Under the pieces are notes generated by a model, which worked only from the letters and a program-made list of their open reading frames with translations, did not search any database and had not been told where the DNA came from. Below are positions 1 through 64,000 of a stretch of 64,000 nt of DNA, piece by piece. This stretch comes from a virus. Position 1 is the first letter of the stretch. Each line of letters begins with the position of its first letter. Made by a program: the position numbers and the translations under genes. The DNA is taken from positions 116,706-180,705 of the IMG/VR virus record IMGVR_UViG_3300005466_000024; one strand, 5' to 3'.

Positions 1-16
1 GGGTCGATCTTCACGG

Positions 17-220
17 TCAGTCCGCTTTTTCGAGAAGTCGCCTGCGCTGCACCCATGCCCAGTACCCGAGCCGCGTGTCGTCGTCGGTGACCTCTCGCTT
101 CCAGTCGGAGACGGGATGCTCGGGATGCTCCCCCCAGTAGTCGTTGTGGTACTGGCGACAGCTGCCGCAGTAACCGAACTTGACGTCGTTGGAACAGGTG
201 ATCGACTCCTCAGCGGTCAT
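17..220 (-). CDS. hypothetical protein
   Basis: 67-aa ORF overlapping the upstream stop. Confidence 0.55.
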   Translation of the reverse strand: MTAEESITCSNDVKFGYCGSCRQYHNDYWGEHPEHPVSDWKREVTDDDTRLGYWAWVQRRRLLEKAD

Positions 221-750
221 GATCGCCCCTCCACCCGGAACAGTGTCGTTGTCATGTCGGCCTCGGTGTAGGCCTGCCCATCGACGATGCCGCCCTTGGG
301 GTAGGTGTCGGTGTACAATCGCCGACCGCGCGCCGACACGACGTCACCGTGTTCCTCGTCCCACACGTCGTCGAAGGTTTCCCAGTCGCCGATCTCGGTG
401 ATGGTGTGCCGTTTGCCCTGGATGTCGATGATCACGTCGCCGACTGCCAGCTCCTCGAACGTCTTGCGGGTGATCGTGTCGTGATGTGACGTGCAGCCGA
501 TGCTGGGGCACTCGCTCTGCGGCATGGCGTGGTGCCCGGCGAGGGCTTGCACGTCGCCGAGCGCCCGCGCGCGCGAACCCCTGGCTCGGAAGCGAGGGAT
601 CTCCCGGCCGCGGTAGGTCGCGACCGCCTCGTACAACCGGCGCGATTTTCCCGTCAGCCCGACGGACGAGGTTCCCAGGTCGTGCAGGGTGACCTCGTAG
701 TCGCCGCTGCGGTAGACGTCCTGGCCCTTGACCTTGACGAACTTCAGCAT
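217..750 (-). CDS. hypothetical protein
   Basis: ORF in coupled operon; start moved to MLKFVKV. Confidence 0.65.
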   Translation of the reverse strand: MLKFVKVKGQDVYRSGDYEVTLHDLGTSSVGLTGKSRRLYEAVATYRGREIPRFRARGSRARALGDVQALAGHHAMPQSECPSIGCTSHHDTITRKTFEELAVGDVIIDIQGKRHTITEIGDWETFDDVWDEEHGDVVSARGRRLYTDTYPKGGIVDGQAYTEADMTTTLFRVEGRS

Positions 751-751
751 G

Positions 752-1000
752 TCACTGCCCACTTCCCTGATCGTTGGTCACCACCGAGACGAGCTGGTAT
801 GCGATACGCGTGGGTTGCCAGTCGATGACCTTGACGTACCCCAGTGCGGCGAGGACATCATCACCCTCGGTGGTGCTGGGACGTCGCGACCGCACCGGGT
901 ACAGGTTGACGAACTCGCCGTCCATGTCATCAAGGAACACGTAGCCGTCGCTAAGTGTGGCTAGTAGTTGCTGCTCGGTGATTCGTGCGTTGGTGGCCAT
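752..1000 (-). CDS. hypothetical protein
   Basis: RBS-like GGAAGGA; downstream of tandem TATAG motif. Confidence 0.65.
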   Translation of the reverse strand: MATNARITEQQLLATLSDGYVFLDDMDGEFVNLYPVRSRRPSTTEGDDVLAALGYVKVIDWQPTRIAYQLVSVVTNDQGSGQ

Positions 1001-1029
1001 GGCTTGTGTCCTTCCCTACCGGAGATAAC

Positions 1030-1046
1030 ACTATAGTCCCGCTATA
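1030..1046 (-). promoter_or_regulatory. tandem TATAG motif (TATAGCGGGACTATAGT)
   Basis: Matches repeated 17-bp motif; upstream of 752..1000. Confidence 0.7.
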
Positions 1047-1405
1047 TGCTCTGTCTTCTCGAGTTCCTGTACGTTGACACCCGCCCAGACGATGAGGCGT
1101 TGACCGAGGTCGATGACATCGGCGTCGGTGAGTGCGAACTGGTCACTGCCCTGAATGGACACGAACGCCGCACCGTCAGCGACGGTGACGACCAGGTCGG
1201 GCGCGATAATGGTGTCCCACGAGGAGTCGCTGCCGGTGGCGCGCAGCAGCCGCGTCCCGACCTCGCGAGCAGTAGCATGATCGAACTCCACGGCGCGCAC
1301 GAGAAGACTGTCGTGATAGCTCAGTCGACATTCGATGAGGTAGCCGGTATTGATGATCAGGTACCGTCCACCATCGGTGTATTCGCGGAACGTGGCCATA
1401 CTCAT
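1031..1405 (-). CDS. hypothetical protein
   Basis: 124-aa ORF with 4-nt overlap coupling. Confidence 0.65.
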   Translation of the reverse strand: MSMATFREYTDGGRYLIINTGYLIECRLSYHDSLLVRAVEFDHATAREVGTRLLRATGSDSSWDTIIAPDLVVTVADGAAFVSIQGSDQFALTDADVIDLGQRLIVWAGVNVQELEKTEHIAGL

Positions 1406-1596
1406 GACTGAGACCGCCCCTCGATATCGATGAGCCGTTCCGCAATATAGCTATCGGCTTCACTACGTAAATCGACGGCCTTGATGACCTCGCCGTCCTC
1501 GTAGATGAGGTATTGCATCGGGTGCGTGATTTTTGGCTGCCCCCAACGATCACGCTGCATCCAGGTCACGCGCTCACGTTTGACGTAGACGGCCAT
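1402..1596 (-). CDS. hypothetical protein
   Basis: AGGAG before ATG (MAVYVKRE). Confidence 0.6.
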   Translation of the reverse strand: MAVYVKRERVTWMQRDRWGQPKITHPMQYLIYEDGEVIKAVDLRSEADSYIAERLIDIEGRSQS

Positions 1597-1638
1597 TTTC
1601 AGCTCCTGTGTGGGTTCTTCTCTCTCACTCCACACAAC

Positions 1639-1655
1639 ACTATAGCACCGCTATA
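1639..1655 (-). promoter_or_regulatory. tandem TATAG motif (TATAGCGGTGCTATAGT)
   Basis: Repeated motif with TG-N-TATAGT extended -10. Confidence 0.75.
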
Positions 1656-1663
1656 TCTTCCCG

Positions 1664-3661
1664 TCAGTCGTTCTCGGCGAACAATCCCGACAGCGCGCGC
1701 ATCAGTTGGGCGGGTACGCAACCGTTCCCGATGATGCGCAGTGCATCGTTGCGGCTGATCGTCCCTGTCGGCCGCTTGCGCGCCGGCAGTAGGTTGACGA
1801 GATCGGTGACCCAGCCGTCGGGCCACCCCATCATCCATTCGGCGAACCGCGCCGATAGCCGCGGGTTGCCCTTGGTGTTGGGTTCGGTGGGTGGTGGTGC
1901 GGGCCGGGTCAGCGCCTCCCAGCGCCGGATCGCTGGTTCGTACTTGCCCCACGCGCTCACCGGTTCGATGCCCAGGTCGATCAGCTGCACGTTGTGGTGC
2001 CAGTTCTCGCCACTGGTCTTGCGGTTGCGATTGGGCCCGCCACCATTGCCGTCGGAGGCCGCCGGGGTGGGCAGCAGCACGTCGTCGGACTGCGTCGGCA
2101 GCAGCAGGTCGGGGCGACTGGCACCGGGCACCTCGTCCCAGGACTCGAACTCGCGGGGCAGCTCGCCGCGCGCGATCTCCAGCGCCTGCTCGAGACCTGG
2201 TGCCGACCACTGTCGGTAGTCCACCATGGCCTTGCGCGACGCCCGGTTGGTGGCCGCCTTCGGGGTGGGCAGCAGATTGTCCTGCTCGCCCAGAAGGGTG
2301 GCAACATCAGCCAGACCACTGGCCCCACCCTCGCCACGAGATCGCGTGGTGTTGTCCCATGACACCTTCTTGGGGTTGGCACCCTTGAAGTCGTTGGCAT
2401 TGGGCGTAGGCAACAGGTCTGGTTCGGCGATTTCGAGCGCCGCGAGTTGCAGGTCGCCCAGCTGCTCGCGCCGACGGCCGTTGCCGGCGGGTCGGCGGTC
2501 GCGCCAGGCTTCGGCGGTGGTCCCGGTGTAGTTGGTCTGCGGGGTGGGCAGCAGCACCGGATCCTGCGCGGCCAGATCGCGCAGCACCGCGTCGGGCAGC
2601 GTGTCGTCGCATTCGGGACGATCTCGCCCTGTGTTCGCGGCCCCCTTGTGGTCGCGGGCCTGCGGGGTGGGCAGTAGTCGCAGTGCATCGGTCAGCGACG
2701 TGCCGGGGTGCATGACGCCGGTGTCGGTGCTGTGCCGGGCGCTGTCGCGGGCGTCGCTGGTGACTGGCGTCGGCAGCAGCTCTACTACATCGGATTCTCT
2801 GCCTCGTTCGCCATCGCCAGCATCTGTACTTCCTTGCCCAGGTTCCGGGCATGCCCATTCCCCGTCGTAGGTTGTGTCGTCGGGGTCGGCAGCAGCTCCC
2901 CGCCCGTTTCCAGTAGATCGTTCTCCACCAGCACCGCCAGGTCCGTCACCCGTTTGCGGCCCGGTTTCTTGGCCAGGTGATTCTCCGGGGTGTTGTTGTC
3001 CGGCTGCGCGCACACCGTGGGCAAGAGTAGATCCTTCTCCGGCGGCGTCTCGGACGGCGTCGCGGACGACGTGCCAGCCGAGGGTTTGCGGCCACGCGAG
3101 GGCGAAGACCCTTTCGCGTTTGTGCGGCGCACCGGCTGCGGACGCGGGTACAGTAGCCCAGCGCGCATCGTACCCGAGGTTGGCCAGGTCGCCGAATACG
3201 GCTCCGGCTGCTCGCAGGACGGCGTCGGGGGCTTCCACCACAGCTGGGTCTCCCGATCCCAGATCGCGGTGGGCTTTCGCGGAGAGGAGTCCCCGCACGT
3301 TTTCGATGCAGACAAGGAGCGGCTCCAGTTCTTTGATCGCAATGGCCATGGCTACCCATAGGCCCGAACGGGTGGCCTCGCCTTTTTCGTTGGGGCCGAT
3401 GCCCAGCCTGCGCCCGGCGGCCGATACATCCTGGCACGGGAATCCTCCGCAGAGAATGTCCACGGGTTCCACTTCGGCCCAATTCACCTGGGTGATATCG
3501 CCGAGGTTGGGGATGTCGGGCCAGTGTTTGGCCAGTACGACCGAGGCGGCCGGATCGCTCTCGCACTGCCACATGAGCTGGCCACCGAAGAATGCTTCGA
3601 CCCCCTGGTCGAGCCCGCCCCCACCGGAGAACACGGACCCGATGCGCAGCGCGTCACCCAT
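1664..3661 (-). CDS. C5 DNA cytosine methyltransferase with repeat-expanded variable region
   Basis: Motifs FSGGGG, GGFPCQD, ENV, RERVF, GNGCVP; six LLPTP repeats. Confidence 0.9.
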   Translation of the reverse strand: MGDALRIGSVFSGGGGLDQGVEAFFGGQLMWQCESDPAASVVLAKHWPDIPNLGDITQVNWAEVEPVDILCGGFPCQDVSAAGRRLGIGPNEKGEATRSGLWVAMAIAIKELEPLLVCIENVRGLLSAKAHRDLGSGDPAVVEAPDAVLRAAGAVFGDLANLGYDARWATVPASAAGAPHKRERVFALAWPQTLGWHVVRDAVRDAAGEGSTLAHGVRAAGQQHPGESPGQETGPQTGDGPGGAGGERSTGNGRGAAADPDDTTYDGEWACPEPGQGSTDAGDGERGRESDVVELLPTPVTSDARDSARHSTDTGVMHPGTSLTDALRLLPTPQARDHKGAANTGRDRPECDDTLPDAVLRDLAAQDPVLLPTPQTNYTGTTAEAWRDRRPAGNGRRREQLGDLQLAALEIAEPDLLPTPNANDFKGANPKKVSWDNTTRSRGEGGASGLADVATLLGEQDNLLPTPKAATNRASRKAMVDYRQWSAPGLEQALEIARGELPREFESWDEVPGASRPDLLLPTQSDDVLLPTPAASDGNGGGPNRNRKTSGENWHHNVQLIDLGIEPVSAWGKYEPAIRRWEALTRPAPPPTEPNTKGNPRLSARFAEWMMGWPDGWVTDLVNLLPARKRPTGTISRNDALRIIGNGCVPAQLMRALSGLFAEND

Positions 3662-3761
3662 CGTTTGTGCGCCTCACACCTTTTCCGGCTGGGGAGGCCC
3701 GGGGGCGGATCTCAGGGGGTGGTGGACCCGGCCCCCGGGCAGCTTCTCGTCCCCCTCCTTT

Positions 3762-4040
3762 TCACTCGCCGAGCAACGCGATCACGTCGTCGAGCGTCGT
3801 GGTGGTTTCGCTGGTGCCCGGCCGCGGGTGCGGCCGGGCACCCAGGTATTCGGCCTTGGCCCAGATCGTGACGATCGGCTTGACGGCCCTGGCCACACTC
3901 ATCGGCCACTCGGCCAGGAACTGGCGGCAGATGGCGGTGTGCGCCGCTTCGGCGTCCTCGCGCATCCGGAGGATTTCGTTGCTGGTCATCGCGTGTACGC
4001 GGTGGCACCGACCGGACTGGTCGATGAGGTAACTGGGCAT
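3762..4040 (-). CDS. hypothetical protein
   Basis: AGGAGG before ATG at 4040. Confidence 0.6.
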   Translation of the reverse strand: MPSYLIDQSGRCHRVHAMTSNEILRMREDAEAAHTAICRQFLAEWPMSVARAVKPIVTIWAKAEYLGARPHPRPGTSETTTTLDDVIALLGE

Positions 4041-4172
4041 CTCACGGCCTCCTGTCCCCTTACTGCTTCCCCGCGCCGCCGTGGGTCCACTGGACGCCAG
4101 GAAATCCTTTGCACCATTTCTGCCCCTAATGTCACACTGCCTTATGGCCACCGATAACTGCCCGGATCCGAC

Positions 4173-4325
4173 GTGAACACTCATGACCCGCAAGACCGGG
4201 AACACCTGCGCACCTTGTCCACCAAGAAGCTGCGTCGGCTGCGGGTCAACGTCGAGCGCAGCCTATCCGAGCTGCAAGCCTATGCGGGGGCGGTCGATGC
4301 GGTCCTGAAGGAGCGCGATGGCTGA
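4173..4325 (+). CDS. small hypothetical protein
   Basis: 50-aa GTG ORF overlapping next start; below the ORF-track cutoff. Confidence 0.45.
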   Translation: MNTHDPQDREHLRTLSTKKLRRLRVNVERSLSELQAYAGAVDAVLKERDG

Positions 4326-4944
4326 CCTGCACAATCCGTACTGGGACGAGGTTGGGCACGCGGCCAGGCCCGGTGAATTCCCCTGGGAGCACCACCAGTT
4401 GGAGATCGCCCGCTTCCGGTCCGATTCCGGTGAGGAGTACCTGGACCGGCAGAAGTTCGTCGGCCGGTACTCCTGGACGGTCACCGACCCCGACAGTGTG
4501 CAGTTCGTGGCTGATCACGTGGTGGGCGGCGTCGTGGATCCGATGGCGGGTACCGGCTACTGGGCCTACCTGCTGGGGCAGCTGGGTATCACGGTGGTGT
4601 GCTACGACCTGCACGCCGACTGCGACAATCCGTGGCACGGGGATCACTCGCATTGGGTGCCGGTGCAGCCCATGGACGGCGCGGAGTCGGTAGTTCTACA
4701 CCCGGACAAGACCCTGCTGCTGGCGTGGCCCCCGTACAGCGACCCGGCCGGGGCTCGCATCCTCGATGCCTACCGCGGGAACCGTGTCATCTACCTCGGG
4801 GAGTTCGATGGCTGTTGCGGCGACGACGCCATGCACGAGGCGCTGGCAAGCGGGTGGGAGGAGGTCGCGTCGATCAGGCCGGTGCTGTGGTGGGGGCTGC
4901 ACGACCGGATCACGGTGTTCGTGCGAAAGCCCACCGGGGAATGA
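4318..4944 (+). CDS. class I SAM-dependent methyltransferase-like protein
   Basis: VVDPMAGTGYWA and LLLAWPPY motifs. Confidence 0.7.
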   Translation: MADLHNPYWDEVGHAARPGEFPWEHHQLEIARFRSDSGEEYLDRQKFVGRYSWTVTDPDSVQFVADHVVGGVVDPMAGTGYWAYLLGQLGITVVCYDLHADCDNPWHGDHSHWVPVQPMDGAESVVLHPDKTLLLAWPPYSDPAGARILDAYRGNRVIYLGEFDGCCGDDAMHEALASGWEEVASIRPVLWWGLHDRITVFVRKPTGE

Positions 4945-5005
4945 TTTACTCAACCCTGGGCGTCATGCTTGTCCTGTAGCACCATTATTGGGTACGTTCC
5001 CTCGC

Positions 5006-6094
5006 ATGCGGACTCTACTTGCTGTTGCCACACTGTCGGGCGCGATGACCGCCGTGGCGTCCACGTCGGTGGCACTGGCGGCCACCGTCCTCACCGTGAG
5101 CGGCAGCACGTTGCTCGTAAGCACGCCCATGGAGCACGAACTGCAGGGCGCCCTGTGTCGGGCGCCCAACACCTGCGAGAAGGTCGACTACCCGGCGGGC
5201 GGGATCGGTCAGGGCCCCCTGGACCAGGGTGAAGTGGCACTGCAGGACAAGATCGCCGCCACTTCCGGGGATAAGATCGTGATGGCGTACTCCCAGGGCG
5301 GGATCATCGCGACCCAGTGGCTCGAGCAGCACGCCGGCCAACCCGACGCACCACCGGCGAGCGATCTCACGTTCGTGCTGTTCGGCAACCCGCAGCGCGC
5401 CGAAGGAGGGTTGGGCCCCGCGAGCGGTGGGGGACGATCGAACACCCCGACCCCCACCGATACGCCGTACTCGATCGTCGATGTCAGCCGGCAGTACGAT
5501 CTCCTGTCCGACTGGCCCACGGACCCCACCAACGGGCTGGCGGTCGCGAACGCGCTTGCGGGCTACCTCTTCGTCCACACCGACTACACCGGTGTGGACG
5601 TCAATTCGCCGGACAACCTCGTGAAGAAGGTCGGCAACACGACCTACGTACTGGCCCCCACCGCGAACCTGCCGCTTCTGGAGCCACTGCGGCGGGTCGG
5701 TCTGGGCGGTGCGGCCGATGCGCTCAATGCACCGCTGAAGAAGGTGGTGGACGCCGGCTACGACCGCTCGGGGTACGCGCCACTGACTTCGCCCGTACTG
5801 CCGACCGGCAGTGCGGAGACGAGCGTCGCGGCAGTGTCACCAAGGACACCCACTGCCGCATCCGGCATTCACACCGGGTTGACCAAACTCGGTGAAGCCG
5901 CGATTGGAGCGCGCCCGCGCCGTCACCTCAATGCCCAGGTGACGGGGGGCGCTGCACGTCGTGACGTTGCCACGCCACCATCGAACGGCAAGCGCGCCCA
6001 CGCAGCGGATGGCGCCCCGGTGAAGGCGGCGGTGCGATCCATCGCGCACGCCCTGTCGAAGCGACAGGGCGGGTCGTTACAGCGGAAGGGCTGA
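5006..6094 (+). CDS. secreted PE-PPE domain (cutinase-like serine hydrolase) protein
   Basis: Signal peptide; AYSQGG, FGNP, QYD..SDWP, VHTDY; likely leaderless start. Confidence 0.85.
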   Translation: MRTLLAVATLSGAMTAVASTSVALAATVLTVSGSTLLVSTPMEHELQGALCRAPNTCEKVDYPAGGIGQGPLDQGEVALQDKIAATSGDKIVMAYSQGGIIATQWLEQHAGQPDAPPASDLTFVLFGNPQRAEGGLGPASGGGRSNTPTPTDTPYSIVDVSRQYDLLSDWPTDPTNGLAVANALAGYLFVHTDYTGVDVNSPDNLVKKVGNTTYVLAPTANLPLLEPLRRVGLGGAADALNAPLKKVVDAGYDRSGYAPLTSPVLPTGSAETSVAAVSPRTPTAASGIHTGLTKLGEAAIGARPRRHLNAQVTGGAARRDVATPPSNGKRAHAADGAPVKAAVRSIAHALSKRQGGSLQRKG

Positions 6095-6244
6095 CAATTC
6101 GCTCAGCGTCACGTCGACCACTTGGGTGTGTTGGGCGTCGTCGCTGAACGGATACTCCGTGAGCAGCGCAGCGGCCTCCTTCTCCGAGGAGGCCTCCACC
6201 CGTGTCACCCCTGCCGTGCACCAGTGGACGTCGTATTCAGCCAT
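6077..6244 (-). CDS. small hypothetical protein
   Basis: 55-aa ORF from MAEYDV. Confidence 0.5.
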   Translation of the reverse strand: MAEYDVHWCTAGVTRVEASSEKEAAALLTEYPFSDDAQHTQVVDVTLSELSALPL

Positions 6245-6255
6245 GATCCCTACCC

Positions 6256-6648
6256 TCAGCCGATTATTTTCTTCCGCGGCTCCTCGGTCCTGGTGCCGTC
6301 CTCTCGGATGACACCCTTGACCCCGTCCGCCAGGCCCTCTCGGACCTCCCACTGGATTCGATCATGGTCTTGCTCGGTTTGGTGCACGACACGCCCGGTC
6401 ACCGTCACCTCGGGGATGAACAACCCGGTGGGGCGCCCGTTCTGGTAGACCTGGTCGATCCCGACATCGACGGTGAACCCGGCCTCACCGAACAAGTCGG
6501 CCGCCGCGCGCAGGAAGCAGTCCAGGTTCGTGTCGGTCAGGGGGGTGTTGGCGAACCGTCTGGAGAGCTGTTCGTAGGCATGCCTGAGCCGGGGCAGTTC
6601 GCTGGGATAGGGTTCTGTGTCCGGCACCGGACTGGGGACGTGCGCCAC
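6256..6648 (-). CDS. hypothetical protein
   Basis: 130-aa ORF, purine-rich RBS before GTG. Confidence 0.7.
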   Translation of the reverse strand: MAHVPSPVPDTEPYPSELPRLRHAYEQLSRRFANTPLTDTNLDCFLRAAADLFGEAGFTVDVGIDQVYQNGRPTGLFIPEVTVTGRVVHQTEQDHDRIQWEVREGLADGVKGVIREDGTRTEEPRKKIIG

Positions 6649-6738
6649 ACCCTTTTTCCTGTGAACGCCCGAGCGACCTTGTATCAGCTAGGCTTACAGG
6701 TATTCCCCCGACGAGGAATCCGGTTTCTTGCCTCCGGC

Positions 6739-7278
6739 TCAAGGGCAAGTGGTGGATCCCGCTTCCCGGTTCAGCATCGGTGGCGCCCCTGAGAGGGTCC
6801 CCGCTACGGCGGGGACCTTTCTCGGCTCCAGGTACGTCATCCGTCCATCGGCGTACCGGTAGGTTTCGGCGACATCCCGCGCCAACTCGAGGCAACCGGG
6901 TGTGCCGGGGCCGTCGAGCGGGAAACCCATGCACACGTCGATACCGGAGTCGACCATCTCCTTGTTGCGGACGTAGCCGGCGCAGGCGTAGAAGGTGGTG
7001 CCGTCGCGGCGGCGGCGCTGATGGTGGCAGTACTCACCGCAGGGGGTGTTCCAGTCGGCGGGGTGCGGCTCGTGATCGATGCGTTGATCCCACCGACGGC
7101 GCTGCTGCACCCATTCCATGGCGATGGTGTCCCCGCCGCGAGCTTTGCCGTGCACCACGATGAACCGCTCGCCGGAGCCAGGATGCTGATCAAGCCACCA
7201 CTGGTAGAGATCCTCGAGATAGTTCTCGATGATCCTGGGTTCGCTCCACTTACGTGAAGCCGTGACCAGAACCCTCAC
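6739..7278 (-). CDS. SLOG superfamily (DUF2493/YspA-like) protein
   Basis: RVLVTASRKW, IVVHGKARGGD, RNKEMV, GT motifs; GTGA overlap with upstream gene. Confidence 0.8.
   Translation of the reverse strand: MRVLVTASRKWSEPRIIENYLEDLYQWWLDQHPGSGERFIVVHGKARGGDTIAMEWVQQRRRWDQRIDHEPHPADWNTPCGEYCHHQRRRRDGTTFYACAGYVRNKEMVDSGIDVCMGFPLDGPGTPGCLELARDVAETYRYADGRMTYLEPRKVPAVAGTLSGAPPMLNREAGSTTCP
6791..6823. terminator. strong hairpin, terminator-like
   Basis: GGTCCCCGC-TACG-GCGGGGACC perfect 9-bp stem extended by wobble pairs; lies inside the SLOG ORF 3' end. Confidence 0.45.
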
Positions 7279-7556
7279 GGGACCGGCCGAAGTCGGACGA
7301 CCATGTGCTCGATCAGGCGGCATGCCGCAGAACTCGACGAGTGCGCGTGGACGTGCTGCGGCCAGCGGTCCGGGTGGTTCTCGAGCCAGTACAGCACGGT
7401 ATCGGTGCGGTCGCCGTGCTTGAGGACGTAGTCCAGCGACATTTCGGTCACGGTGTGGGTGGCCAGCACGTCGATGGCCGCGGCACTGGTCTCGACCCCA
7501 CACCAACCCTCCGGTGCGGGCCGCTCGTCGTCAACCCAGAGCTTCATGCCGGTCAT
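7275..7556 (-). CDS. cyclic-phosphate processing receiver domain protein
   Basis: KLWVDDERPAPEGW and SLDY motifs. Confidence 0.75.
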   Translation of the reverse strand: MTGMKLWVDDERPAPEGWCGVETSAAAIDVLATHTVTEMSLDYVLKHGDRTDTVLYWLENHPDRWPQHVHAHSSSSAACRLIEHMVVRLRPVP

Positions 7557-8938
7557 CAGAACCCGTAGTCACTGCCACCCGAGGATGAGCTGCCACCGTA
7601 GTCGCCGCCGCTGAACCCGCTGCTGGAGCCACCGAAGTCCCAGCTCGATGAGGAGCTGCTCGAAGAGCTGCTGTCGTCACGACGCAACCCCGAGTAGTCG
7701 TAGGTGACTGACTTGCTGCTGCTTTCCCGCTCACCGGAGAACCCGACATTGGACTGGTCACTGGTGGTGCGCCACTCGTTGTGGTCGCGCAGATCGTCAT
7801 CGAAGCGCTGTCGTGAGCCGTCGTAGGTGTAGTCGCGCAACGGGGTGTCGGTCACGGTGACCGATGTCGGATCCCAGCCCCAGTTGTAGAACGGCGTCGG
7901 GTAGTAGCCGGGGAAGAAGTACACGTTGTTGTACTGGCCACCGGCCCAGTAGTACGGATAGCCCGATTCGCGATTGCGCCGGTAGTCGGCATTGTCGATG
8001 AGTACGCGTTCACCCGAAACCGGGTGCTGCGCCTGCACGGTGGCCTGCTTGCGCCGCCGGCGCGGGGTTTTGGCCACCGCCGACCAATCGGGGGTGTGTG
8101 TGGGGTTGATCTTGTAATCGGCGTCTCCCGCCGCAGTCGCCACCACCCCCAGGTGCGCGCGGGCGGCGACGTAGTCCTTGCGGGTCATCGCGTCCTTGGC
8201 GTCGGCCAGCGCGGCGTGCGCCTTGAGGCTCTCGTCGGCCACCTCGTCGCCGTTGAGCACCATCTGGCCCAGGTCGTTCACCTTGGATTCGGCGGCGATC
8301 AGATCCGAGCGCAGTTGCTCCTCACGTTCGCGCTCGCGGGTCTGGTGGCGTATCCACCGGCTCAACGCCCACGCCAGCGCAGCCAGCAACCCAATACCGG
8401 CCACCACGATCAGTGTCACCCACAGCCAGGTCCAGTCGGTCGGCTCGCTCGATGATGCTGCAGCCTGCGGCCCACCGCGCAGCCCGTCGATCTTGGCCAC
8501 GAACGCTTCCACCGCGCCCTGCGGGTCGCCCTTGTGTTCCTTGGCCGAGCTGCCCATGAATCCGTCCACCGAGTCGGCGGTGCGCTGGTTCACGTTGAAG
8601 GCCCGCACGTGGTAGCCCTTGGAGTCGATGATCAGCAGGATGCCCGAGAAATGCCCGACGCGCGCGGTCAGCGCTGCGTACAGGGCATCGGGTGTGGTGA
8701 TACCGGTCTGGGGCGGCGCCACCACCGCCACGTAGATCGGTAGGTTCTTGTCGACGATCGTCCGGTTGATCCGGCCGGGATCGCTCAGTGTCGGGTGGGC
8801 GGCCGGGTCGGCCACCACGTGCGACTGGGCGCCGAACCTGCCGGCGAGGTCATCGGTGTAGGTGTCGGCCCACACCGGTGCGGCCAACAGGCCGAGTGTC
8901 ACCAGTGGGGCGAGCAGCCAGAGCAGCCGTCGCGTCAT
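7556..8938 (-). CDS. secreted/membrane protein (TPM-like N-terminus, TM helix, Ser/Gly-rich tail)
   Basis: Signal peptide, one TM helix, coiled coil, low-complexity C-terminus. Confidence 0.7.
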   Translation of the reverse strand: MTRRLLWLLAPLVTLGLLAAPVWADTYTDDLAGRFGAQSHVVADPAAHPTLSDPGRINRTIVDKNLPIYVAVVAPPQTGITTPDALYAALTARVGHFSGILLIIDSKGYHVRAFNVNQRTADSVDGFMGSSAKEHKGDPQGAVEAFVAKIDGLRGGPQAAASSSEPTDWTWLWVTLIVVAGIGLLAALAWALSRWIRHQTREREREEQLRSDLIAAESKVNDLGQMVLNGDEVADESLKAHAALADAKDAMTRKDYVAARAHLGVVATAAGDADYKINPTHTPDWSAVAKTPRRRRKQATVQAQHPVSGERVLIDNADYRRNRESGYPYYWAGGQYNNVYFFPGYYPTPFYNWGWDPTSVTVTDTPLRDYTYDGSRQRFDDDLRDHNEWRTTSDQSNVGFSGERESSSKSVTYDYSGLRRDDSSSSSSSSSSWDFGGSSSGFSGGDYGGSSSSGGSDYGF

Positions 8939-8987
8939 TTCGGGATCCCCTTCGGGTCGTGTCGGGCCCTCCACCCGAACTCACATC

Positions 8988-9004
8988 ACTATAACGCCGC
9001 TATG
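8988..9004 (-). promoter_or_regulatory. tandem TATAG motif (CATAGCGGCGTTATAGT)
   Basis: Repeated motif upstream of 7556..8938. Confidence 0.65.
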
Positions 9005-9016
9005 GCATCCTTGCCG

Positions 9017-9436
9017 TCACCCGGCCGCCAGTCTCCGGTGTTTCACGTTCTCGTTGGTCACCGGCTCCAGCACCACCGCCGCGTCCAGCCCCAGGTCGGT
9101 CAACAGCGGCCGGATCGATTCCGGTTCCAGCACCAGCTGCTCGTAGGTCAGGCAGTAAACCCGACGGTGCGCGATGGCGGCGAGCTGCCGGTAACCGTCC
9201 TGCAACTTGCGCCATGCCTCATTCGGGGAGAGACCACCGGCGATCTGGGAGGCCATCGTGGCGAACGGGTCGCGGTACACCATGATCACCGCCTCGCAGT
9301 CGGCGGCCAGGGCAGGCAGGTCGGCCCAGTCGTCGGGATAGGTGGCCGAGCGGTGCGCCACGACGCCACCGGCGGCCCGCAGCATCCGGGTGACCAGGGA
9401 GGTGCCCGAGGATTCGGGGCCGGTGACCAGCAGCAT
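9017..9436 (-). CDS. small sulfotransferase-like / P-loop protein
   Basis: VTGPESSGTS (5'PSB-like) and YRDP (3'PB-like). Confidence 0.6.
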   Translation of the reverse strand: MLLVTGPESSGTSLVTRMLRAAGGVVAHRSATYPDDWADLPALAADCEAVIMVYRDPFATMASQIAGGLSPNEAWRKLQDGYRQLAAIAHRRVYCLTYEQLVLEPESIRPLLTDLGLDAAVVLEPVTNENVKHRRLAAG

Positions 9437-9705
9437 CAGATCAGTCCATGGGGTATGAGGGTGACGTAGCTATCATCGCTCAAAGAGTGCAGTGCACACT
9501 CGATCAACGCGGTGATGGCCTCGGCCCGGTTTGTGGCCTGCACTACGTTCAGGCCACCGGCATCCCTCACGATCCACGGGCCGTCGGATCGTATCGCGGT
9601 GAGCAGGACTTGCCCGGTGCCGCAGTCGACGAGCACCATCAGGTTGGGGTAGGGCGCATCGATGCGGTGATCCGGTGCGACGCCAACCCGCAGGTCGGCG
9701 TCCAC
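9436..9705 (-). CDS. hypothetical protein following tail genes
   Basis: GTG start right after upstream stop. Confidence 0.6.
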   Translation of the reverse strand: MDADLRVGVAPDHRIDAPYPNLMVLVDCGTGQVLLTAIRSDGPWIVRDAGGLNVVQATNRAEAITALIECALHSLSDDSYVTLIPHGLI

Positions 9706-9707
9706 AC

Positions 9708-10049
9708 TCAAGCGCTCCACGACAGCACGACCCGCACGCCTGATCCCAATCCGCTCACGATCACCGTGCCCTCGGCAAACGGTGCCGAGCCCACGAACAC
9801 GCCACCGCTGGCCGCCGAGAAGATGCCCGCCTCGGTGTAGCTGCCGGCCTGGCACGGTACGACGACCTGGGCGGCGGTGTTGGTGCCCGCCCCGTCAGGG
9901 GTCCACATGGTCAGCTGGCGCCCGTAGCCGCCGCCGCTGGTCTCGTTGGCGCCGGTGACGCCGGCATCACTGGTGTGCAGACTGATCCAGTGGCCCCGCG
10001 CCGCGGCGGCGTCGCTGGCCGCCTGGCGGGTGTCGTCGGGGATGCCCAC
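9708..10049 (-). CDS. putative phage tail-associated protein
   Basis: ISLHTSDAG..GANE.SGGGYGRQ resembles actinophage tail-fibre accessory proteins; GGAAAGGG RBS. Confidence 0.65.
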   Translation of the reverse strand: MGIPDDTRQAASDAAAARGHWISLHTSDAGVTGANETSGGGYGRQLTMWTPDGAGTNTAAQVVVPCQAGSYTEAGIFSAASGGVFVGSAPFAEGTVIVSGLGSGVRVVLSWSA

Positions 10050-10065
10050 ACCCTTTCCCCGTGGA

Positions 10066-12612
10066 TCACACCCACTCCAGCAGTGTGTAGCCAGGACCAC
10101 CGGCGCCGCCCTGGCCGGCCGGACCGGACACGTTGCCGCGGGCGCCACCGCCACCGCCACCGCCGCCGTAGTTGCCGCCGACTCCACCGGGACCGGGCGC
10201 TGTGGAGCCGCTTGTGGCACTGCTGCCGTGACCACCGGCACCGTTGAGCCCGGTGGGGGTGCCGCCCGACGCGGTGCCACCCGCGGAGCTGGACGAGAGG
10301 GAGTCGTTGGACTGCACGTCGCCGCCGCCGCCGCCGCCGGCCCCGGCGCCGACCGTGTTGGAGGCTCCGGTGCTGCCCGAGCCGGCGGAGCCGTTGGCCA
10401 GGATCATGCCGGTGATGCCCGATTGGCTGGCAGTGCCTCCGGTCGTGCCACTGCCCCCACCTGCGGTGAGTGTGATGCCGCCGGAGGTGACGGTGCTGGC
10501 TGCGCCGCTGGTGGTGCCACGGGTGACGCTGTACGTCGCCCCCAGGCTGCTCACGTCGATGAAGCTGCGGCCGACGCGGGCGCCGCCACCTCCTCCGGAA
10601 CCACCGTGACGCAAACCGGAGTTGCCCGCCGCGCCGTTGCCGCCGCTGGCACCGGCGCCGAGCAGGGTAACCCAGACACCGCTGGCCCCCTGCGGGACGG
10701 GCTGGTTGGTCCGGTTGAGGTTCTCCTCGTTGAAGGGAGCGAAGGTGACCTTGGTGGCGGTGGCCGACAGGATACCCTGCCCACCGAGGCGGGCCCCGAA
10801 CATGAAGGCCAGAAGGTAGAAGGGGCCGCGCACGACGCAACGCCCGCTCAGCGGCGCGGTGAGGACGAACTTGTTCGCCACGGCGGTGGCCGACAGGGTG
10901 CCGGTGCCCAGTGTGGCGCCGTTCAGCCGCAGGCTGGCGCTCAGGGTGCCGCGCCCGCCCAGGGCACTGGTGCGGGCGTACCGGGCGAACGCGGCGACGC
11001 TGGGGGTGCCGCGCCCGCCCATCGCGGCCACCGAATTGATCCGGTACATGCGGGCGACCGCGGTCGATGCCCCGTTACCCTGCAGGGTCGCCGACAGTTG
11101 CGGTACCGGTTTGGCGGTGACGGTGCCACGCCCGCTGATCGGTGTGGCCACGGTGAACCTGGTGGCTTTCGCGATGACGGACACGGTGCCGCGCCCAGGG
11201 AACGCGACGGTGGTCCTGACCCCGGCCAGCCAGAACAGGGTGCCGCGCCCGCTCAGCGGCGCCGTGAAGGTGAACTTGGTGGCGGCCCTGGTCACGGTGA
11301 GCCGCCCGGTTCCCCGCACCGCGGGGAAGGTGCGCAGCTGGAAGATGGTCGCGGTCGCCCGCAGCGCCCCGGTGGCCCTCAACGGGACGGCCATCAGGAA
11401 CTTGCTGGACTGGGCTGTCGCGGTGAGCTGGCCGCGACCGAACGGCACCAGGGCACGAAAGTAACCGGCCCGTCCGGACACCGCCAGGCTCAGGGGTGTC
11501 GCGAGTGAGACGGTGCCGATGGCGGGGGTGGGCCGCGCAAGGGCCGCGACCATCCAGGTGTTCCAGGTGTTGACGAGTTTCGTGGTGCCGGCGCCGGTTT
11601 TGACCGAGGTCACCCAGCAGATGGCGGCGGCGTTGCCCCAGAGCAGCTGCGGGGACGCGACCAGGGCCTGCTGGAATTGCAGGGTGCCACCGAGATAGGA
11701 TCCGTCGCCGACCGAACCCAGGGGGATGGTGGCGGGCGACGGTGGCGGGCTGGTGGCCGGGGTCCACGCCGTGCCGGGGCCGGTCTTGGTCCAGACCACG
11801 CCGGTGCGGGTCGCTCCGTCGGCCACCACCGTGGCCAGGAACTCCCGGGTGGTGTAGGTGGCGTGGCTGACCGGTCCGGCGCTGGTGAGTATCCCGGCCG
11901 TGGTGCGGACCGGGGCGAGGTCGGTGGGGTCGGTGCTCCATCCCGCTGTGCTGCCGTAGCTCCAGGTCGGGTCGGACAGGTGGCTGTCGCCGCCGGTGGC
12001 GGTGTTGGTGCCGACCGCGTGCCACAGTTTGCGAGCCAGGTACACCTGACCGTCGACGTCGGTGCCGGCGACGACCAGGTGCGGGGTGTCGATCCACACC
12101 CCGGCCCCGAACAGCACACCACCCGGGTTCGGCAGGGTTTCCTCGCCGGTGATGGTGAACGGTTTGGCCGGTGCGGTGGCGATCATGGTGAGCACCGCTA
12201 CGGCCGTGTCGTCGGTGGTCAGGGTGTAGAGGTAGTTGGTGGCGCGGCTGGCCGCGCCGACCAGTCGCCGGACGCCGGGGGTGTTGGTGGGCAGCGCGTA
12301 CCCGGCCCCGATGGTGCGCGTACCCCCGGGGGTGCTCACCAGCACCCAGCCGGGGGTGGTGTCCTCGCTGTGGGCGCTGTAGGCGCCGGGGTCGGTGCCC
12401 GAGCAGGTGGGGGCGTACCAGCGCCGGGAGAACACCATCACGAAGGTGGTAGGGGTGAGCGGGTGGAAGTGCACGGGTTGCGCGGCGGCCAACCCGGCCA
12501 GGTTCCACAGACTGCCCAGCGTGGGGTCGGCGACGCTGCGCACACTGCTGGCCGCCGAGATCCCCGCGATGTCCACTGCGGCGGCGGGGGTTTGGACCGG
12601 AGTCGTGCGCAC
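10066..12612 (-). CDS. putative minor tail/tail-fibre protein with GRGT repeats and Gly-rich C-terminal domain
   Basis: About 12 xxGRGTL-like repeats; Gly-rich domain ending GYTLLEWV. Confidence 0.7.
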   Translation of the reverse strand: MRTTPVQTPAAAVDIAGISAASSVRSVADPTLGSLWNLAGLAAAQPVHFHPLTPTTFVMVFSRRWYAPTCSGTDPGAYSAHSEDTTPGWVLVSTPGGTRTIGAGYALPTNTPGVRRLVGAASRATNYLYTLTTDDTAVAVLTMIATAPAKPFTITGEETLPNPGGVLFGAGVWIDTPHLVVAGTDVDGQVYLARKLWHAVGTNTATGGDSHLSDPTWSYGSTAGWSTDPTDLAPVRTTAGILTSAGPVSHATYTTREFLATVVADGATRTGVVWTKTGPGTAWTPATSPPPSPATIPLGSVGDGSYLGGTLQFQQALVASPQLLWGNAAAICWVTSVKTGAGTTKLVNTWNTWMVAALARPTPAIGTVSLATPLSLAVSGRAGYFRALVPFGRGQLTATAQSSKFLMAVPLRATGALRATATIFQLRTFPAVRGTGRLTVTRAATKFTFTAPLSGRGTLFWLAGVRTTVAFPGRGTVSVIAKATRFTVATPISGRGTVTAKPVPQLSATLQGNGASTAVARMYRINSVAAMGGRGTPSVAAFARYARTSALGGRGTLSASLRLNGATLGTGTLSATAVANKFVLTAPLSGRCVVRGPFYLLAFMFGARLGGQGILSATATKVTFAPFNEENLNRTNQPVPQGASGVWVTLLGAGASGGNGAAGNSGLRHGGSGGGGGARVGRSFIDVSSLGATYSVTRGTTSGAASTVTSGGITLTAGGGSGTTGGTASQSGITGMILANGSAGSGSTGASNTVGAGAGGGGGGDVQSNDSLSSSSAGGTASGGTPTGLNGAGGHGSSATSGSTAPGPGGVGGNYGGGGGGGGARGNVSGPAGQGGAGGPGYTLLEWV

Positions 12613-12673
12613 CCGCGGCCCCCATCGGATCGGTGGGCAGTTCTCTACCCTTTAGGCCCGATTCGTGGGAGCT

Positions 12674-12958
12674 CTACTCCTCCGGTGTGGGATACGGCAC
12701 TGTGGCGGGATCCTCCCGCACGTACAGGCCTTCGCACGTTTCGGTGCCGCAGTAACAGCAGCGTTCCGTCTGCCGGTGCTCCTCACGCAGCAGGTGGGGC
12801 TTCAGGCTGGGGTTGCGTACGGCGTAGCACGTCAGGCAGGCCGGCTGGGTCCAGGAGTAGTGCTGCTCGTCGGTGCTCCTGACCATGGCCGCTCCTCCCA
12901 CGAGCATGGTGATCGTGTAGACGATGGACTGCAACCACAATGCCACTTCGGTGCTCAC
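12674..12958 (-). CDS. hypothetical membrane protein with Cys motifs
   Basis: N-terminal TM; CxxC pairs. Confidence 0.55.
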   Translation of the reverse strand: MSTEVALWLQSIVYTITMLVGGAAMVRSTDEQHYSWTQPACLTCYAVRNPSLKPHLLREEHRQTERCCYCGTETCEGLYVREDPATVPYPTPEE

Positions 12959-13392
12959 CAGCAACTGGAGTAGCTGGGCGCACAGGTCATCCGGGAGCCG
13001 TCGCCGTTGAGGATGTAGGTGGGCTGCGGTGGCAGCGGTGCGGGAACGACCATGCCGGGGCCGACGTAACTGCCGCACATCCCGTCCGCATCGATCTCGC
13101 AGCTGGGGTCGGCGTGCGCGGACGCCAGTATTCCCAGCGACATCACCAGGACGAACAGCGCCGTCATGAACAACACCAGGGCCAGCACCTGGGCGACGGT
13201 ATTCCACCTCGCGGACCGTTCGATGGCGGATATCTCGTCGTCGTCGCCGAAGCAGGAACGGCACACCGTCCAGCCCAGCTCGGTGTCATCGTCCACATCC
13301 CCGCACAACAGGCAGCATTTCCCCATTTGCCTCCCCCTCGTGTCCCCGTCGTCGCACGTTTCGGGGCGGACGATTTCGGTGTCTTCGCTCAT
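12955..13392 (-). CDS. hypothetical membrane protein
   Basis: CxxC N-terminus, TM helix; start uncertain. Confidence 0.5.
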   Translation of the reverse strand: MSEDTEIVRPETCDDGDTRGRQMGKCCLLCGDVDDDTELGWTVCRSCFGDDDEISAIERSARWNTVAQVLALVLFMTALFVLVMSLGILASAHADPSCEIDADGMCGSYVGPGMVVPAPLPPQPTYILNGDGSRMTCAPSYSSCW

Positions 13393-13699
13393 GGCCACGG
13401 TGCTGGAGTCTAACCTGTCGCCGCGGCTTTGCCGCACCGACAGGCGAGCACCGGCATCCGGATCTCGTTGTTGGGCCGCGACATTCACAGGTGGTGATAC
13501 GTTCATGACGCTGAGGGGAGAGCCGGGCCGCTATGGGGGGAGTAGCGGCCCGGCCCGGTTCGGAGTTCCAGAGGGGTACCCGGAACGCCCTGGCCGAAAC
13601 CGGTCCGGCCACTTCGACGGTACCGGTTCTGCTCGGAACTATCCCAACCGGCGATGGCAGCGGTAGGGTCCCTACAGGGCCACTACAGGAAGCGGGACG

Positions 13700-13945
13700 A
13701 TGACCGTCATCGATGAAACAACCCTGTCCAGTATTCACATCCTTGATCACAGCGGCGATTTGGAGCACAAATGGGATCCAGGTGATCCCGACAGTGTGAG
13801 CATCGCCAGGGAGGTCTTCGCAAAGGCACAGAAGAAGAAGATGCTGATCTACAAGGTAGGTCGACAAGGTGATCGGGAACAGATCCGGGAATTCGATCCG
13901 GAAGCCAAGCACATCGTGGCGATACCGCAACTTCAGGGCGGCTGA
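13700..13945 (+). CDS. small protein ending in di-glycine (candidate ubiquitin-like modifier)
   Basis: 81 aa, C-terminus IPQLQGG; AGGAAG RBS. Confidence 0.75.
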   Translation: MTVIDETTLSSIHILDHSGDLEHKWDPGDPDSVSIAREVFAKAQKKKMLIYKVGRQGDREQIREFDPEAKHIVAIPQLQGG

Positions 13946-13946
13946 A

Positions 13947-14618
13947 TTGCCTTTGACATACTGGCGCGATTGGTCGGCTGACGACGATCACCACGACTGG
14001 TCCTATCGCTGGGACGGCCATACCGCCACCGGCAGCAGCACCACTCTCGCGACCAGCGAGTATGTGGGCACACCCTGGCAGATGTGGACCAGTGCGACGA
14101 CCTCGACCGGCGGATGGCATTACCTGTACTACACCGCATCACCGATCTACACCGAAAGGCCACTGGTAAGGATGGGTGCTGCTGGTGAAGCGGCGGTGGT
14201 GTTGGCGCCCCCCGAGGTCGAGGTGTCCGCAGCGGTGGAGGATCTACGGGCCGCACGGCTCGCACGAGCGCTCGCACGGTCCGAGTCGCAAGTCGTCGCC
14301 GAGTCGCGGGCCGTCGATCTCCTGGTGCGGATGCTGCCGCCGGAGCAGGTGGAGGTCTATCGGCGGGAGGGGCACTTCGACATCGTCGGTAGCCACGGCA
14401 CCCGTTACCGCATCAGGCCCGGCACGGTGGGCAATGTGGCGTGGCTGGACGCCGAGGGTCGGCAGGGTGGCCTGCTGTGCGCGCACCCGGCCTCCTCCCA
14501 TGGCCTGCCCACCCCCGATGTGCACCTGGCGCAGATGTTGGTGCTGCAAACCGATGAGCGGGAGTTCCTGCGGATCGCCAACCTGCACGCCGGTGTTATG
14601 CCGCCATTGGTGGCCTGA
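13947..14618 (+). CDS. hypothetical protein with LCAHP motif, coupled to the GG protein
   Basis: TTG start 1 nt after upstream stop; Thr/Trp-rich N-terminus; LAQMLVLQTDEREFLRIAN. Confidence 0.75.
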   Translation: MPLTYWRDWSADDDHHDWSYRWDGHTATGSSTTLATSEYVGTPWQMWTSATTSTGGWHYLYYTASPIYTERPLVRMGAAGEAAVVLAPPEVEVSAAVEDLRAARLARALARSESQVVAESRAVDLLVRMLPPEQVEVYRREGHFDIVGSHGTRYRIRPGTVGNVAWLDAEGRQGGLLCAHPASSHGLPTPDVHLAQMLVLQTDEREFLRIANLHAGVMPPLVA

Positions 14619-14622
14619 CGAT

Positions 14623-14793
14623 ATGAAAACGAAACACGGCCCCTACACGGGTAAATGTTGCTGGCGTCACCGGTTGCAGCGTCGGGGATGGATGTACAGT
14701 CACACGCGCCCCAGCGAGTATGACGGCCGTCGAATCATGACGCTGTGGACTCCGGGGTTCGTTCTGGCCGTTCAACTCCACCGTGCCGGATGA
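14623..14793 (+). CDS. small basic hypothetical protein
   Basis: 56-aa ORF continuing the operon. Confidence 0.45.
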   Translation: MKTKHGPYTGKCCWRHRLQRRGWMYSHTRPSEYDGRRIMTLWTPGFVLAVQLHRAG

Positions 14794-14806
14794 ATAGCCC
14801 TAACCA

Positions 14807-15088
14807 TCACTGTTCGTCCAGTTCCCGGAGTTTGCGCCATAGGGCCAGCACCAGCTCGTCGCCGACCATGTTGCGCAGGTAGCACTCCAGGTGCCAGGCC
14901 TCCAGCAGTGCGGACACGCCGCGCTCGAAGGTGACAACGGGTATGAGCATGCCCCGGTCGGTGTCCTGGATCGGTTCGAGACAGCTGGCGCAGGTGTCGC
15001 CGACCGGGGTCGGCAGGTGGCGGCCCTCCTCGTTGACGGGTGCACTCCATGGCTGCCCGAACCAACCGCCCGGATATTCGTCGTTCAT
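14807..15088 (-). CDS. hypothetical protein
   Basis: 93 aa; CxxC and HxxC. Confidence 0.6.
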   Translation of the reverse strand: MNDEYPGGWFGQPWSAPVNEEGRHLPTPVGDTCASCLEPIQDTDRGMLIPVVTFERGVSALLEAWHLECYLRNMVGDELVLALWRKLRELDEQ

Positions 15089-15160
15089 CGGGTCATGACC
15101 ACCACAGGATCGGCGCGAACACGATTATCCCGAACACATAGCCGAACAAGACGTAGTCGA

Positions 15161-15310
15161 TCATCGGCGTTGATGGTATCTGTCCCGGGCCGCCTCGGTG
15201 ACCGGTACGCCCTTGCAGGAGTGGGTGACGGGCCAGATCCACTTGCCGCAGATCTCGCATTCGCTGCGACCGTCGCCAGGGTCGGTGTGGGGATGATCGG
15301 CATTCACCAC
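15161..15310 (-). CDS. small Zn-finger-like protein
   Basis: CEICG..HSC; GAGGAG RBS. Confidence 0.45.
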   Translation of the reverse strand: MVNADHPHTDPGDGRSECEICGKWIWPVTHSCKGVPVTEAARDRYHQRR

Positions 15311-15454
15311 GTCACTCCTCGGAGTCGTCCTCGAACCAATGAATCCGGACACTTAACGCGTCCATCCCAGCAGCCAGGTCATGGCCAGTAGCGCCTGCCA
15401 GAGATGCAAGTAGATCAGTGGGCAACGCATTTCGGTCCGGTTGTCCGGTTCATA

Positions 15455-17335
15455 TCACGTCGCCTCCGATTTGTGCAGCGCGGCGCGCAGCCGTGCGCCG
15501 ATCCACTCACCGACGGGCGGCGAGACGGCGTTGCCGAACCCGTCGGTCTGTTTGCGTGCCGACCCCCAGACGACGAACGAACCCCGGTAGTCGACGAAGT
15601 CGACGTCGAATCCGCAGCCGCGACCGATCTCGTGGGCCGACATCATGCGGAAGTAGCAGTCCTCGAGAGTGAGCTCGGCGAGCAGCGCGTGCCATTCGGC
15701 GATCAGCGGCGCAAGGATGCCGCCGTCGTACCAGCCGGAGAACAACACGCCCTGCGTGACGGCGGATCCGACGACGGTGCCCAGCGGCTTGTCCAGCGGG
15801 TAGCTGCGGTATCCGGCCTCGTCGATCGAGCCGTTGCACTGCACCCTGCCGGCCGCGGTGAGCACGCCGGGGATCTGGTCGCTGGTCACCGTCGGCATCG
15901 CCTCGCCATGCGTGGTGGGCACGGTGTTGCGCCGGAATGGCACGACGCCCGACGACAACACACCCAGACCGCCGGACCCCGCGTTGCCGACGATGGTCTC
16001 CATCGGCTCGCCAAGGCTGCGGCTGGTGCCATTGGTCCGGTTCGGCAGCACCCGCGCCGACAGCATGCCCAACGTCTCCGACCCGCCCTGCGTCGGCAGC
16101 GGATCGTCGGCGCCGCGCGGCGCGCCCTGGTAGTTGTCGATGGCTAGAGCCACTGGCGGGGTGATCAGGCCAGTGGTGTTGGAGGTGGGCTGGGTCCACA
16201 GCGGTTGGGCAAGGTCACGTGTGCGGCATTCGGAGCCGGGGTGCTCGAAGCTGTTGGCCATCTGCATGATCGCCCCGGTGGACAGGATGGCGGTCTCCTG
16301 CTGGCTGGTCTGGGTGGCCATCGGCTGCCAAGGGTGGCGCTCGGTGCCGTGCAGGGCCTTGGCGGGCATCAGGACGGCCGGGAAATCGGCGAACCGTTGG
16401 CGGCACCGTTCCGCTCGCGCCATCGTGGTCGCCGCGAGCGGTTTCCTCCGATCCCCGATCCGGGTGCCCAGATCCGTCAGGTCCAGCGCAGCCAGCGACG
16501 GCGTCATCGGTGGCGCCACTACGCCCCGGCAGGACGGACAGCGATATGAGTACTGCTTGCCGTAGCGCACCGAACCGGTGGGCGGCACCCCGGTCTTCCA
16601 CGTCCACACTGCCTCGATGACCTTGTCGCATCGCGGGCACCACGACGGCGGGCGGTGATCCAGGTCCGGTGTCGGGATCCGCCGATCCCACATGGCGATG
16701 TACAGCCGGTCCCGCGACTGCGGCACCCCGAAGAACATCGAGTTCAGGTACAGGACGCGATACTTGTAGCCCAGTGTCTCGAACTGCCTGAGCCACCACC
16801 GGTAGGTGCTACCGTCTCCAACCTTGCGCTTGCCTTGGATGGCTGGCCCCCAGGAGGTCAGTTCGGTGGTGCACTCGACCAGGATCAGTCGGGGATGGTG
16901 CTGTGCGGCGTAGGCGAGCACGCAGGACGCGGTGGCGCGGTCGCGTTCGGATCGGGTGACGCTGGCCTCGAAATCCGGGTCGTCCAGGTCGAACAGCGAC
17001 AGCCCCTGCTCGTACGCCTTTTTGGTGTTGGCGAGGCTGTGGTTCTTGCACGAAACTCCTGCCGCCAGCAGGTCTGCCGGCGGCAGGTCGCGGACCGAAT
17101 GGTAGGCCAGGGATTCGCGGTCGACCAGGTCGGCGATCCAGTGTTCCGCCTCGGGATGGTTGGCCTCGTGGATCGCGATCTTGTATTCGTTGTGGTTCGC
17201 CGCGCAGATGGTCTCGAACCCGGCACGTTTGATGCCGGTGGTCAAACCACCGAACCCGGAGAACAGGTCGACCGCGACGAGATCGTCGTGTTTGAAGCGG
17301 CGTCGTTTCACCGCGGGCCGGTACGTGGCGCTCAT
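15455..17335 (-). CDS. C5 DNA cytosine methyltransferase, atypical motifs
   Basis: DLFSGFGG, AGVSCKNHS, VECTTE, PQSRDR, GNAVSP; six P(L/M)xT repeats. Confidence 0.85.
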   Translation of the reverse strand: MSATYRPAVKRRRFKHDDLVAVDLFSGFGGLTTGIKRAGFETICAANHNEYKIAIHEANHPEAEHWIADLVDRESLAYHSVRDLPPADLLAAGVSCKNHSLANTKKAYEQGLSLFDLDDPDFEASVTRSERDRATASCVLAYAAQHHPRLILVECTTELTSWGPAIQGKRKVGDGSTYRWWLRQFETLGYKYRVLYLNSMFFGVPQSRDRLYIAMWDRRIPTPDLDHRPPSWCPRCDKVIEAVWTWKTGVPPTGSVRYGKQYSYRCPSCRGVVAPPMTPSLAALDLTDLGTRIGDRRKPLAATTMARAERCRQRFADFPAVLMPAKALHGTERHPWQPMATQTSQQETAILSTGAIMQMANSFEHPGSECRTRDLAQPLWTQPTSNTTGLITPPVALAIDNYQGAPRGADDPLPTQGGSETLGMLSARVLPNRTNGTSRSLGEPMETIVGNAGSGGLGVLSSGVVPFRRNTVPTTHGEAMPTVTSDQIPGVLTAAGRVQCNGSIDEAGYRSYPLDKPLGTVVGSAVTQGVLFSGWYDGGILAPLIAEWHALLAELTLEDCYFRMMSAHEIGRGCGFDVDFVDYRGSFVVWGSARKQTDGFGNAVSPPVGEWIGARLRAALHKSEAT

Positions 17336-18030
17336 ACCAGCCCCCGCTTGAGTCGTCGGCGTTCCTGCTCGGATAATCCGGCCCAAACACCGAACCGCTC
17401 ATCGTGGGCCAAGGCGAACTCCAGGCAGTCGTCGCGCACCGTGCATCGCAGGCAGATGCGTTTGGCCTCACGGGTCGAGCCGCCCTTTTCTGGGAAGAAG
17501 ACCTCGGGGTCGGTCTCGGCGCACAGGGCCTCGTCGCGCCAGCTCTCCACCTCGTTCAGCGCGAAGGGGCCGTCGAGGAAGGTCAGCGTCCGCTGCCCGG
17601 TGGCGAGTGGGCCGAACTTCAGATCCTCCCGTCGCTCCCGTTCGCACGATTCTGCTGCCGCTGCCAGGTCGGCGAGTGCCGCCGCATTGGTGCGGCGGGT
17701 GGCCCACCCGTCCTGCCGGTACTGCTGCCGGGTGGCGGGGTCGATGCCGCAGATGGCGTGCGCCGTCGTGGCGGTGATGACCTGGCGGCCGGCCAGGATG
17801 TGTGTGATCACCGATCGGTGGACGTGCGCGGCGCGGGCGATTTCCCGGTACTTCCAGCCCGCCCCGACCAATAGGATGATCGTCCTACGGACAGGGGCAA
17901 CGTCGATGACGCGTGGTGCGATCTTGCCCTGCCTGCGGTCCCTCTCGTAGTCCGCATGACACAGGCCGCGGCGCAGGGGCTTCTCCGCGCGACCACACCG
18001 CACGCATCGTTCCCCCGATGCCCTCACCAT
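17332..18030 (-). CDS. whiB: WhiB2-like regulator fused to N-terminal Zn-finger/HTH
   Basis: ALCAETDPEVFFPEKGGSTREAKRICLRC..CLEFALAHDERFGVWAGLSEQERRRLKR; N-terminal CxxC..CH and HTH. Confidence 0.9.
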   Translation of the reverse strand: MVRASGERCVRCGRAEKPLRRGLCHADYERDRRQGKIAPRVIDVAPVRRTIILLVGAGWKYREIARAAHVHRSVITHILAGRQVITATTAHAICGIDPATRQQYRQDGWATRRTNAAALADLAAAAESCERERREDLKFGPLATGQRTLTFLDGPFALNEVESWRDEALCAETDPEVFFPEKGGSTREAKRICLRCTVRDDCLEFALAHDERFGVWAGLSEQERRRLKRGLV

Positions 18031-18368
18031 TGGGTTGGGTCCGCCAGTGTCCGGGGCCGCTGCCCGAACCAGTGCCGCAGGCTGGCGTACGCCTCCTCGG
18101 CGTCGCCGCCGTTGCCCACCCCGCGCCACACGACGGCGCCGACCTGCGGTGTTCCCGTCTGCTCGTAGTCGGTGTAGTTGACCAGCGCGCACCGGCGCGG
18201 GCGTTGGGTGGACTTGGAGAACTTCGCCACGATGCGGTTGCCGGCGCGGCTCCACTCCAGGTCGCCGTCGGCGGTAGCGGTGATCTCCCACCCGTTCTGC
18301 GCGGCCAGTGCCACCAGTTCCACCAGCGGGGTAACGGCCGCAGCGCTCGTCGTCTCGGAAGTGGTCAC
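18024..18368 (-). CDS. hypothetical protein
   Basis: GTG start after AGAAGGGG. Confidence 0.55.
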   Translation of the reverse strand: MTTSETTSAAAVTPLVELVALAAQNGWEITATADGDLEWSRAGNRIVAKFSKSTQRPRRCALVNYTDYEQTGTPQVGAVVWRGVGNGGDAEEAYASLRHWFGQRPRTLADPTQW

Positions 18369-18474
18369 CGGGAACCCCCTTCTGGATGGTCGGGGATGGC
18401 CCCGGAGGTGGGTTACCGTCGCGACGGTGCTGACCATTTCGGCCTCTTCGTCCCCCGGGACCATCTTCCTTAAG

Positions 18475-18491
18475 TATAGCGGTCCTATAGC
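18475..18491 (+). promoter_or_regulatory. tandem TATAG motif (TATAGCGGTCCTATAGC), antisense orientation
   Basis: Repeated motif; points into convergent gene. Confidence 0.6.
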
Positions 18492-18509
18492 GACATGCCT
18501 ACCGCTACT

Positions 18510-18776
18510 TCAGGACCATTCCACTAGAGCGTCCTCACCCTGGGGAACAGGGCCGGGTTCTCGCAGGTCGGCCCAGTTGATGAAACGCAACCAGCAGGTC
18601 TTCCACCACACTTCGGGTAACTCGGATGGATGCCGGAAATCGGATTGGGACCACCCGTGACGCAACAGGTTCCTACGGCCGGCCTCGTTGTCGATGAGGT
18701 AGATCTTGTGGCAGCCATCGAAGACAAAAAACAGTCCCTCAGCTGGCACCGGTACGCCATTGATCTTGAGGGTCAT
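18510..18776 (-). CDS. hypothetical phage protein
   Basis: FDGCHKIYL motif; GGGGAG RBS. Confidence 0.65.
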   Translation of the reverse strand: MTLKINGVPVPAEGLFFVFDGCHKIYLIDNEAGRRNLLRHGWSQSDFRHPSELPEVWWKTCWLRFINWADLREPGPVPQGEDALVEWS

Positions 18777-18899
18777 CGCACACTCCCCTTGGCGCCCATC
18801 ACTTCTGCCTCCGACACACCCGCCAGATACTGACCGCACCGGTCACCCATCCGACGACGAACATGCTCATCAGCTGGCTCAGCTGTAGCCAACTACCGC

Positions 18900-19235
18900 T
18901 CATGCCTCACCTCCCTCGACCCGCACATCGAGTTCGATGTCCGGCACCCACTGGGGCAACCCCAGGATTCCCTCGAGGGCCGCCCGGATCTCCTCCGAGA
19001 ACGATTCGACGTGTTCCCGGTCGTTCTCGGATTCGACCATGACGATGACCTTCATGTTGTTCGATGGCGGGCTGACGCCGCGGTCCATCGCGCGCAGGTG
19101 CTCGGCGCGGCCCTTGGCGTCCATCGGTTCGGCACTCACCACGTGCTCGCCGCGACCGTTGCAGACGACGTCCTGGGGGTGGTTCACCCCAGTGGTCACC
19201 ATGACCCGGCAGTTGGGGCAGAGGATCTCAGGCAT
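18900..19235 (-). CDS. hypothetical protein
   Basis: 111 aa with N-terminal CPNC. Confidence 0.6.
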   Translation of the reverse strand: MPEILCPNCRVMVTTGVNHPQDVVCNGRGEHVVSAEPMDAKGRAEHLRAMDRGVSPPSNNMKVIVMVESENDREHVESFSEEIRAALEGILGLPQWVPDIELDVRVEGGEA

Positions 19236-19372
19236 TATTTCGGCCCGGTGGGCGTCGTGGCGCCGCTTATCATCTCGGCGGCGCGAAGCAGAACATCACG
19301 ATCACGGGCCAGCGCCTGGAAACACAGCGCTTTGTCACGTTCGAGAAAGTCCTCGATGTTCGGCTGATCCAT
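19235..19372 (-). CDS. small hypothetical protein
   Basis: 45 aa; AGGAGG RBS; TAATG overlap. Confidence 0.55.
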   Translation of the reverse strand: MDQPNIEDFLERDKALCFQALARDRDVLLRAAEMISGATTPTGPK

Positions 19373-19393
19373 CTGAATTCCTCCTGCAATGAT

Positions 19394-19606
19394 TTAGGGC
19401 AATACCGCTCTCATACACTTCTCAGAGCAGAAGACTTCCGCTGTTGAACTACTTGTCCAGGCAATCCGCCAAGGATTCGGCAAGAGATCCCAAACGACCT
19501 CGCCGGGTTCCCTGCCATTTAGCTCAACCGTGACACCCTTATCACACTGAATACAACCAAACTGTATGAGGATCATTACCGCCTCACCGCCATGCTCTCC
19601 GAGCAC
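19394..19606 (-). CDS. small Cys-containing hypothetical protein
   Basis: CIQC and CSEKC. Confidence 0.5.
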   Translation of the reverse strand: MLGEHGGEAVMILIQFGCIQCDKGVTVELNGREPGEVVWDLLPNPWRIAWTSSSTAEVFCSEKCMRAVLP

Positions 19607-19624
19607 CGTAGTCGATTCCGTAGA

Positions 19625-19801
19625 TCACAAGCTTCTTCCCCGCACCGGTTTTTCTTCACAAGGTTCCTGGTGTTCCTGTTCGATTTCATCGAGCAACGTC
19701 AGCAGCTCCTCACCGAACCGACATTGTTCGACATCGTTGCCGATGGCCAACTCCTGGCCGAACTGGCGCAAATCAGCCAGGGCCGATCTGTCTATCTTCA
19801 C
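19625..19801 (-). CDS. small hypothetical protein
   Basis: GTG start with GAGG RBS. Confidence 0.45.
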   Translation of the reverse strand: MKIDRSALADLRQFGQELAIGNDVEQCRFGEELLTLLDEIEQEHQEPCEEKPVRGRSL

Positions 19802-19922
19802 GTGCCTCGTCTCCCCTCGGCCTCCACCCCGCCGCTCTCCTCCTCGTAGTGGTCCTCGACCAGGCCCAGGACCAGCAGCCACGTCTTGATGCGGCAGCGG
19901 ATGGTCAGCCAGCGATCTGCGC

Positions 19923-20389
19923 TCACGTCTTGGCTTTGGTGAATGACCAGCCACTGAAGTTGCGGGTCAGCACCTCGCTCAGCTCCCCGGTCTTCGGTGA
20001 GAAGCGGGGGTTCTCCCAGGTGCGCTTACGCCACGTCCACCGGCCGTCGGGCCGTTTGAGGTAGTAGCCGAGGTTCGCGCCGTCGTCGATGTCGTATGGC
20101 GCGAAGTTCCGCATGGCCGCGCGGAAGCCCCCGTTGTAGTACTCGCAGTAGCTTTCCAGGTGGGCAGCTACCTGGCGAATCTCGTCCTCGGTGGGCATGA
20201 TGCCGTGGTCGAGGATGTCGTCACAAACCACGATGCCGGTGATATAGCTCCAACGGGGATGAGCCGTTGCGAGGATCGGGATGCGCAGGCTGGTCGCCAG
20301 CTCGGTCTGCTGGGGACTGATATCACCGTCAGTGTCGGCCCAGGTGCGCCGATAGTACTCATCGAACATGGCCACCCATCTCCCTGACT
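19923..20389 (-). CDS. hypothetical protein
   Basis: 155-aa ORF with coding-like codon bias. Confidence 0.65.
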
Positions 20390-20604
20390 CGTTGTTCGAA
20401 CATGGCCTCGCCGGCATCCAGCGCCGCGCAAACCTGCGTCACACTCAAGCCCGTCTGCTGAGCCAAACCCGCCAGCAGGATTTCCTTGAGATGCTTGCGG
20501 CGGTGCCGGACGACGATGATCTGCCTGATCTGGTAGACGAATGTGAGCCACACCAGCACGCTCCCGACCCAGCCCATGATGTTCATGCCGTGTTCGGTCG
20601 TCAT
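20359..20604 (-). CDS. small membrane protein
   Basis: One TM helix; ATGA overlap. Confidence 0.55.
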   Translation of the reverse strand: MTTEHGMNIMGWVGSVLVWLTFVYQIRQIIVVRHRRKHLKEILLAGLAQQTGLSVTQVCAALDAGEAMFEQRVREMGGHVR

Positions 20605-20774
20605 GCGTACCACTCCCGGCAACCGTTGCAGACGAAGACGGTCTTGCCCGACACCGACTTCTTCGTGAAGACGTTGGCGCCGCAGGTGCAGCGGAACGGC
20701 TTGCCGCCTACGCGCAGCATGGTGGCCTCGGGTTCGATGGGCTGGCGCAGCCGTAGGCGGGCCTGGCTCTTCAC
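20601..20774 (-). CDS. small Zn-ribbon protein
   Basis: CTCG..CNGC; GGAGGAG RBS. Confidence 0.6.
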   Translation of the reverse strand: MKSQARLRLRQPIEPEATMLRVGGKPFRCTCGANVFTKKSVSGKTVFVCNGCREWYA

Positions 20775-21076
20775 GACTCCTCCCGTGCTTTGAGATCGTC
20801 CTTGAGGTCTTGCCAGTATTCCCACGGCACGATGATCGCCAGCGGTTCCTTGGTCTGGGAATGCTCGATGACGTAGGCGTTGCCGTTCTTGACTTCACGC
20901 ATCATTTCGGTGATGGCCTGACGCTTTTCCGACTCGCGATCCTTCTGCCAGACCGGACAGTCCTCGGTGTGGTCGTGGTCGACGGGCGTGTGACAGCTGG
21001 GACACTGCTCGTTCATCCGCCAGAACTGGTGCAGGCGGCAGCCGAGCTTACCGGTGCACACCAACGGGTCACTCAC
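20771..21076 (-). CDS. hypothetical protein
   Basis: Cys/His N-terminus; GGAGGAG RBS. Confidence 0.6.
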   Translation of the reverse strand: MSDPLVCTGKLGCRLHQFWRMNEQCPSCHTPVDHDHTEDCPVWQKDRESEKRQAITEMMREVKNGNAYVIEHSQTKEPLAIIVPWEYWQDLKDDLKAREES

Positions 21077-21428
21077 CGAACTCCTCCTCCACCTGCTGTC
21101 TGGTGTCGGCCCAGGTCGAGTACCGCCGATAATCGGGGGACAGCATCTCGCGGCTGATGAGGTCCAACGCGAACACCGCCTTCTCAAGTGCCTTGATACC
21201 CCTGTAGTAGCGCTGCGCTGTGTACTGGCCACTGATTATCAGCTGACGCACCTCATCCAGACCCTTGCGCACCTCGGTGATGCGGTTGTCGGCGGTGGTG
21301 CCGCCGTCGATGAGGTCCAGGGCCTGCAGGCCGTGGTCGATCAGGGCGTGTTCGGTCTGGGTCGAGGGGTGGTGGTCCATTTTGCGTGCCGCGCGCTTGA
21401 GTTCCTGCAACGTTTCACGGCGCATCAT
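21069..21428 (-). CDS. hypothetical helical protein
   Basis: Coupled ORF. Confidence 0.6.
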   Translation of the reverse strand: MMRRETLQELKRAARKMDHHPSTQTEHALIDHGLQALDLIDGGTTADNRITEVRKGLDEVRQLIISGQYTAQRYYRGIKALEKAVFALDLISREMLSPDYRRYSTWADTRQQVEEEFGE

Positions 21429-21610
21429 GGCCGGGCACCCTTCCGCCACTGCTCCAGCCACCGCTCGAACGCTTCCAGCACGGACGGCTCCAGGAACACC
21501 TGGTTGGTCTTGCCGAGGCCGTTGTGCGTGAACAGCTCGACCTGGCCCCAGTCTTCTGCGGTGACGTAGAGACCGTCACCGAGGTAGGTCGCCGCTGGTT
21601 GTTCAGGCAT
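21425..21610 (-). CDS. small hypothetical phage protein
   Basis: YLGDGLYV motif. Confidence 0.6.
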   Translation of the reverse strand: MPEQPAATYLGDGLYVTAEDWGQVELFTHNGLGKTNQVFLEPSVLEAFERWLEQWRKGARP

Positions 21611-21923
21611 GGGTCGACTCCCTCGACTCGCGGTGTTCCTCGCACATCACCCTGGCCCGGGCCAGCGACTTGCCGACCTCATCGCCGATACGCGTCCACT
21701 TCAGTTCGCCCTCGAGTTCGGCGAACTCCGGCCACCAGATGGCCTTGCCGACACGGCTGCGCACCCGGTACGACACCCCGTTGACCGGACCGGCATGCCA
21801 GTGCCCCAGGCCGCCGCACTTGCGCCAGAGCATTAGGTTGTGCACGTCCTGGGCACGACCTGCGCCGCACTGGCACATGTTGTCAGTACCCTCGGCCTTG
21901 TTGTAGCGGTGGCGGATCATCAT
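21603..21923 (-). CDS. hypothetical protein
   Basis: GAGGAGG RBS; downstream of TATAG motif. Confidence 0.65.
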   Translation of the reverse strand: MMIRHRYNKAEGTDNMCQCGAGRAQDVHNLMLWRKCGGLGHWHAGPVNGVSYRVRSRVGKAIWWPEFAELEGELKWTRIGDEVGKSLARARVMCEEHRESRESTHA

Positions 21924-21927
21924 CCCT

Positions 21928-21970
21928 CCTCAGCACCATGCTATATCACCACTATAGCATGGTGCTGAGG
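21928..21970. repeat. perfect 18-bp inverted repeat with 7-bp spacer, containing a tandem TATAG motif (21940..21956)
   Basis: CCTCAGCACCATGCTATA-TCACCAC-TATAGCATGGTGCTGAGG. Confidence 0.9.
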
Positions 21971-22003
21971 GTACAACCAGCTTTCGGGCAGCGGGCGCGG
22001 CCC

Positions 22004-22435
22004 TTATACCACGAAGCTCCGCGGGGTCGGTTGGAAGCTCATCGGAATCTTGTAACCGATCCGCTGGTAATCCGTCAGGTGGTGATCCGTCAGGTCGTCG
22101 CGGAAGCGGAAGGGCCACTCCTGCCCTTCGGTCCAAACCACATCACGCACCCCTCCGAGGTACTGTCCTCGACTGGGGCTGCAGTTGCAGAGATCCTCCC
22201 AGATGGCCCTGGGAATGGTGCGCCCGTCGTACCCCCGGTCGCGCACCATTTCCAACTGGGCGGCCTCGGCCTCCTTGATCCTCTCGTCCAGTAGCCGATC
22301 CCATTCGAGCAGGGTGGGCCGCTGGGGGGTTGGTCCCTGGTCGACCGGTTCGGGAGTTTGTTCGGCTTCCGTCTTGCCGGCCACTTCCGGAGTGGGCCAG
22401 TCGAGCTCTTCCAGTTGGTCGGGCGCGATGGTCAT
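22004..22435 (-). CDS. hypothetical protein
   Basis: 143 aa; AGGAG RBS. Confidence 0.6.
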   Translation of the reverse strand: MTIAPDQLEELDWPTPEVAGKTEAEQTPEPVDQGPTPQRPTLLEWDRLLDERIKEAEAAQLEMVRDRGYDGRTIPRAIWEDLCNCSPSRGQYLGGVRDVVWTEGQEWPFRFRDDLTDHHLTDYQRIGYKIPMSFQPTPRSFVV

Positions 22436-22525
22436 GGGTCGGACTCCTCTCTGCTCTGTCCACGGTGGACAGAAGTCGGTCAGGCGATGGGTTCCACGGA
22501 GGGGAGGCTGCGGCGATTGAGCCGA

Positions 22526-22738
22526 TCAGCCTTCCTGCCCGGTTGGATCGGGCGCCCTCATCTCCAAAGCGGTGTGCGCCGGTAACACGTCGATGAGAAC
22601 GCGATCCCCGGCCTCGGGGTGGAATTCGTTGGCGATCACCCACGTGTCCACTCCCTCCTCGAGTCCCCCGTGGAAGAGTTCGCAGGGCACCTCGGTGCCG
22701 TCGGCCCGCGTGATGCGCACATTCTCCGGCCGGCCCAT
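22526..22738 (-). CDS. small hypothetical protein (paralogue of 32513..32755)
   Basis: DGTEVPCEL..DVLPAHTAL resembles DGQRIPVEL..DVFPDCTAL. Confidence 0.6.
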   Translation of the reverse strand: MGRPENVRITRADGTEVPCELFHGGLEEGVDTWVIANEFHPEAGDRVLIDVLPAHTALEMRAPDPTGQEG

Positions 22739-23013
22739 CACGCCACCGTCTTCTGCAGCAACGGGCAGTCGACGACCTCCAGCAGCCGCTCCCACACCTC
22801 GAGGCTGCCCTGGGAGCGCCCGGACAGCATGCAGCTGAGGTGTTTCCGGCTGATCCCCGCCGCCATGGCCAGATCGGCCTGATTCCAATGCTTGCGGTAA
22901 AGCCCGCCCCGCACCAGATCGGCCATCATGGCCTGCAACCTCAGGGCCGGCTGCCCACTTTCCGGCGAGCCCGCTTCCCTCGACTCCGACAACTCGCATT
23001 CCATACCGACCAC
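22738..23013 (-). CDS. XRE-family HTH regulator
   Basis: WNQADLAMAAGISRKHLSCMLSG. Confidence 0.8.
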   Translation of the reverse strand: MVGMECELSESREAGSPESGQPALRLQAMMADLVRGGLYRKHWNQADLAMAAGISRKHLSCMLSGRSQGSLEVWERLLEVVDCPLLQKTVA

Positions 23014-23111
23014 CGCCGCAGCCTATCGTTCTTCCCTCGTTTTTTCACCTTAGAGGTTTCATAGTAGGGTCCTGCGCATGACCAAATTCAGGGCCAGACT
23101 AAGGGGTCGCG

Positions 23112-23516
23112 ATGAGCTTCGCCGATGACATTCCCGTTGAGTATCTGTGGTGCAAGGACATGCGTTTCCACGCCTGGGATCCTGCTTCCCTGGTGTCTCG
23201 CGAGGTCTTCAACCGCAGAACCGAGGTGTGGGAGATTCACCGCACGGTGCGGTGTTTCAACTGCAGCACCCATCGAACGCAGAAACTCACCAAGGCGTGG
23301 CAGCCGATCGGCAGCTTCACCTACGATTACCCGCCCGGCTACAAGGTCGACGGCTACAAGGGTTACGTCGTCACCCCCGCCGACCGGGCGGCGATCCGGG
23401 CGTTGTCGACCGCGTACCGTGGTGGCACCTCCAAGCCCAGCGCCAAGGACCGCAAGGTGGCCCGGGAAACCAGTACTACTGTGACCCCGATCAGGCGGCA
23501 GAAGAAACGCGCATGA
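23112..23516 (+). CDS. hypothetical protein
   Basis: 134 aa; C..H..CxxC; basic tail. Confidence 0.7.
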   Translation: MSFADDIPVEYLWCKDMRFHAWDPASLVSREVFNRRTEVWEIHRTVRCFNCSTHRTQKLTKAWQPIGSFTYDYPPGYKVDGYKGYVVTPADRAAIRALSTAYRGGTSKPSAKDRKVARETSTTVTPIRRQKKRA

Positions 23517-23968
23517 GGATCGAAATCAATCCCGCGACTGGACTCATCACGGTCGAAACCGACGACAACTCCAGTGCCGCCGAGTTCGTCCGTGAACTGG
23601 TCAGCGGCCAGAAGCCACTACCGGCACCCAAGGCCATCGAGTCCGGGCGGGTCACCACCCCCAGGAAACCTCGGCGCAAGCGGCGCAAACTGGCACCGGC
23701 GAAAGCTGATCGCCCGTTGACCAAGGCCGAGGATGAAACCTGGGCCTGGATGGGCGCCAATGATCGTCCCGAGGGCATCAGCGCCGAAGAGGTGGCGCAG
23801 GCCTTCGGCATCTCCGTAGCCGGGGGCACGTGGCGGATCGGCAGGCTGGTCAAGCGCGACATGGCTTGGCGCTGCGCCACGGGCCGCTACCGGGTCGGTT
23901 CCCTCACCGATGGCGCCATCATCTCCTCCAACGGCGCCGTCCTGTCCAACGGCTCACGAGTGCACTAG
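23513..23968 (+). CDS. winged-helix DNA-binding protein
   Basis: ISAEEVAQAFGIS..IGRLVKRD..GRYRV; ATGA overlap. Confidence 0.65.
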   Translation: MRIEINPATGLITVETDDNSSAAEFVRELVSGQKPLPAPKAIESGRVTTPRKPRRKRRKLAPAKADRPLTKAEDETWAWMGANDRPEGISAEEVAQAFGISVAGGTWRIGRLVKRDMAWRCATGRYRVGSLTDGAIISSNGAVLSNGSRVH

Positions 23969-23975
23969 GGGAATC

Positions 23976-24755
23976 TCAGCCCCAGTCGATGAGGGTGTAG
24001 CCGGGGGCGCCTTGGCCGCCGGGTCCACCGCCTTGACCGGCCTTGGTGGAGGCACCTCCACCACCACCGCCGGCGGGATAGCCGCCGTGCCCGCCGGGCC
24101 TGGGGCTGTTGGCGCTACCGGAGGAGCCGCCGCCGCCCGCACCGCCGCCGCCGCCGTTGCCGGGGGTGGGCGTCGGGGAGCCGACGCCACCGTTGCCGAC
24201 GCCGCCCTGGCCGCCGTTGGTGGTGGAGCCGCCGTGGCTGGGGGCGTGGATCCAGTTGCCGTTGCCGTTTTCGGGGGCGCCTGCACCGCCGCCGGACCCG
24301 GCGCCGCCGGTGTTGGAGCCACCAGGGGTGTAGGCGTTGGGGGCGCCGTCGGAGCCGTTGATGAGGGTGAGGTCGGCGCCGCCAACAGCAGCAGCCACAC
24401 CACCCTGGGTGCCGTGCCCCCCGCCAGCGGTGAGGACAACGGTGCCGGAGGCGAAGACGCTGGGTTGGCCGGGGGCGACACCGCGGGTGAGGGTGTAGGT
24501 GGGGCCGAGGAGTTCGTGGGGGATGAAACCGGTGATCTTGGCGCCGCCGCCGCCTCCGGCGCCGCCGTTGGCGGCGGTGGAACTGCCCGGGCCGTGGCCG
24601 CCGTTGGCGCCGGCGCCGAGCAAGGTGAGGGTGGCGCCGGGTCCGTCGGGGACCGGTTGGTTGTCGACGTCGGTGTTTTCGGTGCCGGGTGGCGACGCGG
24701 GTTGCGGGTCGGAGCCACCGCCGAACAGCTCCTGCAGCCAGTCGAAAAATCCCAT
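23976..24755 (-). CDS. stand-alone Gly-rich domain protein, paralogue of the tail-fibre C-terminus
   Basis: QPVPDGPGATLTLLGAGANGG..TYTLTRG..GYTLIDWG parallels 10066..12612. Confidence 0.75.
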   Translation of the reverse strand: MGFFDWLQELFGGGSDPQPASPPGTENTDVDNQPVPDGPGATLTLLGAGANGGHGPGSSTAANGGAGGGGGAKITGFIPHELLGPTYTLTRGVAPGQPSVFASGTVVLTAGGGHGTQGGVAAAVGGADLTLINGSDGAPNAYTPGGSNTGGAGSGGGAGAPENGNGNWIHAPSHGGSTTNGGQGGVGNGGVGSPTPTPGNGGGGGAGGGGSSGSANSPRPGGHGGYPAGGGGGGASTKAGQGGGPGGQGAPGYTLIDWG

Positions 24756-24833
24756 TGATCATCCTTCCTCTGGGGTGCGGTACTCACGGCGGCTCAGGAC
24801 TCCCATGGTGCATCGCCGGTTTCCCGCGTTCGA

Positions 24834-25061
24834 CTATTCGTCCTCGGCGTCGAACGTCACCGTGAATGCACGACCTTGAGTGAACTCCTTGATCGCGGCG
24901 GTGTCGTTGCCGATGTACATCTCGAACACACCGGCGGGGGTGGCCGCCGCCCAGTCCTTGTTGCGGCCCTGGGCGTAGTCGGGCACCAGCCGCACGCGGC
25001 TGGCCTGATACCCGGCACTGTTGACGATCTCACTGACTTTGAATTTCGCTGTGACGCTCAT
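24834..25061 (-). CDS. small hypothetical phage protein
   Basis: NKDWAAATPAG motif; GAGGTG RBS. Confidence 0.7.
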   Translation of the reverse strand: MSVTAKFKVSEIVNSAGYQASRVRLVPDYAQGRNKDWAAATPAGVFEMYIGNDTAAIKEFTQGRAFTVTFDAEDE

Positions 25062-25176
25062 CTGTTTTTCACCTCCTCTCTCCACTTGTTCCGATGAGAA
25101 CTCCTGCTAGTCTGCTCCCGTCGGTACCTGACCATCGATGCCCGCGTTGGAAACGAGCCGGACTGGAATCGATATC

Positions 25177-25252
25177 GCAGCGGTAGCTCAATCGGTTAGA
25201 GCACCCGGACCGCACACACCGGGGGATGTCCGTTCGACTCGGACCTGCTGCC
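25177..25252 (+). tRNA. tRNA-like gene with non-canonical 10-nt anticodon loop (identity unassignable)
   Basis: 7-bp acceptor GCAGCGG/CTGCTGC, D stem GCTC/GAGC, AC stem CCCGG/CCGGG, T arm GTCCG-TTCGACT-CGGAC; loop ACCGCACACA; no encoded CCA. Confidence 0.75.
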
Positions 25253-25335
25253 CGACCCTGAATCGTGAGCAGTCTTGTAGGCCAACACTCGGTGAACTCA
25301 TCGGTGACAGAGACTGACAGGAGCAAACTGAACCC

Positions 25336-25608
25336 ATGCGAATCGTACGCCGAGGCCGAGATGTGTTCGGCCAATCCACGCCCAAGGATCAGTGGCGCTT
25401 CCTACGCGTGGCCGACGAGAGGGACGATCAGAACCTTGCCGACGATGAGCCCGTCGATATTGACCTGTGTACGTGTACGCACATGGTTTCCACGCATACG
25501 CAGGACGAAGCCGCGTGCGATGCGCTAATAGTGACAAAGCCACCATTCGGCTATCGCGAGCAGTGGCGCTCGTGCCCGTGTACCGCATTCTCGCCGGTCG
25601 CGGGTTGA
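25336..25608 (+). CDS. hypothetical protein
   Basis: 90 aa; CTCTH..C..CPC. Confidence 0.6.
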   Translation: MRIVRRGRDVFGQSTPKDQWRFLRVADERDDQNLADDEPVDIDLCTCTHMVSTHTQDEAACDALIVTKPPFGYREQWRSCPCTAFSPVAG

Positions 25609-25625
25609 CGCAACAGCGGTTTCCT

Positions 25626-25910
25626 TCATCGGTTACTTTGACGTGGGATCCGCCATGGATTGCGTTCTATGGCATCATCGAGCTTTCGCAGCTTCCACGC
25701 CCTCTCGGCTGCCAGCCACTTACGAACCTGACTGCGCTTCCATGCGCCCTCGGCCCTCAACCATCTGAGCACCCGGCGCCTGTTCCTGAACCACACGATC
25801 CGTCTACCCACTAAATAGCCAAAGCCCCAACCAATGGCGGTCAGGGCTGTAGCGGCGGTGAAGCTTGCGATGTCGTTGGCGGCCCAATACCCGAATGCCA
25901 TGAAGTTCAT
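25626..25910 (-). CDS. small membrane protein
   Basis: TM helix followed by basic tail. Confidence 0.55.
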   Translation of the reverse strand: MNFMAFGYWAANDIASFTAATALTAIGWGFGYLVGRRIVWFRNRRRVLRWLRAEGAWKRSQVRKWLAAERAWKLRKLDDAIERNPWRIPRQSNR

Positions 25911-26009
25911 CAGAACATCTGCTTAAGCGTCTGAAGTAGTCGTTCCACCGCCTCGCGCCACAGCTCATGCGCGATAATCCTGGCGAACCGTGCGTTGACG
26001 GCCCGTTGG

Positions 26010-26252
26010 TCAGTCATCACGGTCCTGTCCGTTTATCGGATCGCGTCGGTGCAATTCGCCATTCACGGCGTCCATCTCGGCTTCGGTCATCGCGTAGCGC
26101 CGCGCACGGGCAGCCGTGGTGCGTCCGCGCGGCGTGTGCACGCTGGCCATGTTGGTACGCACGTAGGCCAGCGCCGCATCGGCCCCCTCGTCCTCCCATT
26201 TGGCCAGCACCTCACATAGTGCGTCCTGGTAGCCCTCGACGTACTTGCTCAT
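26010..26252 (-). CDS. hypothetical protein
   Basis: GAGGAG RBS; downstream of TATAG motif. Confidence 0.65.
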   Translation of the reverse strand: MSKYVEGYQDALCEVLAKWEDEGADAALAYVRTNMASVHTPRGRTTAARARRYAMTEAEMDAVNGELHRRDPINGQDRDD

Positions 26253-26286
26253 GTCGAACTCCTCGGCGGTCCGCGGTGATCCTTCT

Positions 26287-26303
26287 ACTATAGCAGCACT
26301 ACA
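26287..26303 (-). promoter_or_regulatory. tandem TATAG motif (TGTAGTGCTGCTATAGT)
   Basis: Repeated motif. Confidence 0.65.
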
Positions 26304-26366
26304 GGATAGCTGGTGTATTCCCGACCGCTTGACGTACACCGGGTTCGGTGTACGTCGTCGCGCTGG

Positions 26367-26561
26367 TCAGCGGCGGGGTGTCACCGGCCTGAACGGGCCC
26401 CACACCCATGCGATCGACCAGTCCCATGGGTGGCCCACCTCGACCTCGTCGAGGTCGAGGGCCTGGCCACGACCGTTCTCGAAGTACCACAGATCGCCGT
26501 CCTTGTCGCGGTGAAAGCCATCGACGGGGCGTTTGAGTGGGGGCAGCTCATTTCGATTCAT
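26367..26561 (-). CDS. small hypothetical protein
   Basis: ATGA overlap. Confidence 0.55.
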   Translation of the reverse strand: MNRNELPPLKRPVDGFHRDKDGDLWYFENGRGQALDLDEVEVGHPWDWSIAWVWGPFRPVTPRR

Positions 26562-26830
26562 GAATACATCTCGGGGTATTTGTCTGGCGGGAAAAGGATG
26601 CGCTTGCCCTCTTCGATGCGCTGTTTGCGGGCGTGGCCGCGGGGGATGGCGAGGCCGCGCCTCGCGCACGCTTCCTCGACACCACCAATGCGGTACTCCA
26701 GGAGGTGGGTCAGGTCCACCGTGACGCTGTCGTGACGGTCGCTGTCACGGCGTAGTTGGTAGACCCACCGACCCAATAGCACTATGGTCACGGCCTGGAT
26801 CAGCTGTGTCGTCGCCAGCAGGATGATCAT
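26558..26830 (-). CDS. small membrane protein
   Basis: N-terminal hydrophobic helix; GAGGTG RBS. Confidence 0.55.
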   Translation of the reverse strand: MIILLATTQLIQAVTIVLLGRWVYQLRRDSDRHDSVTVDLTHLLEYRIGGVEEACARRGLAIPRGHARKQRIEEGKRILFPPDKYPEMYS

Positions 26831-26839
26831 GGCACCTCA

Positions 26840-27157
26840 TCACTGGGATGGGTCATTCGGGACTCCATCGTGGGCCGTGCGGGCGCTGGCCAGCATGGCG
26901 CGCACCGCGGGCCGCAGTGTCTGTCCGATGGGCAGACGCGACAGACGGCGCAGGGTGTCGGTGAGGTTTCGGCAGTGCGGGGCCCGGCAGCTGCAGGCCC
27001 ACGCCCCGTCGGTGCGCCGCTGCGCCACCGTGTGGGTTTCCCGTGGTGATGCCGTCGACCTGGTGGTGAAGCGGTGGATCCACTCGTTGTTGTCGGGGAT
27101 CAAGCCGCTGCCGATTTGCGCGGCGATCCTGGCGACCTGCGCTCCATCCTCGTTCAT
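26840..27157 (-). CDS. SWIM-like Zn-finger protein
   Basis: WACSC..HCRNL; AGGAGG RBS. Confidence 0.55.
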   Translation of the reverse strand: MNEDGAQVARIAAQIGSGLIPDNNEWIHRFTTRSTASPRETHTVAQRRTDGAWACSCRAPHCRNLTDTLRRLSRLPIGQTLRPAVRAMLASARTAHDGVPNDPSQ

Positions 27158-27198
27158 CGTGGCCTCCTGTAGTGATGATACAGCAGACCACCGGCAGG

Positions 27199-27402
27199 TC
27201 AGGAGGAACACACCAGCAGTGCGTGCGGGTGCTTGCAGTCGCACGTGATCCGTTCGGTGCGCATGTCGCACTCGTGATCCCAGGTCGAGTCCCCGCACTG
27301 CGGGTCCGAACAGGGAACATCCCGCAGGTCGACGTGCAGACAGCCCTCGGCGTTGTGCTGGTAGATGCGGTGCGCACACCACGGGCAGAAGTTCCACCTC
27401 AA
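27199..27402 (-). CDS. small Cys/His-rich protein
   Basis: Many C/H pairs. Confidence 0.5.
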   Translation of the reverse strand: MRWNFCPWCAHRIYQHNAEGCLHVDLRDVPCSDPQCGDSTWDHECDMRTERITCDCKHPHALLVCSS

Positions 27403-27650
27403 AGCAGACCACCCGCCTCCCACTCGTTCTGCAGTCGCAGCAGGGTGCGGGCGGCATCCACTATCCGCCCCTCATTGCTCATCGTCAACGCGTAGGTCAA
27501 GCCCATCAGGAACCCGGTCGCGAACCCGGCCTTGTCGTTCTCGGATAGATCGTCGGCGGTCAGGATCAGTTGCACCCCGGCCAGCATCTCGTCACCGCAG
27601 TTCGGCCCCTCCGGCTCCTTGGCCAACGCGATCAGGTCGTCGAAGTTCAC
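27399..27650 (-). CDS. hypothetical protein
   Basis: 83-aa ORF. Confidence 0.55.
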   Translation of the reverse strand: MNFDDLIALAKEPEGPNCGDEMLAGVQLILTADDLSENDKAGFATGFLMGLTYALTMSNEGRIVDAARTLLRLQNEWEAGGLL

Positions 27651-27677
27651 TCGGGATCCACTCGAACCACCCGATCC

Positions 27678-27821
27678 TCACCCACCCAGCCCGTTACCCA
27701 GGTGGGTATTCCTGTCGACCCATTTGCGCAAACGATGCCCTGCTTTGTGGAGCAGGTAGATTGCGTGCGCGTAGGCAATGGCAAGGCCGATTGCCATACC
27801 GGTCGTGAATGTCCAGTTCAT
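27678..27821 (-). CDS. small membrane protein
   Basis: One TM helix. Confidence 0.45.
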   Translation of the reverse strand: MNWTFTTGMAIGLAIAYAHAIYLLHKAGHRLRKWVDRNTHLGNGLGG

Positions 27822-27849
27822 CACCGTGTCCTTCGCTCGGAAAATCCCA

Positions 27850-28431
27850 TCAGCGAATGAACACGAAGGCGACGTTGACGATGAACGCGAGGACCGCGAG
27901 GGCACCACAACTGAGCAGGGCCAGCGCACGGCGCTTGGGCGCAGGGATGACCTCGACGGGGTCCAGCACGGGTTTCGGGATCACCGCCAGTTCCTTGGAC
28001 GGCTCGGCTTCCCCGCGGGGTTCGGGCTCGTTGTGCGTTACCGTCGGATCGGTGCGGGCGAGGATCCGGTTCCCGAGCTCCATCATCAGCGCATCCAGAT
28101 CCATCGTCAGCGCATCGCGGTAGTAGTCGCCACCACGGTGGCTGTCGAAGAACATGCTGCGGCTGGGGCTGCAGTAGCAGTAGCTGCCCGGATAATCCTC
28201 GCCGAAGGGGTTGCTGTACGGGTCGGTGTACATCCGTATCCGGCGCACGTGGATCATCCCGTAGATGCGCTCAGTCTCGTCCATGGCGGCCCGGAAGTCC
28301 TCCATGGTGGGACGGAGCACGGGGCCGGGGCGCAGGATCAGTGCGTCGTTGGGGCGTGCCTCGTTGAGTTGATCGGTCATGATGGCCCTTTCAGGAGATG
28401 GAATATGGTCGAACTTACCTGTCGCGCTCAT
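27850..28431 (-). CDS. hypothetical protein with C-terminal TM anchor
   Basis: 193 aa. Confidence 0.6.
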   Translation of the reverse strand: MSATGKFDHIPSPERAIMTDQLNEARPNDALILRPGPVLRPTMEDFRAAMDETERIYGMIHVRRIRMYTDPYSNPFGEDYPGSYCYCSPSRSMFFDSHRGGDYYRDALTMDLDALMMELGNRILARTDPTVTHNEPEPRGEAEPSKELAVIPKPVLDPVEVIPAPKRRALALLSCGALAVLAFIVNVAFVFIR

Positions 28432-28693
28432 CTTTTGGTGCCAAAGTAATGTCCATATCGGAGGTGGCGAATACTGCTTTGAGGTCCGCTAATGCCATAC
28501 CCTCCAACGAGGTCCAGCAGGAGCATAGTTGCTTCGCGGAACAGGTTTCCCCGCAGTCTTCGCATTGCCACGGTGGGCAGTTTCCGCAGTGCTGGGGCGG
28601 GGTTGTACAGCTGGGGGTGCAGGAGTCGGACCGGCCGGTGCAGCCCGGTTGGCTGCACCCGGCCGCTGCCCCACAGCTCAGGCATCTAGTCAT
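28415..28693 (-). CDS. Cys-rich hypothetical protein
   Basis: Very Cys-rich 92-aa ORF. Confidence 0.5.
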   Translation of the reverse strand: MTRCLSCGAAAGCSQPGCTGRSDSCTPSCTTPPQHCGNCPPWQCEDCGETCSAKQLCSCWTSLEGMALADLKAVFATSDMDITLAPKDERDR

Positions 28694-28935
28694 GGTTCGC
28701 GTCGGCGCCGTTCCGTGCCGCCGCGACTGATGCAATTCGGATTGCGGCACTTACGGCCAACGACCGCACGCTTGAGGTGCTCGAACGCCTTGTCGGTTTG
28801 AGGTATGTCACCGGTGAGCTGAACACCGCAGTGACGGCAGTGAACGGTCCAGCGCGCGACCTCGCGGAGCTCGTAGTCACCGCCCAACGCACGATTCTTG
28901 AGGACTTCGTCCATGATCTCGTCAAAGGTTTTCAC
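28690..28935 (-). CDS. hypothetical protein
   Basis: CRHC..C..C; GTGA overlap. Confidence 0.5.
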   Translation of the reverse strand: MKTFDEIMDEVLKNRALGGDYELREVARWTVHCRHCGVQLTGDIPQTDKAFEHLKRAVVGRKCRNPNCISRGGTERRRREP

Positions 28936-29108
28936 GTTAGGTACCGATTGGTTCTGGTCTCGCGCCGGACCCGCGTTAGTGCGCGGCTGATCTGGTCGGC
29001 GTGCTTGATGATGTCGGCATCGGTATGACTGTGGAAGTACAACCGGTCCATCGCCTCCCATGCGTCGCCGATAGCGTTGCTGATCCGTTTCACGTTGTCG
29101 CCGTCCAC
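28932..29108 (-). CDS. small hypothetical protein
   Basis: 58-aa ORF. Confidence 0.45.
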   Translation of the reverse strand: MDGDNVKRISNAIGDAWEAMDRLYFHSHTDADIIKHADQISRALTRVRRETRTNRYLT

Positions 29109-29121
29109 CCAGCACTGACCA

Positions 29122-29463
29122 CTAGTCATTCCACTCCTCCAGGGCGCACAGCTTGCGCAGAGCGGCGCCATGACCCTCCAGCGCTTCCTCCTCGGTGTGG
29201 TAGCGCTCACCGAAGATCTCGCGAGGCTTCGGACCGAACACCATGGTCTCGAAGATCACCGGAGCGCCGTCACCGAAGGCGTGGTCGAGGCCGAGCCAAA
29301 CCGTCGACACCAGGACTGGGACATCCTTGACGACCATCGGATCCTGGGCCAGAACGACGTAGTTGCGGTTCTTGTGAAGCTCACCCCAGATCATGAGGGA
29401 GATCGGATTCCCCAACCGGTCGTAATACCCCGGCGCGTAGTTCATGTCATCGGGAATGGCCAT
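29122..29463 (-). CDS. hypothetical phage protein
   Basis: VSTVWLGLDH..IFETMVFG motif typical of phage hypotheticals. Confidence 0.7.
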   Translation of the reverse strand: MAIPDDMNYAPGYYDRLGNPISLMIWGELHKNRNYVVLAQDPMVVKDVPVLVSTVWLGLDHAFGDGAPVIFETMVFGPKPREIFGERYHTEEEALEGHGAALRKLCALEEWND

Positions 29464-29755
29464 CGACCTGGTCCGCGCGGTGTGTCTCCAGTCCCGAGAT
29501 CGGTTCTTGTAGAACGGTGTCGTAGTGCCAGCCGCAGTCCCAGCAGTCGGCACGATAGTCGAAGACCAGCACCAGTTTCTGATCCTTGGCCAGCAGGTAG
29601 TAGTCGATGTTCTCGCGCACGCTGCGGTCGTAGCCGCATTTCTCGGCGAGGTGGTCGATGACGCCTGAGGGCACCAGCGAGTACTGGTTGGGGCCGGTGT
29701 AGTCCAGCACGTCCGGGTGGCATTTCGGGCAAACCGTGCGACTGTCGGCGCTCAC
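29447..29755 (-). CDS. hypothetical protein
   Basis: CPKC and CWDC. Confidence 0.6.
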   Translation of the reverse strand: MSADSRTVCPKCHPDVLDYTGPNQYSLVPSGVIDHLAEKCGYDRSVRENIDYYLLAKDQKLVLVFDYRADCWDCGWHYDTVLQEPISGLETHRADQVDGHSR

Positions 29756-30135
29756 AGCTTCTCCCAACTGAACGGGTCGCCACCGAACTCGGGGTTCTCC
29801 TGCTGGGCCTGCTCGTACCTCAGCCGCCAGGTGCCGCCGACCGGGTGCCATTGGTGGTCCGAGTAGATCTGCCCGTCGTTGATCTGCGCCCGCACCACGG
29901 CGTGGATCGGGCAGTCGAGCAGCTCGCTGTCGATGCGTTCGCGCAGCGGGTGCTTGACGTTGAATGTCTCGGCGCCCTCATCGAACCGCACGATGTGCTC
30001 GATCTCGTTGTCCAGCAGCACATAGGCCACGCCGTCCGGGTTGGGACAGTCCGGGTTGGTGCACCGCAGGAACGCGTCGGGGCCGACCTCGGGGTCGGGG
30101 TGGCCGCACCAGGGGCAGTAGCCTTTGATCTTCAT
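29752..30135 (-). CDS. hypothetical protein
   Basis: CPWCG..C..C. Confidence 0.65.
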   Translation of the reverse strand: MKIKGYCPWCGHPDPEVGPDAFLRCTNPDCPNPDGVAYVLLDNEIEHIVRFDEGAETFNVKHPLRERIDSELLDCPIHAVVRAQINDGQIYSDHQWHPVGGTWRLRYEQAQQENPEFGGDPFSWEKL

Positions 30136-30141
30136 CGCTGG

Positions 30142-30534
30142 TTAGTCCACGACACCCCAGCCGGCGCCCGGCCACGACGGCTTCGCCGGGTACGACGCGA
30201 CGGGAAGGTTGTGCTGCGTCGGCATGTTGTTGTGCGGAGTGTCGGTCGAGTAGTCGATGGTGAAGACCGAGGATCCCAGCGTCCCCTCGTTGTCGGCGGG
30301 TTCCAGATCCTGGCCGCGCTGCTGACCGATGTCCTCGGCACCCTCGGCGTCACCGGCCGACCAACATGCTTTCGCGTTCGGTGCGAAACCGCCCCCGGCC
30401 GTCCCGCAGTTCCACGTCACGCTCGTGTCGCCGATCTCGTGACCGTCGGCTGCCGCGATCCCCGCACCCATCAGTACGGCCGCACTCCACGCGGCCGTGA
30501 TTACTACCGCTACCTGCCCGAATTTCCTCATCAT
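30142..30534 (-). CDS. secreted hypothetical protein
   Basis: Signal peptide ending AAA-D. Confidence 0.65.
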   Translation of the reverse strand: MMRKFGQVAVVITAAWSAAVLMGAGIAAADGHEIGDTSVTWNCGTAGGGFAPNAKACWSAGDAEGAEDIGQQRGQDLEPADNEGTLGSSVFTIDYSTDTPHNNMPTQHNLPVASYPAKPSWPGAGWGVVD

Positions 30535-30932
30535 TTCCTCCAGTGTTCCAAGGCCTCGGCCGAGACCTGGTTGAAACGGTCCAGCGATTCCTGATGCCGT
30601 GCTTCAGGACTCAGGCGCATCCGGCGGATGCGCTCGTCACGCTGCTCGGTGGCGATCGGGATGCCGGCACGGGTCAGGGAAGTCTGCAGATCCTTGATGT
30701 CGCCGTCGAGTCTCTGGGTGATTTCGTAGGTGGCGAGCCGCACGATGATCAGCTGGACACACAGCTTCTGGATGCGTCTGGCCAGCACGATGACGCAGCC
30801 TGTCAGGATCGATACCCCGATAGCCATAGCCAGGACGACAACGACGGGGTCGATACCACCGGGCGGATTGGCCAGACTCTGCACCAGTTCGTGCTGTTGC
30901 GCCAGATCGACGGTGCGTTGGTCGAGTGCCAT
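30531..30932 (-). CDS. membrane protein (TM plus coiled coil)
   Basis: ATG 5 nt below TATAGT, likely leaderless. Confidence 0.65.
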   Translation of the reverse strand: MALDQRTVDLAQQHELVQSLANPPGGIDPVVVVLAMAIGVSILTGCVIVLARRIQKLCVQLIIVRLATYEITQRLDGDIKDLQTSLTRAGIPIATEQRDERIRRMRLSPEARHQESLDRFNQVSAEALEHWRK

Positions 30933-30937
30933 GACTC

Positions 30938-30954
30938 ACTATATCACGACTATG
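30938..30954 (-). promoter_or_regulatory. tandem TATAG motif (CATAGTCGTGATATAGT)
   Basis: Repeated motif directly above ATG. Confidence 0.7.
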
Positions 30955-31141
30955 GGACATCCAACACTGCTGGCGTGACGTAATGGTCGTCGCACATGTT
31001 GCCCTCCTCGGTGAAGTGGGTGGCCCGCCGGTGGATGCCGGCGTCACGACACACTGCGCAGCTCTCGGCGTACCGGCGGGCCAGATCCCGCCGGTACCTG
31101 TCCGCCTTGGGGCCGAGCGGGCAGCGGCAGTAGCGGCTCAC
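30950..31141 (-). CDS. small hypothetical protein
   Basis: Cys-containing; GTGA overlap. Confidence 0.45.
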   Translation of the reverse strand: MSRYCRCPLGPKADRYRRDLARRYAESCAVCRDAGIHRRATHFTEEGNMCDDHYVTPAVLDVP

Positions 31142-31956
31142 CCCCGCTCTTCCCACCATTGCCGGTAGATGTGCACCAGGAGGGTGTTGATCTTTTCGTA
31201 GTCGGGGAACGCGGGCAATGGGGACTCACTGATCGCGGCGACCAGCTGGCGCTCCAGCGAGTCGATGTGGTGCACCGCCTGATCACGGTTCATCGATCCT
31301 TCGCGCACCCCGATCAGGAATTGCCGGTCCTCCTCGATCATGGGCAGCGTGATCCGGCCGGTACGCATCAGTTCGGTTCCCTGCATGGCGATGCGCATGG
31401 CGTGGGACGCGAATTTCGTGTCGAGCCCGTACTGCTCCACCAGCTCGGGCCGGTTGGTGCGCTGGGACCGCTCACCCAGCAGGCGGGATCGTTGCCGGTT
31501 GAGGTATCCCAGGAAACGTTGGCCGTGCTCCCGGGCGATGAACAGGTGTGCCTGCTGCCGGATCTTCTTGCCCGGCCAGTCGATGTACTCGAGCTTGACC
31601 GTCGGGGTGAACAGCGGCAGCAGATGGGTCGGGTTGCCGTCCATGACCAGCCGCATCCACTTGCGGAGGGAGTAGATGTTGAGATCCAGGTCGCCGCGCC
31701 CGGACCGCACCCCGTTGGGTTTGCTGCGGTACTCGTAGAGCGAGAACCCCTCCAGGGAAGCCACCACCTCCAGCGGTTCCACGCACACCCCCTGCTGGTC
31801 ACGGTCATCACCGCCGACCGCGATGCCGTGCAGGTTGCTGCCGGCCTCCGACAGCAGGATCAGGTTCTCGCTGGCGATCTTCCAGCAGCGTTCGTTGCTG
31901 TGCGGGGTGATCGTCAGTGAGCCCAGTGGCAGCCGGTATCCGGTGATCCCACTCAT
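31138..31956 (-). CDS. Pol-beta superfamily nucleotidyltransferase (phage type)
   Basis: AGSNLHG (GS motif), DDRDQQG, GDLDL, GNPT, KFASHAMR. Confidence 0.85.
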   Translation of the reverse strand: MSGITGYRLPLGSLTITPHSNERCWKIASENLILLSEAGSNLHGIAVGGDDRDQQGVCVEPLEVVASLEGFSLYEYRSKPNGVRSGRGDLDLNIYSLRKWMRLVMDGNPTHLLPLFTPTVKLEYIDWPGKKIRQQAHLFIAREHGQRFLGYLNRQRSRLLGERSQRTNRPELVEQYGLDTKFASHAMRIAMQGTELMRTGRITLPMIEEDRQFLIGVREGSMNRDQAVHHIDSLERQLVAAISESPLPAFPDYEKINTLLVHIYRQWWEERG

Positions 31957-32516
31957 GGCCCTCCCATGACCACGTCGTACAGTGCCCGGGTCCAGAGGAC
32001 GTCACCCATGGCGGTGTGGCGAGCATAGTCGTCGGGGTCGACGCCGAGCCGCCGCGACACGTCGTTGGAGTCCCACGGTGCGGTGACGATGATGCCCCGC
32101 CCGGCCAGCCAGCCGATGGCGCGGTTCTCCATCTCGATGAGGTGGTAGTGCCAGGGTTCCTCGAGTTCGTAGCGAGCCAGCAGCTGCCGGGTGAGACGTT
32201 CGGTGTCGAACCAGGTGATGGCACCCACTACGTGGGTGCCCTTGATGATGTCGTGGATCATGGTGGCCGCCAGCCAGGGAGCGACGGCCCGGTCGGGCCG
32301 GTAGCGGGCCTCGTAGTCGCGCCGGAACTTCTCGGGCAACTCATCGACCCAGTGACCGGGATCGTGCTGGATCATGATCTCCACGATCGCGTCGGGGATG
32401 TGGGGGTCGGCGAAGCGCCGGATGGCGGCGAACTCCCAGATCGGGGCTGCTGGATCCCGGCCCAGGGTTTCGGTATCCATGAAGGTGAGGTCACTGACCT
32501 CGCTGCTGCTACTCAC
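31953..32516 (-). CDS. DEDDh 3'-5' exonuclease/exoribonuclease
   Basis: FMDTETLG, WFDTERL, HTAMGDV. Confidence 0.85.
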   Translation of the reverse strand: MSSSSEVSDLTFMDTETLGRDPAAPIWEFAAIRRFADPHIPDAIVEIMIQHDPGHWVDELPEKFRRDYEARYRPDRAVAPWLAATMIHDIIKGTHVVGAITWFDTERLTRQLLARYELEEPWHYHLIEMENRAIGWLAGRGIIVTAPWDSNDVSRRLGVDPDDYARHTAMGDVLWTRALYDVVMGGP

Positions 32517-32755
32517 GACTCTCCTGTCCAACCACGCGGCACGGCCAGCGCGGTGCAGTCCGGGAACACGTCGACTTCGATGGAATCTCCGGGCTGCCAG
32601 TCGATCTCGGTGGCGATGCCCCACCGGTAGATGATCTTGCCGTCATCGTTGACCGAGGTGCCGTGGTATTCGAGTTCCACCGGGATGCGCTGGCCGTCGG
32701 GGTGTACGACGGACACTCCCTGCGGGGCGAGCAGTGGGATCGGGCCGTCGGTCAT
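32513..32755 (-). CDS. small hypothetical protein (paralogue of 22526..22738)
   Basis: Shared motifs with 22526..22738. Confidence 0.6.
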   Translation of the reverse strand: MTDGPIPLLAPQGVSVVHPDGQRIPVELEYHGTSVNDDGKIIYRWGIATEIDWQPGDSIEVDVFPDCTALAVPRGWTGES

Positions 32756-32767
32756 GCGGGCAGGACG

Positions 32768-33190
32768 TCAGTCATCGGGAACCCCCATCTTGCGTAACTC
32801 CTCGTCGGTCACGGGGTGTGCACGTTCGTGGTGCGTGGCCTGGCAGCCGCGCACCCATTTCTTGCCCTGCCGCGTCCACCGGCACAACCCGGCGTCGTCG
32901 CCGCCCAGGGTGATCGTCTTGCCGCAGTGGGTGCAGCGCCCGCCGGCGATCAGTTTGCGGGCCAGCGCCTCGACCGCCTCCACCGGACCGACGTGGTGTT
33001 CGGCGGCGATGCGTGTCCCATGGAACTGGGCGTACGCGTACCAGTTGGGTTCACCGACTGGCACGTCGTCATCGAGGTAGCCGATTTCGGTGCGGCGGGC
33101 CCCGGTACGGCCGATCACGTCGAGGGCGGCGTCCAGAGCGTCCTCATCGAGTTCCACTGGTCGCCCACCGTGGTCGATCGGCTCTTTCAT
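32768..33190 (-). CDS. hypothetical protein
   Basis: CTHCG..C..C; GAAGGG RBS. Confidence 0.65.
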   Translation of the reverse strand: MKEPIDHGGRPVELDEDALDAALDVIGRTGARRTEIGYLDDDVPVGEPNWYAYAQFHGTRIAAEHHVGPVEAVEALARKLIAGGRCTHCGKTITLGGDDAGLCRWTRQGKKWVRGCQATHHERAHPVTDEELRKMGVPDD

Positions 33191-33384
33191 GGGTTTCCCT
33201 TCACCCCCACCGGTTCCCGGGTCGGACATCCGCAGAGCAGCACGGGGTTCAGTGCCGTCACCCGGCCACACTCCCCGCGGTGCAGCCGCCACGCGTGGCG
33301 GCAATCGGGGCACCTTTGTGCGACGGGGAGGGAGGCCTCCAGCGCCGCTAGGAAACCCAGCGCCGCCACCCGATCCCCGGTCAC
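33187..33384 (-). CDS. small hypothetical protein
   Basis: CPDCRH..H..C; GGAGGAG RBS. Confidence 0.5.
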   Translation of the reverse strand: MTGDRVAALGFLAALEASLPVAQRCPDCRHAWRLHRGECGRVTALNPVLLCGCPTREPVGVKGNP

Positions 33385-33494
33385 ATCGACTCCTCCGGGG
33401 TGTTCTCCTCCGGGTCGATGCCCATCACTTCACAGATGCAGCCCTGGCCGGTCCAGTACGTGCACAGCTCGGCTCGGCAGTTCCTGCTCACAGC

Positions 33495-33743
33495 TCACCT
33501 CCACGCCGACTCCGCATTGGTCGGTCCGAGATACCTTTCGAGAACCGCATGCGCCTCCTCCTCGTTGCATGGCTGCCAGTCGCCAGTGAAGATGACGCTC
33601 GCTGTCAGGTTGGGCCTCTCGGCCCAACCACCCGTGCGGAACTGGAAGGTCTCCGCCTTGGCGTGGAGGAGCGCGGCGCAATCATCGAGCCGGACATCAG
33701 TATGGACGCGAATGACGCGGTGACCGTCGGTGAAGAATCGCAT
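33495..33743 (-). CDS. small hypothetical protein
   Basis: AGGAG RBS. Confidence 0.5.
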   Translation of the reverse strand: MRFFTDGHRVIRVHTDVRLDDCAALLHAKAETFQFRTGGWAERPNLTASVIFTGDWQPCNEEEAHAVLERYLGPTNAESAWR

Positions 33744-33762
33744 GACCTTCTTGCTCCTTTCG

Positions 33763-34140
33763 CTATAGCGCTGATCCAACTCGCAGCACCTCGAGCAGGT
33801 GGTCGACGGTGAAGGGTTTCTCACCGCGACGCGCGCAGTGGCACACGATCTCGCCGAACGCCATGAGGATTTCCGGGTAGTGCCGGCTCATGGCGGCGCG
33901 GATCTGGTCCTCGGTGAAGCTGGCGGCACCCGCTGTGTAGGCGTGACAGTTCCCGCAGTAACCTGCCTTGATATCGTTTTCGTTGTAGCTGGTGCGGTGA
34001 CATACCGGGCAGGTGATCTTGCGGACGCCCGGGTTCTTCGGTGGTTTCCCACTGGGGCAGCCGTACTCGCGGCCGTCCCAGCACCACTCGTGTGGTTTCG
34101 GTTTCCGGCAGCCGCTGCACAGTTCGATGGTCGCAGCCAT
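33763..34140 (-). CDS. Zn-finger-rich hypothetical protein
   Basis: CPVCHRTSYNENDIKAGYCGNCH. Confidence 0.65.
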   Translation of the reverse strand: MAATIELCSGCRKPKPHEWCWDGREYGCPSGKPPKNPGVRKITCPVCHRTSYNENDIKAGYCGNCHAYTAGAASFTEDQIRAAMSRHYPEILMAFGEIVCHCARRGEKPFTVDHLLEVLRVGSAL

Positions 34141-34178
34141 GCCCTTCCCTCCCGCGACGTGACTGTGGCGCTACTGTA

Positions 34179-34556
34179 TCATCGTTCTCCGATTTCCTCG
34201 GCGAGCACGTCGGCAGGGATGTAGGTGCGCAGGTGCTTGGGGATCGCCTCGATACGGCGCAGCGCTTCGGGGGTGCCGCGGATGTCGACGGCCGGGCCGA
34301 TAGGGGCCTGCTCGGCCGCGGTGAGGCGGCGACGCAGGTGGTAGGCGTAGCCGCTCCATTCGCGCCATTCCCCGAGCGTCGGGTCACCCAGCCCGGCCAG
34401 GGCCTGCTCGGCGCGTTGCCTGCACAGGGTGGCCCCGTAGAACGGCCGCAAAGGGTGTACCGATACGTGCCACACCGGCCCGGGTGGCAGCACCCCTACG
34501 GGTGGGCCGGCGACCTGCTCCCCGAACGCTATCGACGCCGGACGACCGCCCGACAT
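34179..34556 (-). CDS. hypothetical protein
   Basis: 125-aa ORF. Confidence 0.6.
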   Translation of the reverse strand: MSGGRPASIAFGEQVAGPPVGVLPPGPVWHVSVHPLRPFYGATLCRQRAEQALAGLGDPTLGEWREWSGYAYHLRRRLTAAEQAPIGPAVDIRGTPEALRRIEAIPKHLRTYIPADVLAEEIGER

Positions 34557-34854
34557 GACTTCCAGTCATTCGTAGCCGCTGTTGACGGTGAGGACCACCG
34601 AAAAGCTGCGGTCTGCGGTCCGGAAGTGGGGGTGTAGCGTTTCGGCCGCCAGCCGACAGTGGTGCGTCAACGCGATGTCGGCCGCACTCATCCGGGCCAT
34701 GGGTGTTCTTACGTCGGCTCGGGCTGCAGCGCAACGAAGAAACGCGTGGTTGCTTCCGGTGCAGGGCATCGGCCGTCGGGGATCAGGTGATCACCGAACC
34801 CCTTGCCGCAGTGGTCGCAAACCAGGGACGAGCTGTTCCCCACGTGGTCCTCCG

Positions 34855-35106
34855 TTACGGTATGACGGCGATCTTGCTCATGAAGTTCTCCCAGCTGCCA
34901 CCGATGCCGCCGACACCGACCTTGCCGCTGTCCTTGCCGGGCCATATCTTGCCCCACACATCGCCATTGACGCTGGTGACGATGTTCTTCCACGGGTCGA
35001 TGACGCACGGCGCCGAGCAGCTGACGGTCGGTTCTGCCGTGGCCGGCGCGGCCAGGCCCACGGCCAGCGCGGCGCTGGCGAGTGCGGTGGTGATGATTTT
35101 CTTCAT
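34855..35106 (-). CDS. small secreted protein
   Basis: Signal peptide MKKIITT..ATA-E. Confidence 0.7.
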   Translation of the reverse strand: MKKIITTALASAALAVGLAAPATAEPTVSCSAPCVIDPWKNIVTSVNGDVWGKIWPGKDSGKVGVGGIGGSWENFMSKIAVIP

Positions 35107-35142
35107 GGTGGCACTTCCTGTGTATCTGCTGGGCCCTCAAGC

Positions 35143-35532
35143 CTACGGGACCCGGCCACTCGTCTCCACAGTGCGCAGGAGGCGCCAGGCCGGATTGGCC
35201 GCTTCGACGTACGCCGAGAATTCGGCGAGGGCGTCGCGCAACCAATCCGGTGTTTCGCCCTCGTGGGTCTTGGTGTCGAGCCCGTTGCGGGCACGGTACC
35301 AGCCGCCACCCTCGGCGTAGAGGTCGGCCGTGATGGACCTTGCACCCGCCACCCAGTAGAACGCCAGGTCACCATCGTCGATCGGTCCGATGGACGCGAA
35401 GACCGATGACGGCTGGAAGATCAGGTCCACGAGTTCGCGGCCACGCTGGGCCATCTCCGCGGTGATCAGGTGTTCGCGTTCGAGGTGCAGGATGTCCTGC
35501 ATCGCCCAGTCGATCGAGTTGTTGCTCATCAC
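35143..35532 (-). CDS. hypothetical protein
   Basis: 129 aa; GGGAGGG RBS. Confidence 0.65.
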   Translation of the reverse strand: MMSNNSIDWAMQDILHLEREHLITAEMAQRGRELVDLIFQPSSVFASIGPIDDGDLAFYWVAGARSITADLYAEGGGWYRARNGLDTKTHEGETPDWLRDALAEFSAYVEAANPAWRLLRTVETSGRVP

Positions 35533-35900
35533 CCTCCCATTTCGACCGGACAGTCCTGGAATGCCGCCTCGAGAGTGTGTTGCACCGTTTCCTGCGTACT
35601 CAGTCCGTACGACGACCGGTTCTGTGCGTCTCGCAGCAAGCTCTCTCGAAACAGGTCCAGGTGAACGCCGCAGAGGGTTTTCGGGCCCATGAGACGCTCC
35701 TGTCCGTCAGATGATTTGGAGCGGTAGTAGACGTGATAGACGGATGAGCTATCGCCACCGTGGTATTGGCTACACCCTGGTACATGTCGGGCCTCCACGA
35801 AGACATCATCCTTAGCGTTGGCTGTACCGCAACAACGCCGCCATGCCTCCTCTGGACGCCGTAGCCCGCGGCAAATCTTGTTGATCGAGGTGTTACTCAT
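35529..35900 (-). CDS. hypothetical protein
   Basis: 123 aa, lower GC. Confidence 0.5.
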   Translation of the reverse strand: MSNTSINKICRGLRRPEEAWRRCCGTANAKDDVFVEARHVPGCSQYHGGDSSSVYHVYYRSKSSDGQERLMGPKTLCGVHLDLFRESLLRDAQNRSSYGLSTQETVQHTLEAAFQDCPVEMGG

Positions 35901-36216
35901 TACGGGCCCAGTCCTCCAGCTCGGAATCGGTGACGCCCAGGGCCTCGAGTGCATCGCGAGTGTCCTGTTCCAGGGCTTCCTCTTCGGAGCGCCCACCACA
36001 ACAGAGCTCGCCAACTACCGCCATCGACAACCCCAAGATGTGGGCAATGGCGTCGCCACGTGTCATCCTCGGCCCACCGTCCTGACTGGGTGCGTCCTCG
36101 CGTGCTGCGTTCAGCACCATGTCGTATGTCCATCCACAGCCGGGTGGGCTGTCCTGCGGGGTTTGTCCGTGAGCGGATGCGTCGTTTCCGCATCGGATGC
36201 ACTGGGTGCCGGTCAT
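35893..36216 (-). CDS. hypothetical protein
   Basis: ATGA overlap. Confidence 0.55.
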   Translation of the reverse strand: MTGTQCIRCGNDASAHGQTPQDSPPGCGWTYDMVLNAAREDAPSQDGGPRMTRGDAIAHILGLSMAVVGELCCGGRSEEEALEQDTRDALEALGVTDSELEDWARNE

Positions 36217-36491
36217 GTGAACACCGCCGCCGGGTTGACCATCCAGTCGATGACCCGATCGGCCTTGCCGCTGAACCTGCCCGAGATCCACCGCGCGGGC
36301 GTGCCCAGTGTGGGCGAGGTGAGGCGGGCTCGGGCGACACCGTTCGCCGCGGTGAAGTAGATGCGCACCGTGTACCCGTCTCGCTCGTATTGCGTGTGCC
36401 AGTCGCCGATGTCCGGTTTCTGGTCGGCCGTGCAAGTAACCGTCCATCCGGTGCGCTTCGCGTGCAGCGAGATGCGATCACGGCCGGTCAT
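36213..36491 (-). CDS. hypothetical protein
   Basis: 92-aa ORF. Confidence 0.55.
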   Translation of the reverse strand: MTGRDRISLHAKRTGWTVTCTADQKPDIGDWHTQYERDGYTVRIYFTAANGVARARLTSPTLGTPARWISGRFSGKADRVIDWMVNPAAVFT

Positions 36492-36813
36492 CGGATCGTC
36501 CCCGGTGCGAATTCCTTCTGGGTGGTGCGAATTCCTTCCGCGCCTCTGCCAGCAGGTGTCGGGCCTTGGGCACCGCGGCCTCTTGCAGCCGGTACGTGAT
36601 CCGTGACGGCCCACCGCTCCGCGATGAGGCCTCGGGATCGTCGGATCGGTCCAGCCAGCCGGCGGTCCGCAAGCGCGCGAGGATCTGGTAGGTCTTCGCG
36701 CTGCTGAAGCGGGTCGCTTTCATCAGCTGGTAGCCGTACTGCGGTTCCTCGAGGTCGTCGAGGAATGCCGTGAGGATCCGCAGAACCGCCATCGTGGGTC
36801 GTATGTCCTGCAT
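36478..36813 (-). CDS. PadR-family transcriptional regulator
   Basis: YGYQLMKATRFSSAKTYQILARLRTAGWL..RITYRL. Confidence 0.85.
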   Translation of the reverse strand: MQDIRPTMAVLRILTAFLDDLEEPQYGYQLMKATRFSSAKTYQILARLRTAGWLDRSDDPEASSRSGGPSRITYRLQEAAVPKARHLLAEARKEFAPPRRNSHRGRSDDRP

Positions 36814-36843
36814 GCCTCATCATAACCAAATCTCTTACATACG

Positions 36844-37029
36844 TCATGTCGGCCGACCCGAGCGCAGCTCGTTGGTGGTGCGGGTCAGATCGTCCCAGTT
36901 GCAGTACTCGATCATGTCGAGGCAGTCGGGGCAGTCGACGTCGTCGCGCCAGGTGGTGGTGTCGCCGTCCTGCTCGCACAGCGCGCCGGGGATCAGGTAA
37001 CCGTCGGGGGCGTGCACGTAGTTGCTCAT
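36844..37029 (-). CDS. small hypothetical protein
   Basis: H..C..CPDC. Confidence 0.5.
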   Translation of the reverse strand: MSNYVHAPDGYLIPGALCEQDGDTTTWRDDVDCPDCLDMIEYCNWDDLTRTTNELRSGRPT

Positions 37030-37241
37030 CTCAGAATCCTCACGTAGGGGCCGCGTACGTTGATGCGCTCGACCTTGCCGGCCAGTTCCCGCATTGCTCG
37101 CCGACGCCAACGCGCCGCTTCGGCGTCGTCCATGCCGAACGTCTGCATCAGCCACGGTTTGATGGCGGTGCGAACTTCCTCGCCGGGTTCGCCGAGCGTG
37201 TCGATGTAGCCGAGGACCGCGGCGACGATATCGGTGCTCAT
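37026..37241 (-). CDS. small hypothetical protein
   Basis: 71-aa ORF. Confidence 0.5.
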   Translation of the reverse strand: MSTDIVAAVLGYIDTLGEPGEEVRTAIKPWLMQTFGMDDAEAARWRRRAMRELAGKVERINVRGPYVRILR

Positions 37242-37412
37242 GTGATCAGTTCCATCCGTTTGCAGGAGGGTTGTTGAAGTGTTGCCTGCAGGCATGGTGG
37301 CCGTCCACCATGCCGACAGCCTTGCGTTGGCACCCATTGGACGCATGCGAGCCCGCCCAACTGCCGGACCTGGCCTGAGACCAGGTTTTCGCTTCGCAAT
37401 ACTTGTCGGGGT

Positions 37413-37652
37413 TCATGGTGTGACTTTCTTAATGCCGGTGTTCAGTACGGTGAGGCGGCCGGTGATGCCGTTGGCCCATTCGACGACCAGGTAGCCGCCC
37501 GCTGAGCTCGTGGGGACATGGCGTTTGACGGTGCCGCGCAACCCGTTCGCACCCTCCAGTTCGGTGCCGTTCGGGTAGTTCCTGCGCACCCATCGTGCCG
37601 CTCTGCTGGTGCGCAGAATGTATTTCTGCTGCGGGGTGTCGGGGTTCGTCAT
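37413..37652 (-). CDS. small SH3-like hypothetical protein
   Basis: GLRGTV..GYLVVEW..G pattern. Confidence 0.55.
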   Translation of the reverse strand: MTNPDTPQQKYILRTSRAARWVRRNYPNGTELEGANGLRGTVKRHVPTSSAGGYLVVEWANGITGRLTVLNTGIKKVTP

Positions 37653-38350
37653 TCGACTGGGTCGATCTTCGCGCGCGTGAGCACCGTTTGGTCCTGTCCG
37701 CGGTAGTTGTCGTGGTCCTTCACGGTGCCGCGAATGCGGACCCGCGTGCCGCGCTCGATGTCGAACAGTGACCGGCCGGTGCCGGTGGCCTTGACCACGT
37801 GGCCGTCATCGAGGGTGACAACGACGAGTGCCTTTCGGTCGTCGGGCCCGTAGCCGCGGTAGGACGGCACATCGAATGACGTCGCCACGGTGACGGCGCC
37901 GGTCACGTCGACCTTCTCGCCGATGCCGGCCACGAACCCGGTCACCATCGCGGTGCGGCGTGCCTGCTCGGCATGCGCGGCGTCCCAGTGCTCGGCGAAC
38001 TCTGCGGCAGCCTGGGCGGCTGCGACCTCGGCGGCCTGGGCGGCTGATTCGGCGCGGATCGCGTCGCCGTATTCGCGCCACACTGCCTCGATCTTGGCGT
38101 CGCGACGCAACGTCTGGACAGCGTTGGACCGGAGGACGGTGCGCGCGCCGAGGCACAGGAAGCAGGTGCCGCGGGCCTCGCCCTGGGAGGTCCACCACAC
38201 GTAGATGCCGGTGCCGCCGCACCGTGGGCAGGACTCGCGCCGGTCGATGCGGTCCTTGCTGCGGCGTCCAGGGTGCGGGTCGACGTAGGTGGTGACGGTG
38301 TAGACGCGGCCGTTGTAGCGTACGGCGGTGGTGTCGGTAGCGTTCGTCAT
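37649..38350 (-). CDS. Zn-finger plus OB-fold-like protein
   Basis: CPRCGG..CFLC; C-terminal RIRGTVKDHDNYRGQDQTVLTR; AGGAGG RBS. Confidence 0.7.
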   Translation of the reverse strand: MTNATDTTAVRYNGRVYTVTTYVDPHPGRRSKDRIDRRESCPRCGGTGIYVWWTSQGEARGTCFLCLGARTVLRSNAVQTLRRDAKIEAVWREYGDAIRAESAAQAAEVAAAQAAAEFAEHWDAAHAEQARRTAMVTGFVAGIGEKVDVTGAVTVATSFDVPSYRGYGPDDRKALVVVTLDDGHVVKATGTGRSLFDIERGTRVRIRGTVKDHDNYRGQDQTVLTRAKIDPVE

Positions 38351-38373
38351 GGTGGCCTCCTACCCAGTTCAAC

Positions 38374-38390
38374 GCTATACCACCACTATA
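38374..38390 (-). promoter_or_regulatory. tandem TATAG motif (TATAGTGGTGGTATAGC)
   Basis: Repeated motif upstream of RBS and ATG. Confidence 0.75.
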
Positions 38391-38404
38391 CCATCCCGGA
38401 CTGT

Positions 38405-38803
38405 CTAGAGTTCGTCTTCGTCCTCGCCCATTTCAAGCACCGGCCGCTGCGGCATGTCGGTGATACCGCACTCCTCCAGCTTGGTTTCCGCCAGCTCGTC
38501 CCACGGCTCGTGATTGCGGATGTACCGCGTCACCCGGCGCCGCCACTTGCGTTCCTTCTCCAGCTCGGTGACCACGGACTGGAACTGCTTCTGCCAGAAC
38601 TCCTGCTGCGCGATGGCCGCCGTGGCGTTGATCTGCGCGGCCTCCGCCGCGATCTTGTTGCGCTGCTCGTCGGTGAGGGTGATGTCACCCTCCTGCTTCC
38701 TGACCGTACGAACACGATCACGAACACTGTTGGCGAACGCGTACACCCCACTGAGTCCCCCACCGATGCCCAGTACGAAACTAACTATCAGCGTCGCGTT
38801 CAT
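38405..38803 (-). CDS. membrane-anchored coiled-coil protein (lysis-cassette-like)
   Basis: N-terminal TM plus coiled coil; function inferred only. Confidence 0.6.
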   Translation of the reverse strand: MNATLIVSFVLGIGGGLSGVYAFANSVRDRVRTVRKQEGDITLTDEQRNKIAAEAAQINATAAIAQQEFWQKQFQSVVTELEKERKWRRRVTRYIRNHEPWDELAETKLEECGITDMPQRPVLEMGEDEDEL

Positions 38804-39341
38804 CCGACAACTCCGCAATCTTGCGCTCGGTGAGGCTCTTCTCCGCACGGTCGATGCGCCGCGACTCCAACCAGTACATGACCCCGTTGAGGCCGATACC
38901 GATGCCCAGGGCGGGTGTCAGGCATACGGAGATGGCGTTCCACACGCTCCCTCCGGCCGCCAGGAACAGGTAGTAGGTGTACACCCCCAATCCGGCAACA
39001 GCGGCCGGCGCCCCGGTGTAACCCCATCGATACGCCTGCTGCAGGTGCCTGACCTTCAAGTACCAGCGGGCGCCCAGGCATGCGCCGTGCAACTTGATGG
39101 CACACCCGATGAAAATGCACGAGCACATCGCAACCTGCATGTTCACGGACATGTTCGCGACAGCGGTCGCCGGTGCCGGGCCACGGAAGATGATCACGAA
39201 CGTGGGCAGCATCAGCCCGACCAGGACGCACAGGTTGGAGGGGATGCGGTCGATGCGCCGCTTGGGTGCGACTTCCTCCCACCACGAATCCAGCAAGGCG
39301 ATGGGGTGCGCCACGGTCCGCGCCCAGCGCTTCACTTTCAC
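38781..39341 (-). CDS. four-TM membrane protein
   Basis: Four hydrophobic segments. Confidence 0.7.
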   Translation of the reverse strand: MKVKRWARTVAHPIALLDSWWEEVAPKRRIDRIPSNLCVLVGLMLPTFVIIFRGPAPATAVANMSVNMQVAMCSCIFIGCAIKLHGACLGARWYLKVRHLQQAYRWGYTGAPAAVAGLGVYTYYLFLAAGGSVWNAISVCLTPALGIGIGLNGVMYWLESRRIDRAEKSLTERKIAELSDERDADS

Positions 39342-39350
39342 CGCGCCCTC

Positions 39351-39611
39351 CTACAGTCCGAGCAGGCTACCGATCGCACCGAGCAACCCACCGCGACCAC
39401 CTCCCCCACCCGGTGTGGCGGTGAACGGGCCCCCATCGATGCGGGCACACTGGTCGCTGTCCCACACATGGGCTTTGCTGATCGGACACTGATATGGTGC
39501 TGGGCCGAGATCGGCCTCGGCCGGCGACGCCATGAACATCATCGCGGCGGCAGCGAAACCGGCCAACGACCTCAGGGCACCGCTATGGTGCGTTGACCCA
39601 GGTCTCATCAC
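39351..39611 (-). CDS. small secreted protein
   Basis: Signal-like AAAMMFMASPAEA-D; start uncertain. Confidence 0.55.
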   Translation of the reverse strand: MMRPGSTHHSGALRSLAGFAAAAMMFMASPAEADLGPAPYQCPISKAHVWDSDQCARIDGGPFTATPGGGGGRGGLLGAIGSLLGL

Positions 39612-39672
39612 ACGTGGGCTTGCGTCTCGGAGTCGGCCGAACCGACTCCCCCAGGATCTCGTGCTCGGCCAT
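39583..39672 (-). CDS. 29-aa small ORF
   Basis: AGGAGGT RBS; MAEHEILGESVRPTPRRKPTCDETWVNAP. Confidence 0.45.
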   Translation of the reverse strand: MAEHEILGESVRPTPRRKPTCDETWVNAP

Positions 39673-39737
39673 GTTTACCTCCTATACGTTCTCGGCCGAG
39701 CAGGTCATCGGGCCCGCTGTATTAGCTCGCACGACAA

Positions 39738-39763
39738 AGCGCCGCACCCATCGGTGCGGCGCT
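39738..39763 (-). terminator. intrinsic terminator
   Basis: 11-bp stem AGCGCCGCACC/GGTGCGGCGCT followed by TTGT on minus strand, just after stop at 39779. Confidence 0.7.
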
Positions 39764-39778
39764 ATCTGTTGAGGTGGG

Positions 39779-39961
39779 CTAAATTCGCCCCGTGGACCTT
39801 GATGAGTTCGGTTGCTGCGCCCAGGCCACCAACCAGTCCCTGAATGCGATCTGCTCCGAGCAGTCCGGCAGTACCGCCAACGATTCCACTGCCTCCAGTG
39901 ACCGCACGGCCTTTGACTGCGGCACCCAGAACACCGGAGAGGACGCCAATGGGTTGATCAC
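39779..39961 (-). CDS. small hypothetical protein
   Basis: GTGA overlap. Confidence 0.5.
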   Translation of the reverse strand: MINPLASSPVFWVPQSKAVRSLEAVESLAVLPDCSEQIAFRDWLVAWAQQPNSSRSTGRI

Positions 39962-40521
39962 GATTTCTCCAATGCCTCGTCGAGTGCCTGCTGGACAGCT
40001 CTCGCCTTCTCGGTGATCACCCGCCAGTCATCGATGTGGATGATGCGGCAGGAGAAGAACATCGGATAGCCGTTGATACTGCGCGGCCCGGCTTTGGCGT
40101 ACTCCTCGAGGATGTTGCCGATCTTGGTGGTGTCCATCCCGGTCAGCCCACCCAACAGCGGCATGAACACGCTGGTGATCATGTCGGGCGGACACTGGGT
40201 GGCGACGAAGTAGCGGTTCTTCACCAGGCCCTCGATGATTTCGTGGATCTCCTCAGGCGTCAGTCTGGGTATCGGACGGGGTGCCTGGGTGTCAGTTCCA
40301 TCGGTCGTGGATGTCGTCGTAGAACTCTCCTGATCGGTGGAAGCTGTAACAGGGGCATCGTCGGCAGAAGAGAACGTGGTAGCTGTGGGTCCACCTCTCG
40401 TGTCCGCAGTGACAGACGTCGAATCCTTCGCCGGGTTCGGGTGGGATGCCGGGGACTCGCCAGGTGTGGTCGTACTCGACGTCTCCGAGGCAGTAGGTGC
40501 AATCCATGGTTCGTCACTCAT
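39958..40521 (-). CDS. hypothetical protein (GPRSINGYPMF motif)
   Basis: C-terminal half coding-like; N-terminal half overlaps another ORF. Confidence 0.6.
   Translation of the reverse strand: MSDEPWIAPTASETSSTTTPGESPASHPNPAKDSTSVTADTRGGPTATTFSSADDAPVTASTDQESSTTTSTTDGTDTQAPRPIPRLTPEEIHEIIEGLVKNRYFVATQCPPDMITSVFMPLLGGLTGMDTTKIGNILEEYAKAGPRSINGYPMFFSCRIIHIDDWRVITEKARAVQQALDEALEKS
40292..40507 (-). CDS. Cys/His-rich protein nested in an alternative frame
   Basis: Strong G/C third-position bias in this frame. Confidence 0.5.
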   Translation of the reverse strand: MDCTYCLGDVEYDHTWRVPGIPPEPGEGFDVCHCGHERWTHSYHVLFCRRCPCYSFHRSGEFYDDIHDRWN

Positions 40522-40922
40522 CAGGTCACCTGCCCTGCTCTCCGCCGTTTCTTGTACCGAGCGGGGATCGGTTGCCCCAGCTCACGCATCTTCGCCCGCC
40601 ACACGTCGTCGTGACCGTGCCCAGTGAGGATGTGGGCGTATTCGTGCCACATCAGGCGCGAGGGCCGTTCCGATTCGCCCCAGGTGCCATCGGTGTTCCT
40701 GCTTGCTGCGAACAGCCGGCGATGACTGCGGACGCAGATCCAGCCCCGGTACGGGTCACCTGCCCGGTCATGGGCATGCGCCTGGTGGCGGAACGACGAC
40801 CCGACGCCGCGCTCGATGCAGCCGCCGACGAACACACCGACGACCTCGGGCCAGTCGAAGGGGCAGTCACGCGTACCCCATTCCTGTTTGGTCTCTTCGG
40901 TTGGCTCAAACAAGCCGTTCAT
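40521..40922 (-). CDS. HExxH metalloprotease-like (SprT-like) protein
   Basis: [27 protein letters not shown]. Confidence 0.75.
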
Positions 40923-40945
40923 GACCACACCCCTCTTCTCGGCGA

Positions 40946-41140
40946 TCACCCGCCCCTCCCCACTTGCCGTGACGCATGGTTCGGCCTCTTGGTGCACTTT
41001 TTGACGTGACGACAGATGTCGTGCCGACCGATACGGCACTCGACACATGTGCAGGGGCAACGAAATGGCTCTTGCGCCTCGTCGCTGGACAGCATTGGCG
41101 GAAGCGGTAGTCCGTCGTTGTCGAGCAGGTTGTCACGCAT
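40946..41140 (-). CDS. small Cys-rich protein
   Basis: [10 protein letters not shown]. Confidence 0.45.
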
Positions 41141-41330
41141 GGTCCAACTCTCCAACTTTGTCGCTAGCCACGACCTGCTCGATCTCTCGGCCGTGCTCCT
41201 GCCACGCCTTGACGCAGGCACCACAGCGACACCCATGCTCATCAAAGTTCTCCCACCTGCCGTGCTCGATGCCGGACACAGCTCGCGGAAATCGCCAGTC
41301 CGGGTTCCTAGTGCCATCGATGGGGGTCAT
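41133..41330 (-). CDS. small Zn-finger protein
   Basis: EHG..HGCRCGAC; AGGAG RBS. Confidence 0.55.
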   Translation of the reverse strand: MTPIDGTRNPDWRFPRAVSGIEHGRWENFDEHGCRCGACVKAWQEHGREIEQVVASDKVGELDHA

Positions 41331-41345
41331 GGTCGTCTCCTTTTG

Positions 41346-41483
41346 TCACAAGGATTGGTTCGTGCTGATGGGTGGTGCGGTTGGTGCCGGGGCGGGTACC
41401 AACGCGTGGTGGAGCAGCAGCTGGGCACTGACCAGGGCCGTGATCAGCAGCGCCAGGGTCAGGCCGAACTGCCGGTCGGTCAT
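41346..41483 (-). CDS. small membrane/secreted peptide
   Basis: 45 aa, hydrophobic; downstream of TATAG motif. Confidence 0.5.
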   Translation of the reverse strand: MTDRQFGLTLALLITALVSAQLLLHHALVPAPAPTAPPISTNQSL

Positions 41484-41510
41484 GACTGGTTCACCCCCTC
41501 ACGTGGTTCT

Positions 41511-41527
41511 GCTACACCACCACTATA
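41511..41527 (-). promoter_or_regulatory. tandem TATAG motif (TATAGTGGTGGTGTAGC)
   Basis: Repeated motif. Confidence 0.65.
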
Positions 41528-41542
41528 CCTCATCGGCCAGCA

Positions 41543-42049
41543 TCAGTGCTCGCTCTCGTAGCGGGCCAGCCACGCCATCAGCTCGTCCTCGCTGGGGATG
41601 GCGAACCGTTTCATCAGCCAGCCCAGCTTCAGGTGGTCGCCGGTGTGGATCAGGTCGGTCAGCTCGGCCTTGTGGGAGGCGATGGCGGTCCGCAGTCGAG
41701 CCAACTCGTCGGCCTGCTGACCCAGTAGGCGGCGCCCGGCGTCGCGGCCCTGATTCAGTGGCCCCTGCGGGAAGTAGCCCTTGAAGTCGTGGTTGTCGCC
41801 GCGGAACAACGCATCGATGCGTTTGACGCCGACGAGCTGTTCCAGGGTCCCGTAGGTGCGGGCAGCGAAACCGGCCAGGATGCGGTTGTCGGCGCGCAGC
41901 ACGTTGACGTCACGTTCGGCGCTGTCGGCGCGCCGGATCGCTTCGAAGGCCTTGGCCCAGCCGACCCGGCGGCCGCATTCGATGCCGTGCACCGCCTGCC
42001 CGGCCGACTCGAGGGTGTCCTCCCCGACCAGCACGCCCTTACCGGACAT
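41543..42049 (-). CDS. hypothetical coiled-coil protein
   Basis: 168-aa ORF. Confidence 0.6.
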   Translation of the reverse strand: MSGKGVLVGEDTLESAGQAVHGIECGRRVGWAKAFEAIRRADSAERDVNVLRADNRILAGFAARTYGTLEQLVGVKRIDALFRGDNHDFKGYFPQGPLNQGRDAGRRLLGQQADELARLRTAIASHKAELTDLIHTGDHLKLGWLMKRFAIPSEDELMAWLARYESEH

Positions 42050-42191
42050 GTTTGACCACCGTCCACACACCGGTGTCGGGGTCGACGTCGATGGTGGCGA
42101 CATACCAGGCCACCCCCGGCCCGAACGCCACTTTGGTGGGGGCGACCTCCTCGAGGTAGTTCACGAACTCGCCGACCGTCCCCTCGCTCAT
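42039..42191 (-). CDS. small hypothetical protein
   Basis: ATGA overlap. Confidence 0.45.
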   Translation of the reverse strand: MSEGTVGEFVNYLEEVAPTKVAFGPGVAWYVATIDVDPDTGVWTVVKHVR

Positions 42192-42346
42192 GAGAAGCAC
42201 CCGAAGCCGTGCAGCGGGCACCAGTAACCCCAGCCGGGCACCTCGGCGTACCGGAGCCAGCTGTACGGGCACCAACCTGTACCGATGGGGGCGGGTGTCG
42301 CGGTGATCTCGCGTACCTCGGTGGTGATCGGGTAGGGGCTGTTCAT
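42188..42346 (-). CDS. small hypothetical protein
   Basis: GAGGT RBS. Confidence 0.45.
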   Translation of the reverse strand: MNSPYPITTEVREITATPAPIGTGWCPYSWLRYAEVPGWGYWCPLHGFGCFS

Positions 42347-42380
42347 CGTGGCTACCTCTTGCGGTTGTAGTCCGTTCCGC

Positions 42381-42671
42381 TCATCTGCCACCTTCCCCGA
42401 TGCGCGGATCGGCAGACTCCCACTCTCCGGCGGTGACGGTGACGGTACGCGTCTCGATGGTGATGTGGGAGCACATTCCCTTGGCTTCGGATTCCCGCAG
42501 CAGGGCGATGTGCTCCAGGCCGCGACGTTCACCGTCCTCACCGTCGAATATCCGCTCGACGTGGCTGGTGCCACGCAGCTGCGCCACGGGGTCCTCTGCC
42601 GGGATGTCCCAGCTCACTCGGTAGTGGAGCTGCCAGCCCACCCGATAGTGGACTTGGGTCGTTTCTTTCAC
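42381..42671 (-). CDS. hypothetical protein
   Basis: GTGA overlap. Confidence 0.5.
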   Translation of the reverse strand: MKETTQVHYRVGWQLHYRVSWDIPAEDPVAQLRGTSHVERIFDGEDGERRGLEHIALLRESEAKGMCSHITIETRTVTVTAGEWESADPRIGEGGR

Positions 42672-43081
42672 GGCTTCAGCTCCTCGAGCAGCGGCCCGTG
42701 GACATCGCACCCGGCCGGATCCACCGCGCAGCACGCCGCACGCACCTCATCCTCCTCCATGCGGCGGGCCCGTTCGAGCAGGACATCGACGACCCGCGTC
42801 GCGGTGTCCCCGCCCAGCTCGGTGGCCAACGCCCTCGTCATGGCGTCCCGGTGCGCCACGATCTCCCGATATTCCGTCCCACCCATTCCCATTCCTTTGC
42901 TCCAGAGCACACGTAGCCACCTCCATCCCCGGAGGGGGATGGCACTCTTTTCCCAGTACAGCGGCTTTTCGTCCACGCCGCCCCCACTGGGCGCGCTGTT
43001 TGCTGGCGTGTACCGCATCCGCGGCTGCCGGACCGCCCACTCGTAGTAGGGGTGCGACTGGGGCAGGGTGATGCGGCTCAT
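42668..43081 (-). CDS. hypothetical protein
   Basis: ATGA overlap. Confidence 0.5.
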   Translation of the reverse strand: MSRITLPQSHPYYEWAVRQPRMRYTPANSAPSGGGVDEKPLYWEKSAIPLRGWRWLRVLWSKGMGMGGTEYREIVAHRDAMTRALATELGGDTATRVVDVLLERARRMEEDEVRAACCAVDPAGCDVHGPLLEELKP

Positions 43082-43431
43082 CCCAGTTTCTTCTTGACCC
43101 GGTCGCATGCGGCTTTGAGCCGATCCTGGAAGACAGGGTCGTCCATGTCGCCGGCCACGATCTCGTCGGCGATCATCGCCAACTTGGGTGGCACCGAGCA
43201 ACCGGGTGGCACCACCACGATGATCGGCTTGTCGTACATCACCATGAACCCCAGTTGGGTGGCGTATTCGACGTCGGGTGGACCGTCGAGGGCCAACGCC
43301 ATGAAGCACGCCGACGACAGCATCTGGGGCAGCACGTTGTCGAGATGGTGGCGCACGTAGCGTTCCCACTCCTGGCCCTGGAAGGGATCTGACGGCATGT
43401 CCTTGGGCATACCGTCTCGGCGTCTGCTCAC
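43078..43431 (-). CDS. hypothetical phage protein
   Basis: QLGFMVMYDKPIIVV motif. Confidence 0.65.
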   Translation of the reverse strand: MSRRRDGMPKDMPSDPFQGQEWERYVRHHLDNVLPQMLSSACFMALALDGPPDVEYATQLGFMVMYDKPIIVVVPPGCSVPPKLAMIADEIVAGDMDDPVFQDRLKAACDRVKKKLG

Positions 43432-43441
43432 GGGGTTCCTT

Positions 43442-43771
43442 TCAGAAGGGGGACTGGTGGCTCCGGTCGCCCTGCAGGTGCCGCAGGATCGTCCCGCCCA
43501 CCTTGTCCTGCAGAACCTGATCGTTCCACAGCGTCGGGTAGCGGGTCAGGAAGGCACGCACCTCGTCCTTTACCTCCGCTAATCGTTCGGACTCGCCGGC
43601 CAGCTCCCGCACAGCCTGCGTGACCTGGCGGTCCACGGCGGCACGCAGCGCTGGGCTGTCGCCCAGCGCGCGTCTCACCGCCTCGGTGAGCAGCTGGTCC
43701 CACACGTCGGCGGGCAGCGTGAAGGTGATCAGCTCGGGCGGGTGGAAACCTGGCAGGTCGTCGTCGCTCAT
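43442..43771 (-). CDS. hypothetical protein
   Basis: 109-aa ORF. Confidence 0.6.
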   Translation of the reverse strand: MSDDDLPGFHPPELITFTLPADVWDQLLTEAVRRALGDSPALRAAVDRQVTQAVRELAGESERLAEVKDEVRAFLTRYPTLWNDQVLQDKVGGTILRHLQGDRSHQSPF

Positions 43772-43971
43772 GATGGCTTGCCTCTCGGGCAGGTGCCGTG
43801 GGTTCTGGGTTTACCGTCCTGGCGCAGCGACAGGGGCTTACCGCACCGCGGGCACGGCGCGTGACCCCGCAGGTGCGCGTTCTTCCACGATTTGGGGCCG
43901 TCCACGTCGTACCCGATCGACCCGCACACCACGCACCGGATCCGCGCCCCTTCCCGCACGAACACCGTCAC
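43768..43971 (-). CDS. small Zn-finger protein
   Basis: CVVC..H..CPRC..H..C. Confidence 0.5.
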   Translation of the reverse strand: MTVFVREGARIRCVVCGSIGYDVDGPKSWKNAHLRGHAPCPRCGKPLSLRQDGKPRTHGTCPRGKPS

Positions 43972-44252
43972 GCCGAACACCCGTGCAGCTTGGCCAGCCG
44001 GGCAGGGTCGCCGACCACCCGGTACAGCGCGTTGAGTTCGTCCTTGCGGGCGGTCACCTTCGGCATCATCAACACCCCAGCCCAGATGCCTTCGTGTTCC
44101 CCCCGTTCGAGGGCCTGCACCGCGCACGACACCCGCAGCGGGCAGCTGCGGCACACCGTGATGGCCCGGTTCGCGGTGTCACGCCAGTCACGCTGCTTGC
44201 GGTCCGGGAACCAGTCGTCGGCGTGCACGCCGGCGCAGGGCGGGATACTCAT
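43968..44252 (-). CDS. whiB: WhiB-family transcriptional regulator (divergent)
   Basis: CAG..WFP..VCRSCPLRVSC..GIWAG: four Cys. Confidence 0.85.
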   Translation of the reverse strand: MSIPPCAGVHADDWFPDRKQRDWRDTANRAITVCRSCPLRVSCAVQALERGEHEGIWAGVLMMPKVTARKDELNALYRVVGDPARLAKLHGCSA

Positions 44253-44416
44253 GGCTCGTCCAGGTAGGCCGATGTGAGCACCTTCCCCAACCCGCCTCCG
44301 ACCACGCCGAGCAGCCCGCGGACACCCTCATCGATGTCCGGCACAGCCGATTTTGTCTCCACCAGATCCCGCGCCCGCACAAGGACCGCCAGCTCCTCGG
44401 CCGTCAATGGGATCAC
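44249..44416 (-). CDS. small hypothetical protein
   Basis: Overlaps both neighbours by 4 nt. Confidence 0.45.
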   Translation of the reverse strand: MIPLTAEELAVLVRARDLVETKSAVPDIDEGVRGLLGVVGGGLGKVLTSAYLDEP

Positions 44417-45078
44417 CGCTTACCCATGGAACGTTGGCGGTCCTCCTCGGAGAAACCGGCGGACGCGAAGAACACCGCGTCCGCTCCCCGCAGCCCGCTG
44501 GCGTAATTGCTCACCGACCGGAAGGAATCCGCCACCGCCGCGCTGTCGGCGGCATTGAACGTCATCGACGCGGCCTGCGACACCCCCAGCCGTTCCCCCA
44601 CCTTGACGGCGTCGATGTTCGCGCCGAGGAACACGAACTGCCACTGCCACTGCCGGCGCTGCTGCTCGATCAGATCCCTGACCCGCTCCCCGGTCCATTC
44701 GATGGACGCGTTCTCATGCCCGTCGGTCATGATCAGGCAGATGACCAGGCCGGGCCGCTCCTCGTCGGGCAACTTGGCCAAATCCTCACCGATCCCGGTG
44801 ACGAACTCGCCGACCGCGTCGAGCAGCGGGGTCGTCCCCCGCGGAGACAACACCAGCGGCGGCACCTCCTCGATGGGCCGGTTGCGGTACACGAACTCGG
44901 TGGCCAGTGTGCACCCGGCGTGCCTGTCGAACTGGGCCAACGTCACGATGGTGCGGCCCGGCTCCTGCTTCTGCCCGTTGATGAATTCGTTGAAACCGTC
45001 CTCGGTGGCCCGTCTGCAGGTCGCCATCGAACCGGTACGGTCCAGCAGCGCCGCAGTCAGCGTCAAATCCTTGTTCAC
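44413..45078 (-). CDS. vWA domain protein
   Basis: LLDRTGSM, TPLLDA, IMTDGHENAS (MIDAS). Confidence 0.85.
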   Translation of the reverse strand: MNKDLTLTAALLDRTGSMATCRRATEDGFNEFINGQKQEPGRTIVTLAQFDRHAGCTLATEFVYRNRPIEEVPPLVLSPRGTTPLLDAVGEFVTGIGEDLAKLPDEERPGLVICLIMTDGHENASIEWTGERVRDLIEQQRRQWQWQFVFLGANIDAVKVGERLGVSQAASMTFNAADSAAVADSFRSVSNYASGLRGADAVFFASAGFSEEDRQRSMGKR

Positions 45079-45131
45079 CACGCGTTTTCTCCATTCTTGT
45101 GTTGCGCGCGCCCGGCGGGCGCGCGATCCGT

Positions 45132-45599
45132 TCATGACTGCTGCAGGGTGATCACCGCGTAGCCGCCGCTGTTGACCACGGTGAGCGGCGGTTCGATCGG
45201 GATCACCACCCGACCGTCCAGCACCACCCTGTCGTAGTGACCCGGCCCCACCGCCACGGTGACGGCATGAGGGTAGGACCGGGGTGGGTTGCGGGTCAGG
45301 TCCACGAAGATGTACGGCGATTCGGCCACACCGGGCCCGGCGGCCAGGGTGGCGTGGAGGTGGCCGCACACCTGCGCGGTGAACACCGGCTGCCCGCACT
45401 GCGCGCACAACGCCACCGGGACATCGCTTGGGGGGCTGGCGGGGCGGGGCGCGACGGGAGTCGGGCCGCGGCGGCGGTACATCTGCTGCAGCTCATGCGT
45501 ATACCCCCACTCGCCGCCCTTCAACTGCCAGTCGACGACCTCCTCGACCTGCTCCTCGGTGAGCGCGTCGATGCTCTCGATCAGGTCGTCGAATTTCAC
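45132..45599 (-). CDS. hypothetical protein
   Basis: GTGA overlap; CAQCG. Confidence 0.55.
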   Translation of the reverse strand: MKFDDLIESIDALTEEQVEEVVDWQLKGGEWGYTHELQQMYRRRGPTPVAPRPASPPSDVPVALCAQCGQPVFTAQVCGHLHATLAAGPGVAESPYIFVDLTRNPPRSYPHAVTVAVGPGHYDRVVLDGRVVIPIEPPLTVVNSGGYAVITLQQS

Positions 45600-46270
45600 A
45601 GCCACCGCAGTGTGTCGCGGACGGCCAGCTTTCCTCCCGGGGTGGCGAGATCGAGGAGGTACTTCCACTTGCTCACGTCGAGGCGCGCCCCGAGACGACA
45701 TGCGTCCTGCAGCCGCAGGTACGGCTCGAAATGGTAGGCCTCGAGCATGTCGCTCAACGCCACATAGTGCCGGGCGTCGGGGCACTGGGCCCGATAGGTG
45801 CCCAGTGCATTGGGGTGATCGCACCAGTAGGCGACGACACGGCCCGCCGAGGTGCGCAACGCGTCGTCACCGATGATGGTGGGCCCTTCGGCGGCGAACA
45901 CCGCCACCGACTCCCGGGCATCAGCGGGATACTGCCGGACCAGATGCGACAACTGCAGGGTGCCGTACAGGCCGCAACAGCAACCGTCGCCCGGCGGAGA
46001 AGCACACGGATGGTCGGTGAGACATTCGGCGATCGCCACCCCACCCGTCCAACTGAAGTTCCTCTTGACCACCGACCCGAGCCGGCCCGCGACGAGGCTG
46101 CGCACATCGAACGTTCTCAGAGCGTATCGGCCGATCTCGATGTCGATCTGCCGCGGATACGGCGACGACGGGTAGTGCGTCCCGGCCGCCGACCGCCGCG
46201 CCCGCCACATGATGCAGCCCGCACACACACAAATCTCGACGTCGATCTTGGTGTTGTAGCAGCAGATCAT
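45596..46270 (-). CDS. hypothetical protein with HP..CCCGLYG motif
   Basis: RTF, W.GG..A.C, H..P..CCCGLYG. Confidence 0.7.
   Translation of the reverse strand: MICCYNTKIDVEICVCAGCIMWRARRSAAGTHYPSSPYPRQIDIEIGRYALRTFDVRSLVAGRLGSVVKRNFSWTGGVAIAECLTDHPCASPPGDGCCCGLYGTLQLSHLVRQYPADARESVAVFAAEGPTIIGDDALRTSAGRVVAYWCDHPNALGTYRAQCPDARHYVALSDMLEAYHFEPYLRLQDACRLGARLDVSKWKYLLDLATPGGKLAVRDTLRWL

Positions 46271-64000: not shown

Follow-up and report, generated by a model that had tools for sequence, protein, structure and literature searches.

The locus examined here raises the question of whether two small adjacent phage genes, one encoding a protein that ends in Gly-Gly and the other a protein with a lone cysteine, could amount to a ubiquitin-like (Ubl) tag and the enzyme that handles it. 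The two genes lie in a window of 64,000 nucleotides (the whole stretch of DNA analysed), which is the final 64 kb of a 180,705-bp IMG/VR virus record that has a G+C content of about 65% and that CheckV rates as complete. The record is that of a large actinobacterial phage. The two genes, called ORF-A and ORF-B below, and their surroundings are as follows, in window coordinates.

10066-12612, minus strand: gene for a glycine-rich protein of 848 aa, a neighbour with coding-type GC3
12955-13506, minus strand: open reading frame, a neighbour with coding-type GC3
13507-13699, no strand assigned: divergent intergenic region of 193 bp, upstream of the pair
13700-13945, plus strand: ORF-A, 81 aa, ending in PQLQGG-stop, the candidate ubiquitin-like tag
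13937-13942, plus strand: codons GGC GGC of Gly80-Gly81, with the TGA stop at 13943-13945 immediately after
13947-14618, plus strand: ORF-B, 223 aa, TTG start, separated by 1 base (13946) from the ORF-A stop and translationally coupled to it
13947-14228, plus strand: residues 1-94 of ORF-B, the Trp/Thr-rich N-terminal region (pLDDT 42-65)
14229-14615, plus strand: residues 95-223 of ORF-B, the conserved domain, with a UBC/RWD-like predicted fold
14478-14480, plus strand: TGC codon of Cys178, the sole cysteine of ORF-B, at the end of strand 4 in LCAHP
14807-15088, minus strand: open reading frame, a neighbour with coding-type GC3
15455-17386, minus strand: C5 DNA methyltransferase gene, a neighbour with coding-type GC3
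17332-18291, minus strand: HTH-WhiB fusion gene, a neighbour with coding-type GC3

These coordinates agree with the first-pass annotation, in which an 81-aa protein ending in QGG-stop was followed one nucleotide later by a 223-aa protein. Its description of the second product, with a Thr/Trp-rich N-terminus and a single cysteine in LCAHP, was borne out, and so was that of a plus-strand island, the flanking genes with coding-type GC3 being all on the minus strand. An AGGAAG Shine-Dalgarno-like motif can be read in the sequence about 10 nt ahead of the ATG of ORF-A. A promoter scan gave no sigma-70-type match in 13507-13699, and a promoter and terminator scan and an RNA fold of the spacer downstream of the pair yielded nothing above background. 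The ORF-B frame stays open upstream as far as a GTG at 13869. Its start was nevertheless placed at the TTG at 13947, because close homologues begin with M-P-x-x-x-W-x-D-W right after the stop of the small gene; the window protein aligns to them from this TTG onward. GC3 of ORF-A is 0.63 versus 0.79-0.86 for the neighbours, so that composition by itself gives no warrant for ORF-A, and it is conservation that supplies it. Both genes are present in a single copy in the 180-kb phage.

Conservation of the small protein was analysed with a word-indexed search and a six-sequence profile. The family comprises 667 clusters, nearly all of 74 to 76 aa. The annotation had named conservation of the terminal Gly-Gly as a check on the Ubl idea, and Gly-Gly was found directly before the stop in all 121 homologues retrieved. 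The endings were VGG in 115 cases, QGG in 5 and TGG in 1, PQ(T/L)VGG being the commonest. Residues G19, D20, W25, A36, D66, G80 and G81 are invariant in an alignment of 119 sequences, and diverged small proteins (loci L002-L006, L008, L010, L014, L016, L018 and L020) end in GG as well. Chance could produce one GG end; its presence in 121 out of 121 homologues and at every intact locus examined is not due to chance. Lys and Arg are lacking in the neighbourhood of the ORF-A tail. No Pfam model of a Ubl protein (ubiquitin, ThiS, Prok_Ub and others) matched ORF-A or five of its homologues at E values up to 1. ORF-A has no sequence match among PDB chains, and profile searches returned chance hits only.

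The partner family is larger. HMMER, run exhaustively with a profile built from three sequences, collected 5706 representatives at E≤0.001, of which 2648 pass E≤1e-10 and 81 pass E≤1e-30; we prefer the figure at 1e-10, since the weakest matches may partly reflect an Ala/Arg-rich helix. Cys178, whose conservation was the second check proposed, is invariant in alignments of 40 and of 144 homologues, and is retained in a distant branch carried by Bradyrhizobium plasmids. Residues N163, P188 and Q196 are also invariant in the homologue alignments, and H180, P181, D191, D203, E204 and N212 are conserved at 90% or more. When the actinophage-type, lower-G+C phage and plasmid branches were compared in an HMM-guided alignment, Cys178, Asp191, Gln196 and Glu204 were kept in all three; a G-x-x-G-x-x-Y motif in the first strands is likewise kept across phage and plasmid branches. 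The His and Pro that follow Cys178 are not universal, C-A-H-P being replaced by C-F-V-P in Bradyrhizobium, C-I-H-H at locus L008 and C-V-H-S at locus L010. A cysteine-protease reading of C-x-H was for this reason rejected as the main model, the His having become Val in the plasmid branch where the Cys is retained. E2-type chemistry does not require that His, and its loss is compatible with such chemistry. The N-terminal region of ORF-B is variable: absent in forms of 137-147 aa, it reaches about 340 aa elsewhere, and it may be a target-selecting or adaptor module. No Pfam family was recognised in any of 40 partner homologues (E≤0.01) or in 7 isolated domains (E≤10), and DUF7737 was thus not matched by this lineage.

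The two families travel together. The first ten independent loci collected from phages or metagenomes (the window, L002-L006, L007/L009, L008, L010 and L011) all have the small gene immediately upstream of the partner gene on the same strand, and this held whether a locus had been found via the partner or via the small protein. The gap between the two is usually 1 to 3 nt, or else an ATGA overlap. The same arrangement was seen at L014, beside an integrase gene. Altogether, intact loci with adjacent genes in this order number 11 in phages or metagenomes and 3 on Bradyrhizobium plasmids, and four further copies are decayed (L013, L017, L019 and L021). L013 looks decayed: its partner is a fused protein of 611 aa, and the small gene, 1.4 kb upstream, is a remnant without the GG end. 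Some copies adjoin integrases, and others are found in large, apparently lytic phages.

The plasmid copies were recovered by tblastn of the partner domain against PLSDB, which matched 13 Bradyrhizobium plasmids, mostly conjugative megaplasmids. Intact copies are carried by p195_1 (WP_247973535.1 and WP_346732911.1), p172_1 and, in B. japonicum USDA 123, pUSDA123-1 (WLC03347.1 and WLC03346.1). All three encode a small protein of 73 aa with a P(R/H)LVGG end and, after it, a partner of 137-141 aa that lacks the N-terminal extension. Three copies have decayed: in L017 the small gene is frameshifted, in L019 gene order is reversed and the small protein ends in VVG, and L021 consists of fragments only. 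Several copies can occur on one megaplasmid, beside IS elements and a plasmid stabilization gene. The genes annotated up to 5 kb away from the plasmid copies include no E1, JAB or canonical E2.

Blastn and four tblastn queries gave no match in INPHARED (50,697 GenBank phage records). Pattern scans, a limited method, detected only 5 loci in IMG/VR and none in GTDB species genomes, a result that does not prove absence. As neither GenBank phages nor GTDB genomes gave matches, we conclude that, Bradyrhizobium plasmids excepted, both families have their home for the most part in uncultured phages. Searches of Pfam, PHROGs, NCBIfam, PADLOC and the sequences of solved structures matched neither protein, and literature searches returned no paper describing this two-gene module without E1. 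The annotation's statement that such a pair occurs in environmental phages, with no described function, was correct, and plasmid copies can now be added. The pair is a conserved two-gene module of mobile elements, found in actinobacterial and other uncultured phages and on Bradyrhizobium conjugative plasmids.

What kind of protein is the partner? An AlphaFold2 model of ORF-B built with 144 sequences reached a pLDDT of 94-98 over residues 95-223. It contains a long helix (95-129) and a second one (132-141), four strands (144-147, 153-156, 164-167 and 173-178), a ten-residue loop of somewhat lower confidence starting at Cys178, two further helices (189-202 and 204-210) and a final strand after them. 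As assigned by DSSP, the model has the element order of the UBC fold, namely a helix, a four-strand antiparallel meander, a loop and at least two helices. Comparison with 48,161 representative chains by VIA-align ranked 2daw, an RWD domain, at the top (Z 5.0, rmsd 4.0 over 106 residues), scores of Z below 8 being ones that can reflect a common arrangement only, and Ubc9 (4y1l_C) second (Z 4.9, rmsd 3.0 over 84 residues). Further matches were the RWD domain of GCN2, RWDD1, VPS37A, the UEV domains of Tsg101 and Vps23, UBE2E1, UBE2F, UbcH5b and FANCL, as well as the bacterial CBASS E2 8hsb_B (Z 3.0). About half of the 30 best matches are RWD, E2, UEV and FANCL chains.

Other structure searches were less informative. 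Foldseek with the same model gave only noise against the PDB, and three unnamed phage proteins in BFVD, one of them from Agrobacterium phage Atu_ph07. In the ESM Atlas, ORF-B matched 145-aa proteobacterial hypothetical proteins with a TM score of 0.79. Judging from the model, the ORF-B domain likely belongs to the UBC fold class (E2/RWD/UEV). The UBC/E2-like fold proposed for the partner stands as regards the order of elements; RWD, E2 and UEV chains head the matches, but with Z values that do not exceed 5.0, and Foldseek gave no match in the PDB. In the initial choice between an E2-like protein and a protease, E2/RWD-like topology, with its weak Z, is the better supported half and the protease, given the His lost in the plasmid branch, the weaker one.

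The position of the cysteine relative to His-Pro is not that of a textbook E2. ORF-B has no HPN motif upstream of its cysteine, which lies two residues before His-Pro. In the model Cys178 sits at the junction between strand 4 and the loop, whereas the canonical E2 cysteine is found about 8-10 residues after HPN. Departures of this sort have been described: in some prokaryotic E2-like domains a conserved Cys replaces the His of HPN, and in others the Cys is followed by a His further towards the C-terminus (PMC1779556, Table 1 rows 6c and 6d).

The fold of ORF-A was harder to approach. An AlphaFold2 model from three sequences had low confidence (pLDDT 55), with strands at 10-16 and 19-25 forming a hairpin, a helix at 30-45, a strand at 49-53 and the C-terminal third unmodelled. 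A fold search with this model gave generic alpha/beta designs and no beta-grasp, the model being too poor to inform. In the ESM Atlas the nearest named cluster was ThiS, with a score of 0.76, which is at chance level. Mean-field covariation was computed on 116 gap-poor homologues (Neff 69, 40 bootstraps), which is a low depth. It gave one robust non-local signal, an antiparallel ladder between 50-55 and 70-74, whose pairs 50-74, 54-70, 54-71, 55-70 and 55-71 each recurred in at least 37 of the 40 bootstraps; a weaker pair was 50-62. A third strand paired with the last, with an excursion between them, would be compatible with a beta-grasp in 5-3-4 order, and we take this covariation pattern as supportive only. 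Set against known structures, ORF-A would also resemble ubiquitin in size, spacing of elements and a tail of 4 to 5 residues after a hydrophobic last segment. A beta-grasp fold is thus no more than a tentative inference.

If ORF-A is a tag, something has to activate its tail. The annotation had noted the lack of E1/ThiF in the window. This is true of the complete 180-kb phage, in which no ThiF/E1 domain (PF00899) was found with a model that was positive in 14 of 14 known genomes used as control, and of four further viral records with the pair, of which two are complete. Models of Prok-JAB (control positive in 11 of 14 genomes), JAB (only 2 of 14) and UQ_con (PF00179, only 1 of 14) did not match in the 180-kb phage either. 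No operon of the Bil, CBASS type II or Bub kind, with E1 and peptidase beside Ubl and E2, was recognised, and PADLOC returned no match. Since the phage has no E1/ThiF, the free carboxylate of ORF-A is left with no encoded activation route.

How do known systems compare? Bil (BilABCD), type II CBASS with Cap2/Cap3 and E1-E2-JAB-Ubl operons all combine a small Gly-ended Ubl with a Cys-bearing protein of the E2 fold class (PMC10557695, PMC1779556), and like the pair they are carried on mobile or conflict-related DNA. They differ in that they encode an E1-like enzyme and usually a JAB peptidase, of which the phage carrying the pair has neither; their sequence models match neither ORF-A nor ORF-B; and they belong to host defence islands, whereas the carriers of the pair are phages and plasmids. 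Bub is, like the pair, a diverged bacterial Ubl/E2-like module with a non-canonical active site, found via gene context (PMC11601596). Its pathway includes an E1 and a peptidase and proceeds via oxyester (Ser) intermediates (PMC11601596), whereas the pair has an invariant Cys and no E1. The E2-only CBASS of Serratia (CdnG-E2, PDB 8hsb) shares with the pair an E2-fold protein without E1 (bioRxiv 10.1101/2022.05.25.493364). There, the E2 takes hold of its partner's C-terminal tail at the catalytic Cys and acts as a cysteine protease and transpeptidase, drawing its energy from cleavage of the residues that follow the cGAS Gly (bioRxiv 10.1101/2022.05.25.493364). This route is impossible for the pair, because ORF-A homologues already end at GG and leave nothing to cleave. 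The substrates also differ, a 40-kDa enzyme in the E2-only system and a 75-aa tag in the pair.

Strict coupling of the genes, an unchanging GG, an unchanging lone Cys in a UBC-like domain and a variable N-terminal region lead us to read ORF-A and ORF-B, tentatively and at something short of an even chance, as a tag of the Ubl kind and a divergent E2-like carrier, which would conjugate the tag with the help of a host E1. The function of ORF-A would then require its free C-terminal Gly-Gly. In a first step, the ORF-B domain would bind ORF-A and its GG tail. A host adenylating enzyme of the E1 type would next activate the tail carboxylate; given that a free carboxylate has to be activated and that the element encodes no E1, a host MoeB/MoeZ/ThiF-type enzyme is the most economical route. 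Enzymes of this type adenylate the GG-ended proteins MoaD, ThiS and CysO, and ORF-A would be one more substrate. Finally, the tail would pass to Cys178 as a thioester and from there to a target picked by the variable N-terminal region. A bolder form of the proposal, which we regard as rather doubtful, is that the GG-ended tag is loaded onto a minimal E2-like cysteine by hijacked host MoeB/MoeZ/ThiF, or by some other chemistry, and that targets in host or phage are chosen by the N-terminal region, which would make ORF-B E2 and E3 in one and the pair a viral counterpart to Bil, CBASS and Bub. The role against Bil/CBASS-type defences that the annotation had suggested would be a further, speculative step.

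The best-surviving alternative, though we consider it unlikely, is that no conjugation takes place and that the pair is a non-covalent decoy or inhibitor. An RWD/UEV-like domain would only bind the GG-tailed protein, or the small protein would mimic MoaD/ThiS/CysO or a defence Ubl and jam a host E1 or E2 (Bil, CBASS Cap2 or MoeZ), the cysteine being structural or redox-sensing. UEV domains bind ubiquitin non-covalently. The best structural matches of ORF-B are indeed non-catalytic RWD and UEV domains, and 2daw, the GCN2 RWD and the Tsg101 UEV share with it a helix, a four-strand meander, a proline-containing loop and two helices. They also differ from it, as they come from eukaryotes, lack a catalytic Cys and are unrelated to it in sequence, with Z of only 3.2-5.0. 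A decoy would fit as well with a phage that encodes neither an E1 nor a deconjugating peptidase, with an ORF-B cysteine off the canonical E2 position and with the location of the pair among early or accessory phage genes (WhiB, DNA methylases). Such a role does not obviously call for a dedicated partner at every locus, however, and a lone cysteine that stays the same in thousands of clusters and in two phyla while the neighbouring His and Pro drift would be unusual for a purely structural residue.

An addiction module of the toxin-antitoxin kind, in which the small upstream protein neutralises a toxic partner and thereby stabilises plasmids or prophages, seems improbable to us. The gene organisation, a small gene followed by a larger one with translational coupling, is what one would expect, and the multiple megaplasmid copies in Bradyrhizobium near IS elements and a plasmid stabilization gene, some of them decaying, point the same way, as do copies beside integrases. 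Against this, no toxin-antitoxin, defence or toxin family in Pfam, NCBIfam or PADLOC matches either protein, and an invariant GG at the extreme C-terminus together with an invariant Cys in a UBC-like fold is foreign to known toxins and antitoxins. A partner extension ranging from 0 to about 340 aa is atypical of a toxin, and some carriers of the pair are large phages that appear to be lytic.

Still less probable is a sulfur relay, in which ORF-A would be a carrier of the MoaD/ThiS type, thiocarboxylated at its GG end by host enzymes, and the sulfur would be taken up by the partner Cys, or held there as a persulfide, in a thio-modification directed by the phage. Bacterial sulfur carriers as a rule have a GG end and no E2/E3 cascade of their own (PMC1779556), the partner has a single invariant Cys and the Atlas gave a weak lead to ThiS; yet no ThiS or MoaD model matches, the examined loci show no rhodanese, MoaE/ThiG-type or thiolation enzyme beside the pair, and the partner fold class is UBC-like rather than that of a sulfurtransferase. 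MoaD, ThiS, CysO and the lambda tail assembly protein I (TAPI) resemble ORF-A in being small and in ending in a conserved Gly-Gly or Gly, and the gene for TAPI belongs to a phage (PMC1779556). Their partners are an E1, MoaE or ThiG, or JAB/NlpC peptidases in tail operons (PMC1779556), whereas the pair has a UBC-like partner, lies outside the tail module and shows no sequence match to them. A tail Ubl of the lambda TAPI type was rejected because the pair lies outside the tail module and has no JAB/NlpC partner. A Pup-like protein was rejected too, as Pup ends in GGQ or GGE and is disordered, whereas members of the small-protein family end in GG and are predicted to form strands and a helix.

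To our knowledge, ubiquitin-type conjugation in bacteria, itself a recent discovery, has so far been a matter of host defence and has always included an E1. If the pair described here does tag proteins, such a system would exist on the phage and plasmid side of the conflict, made of two small proteins and relying on activation by a host enzyme or on new chemistry. Both families are large and yet absent from Pfam, PHROGs, NCBIfam and PADLOC, and the Bradyrhizobium plasmid copies, for instance that of pUSDA123-1 in B. japonicum USDA 123, offer a cultured system in which they can be tested. The tag and carrier reading, if true, would bear on the origins of E2 enzymes and on the ways in which phages manipulate host proteins.

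ORF-A, the 81-aa small protein with a C-terminal Gly-Gly (13700-13945), differs in composition from its surroundings: its G+C content is about 53% and its GC3 0.63, compared to 65% G+C for the genome and a GC3 of 0.79-0.86 for the neighbouring genes. Such low values may reflect either a compositional constraint on the gene or its more recent acquisition.

The gene pair formed by ORF-A and its partner ORF-B has a counterpart at another locus, L013, whose element also encodes a resolvase and an integrase (coordinates of that locus):

3060-3332: remnant of the small gene, N-terminus and GG end both missing
4760-6595: partner, its domain sitting inside a 611-aa ORF

The L013 pair looks like a decayed form of the module.

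Back in the window, two long homologues of C5 cytosine DNA methyltransferases were found within one phage arm; an HTH-WhiB gene is listed with them:

1664-3661, minus strand: methyltransferase homologue, 665 aa, methylase model matching the N-terminal part only
15455-17386, minus strand: methyltransferase homologue, 643 aa, again matched in its N-terminal part only
17332-18291, minus strand: 319-aa ORF, HTH_31/HTH_3 region and C-terminal WhiB domain

Because this last ORF runs into one end of the neighbouring methylase gene (15455-17386), its real start may lie further downstream than the frame implies.

Other features of the window were as follows:

10066-12612, minus strand: 848-aa protein, C-terminal region extremely Gly-rich (weak Gly_rich_2 match, below cut-off), probably tail-fibre-like
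25177-25253, plus strand: tRNA-like gene with a four-base anticodon (gcac), detected by ARAGORN with no amino-acid identity assigned, perhaps a tRNA resembling a frameshift suppressor, perhaps a false positive
51576-52475, plus strand: DUF5131 protein (strong match, E 5e-95), from a family without known function

Finally, several genes have a mycobacterial flavour:

4766-6094, plus strand: PE-PPE-domain protein, possibly a LysB-type esterase
58081-59124, plus strand: EspA/EspE-like protein, match below the Pfam cut-off
60851-61888, plus strand: NlpC/P60 peptidase

One homologue of the small protein is annotated as coming from a Mycobacterium sp. MAG. The mycobacteria-flavoured genes point to a phage host within the Mycobacteriales.
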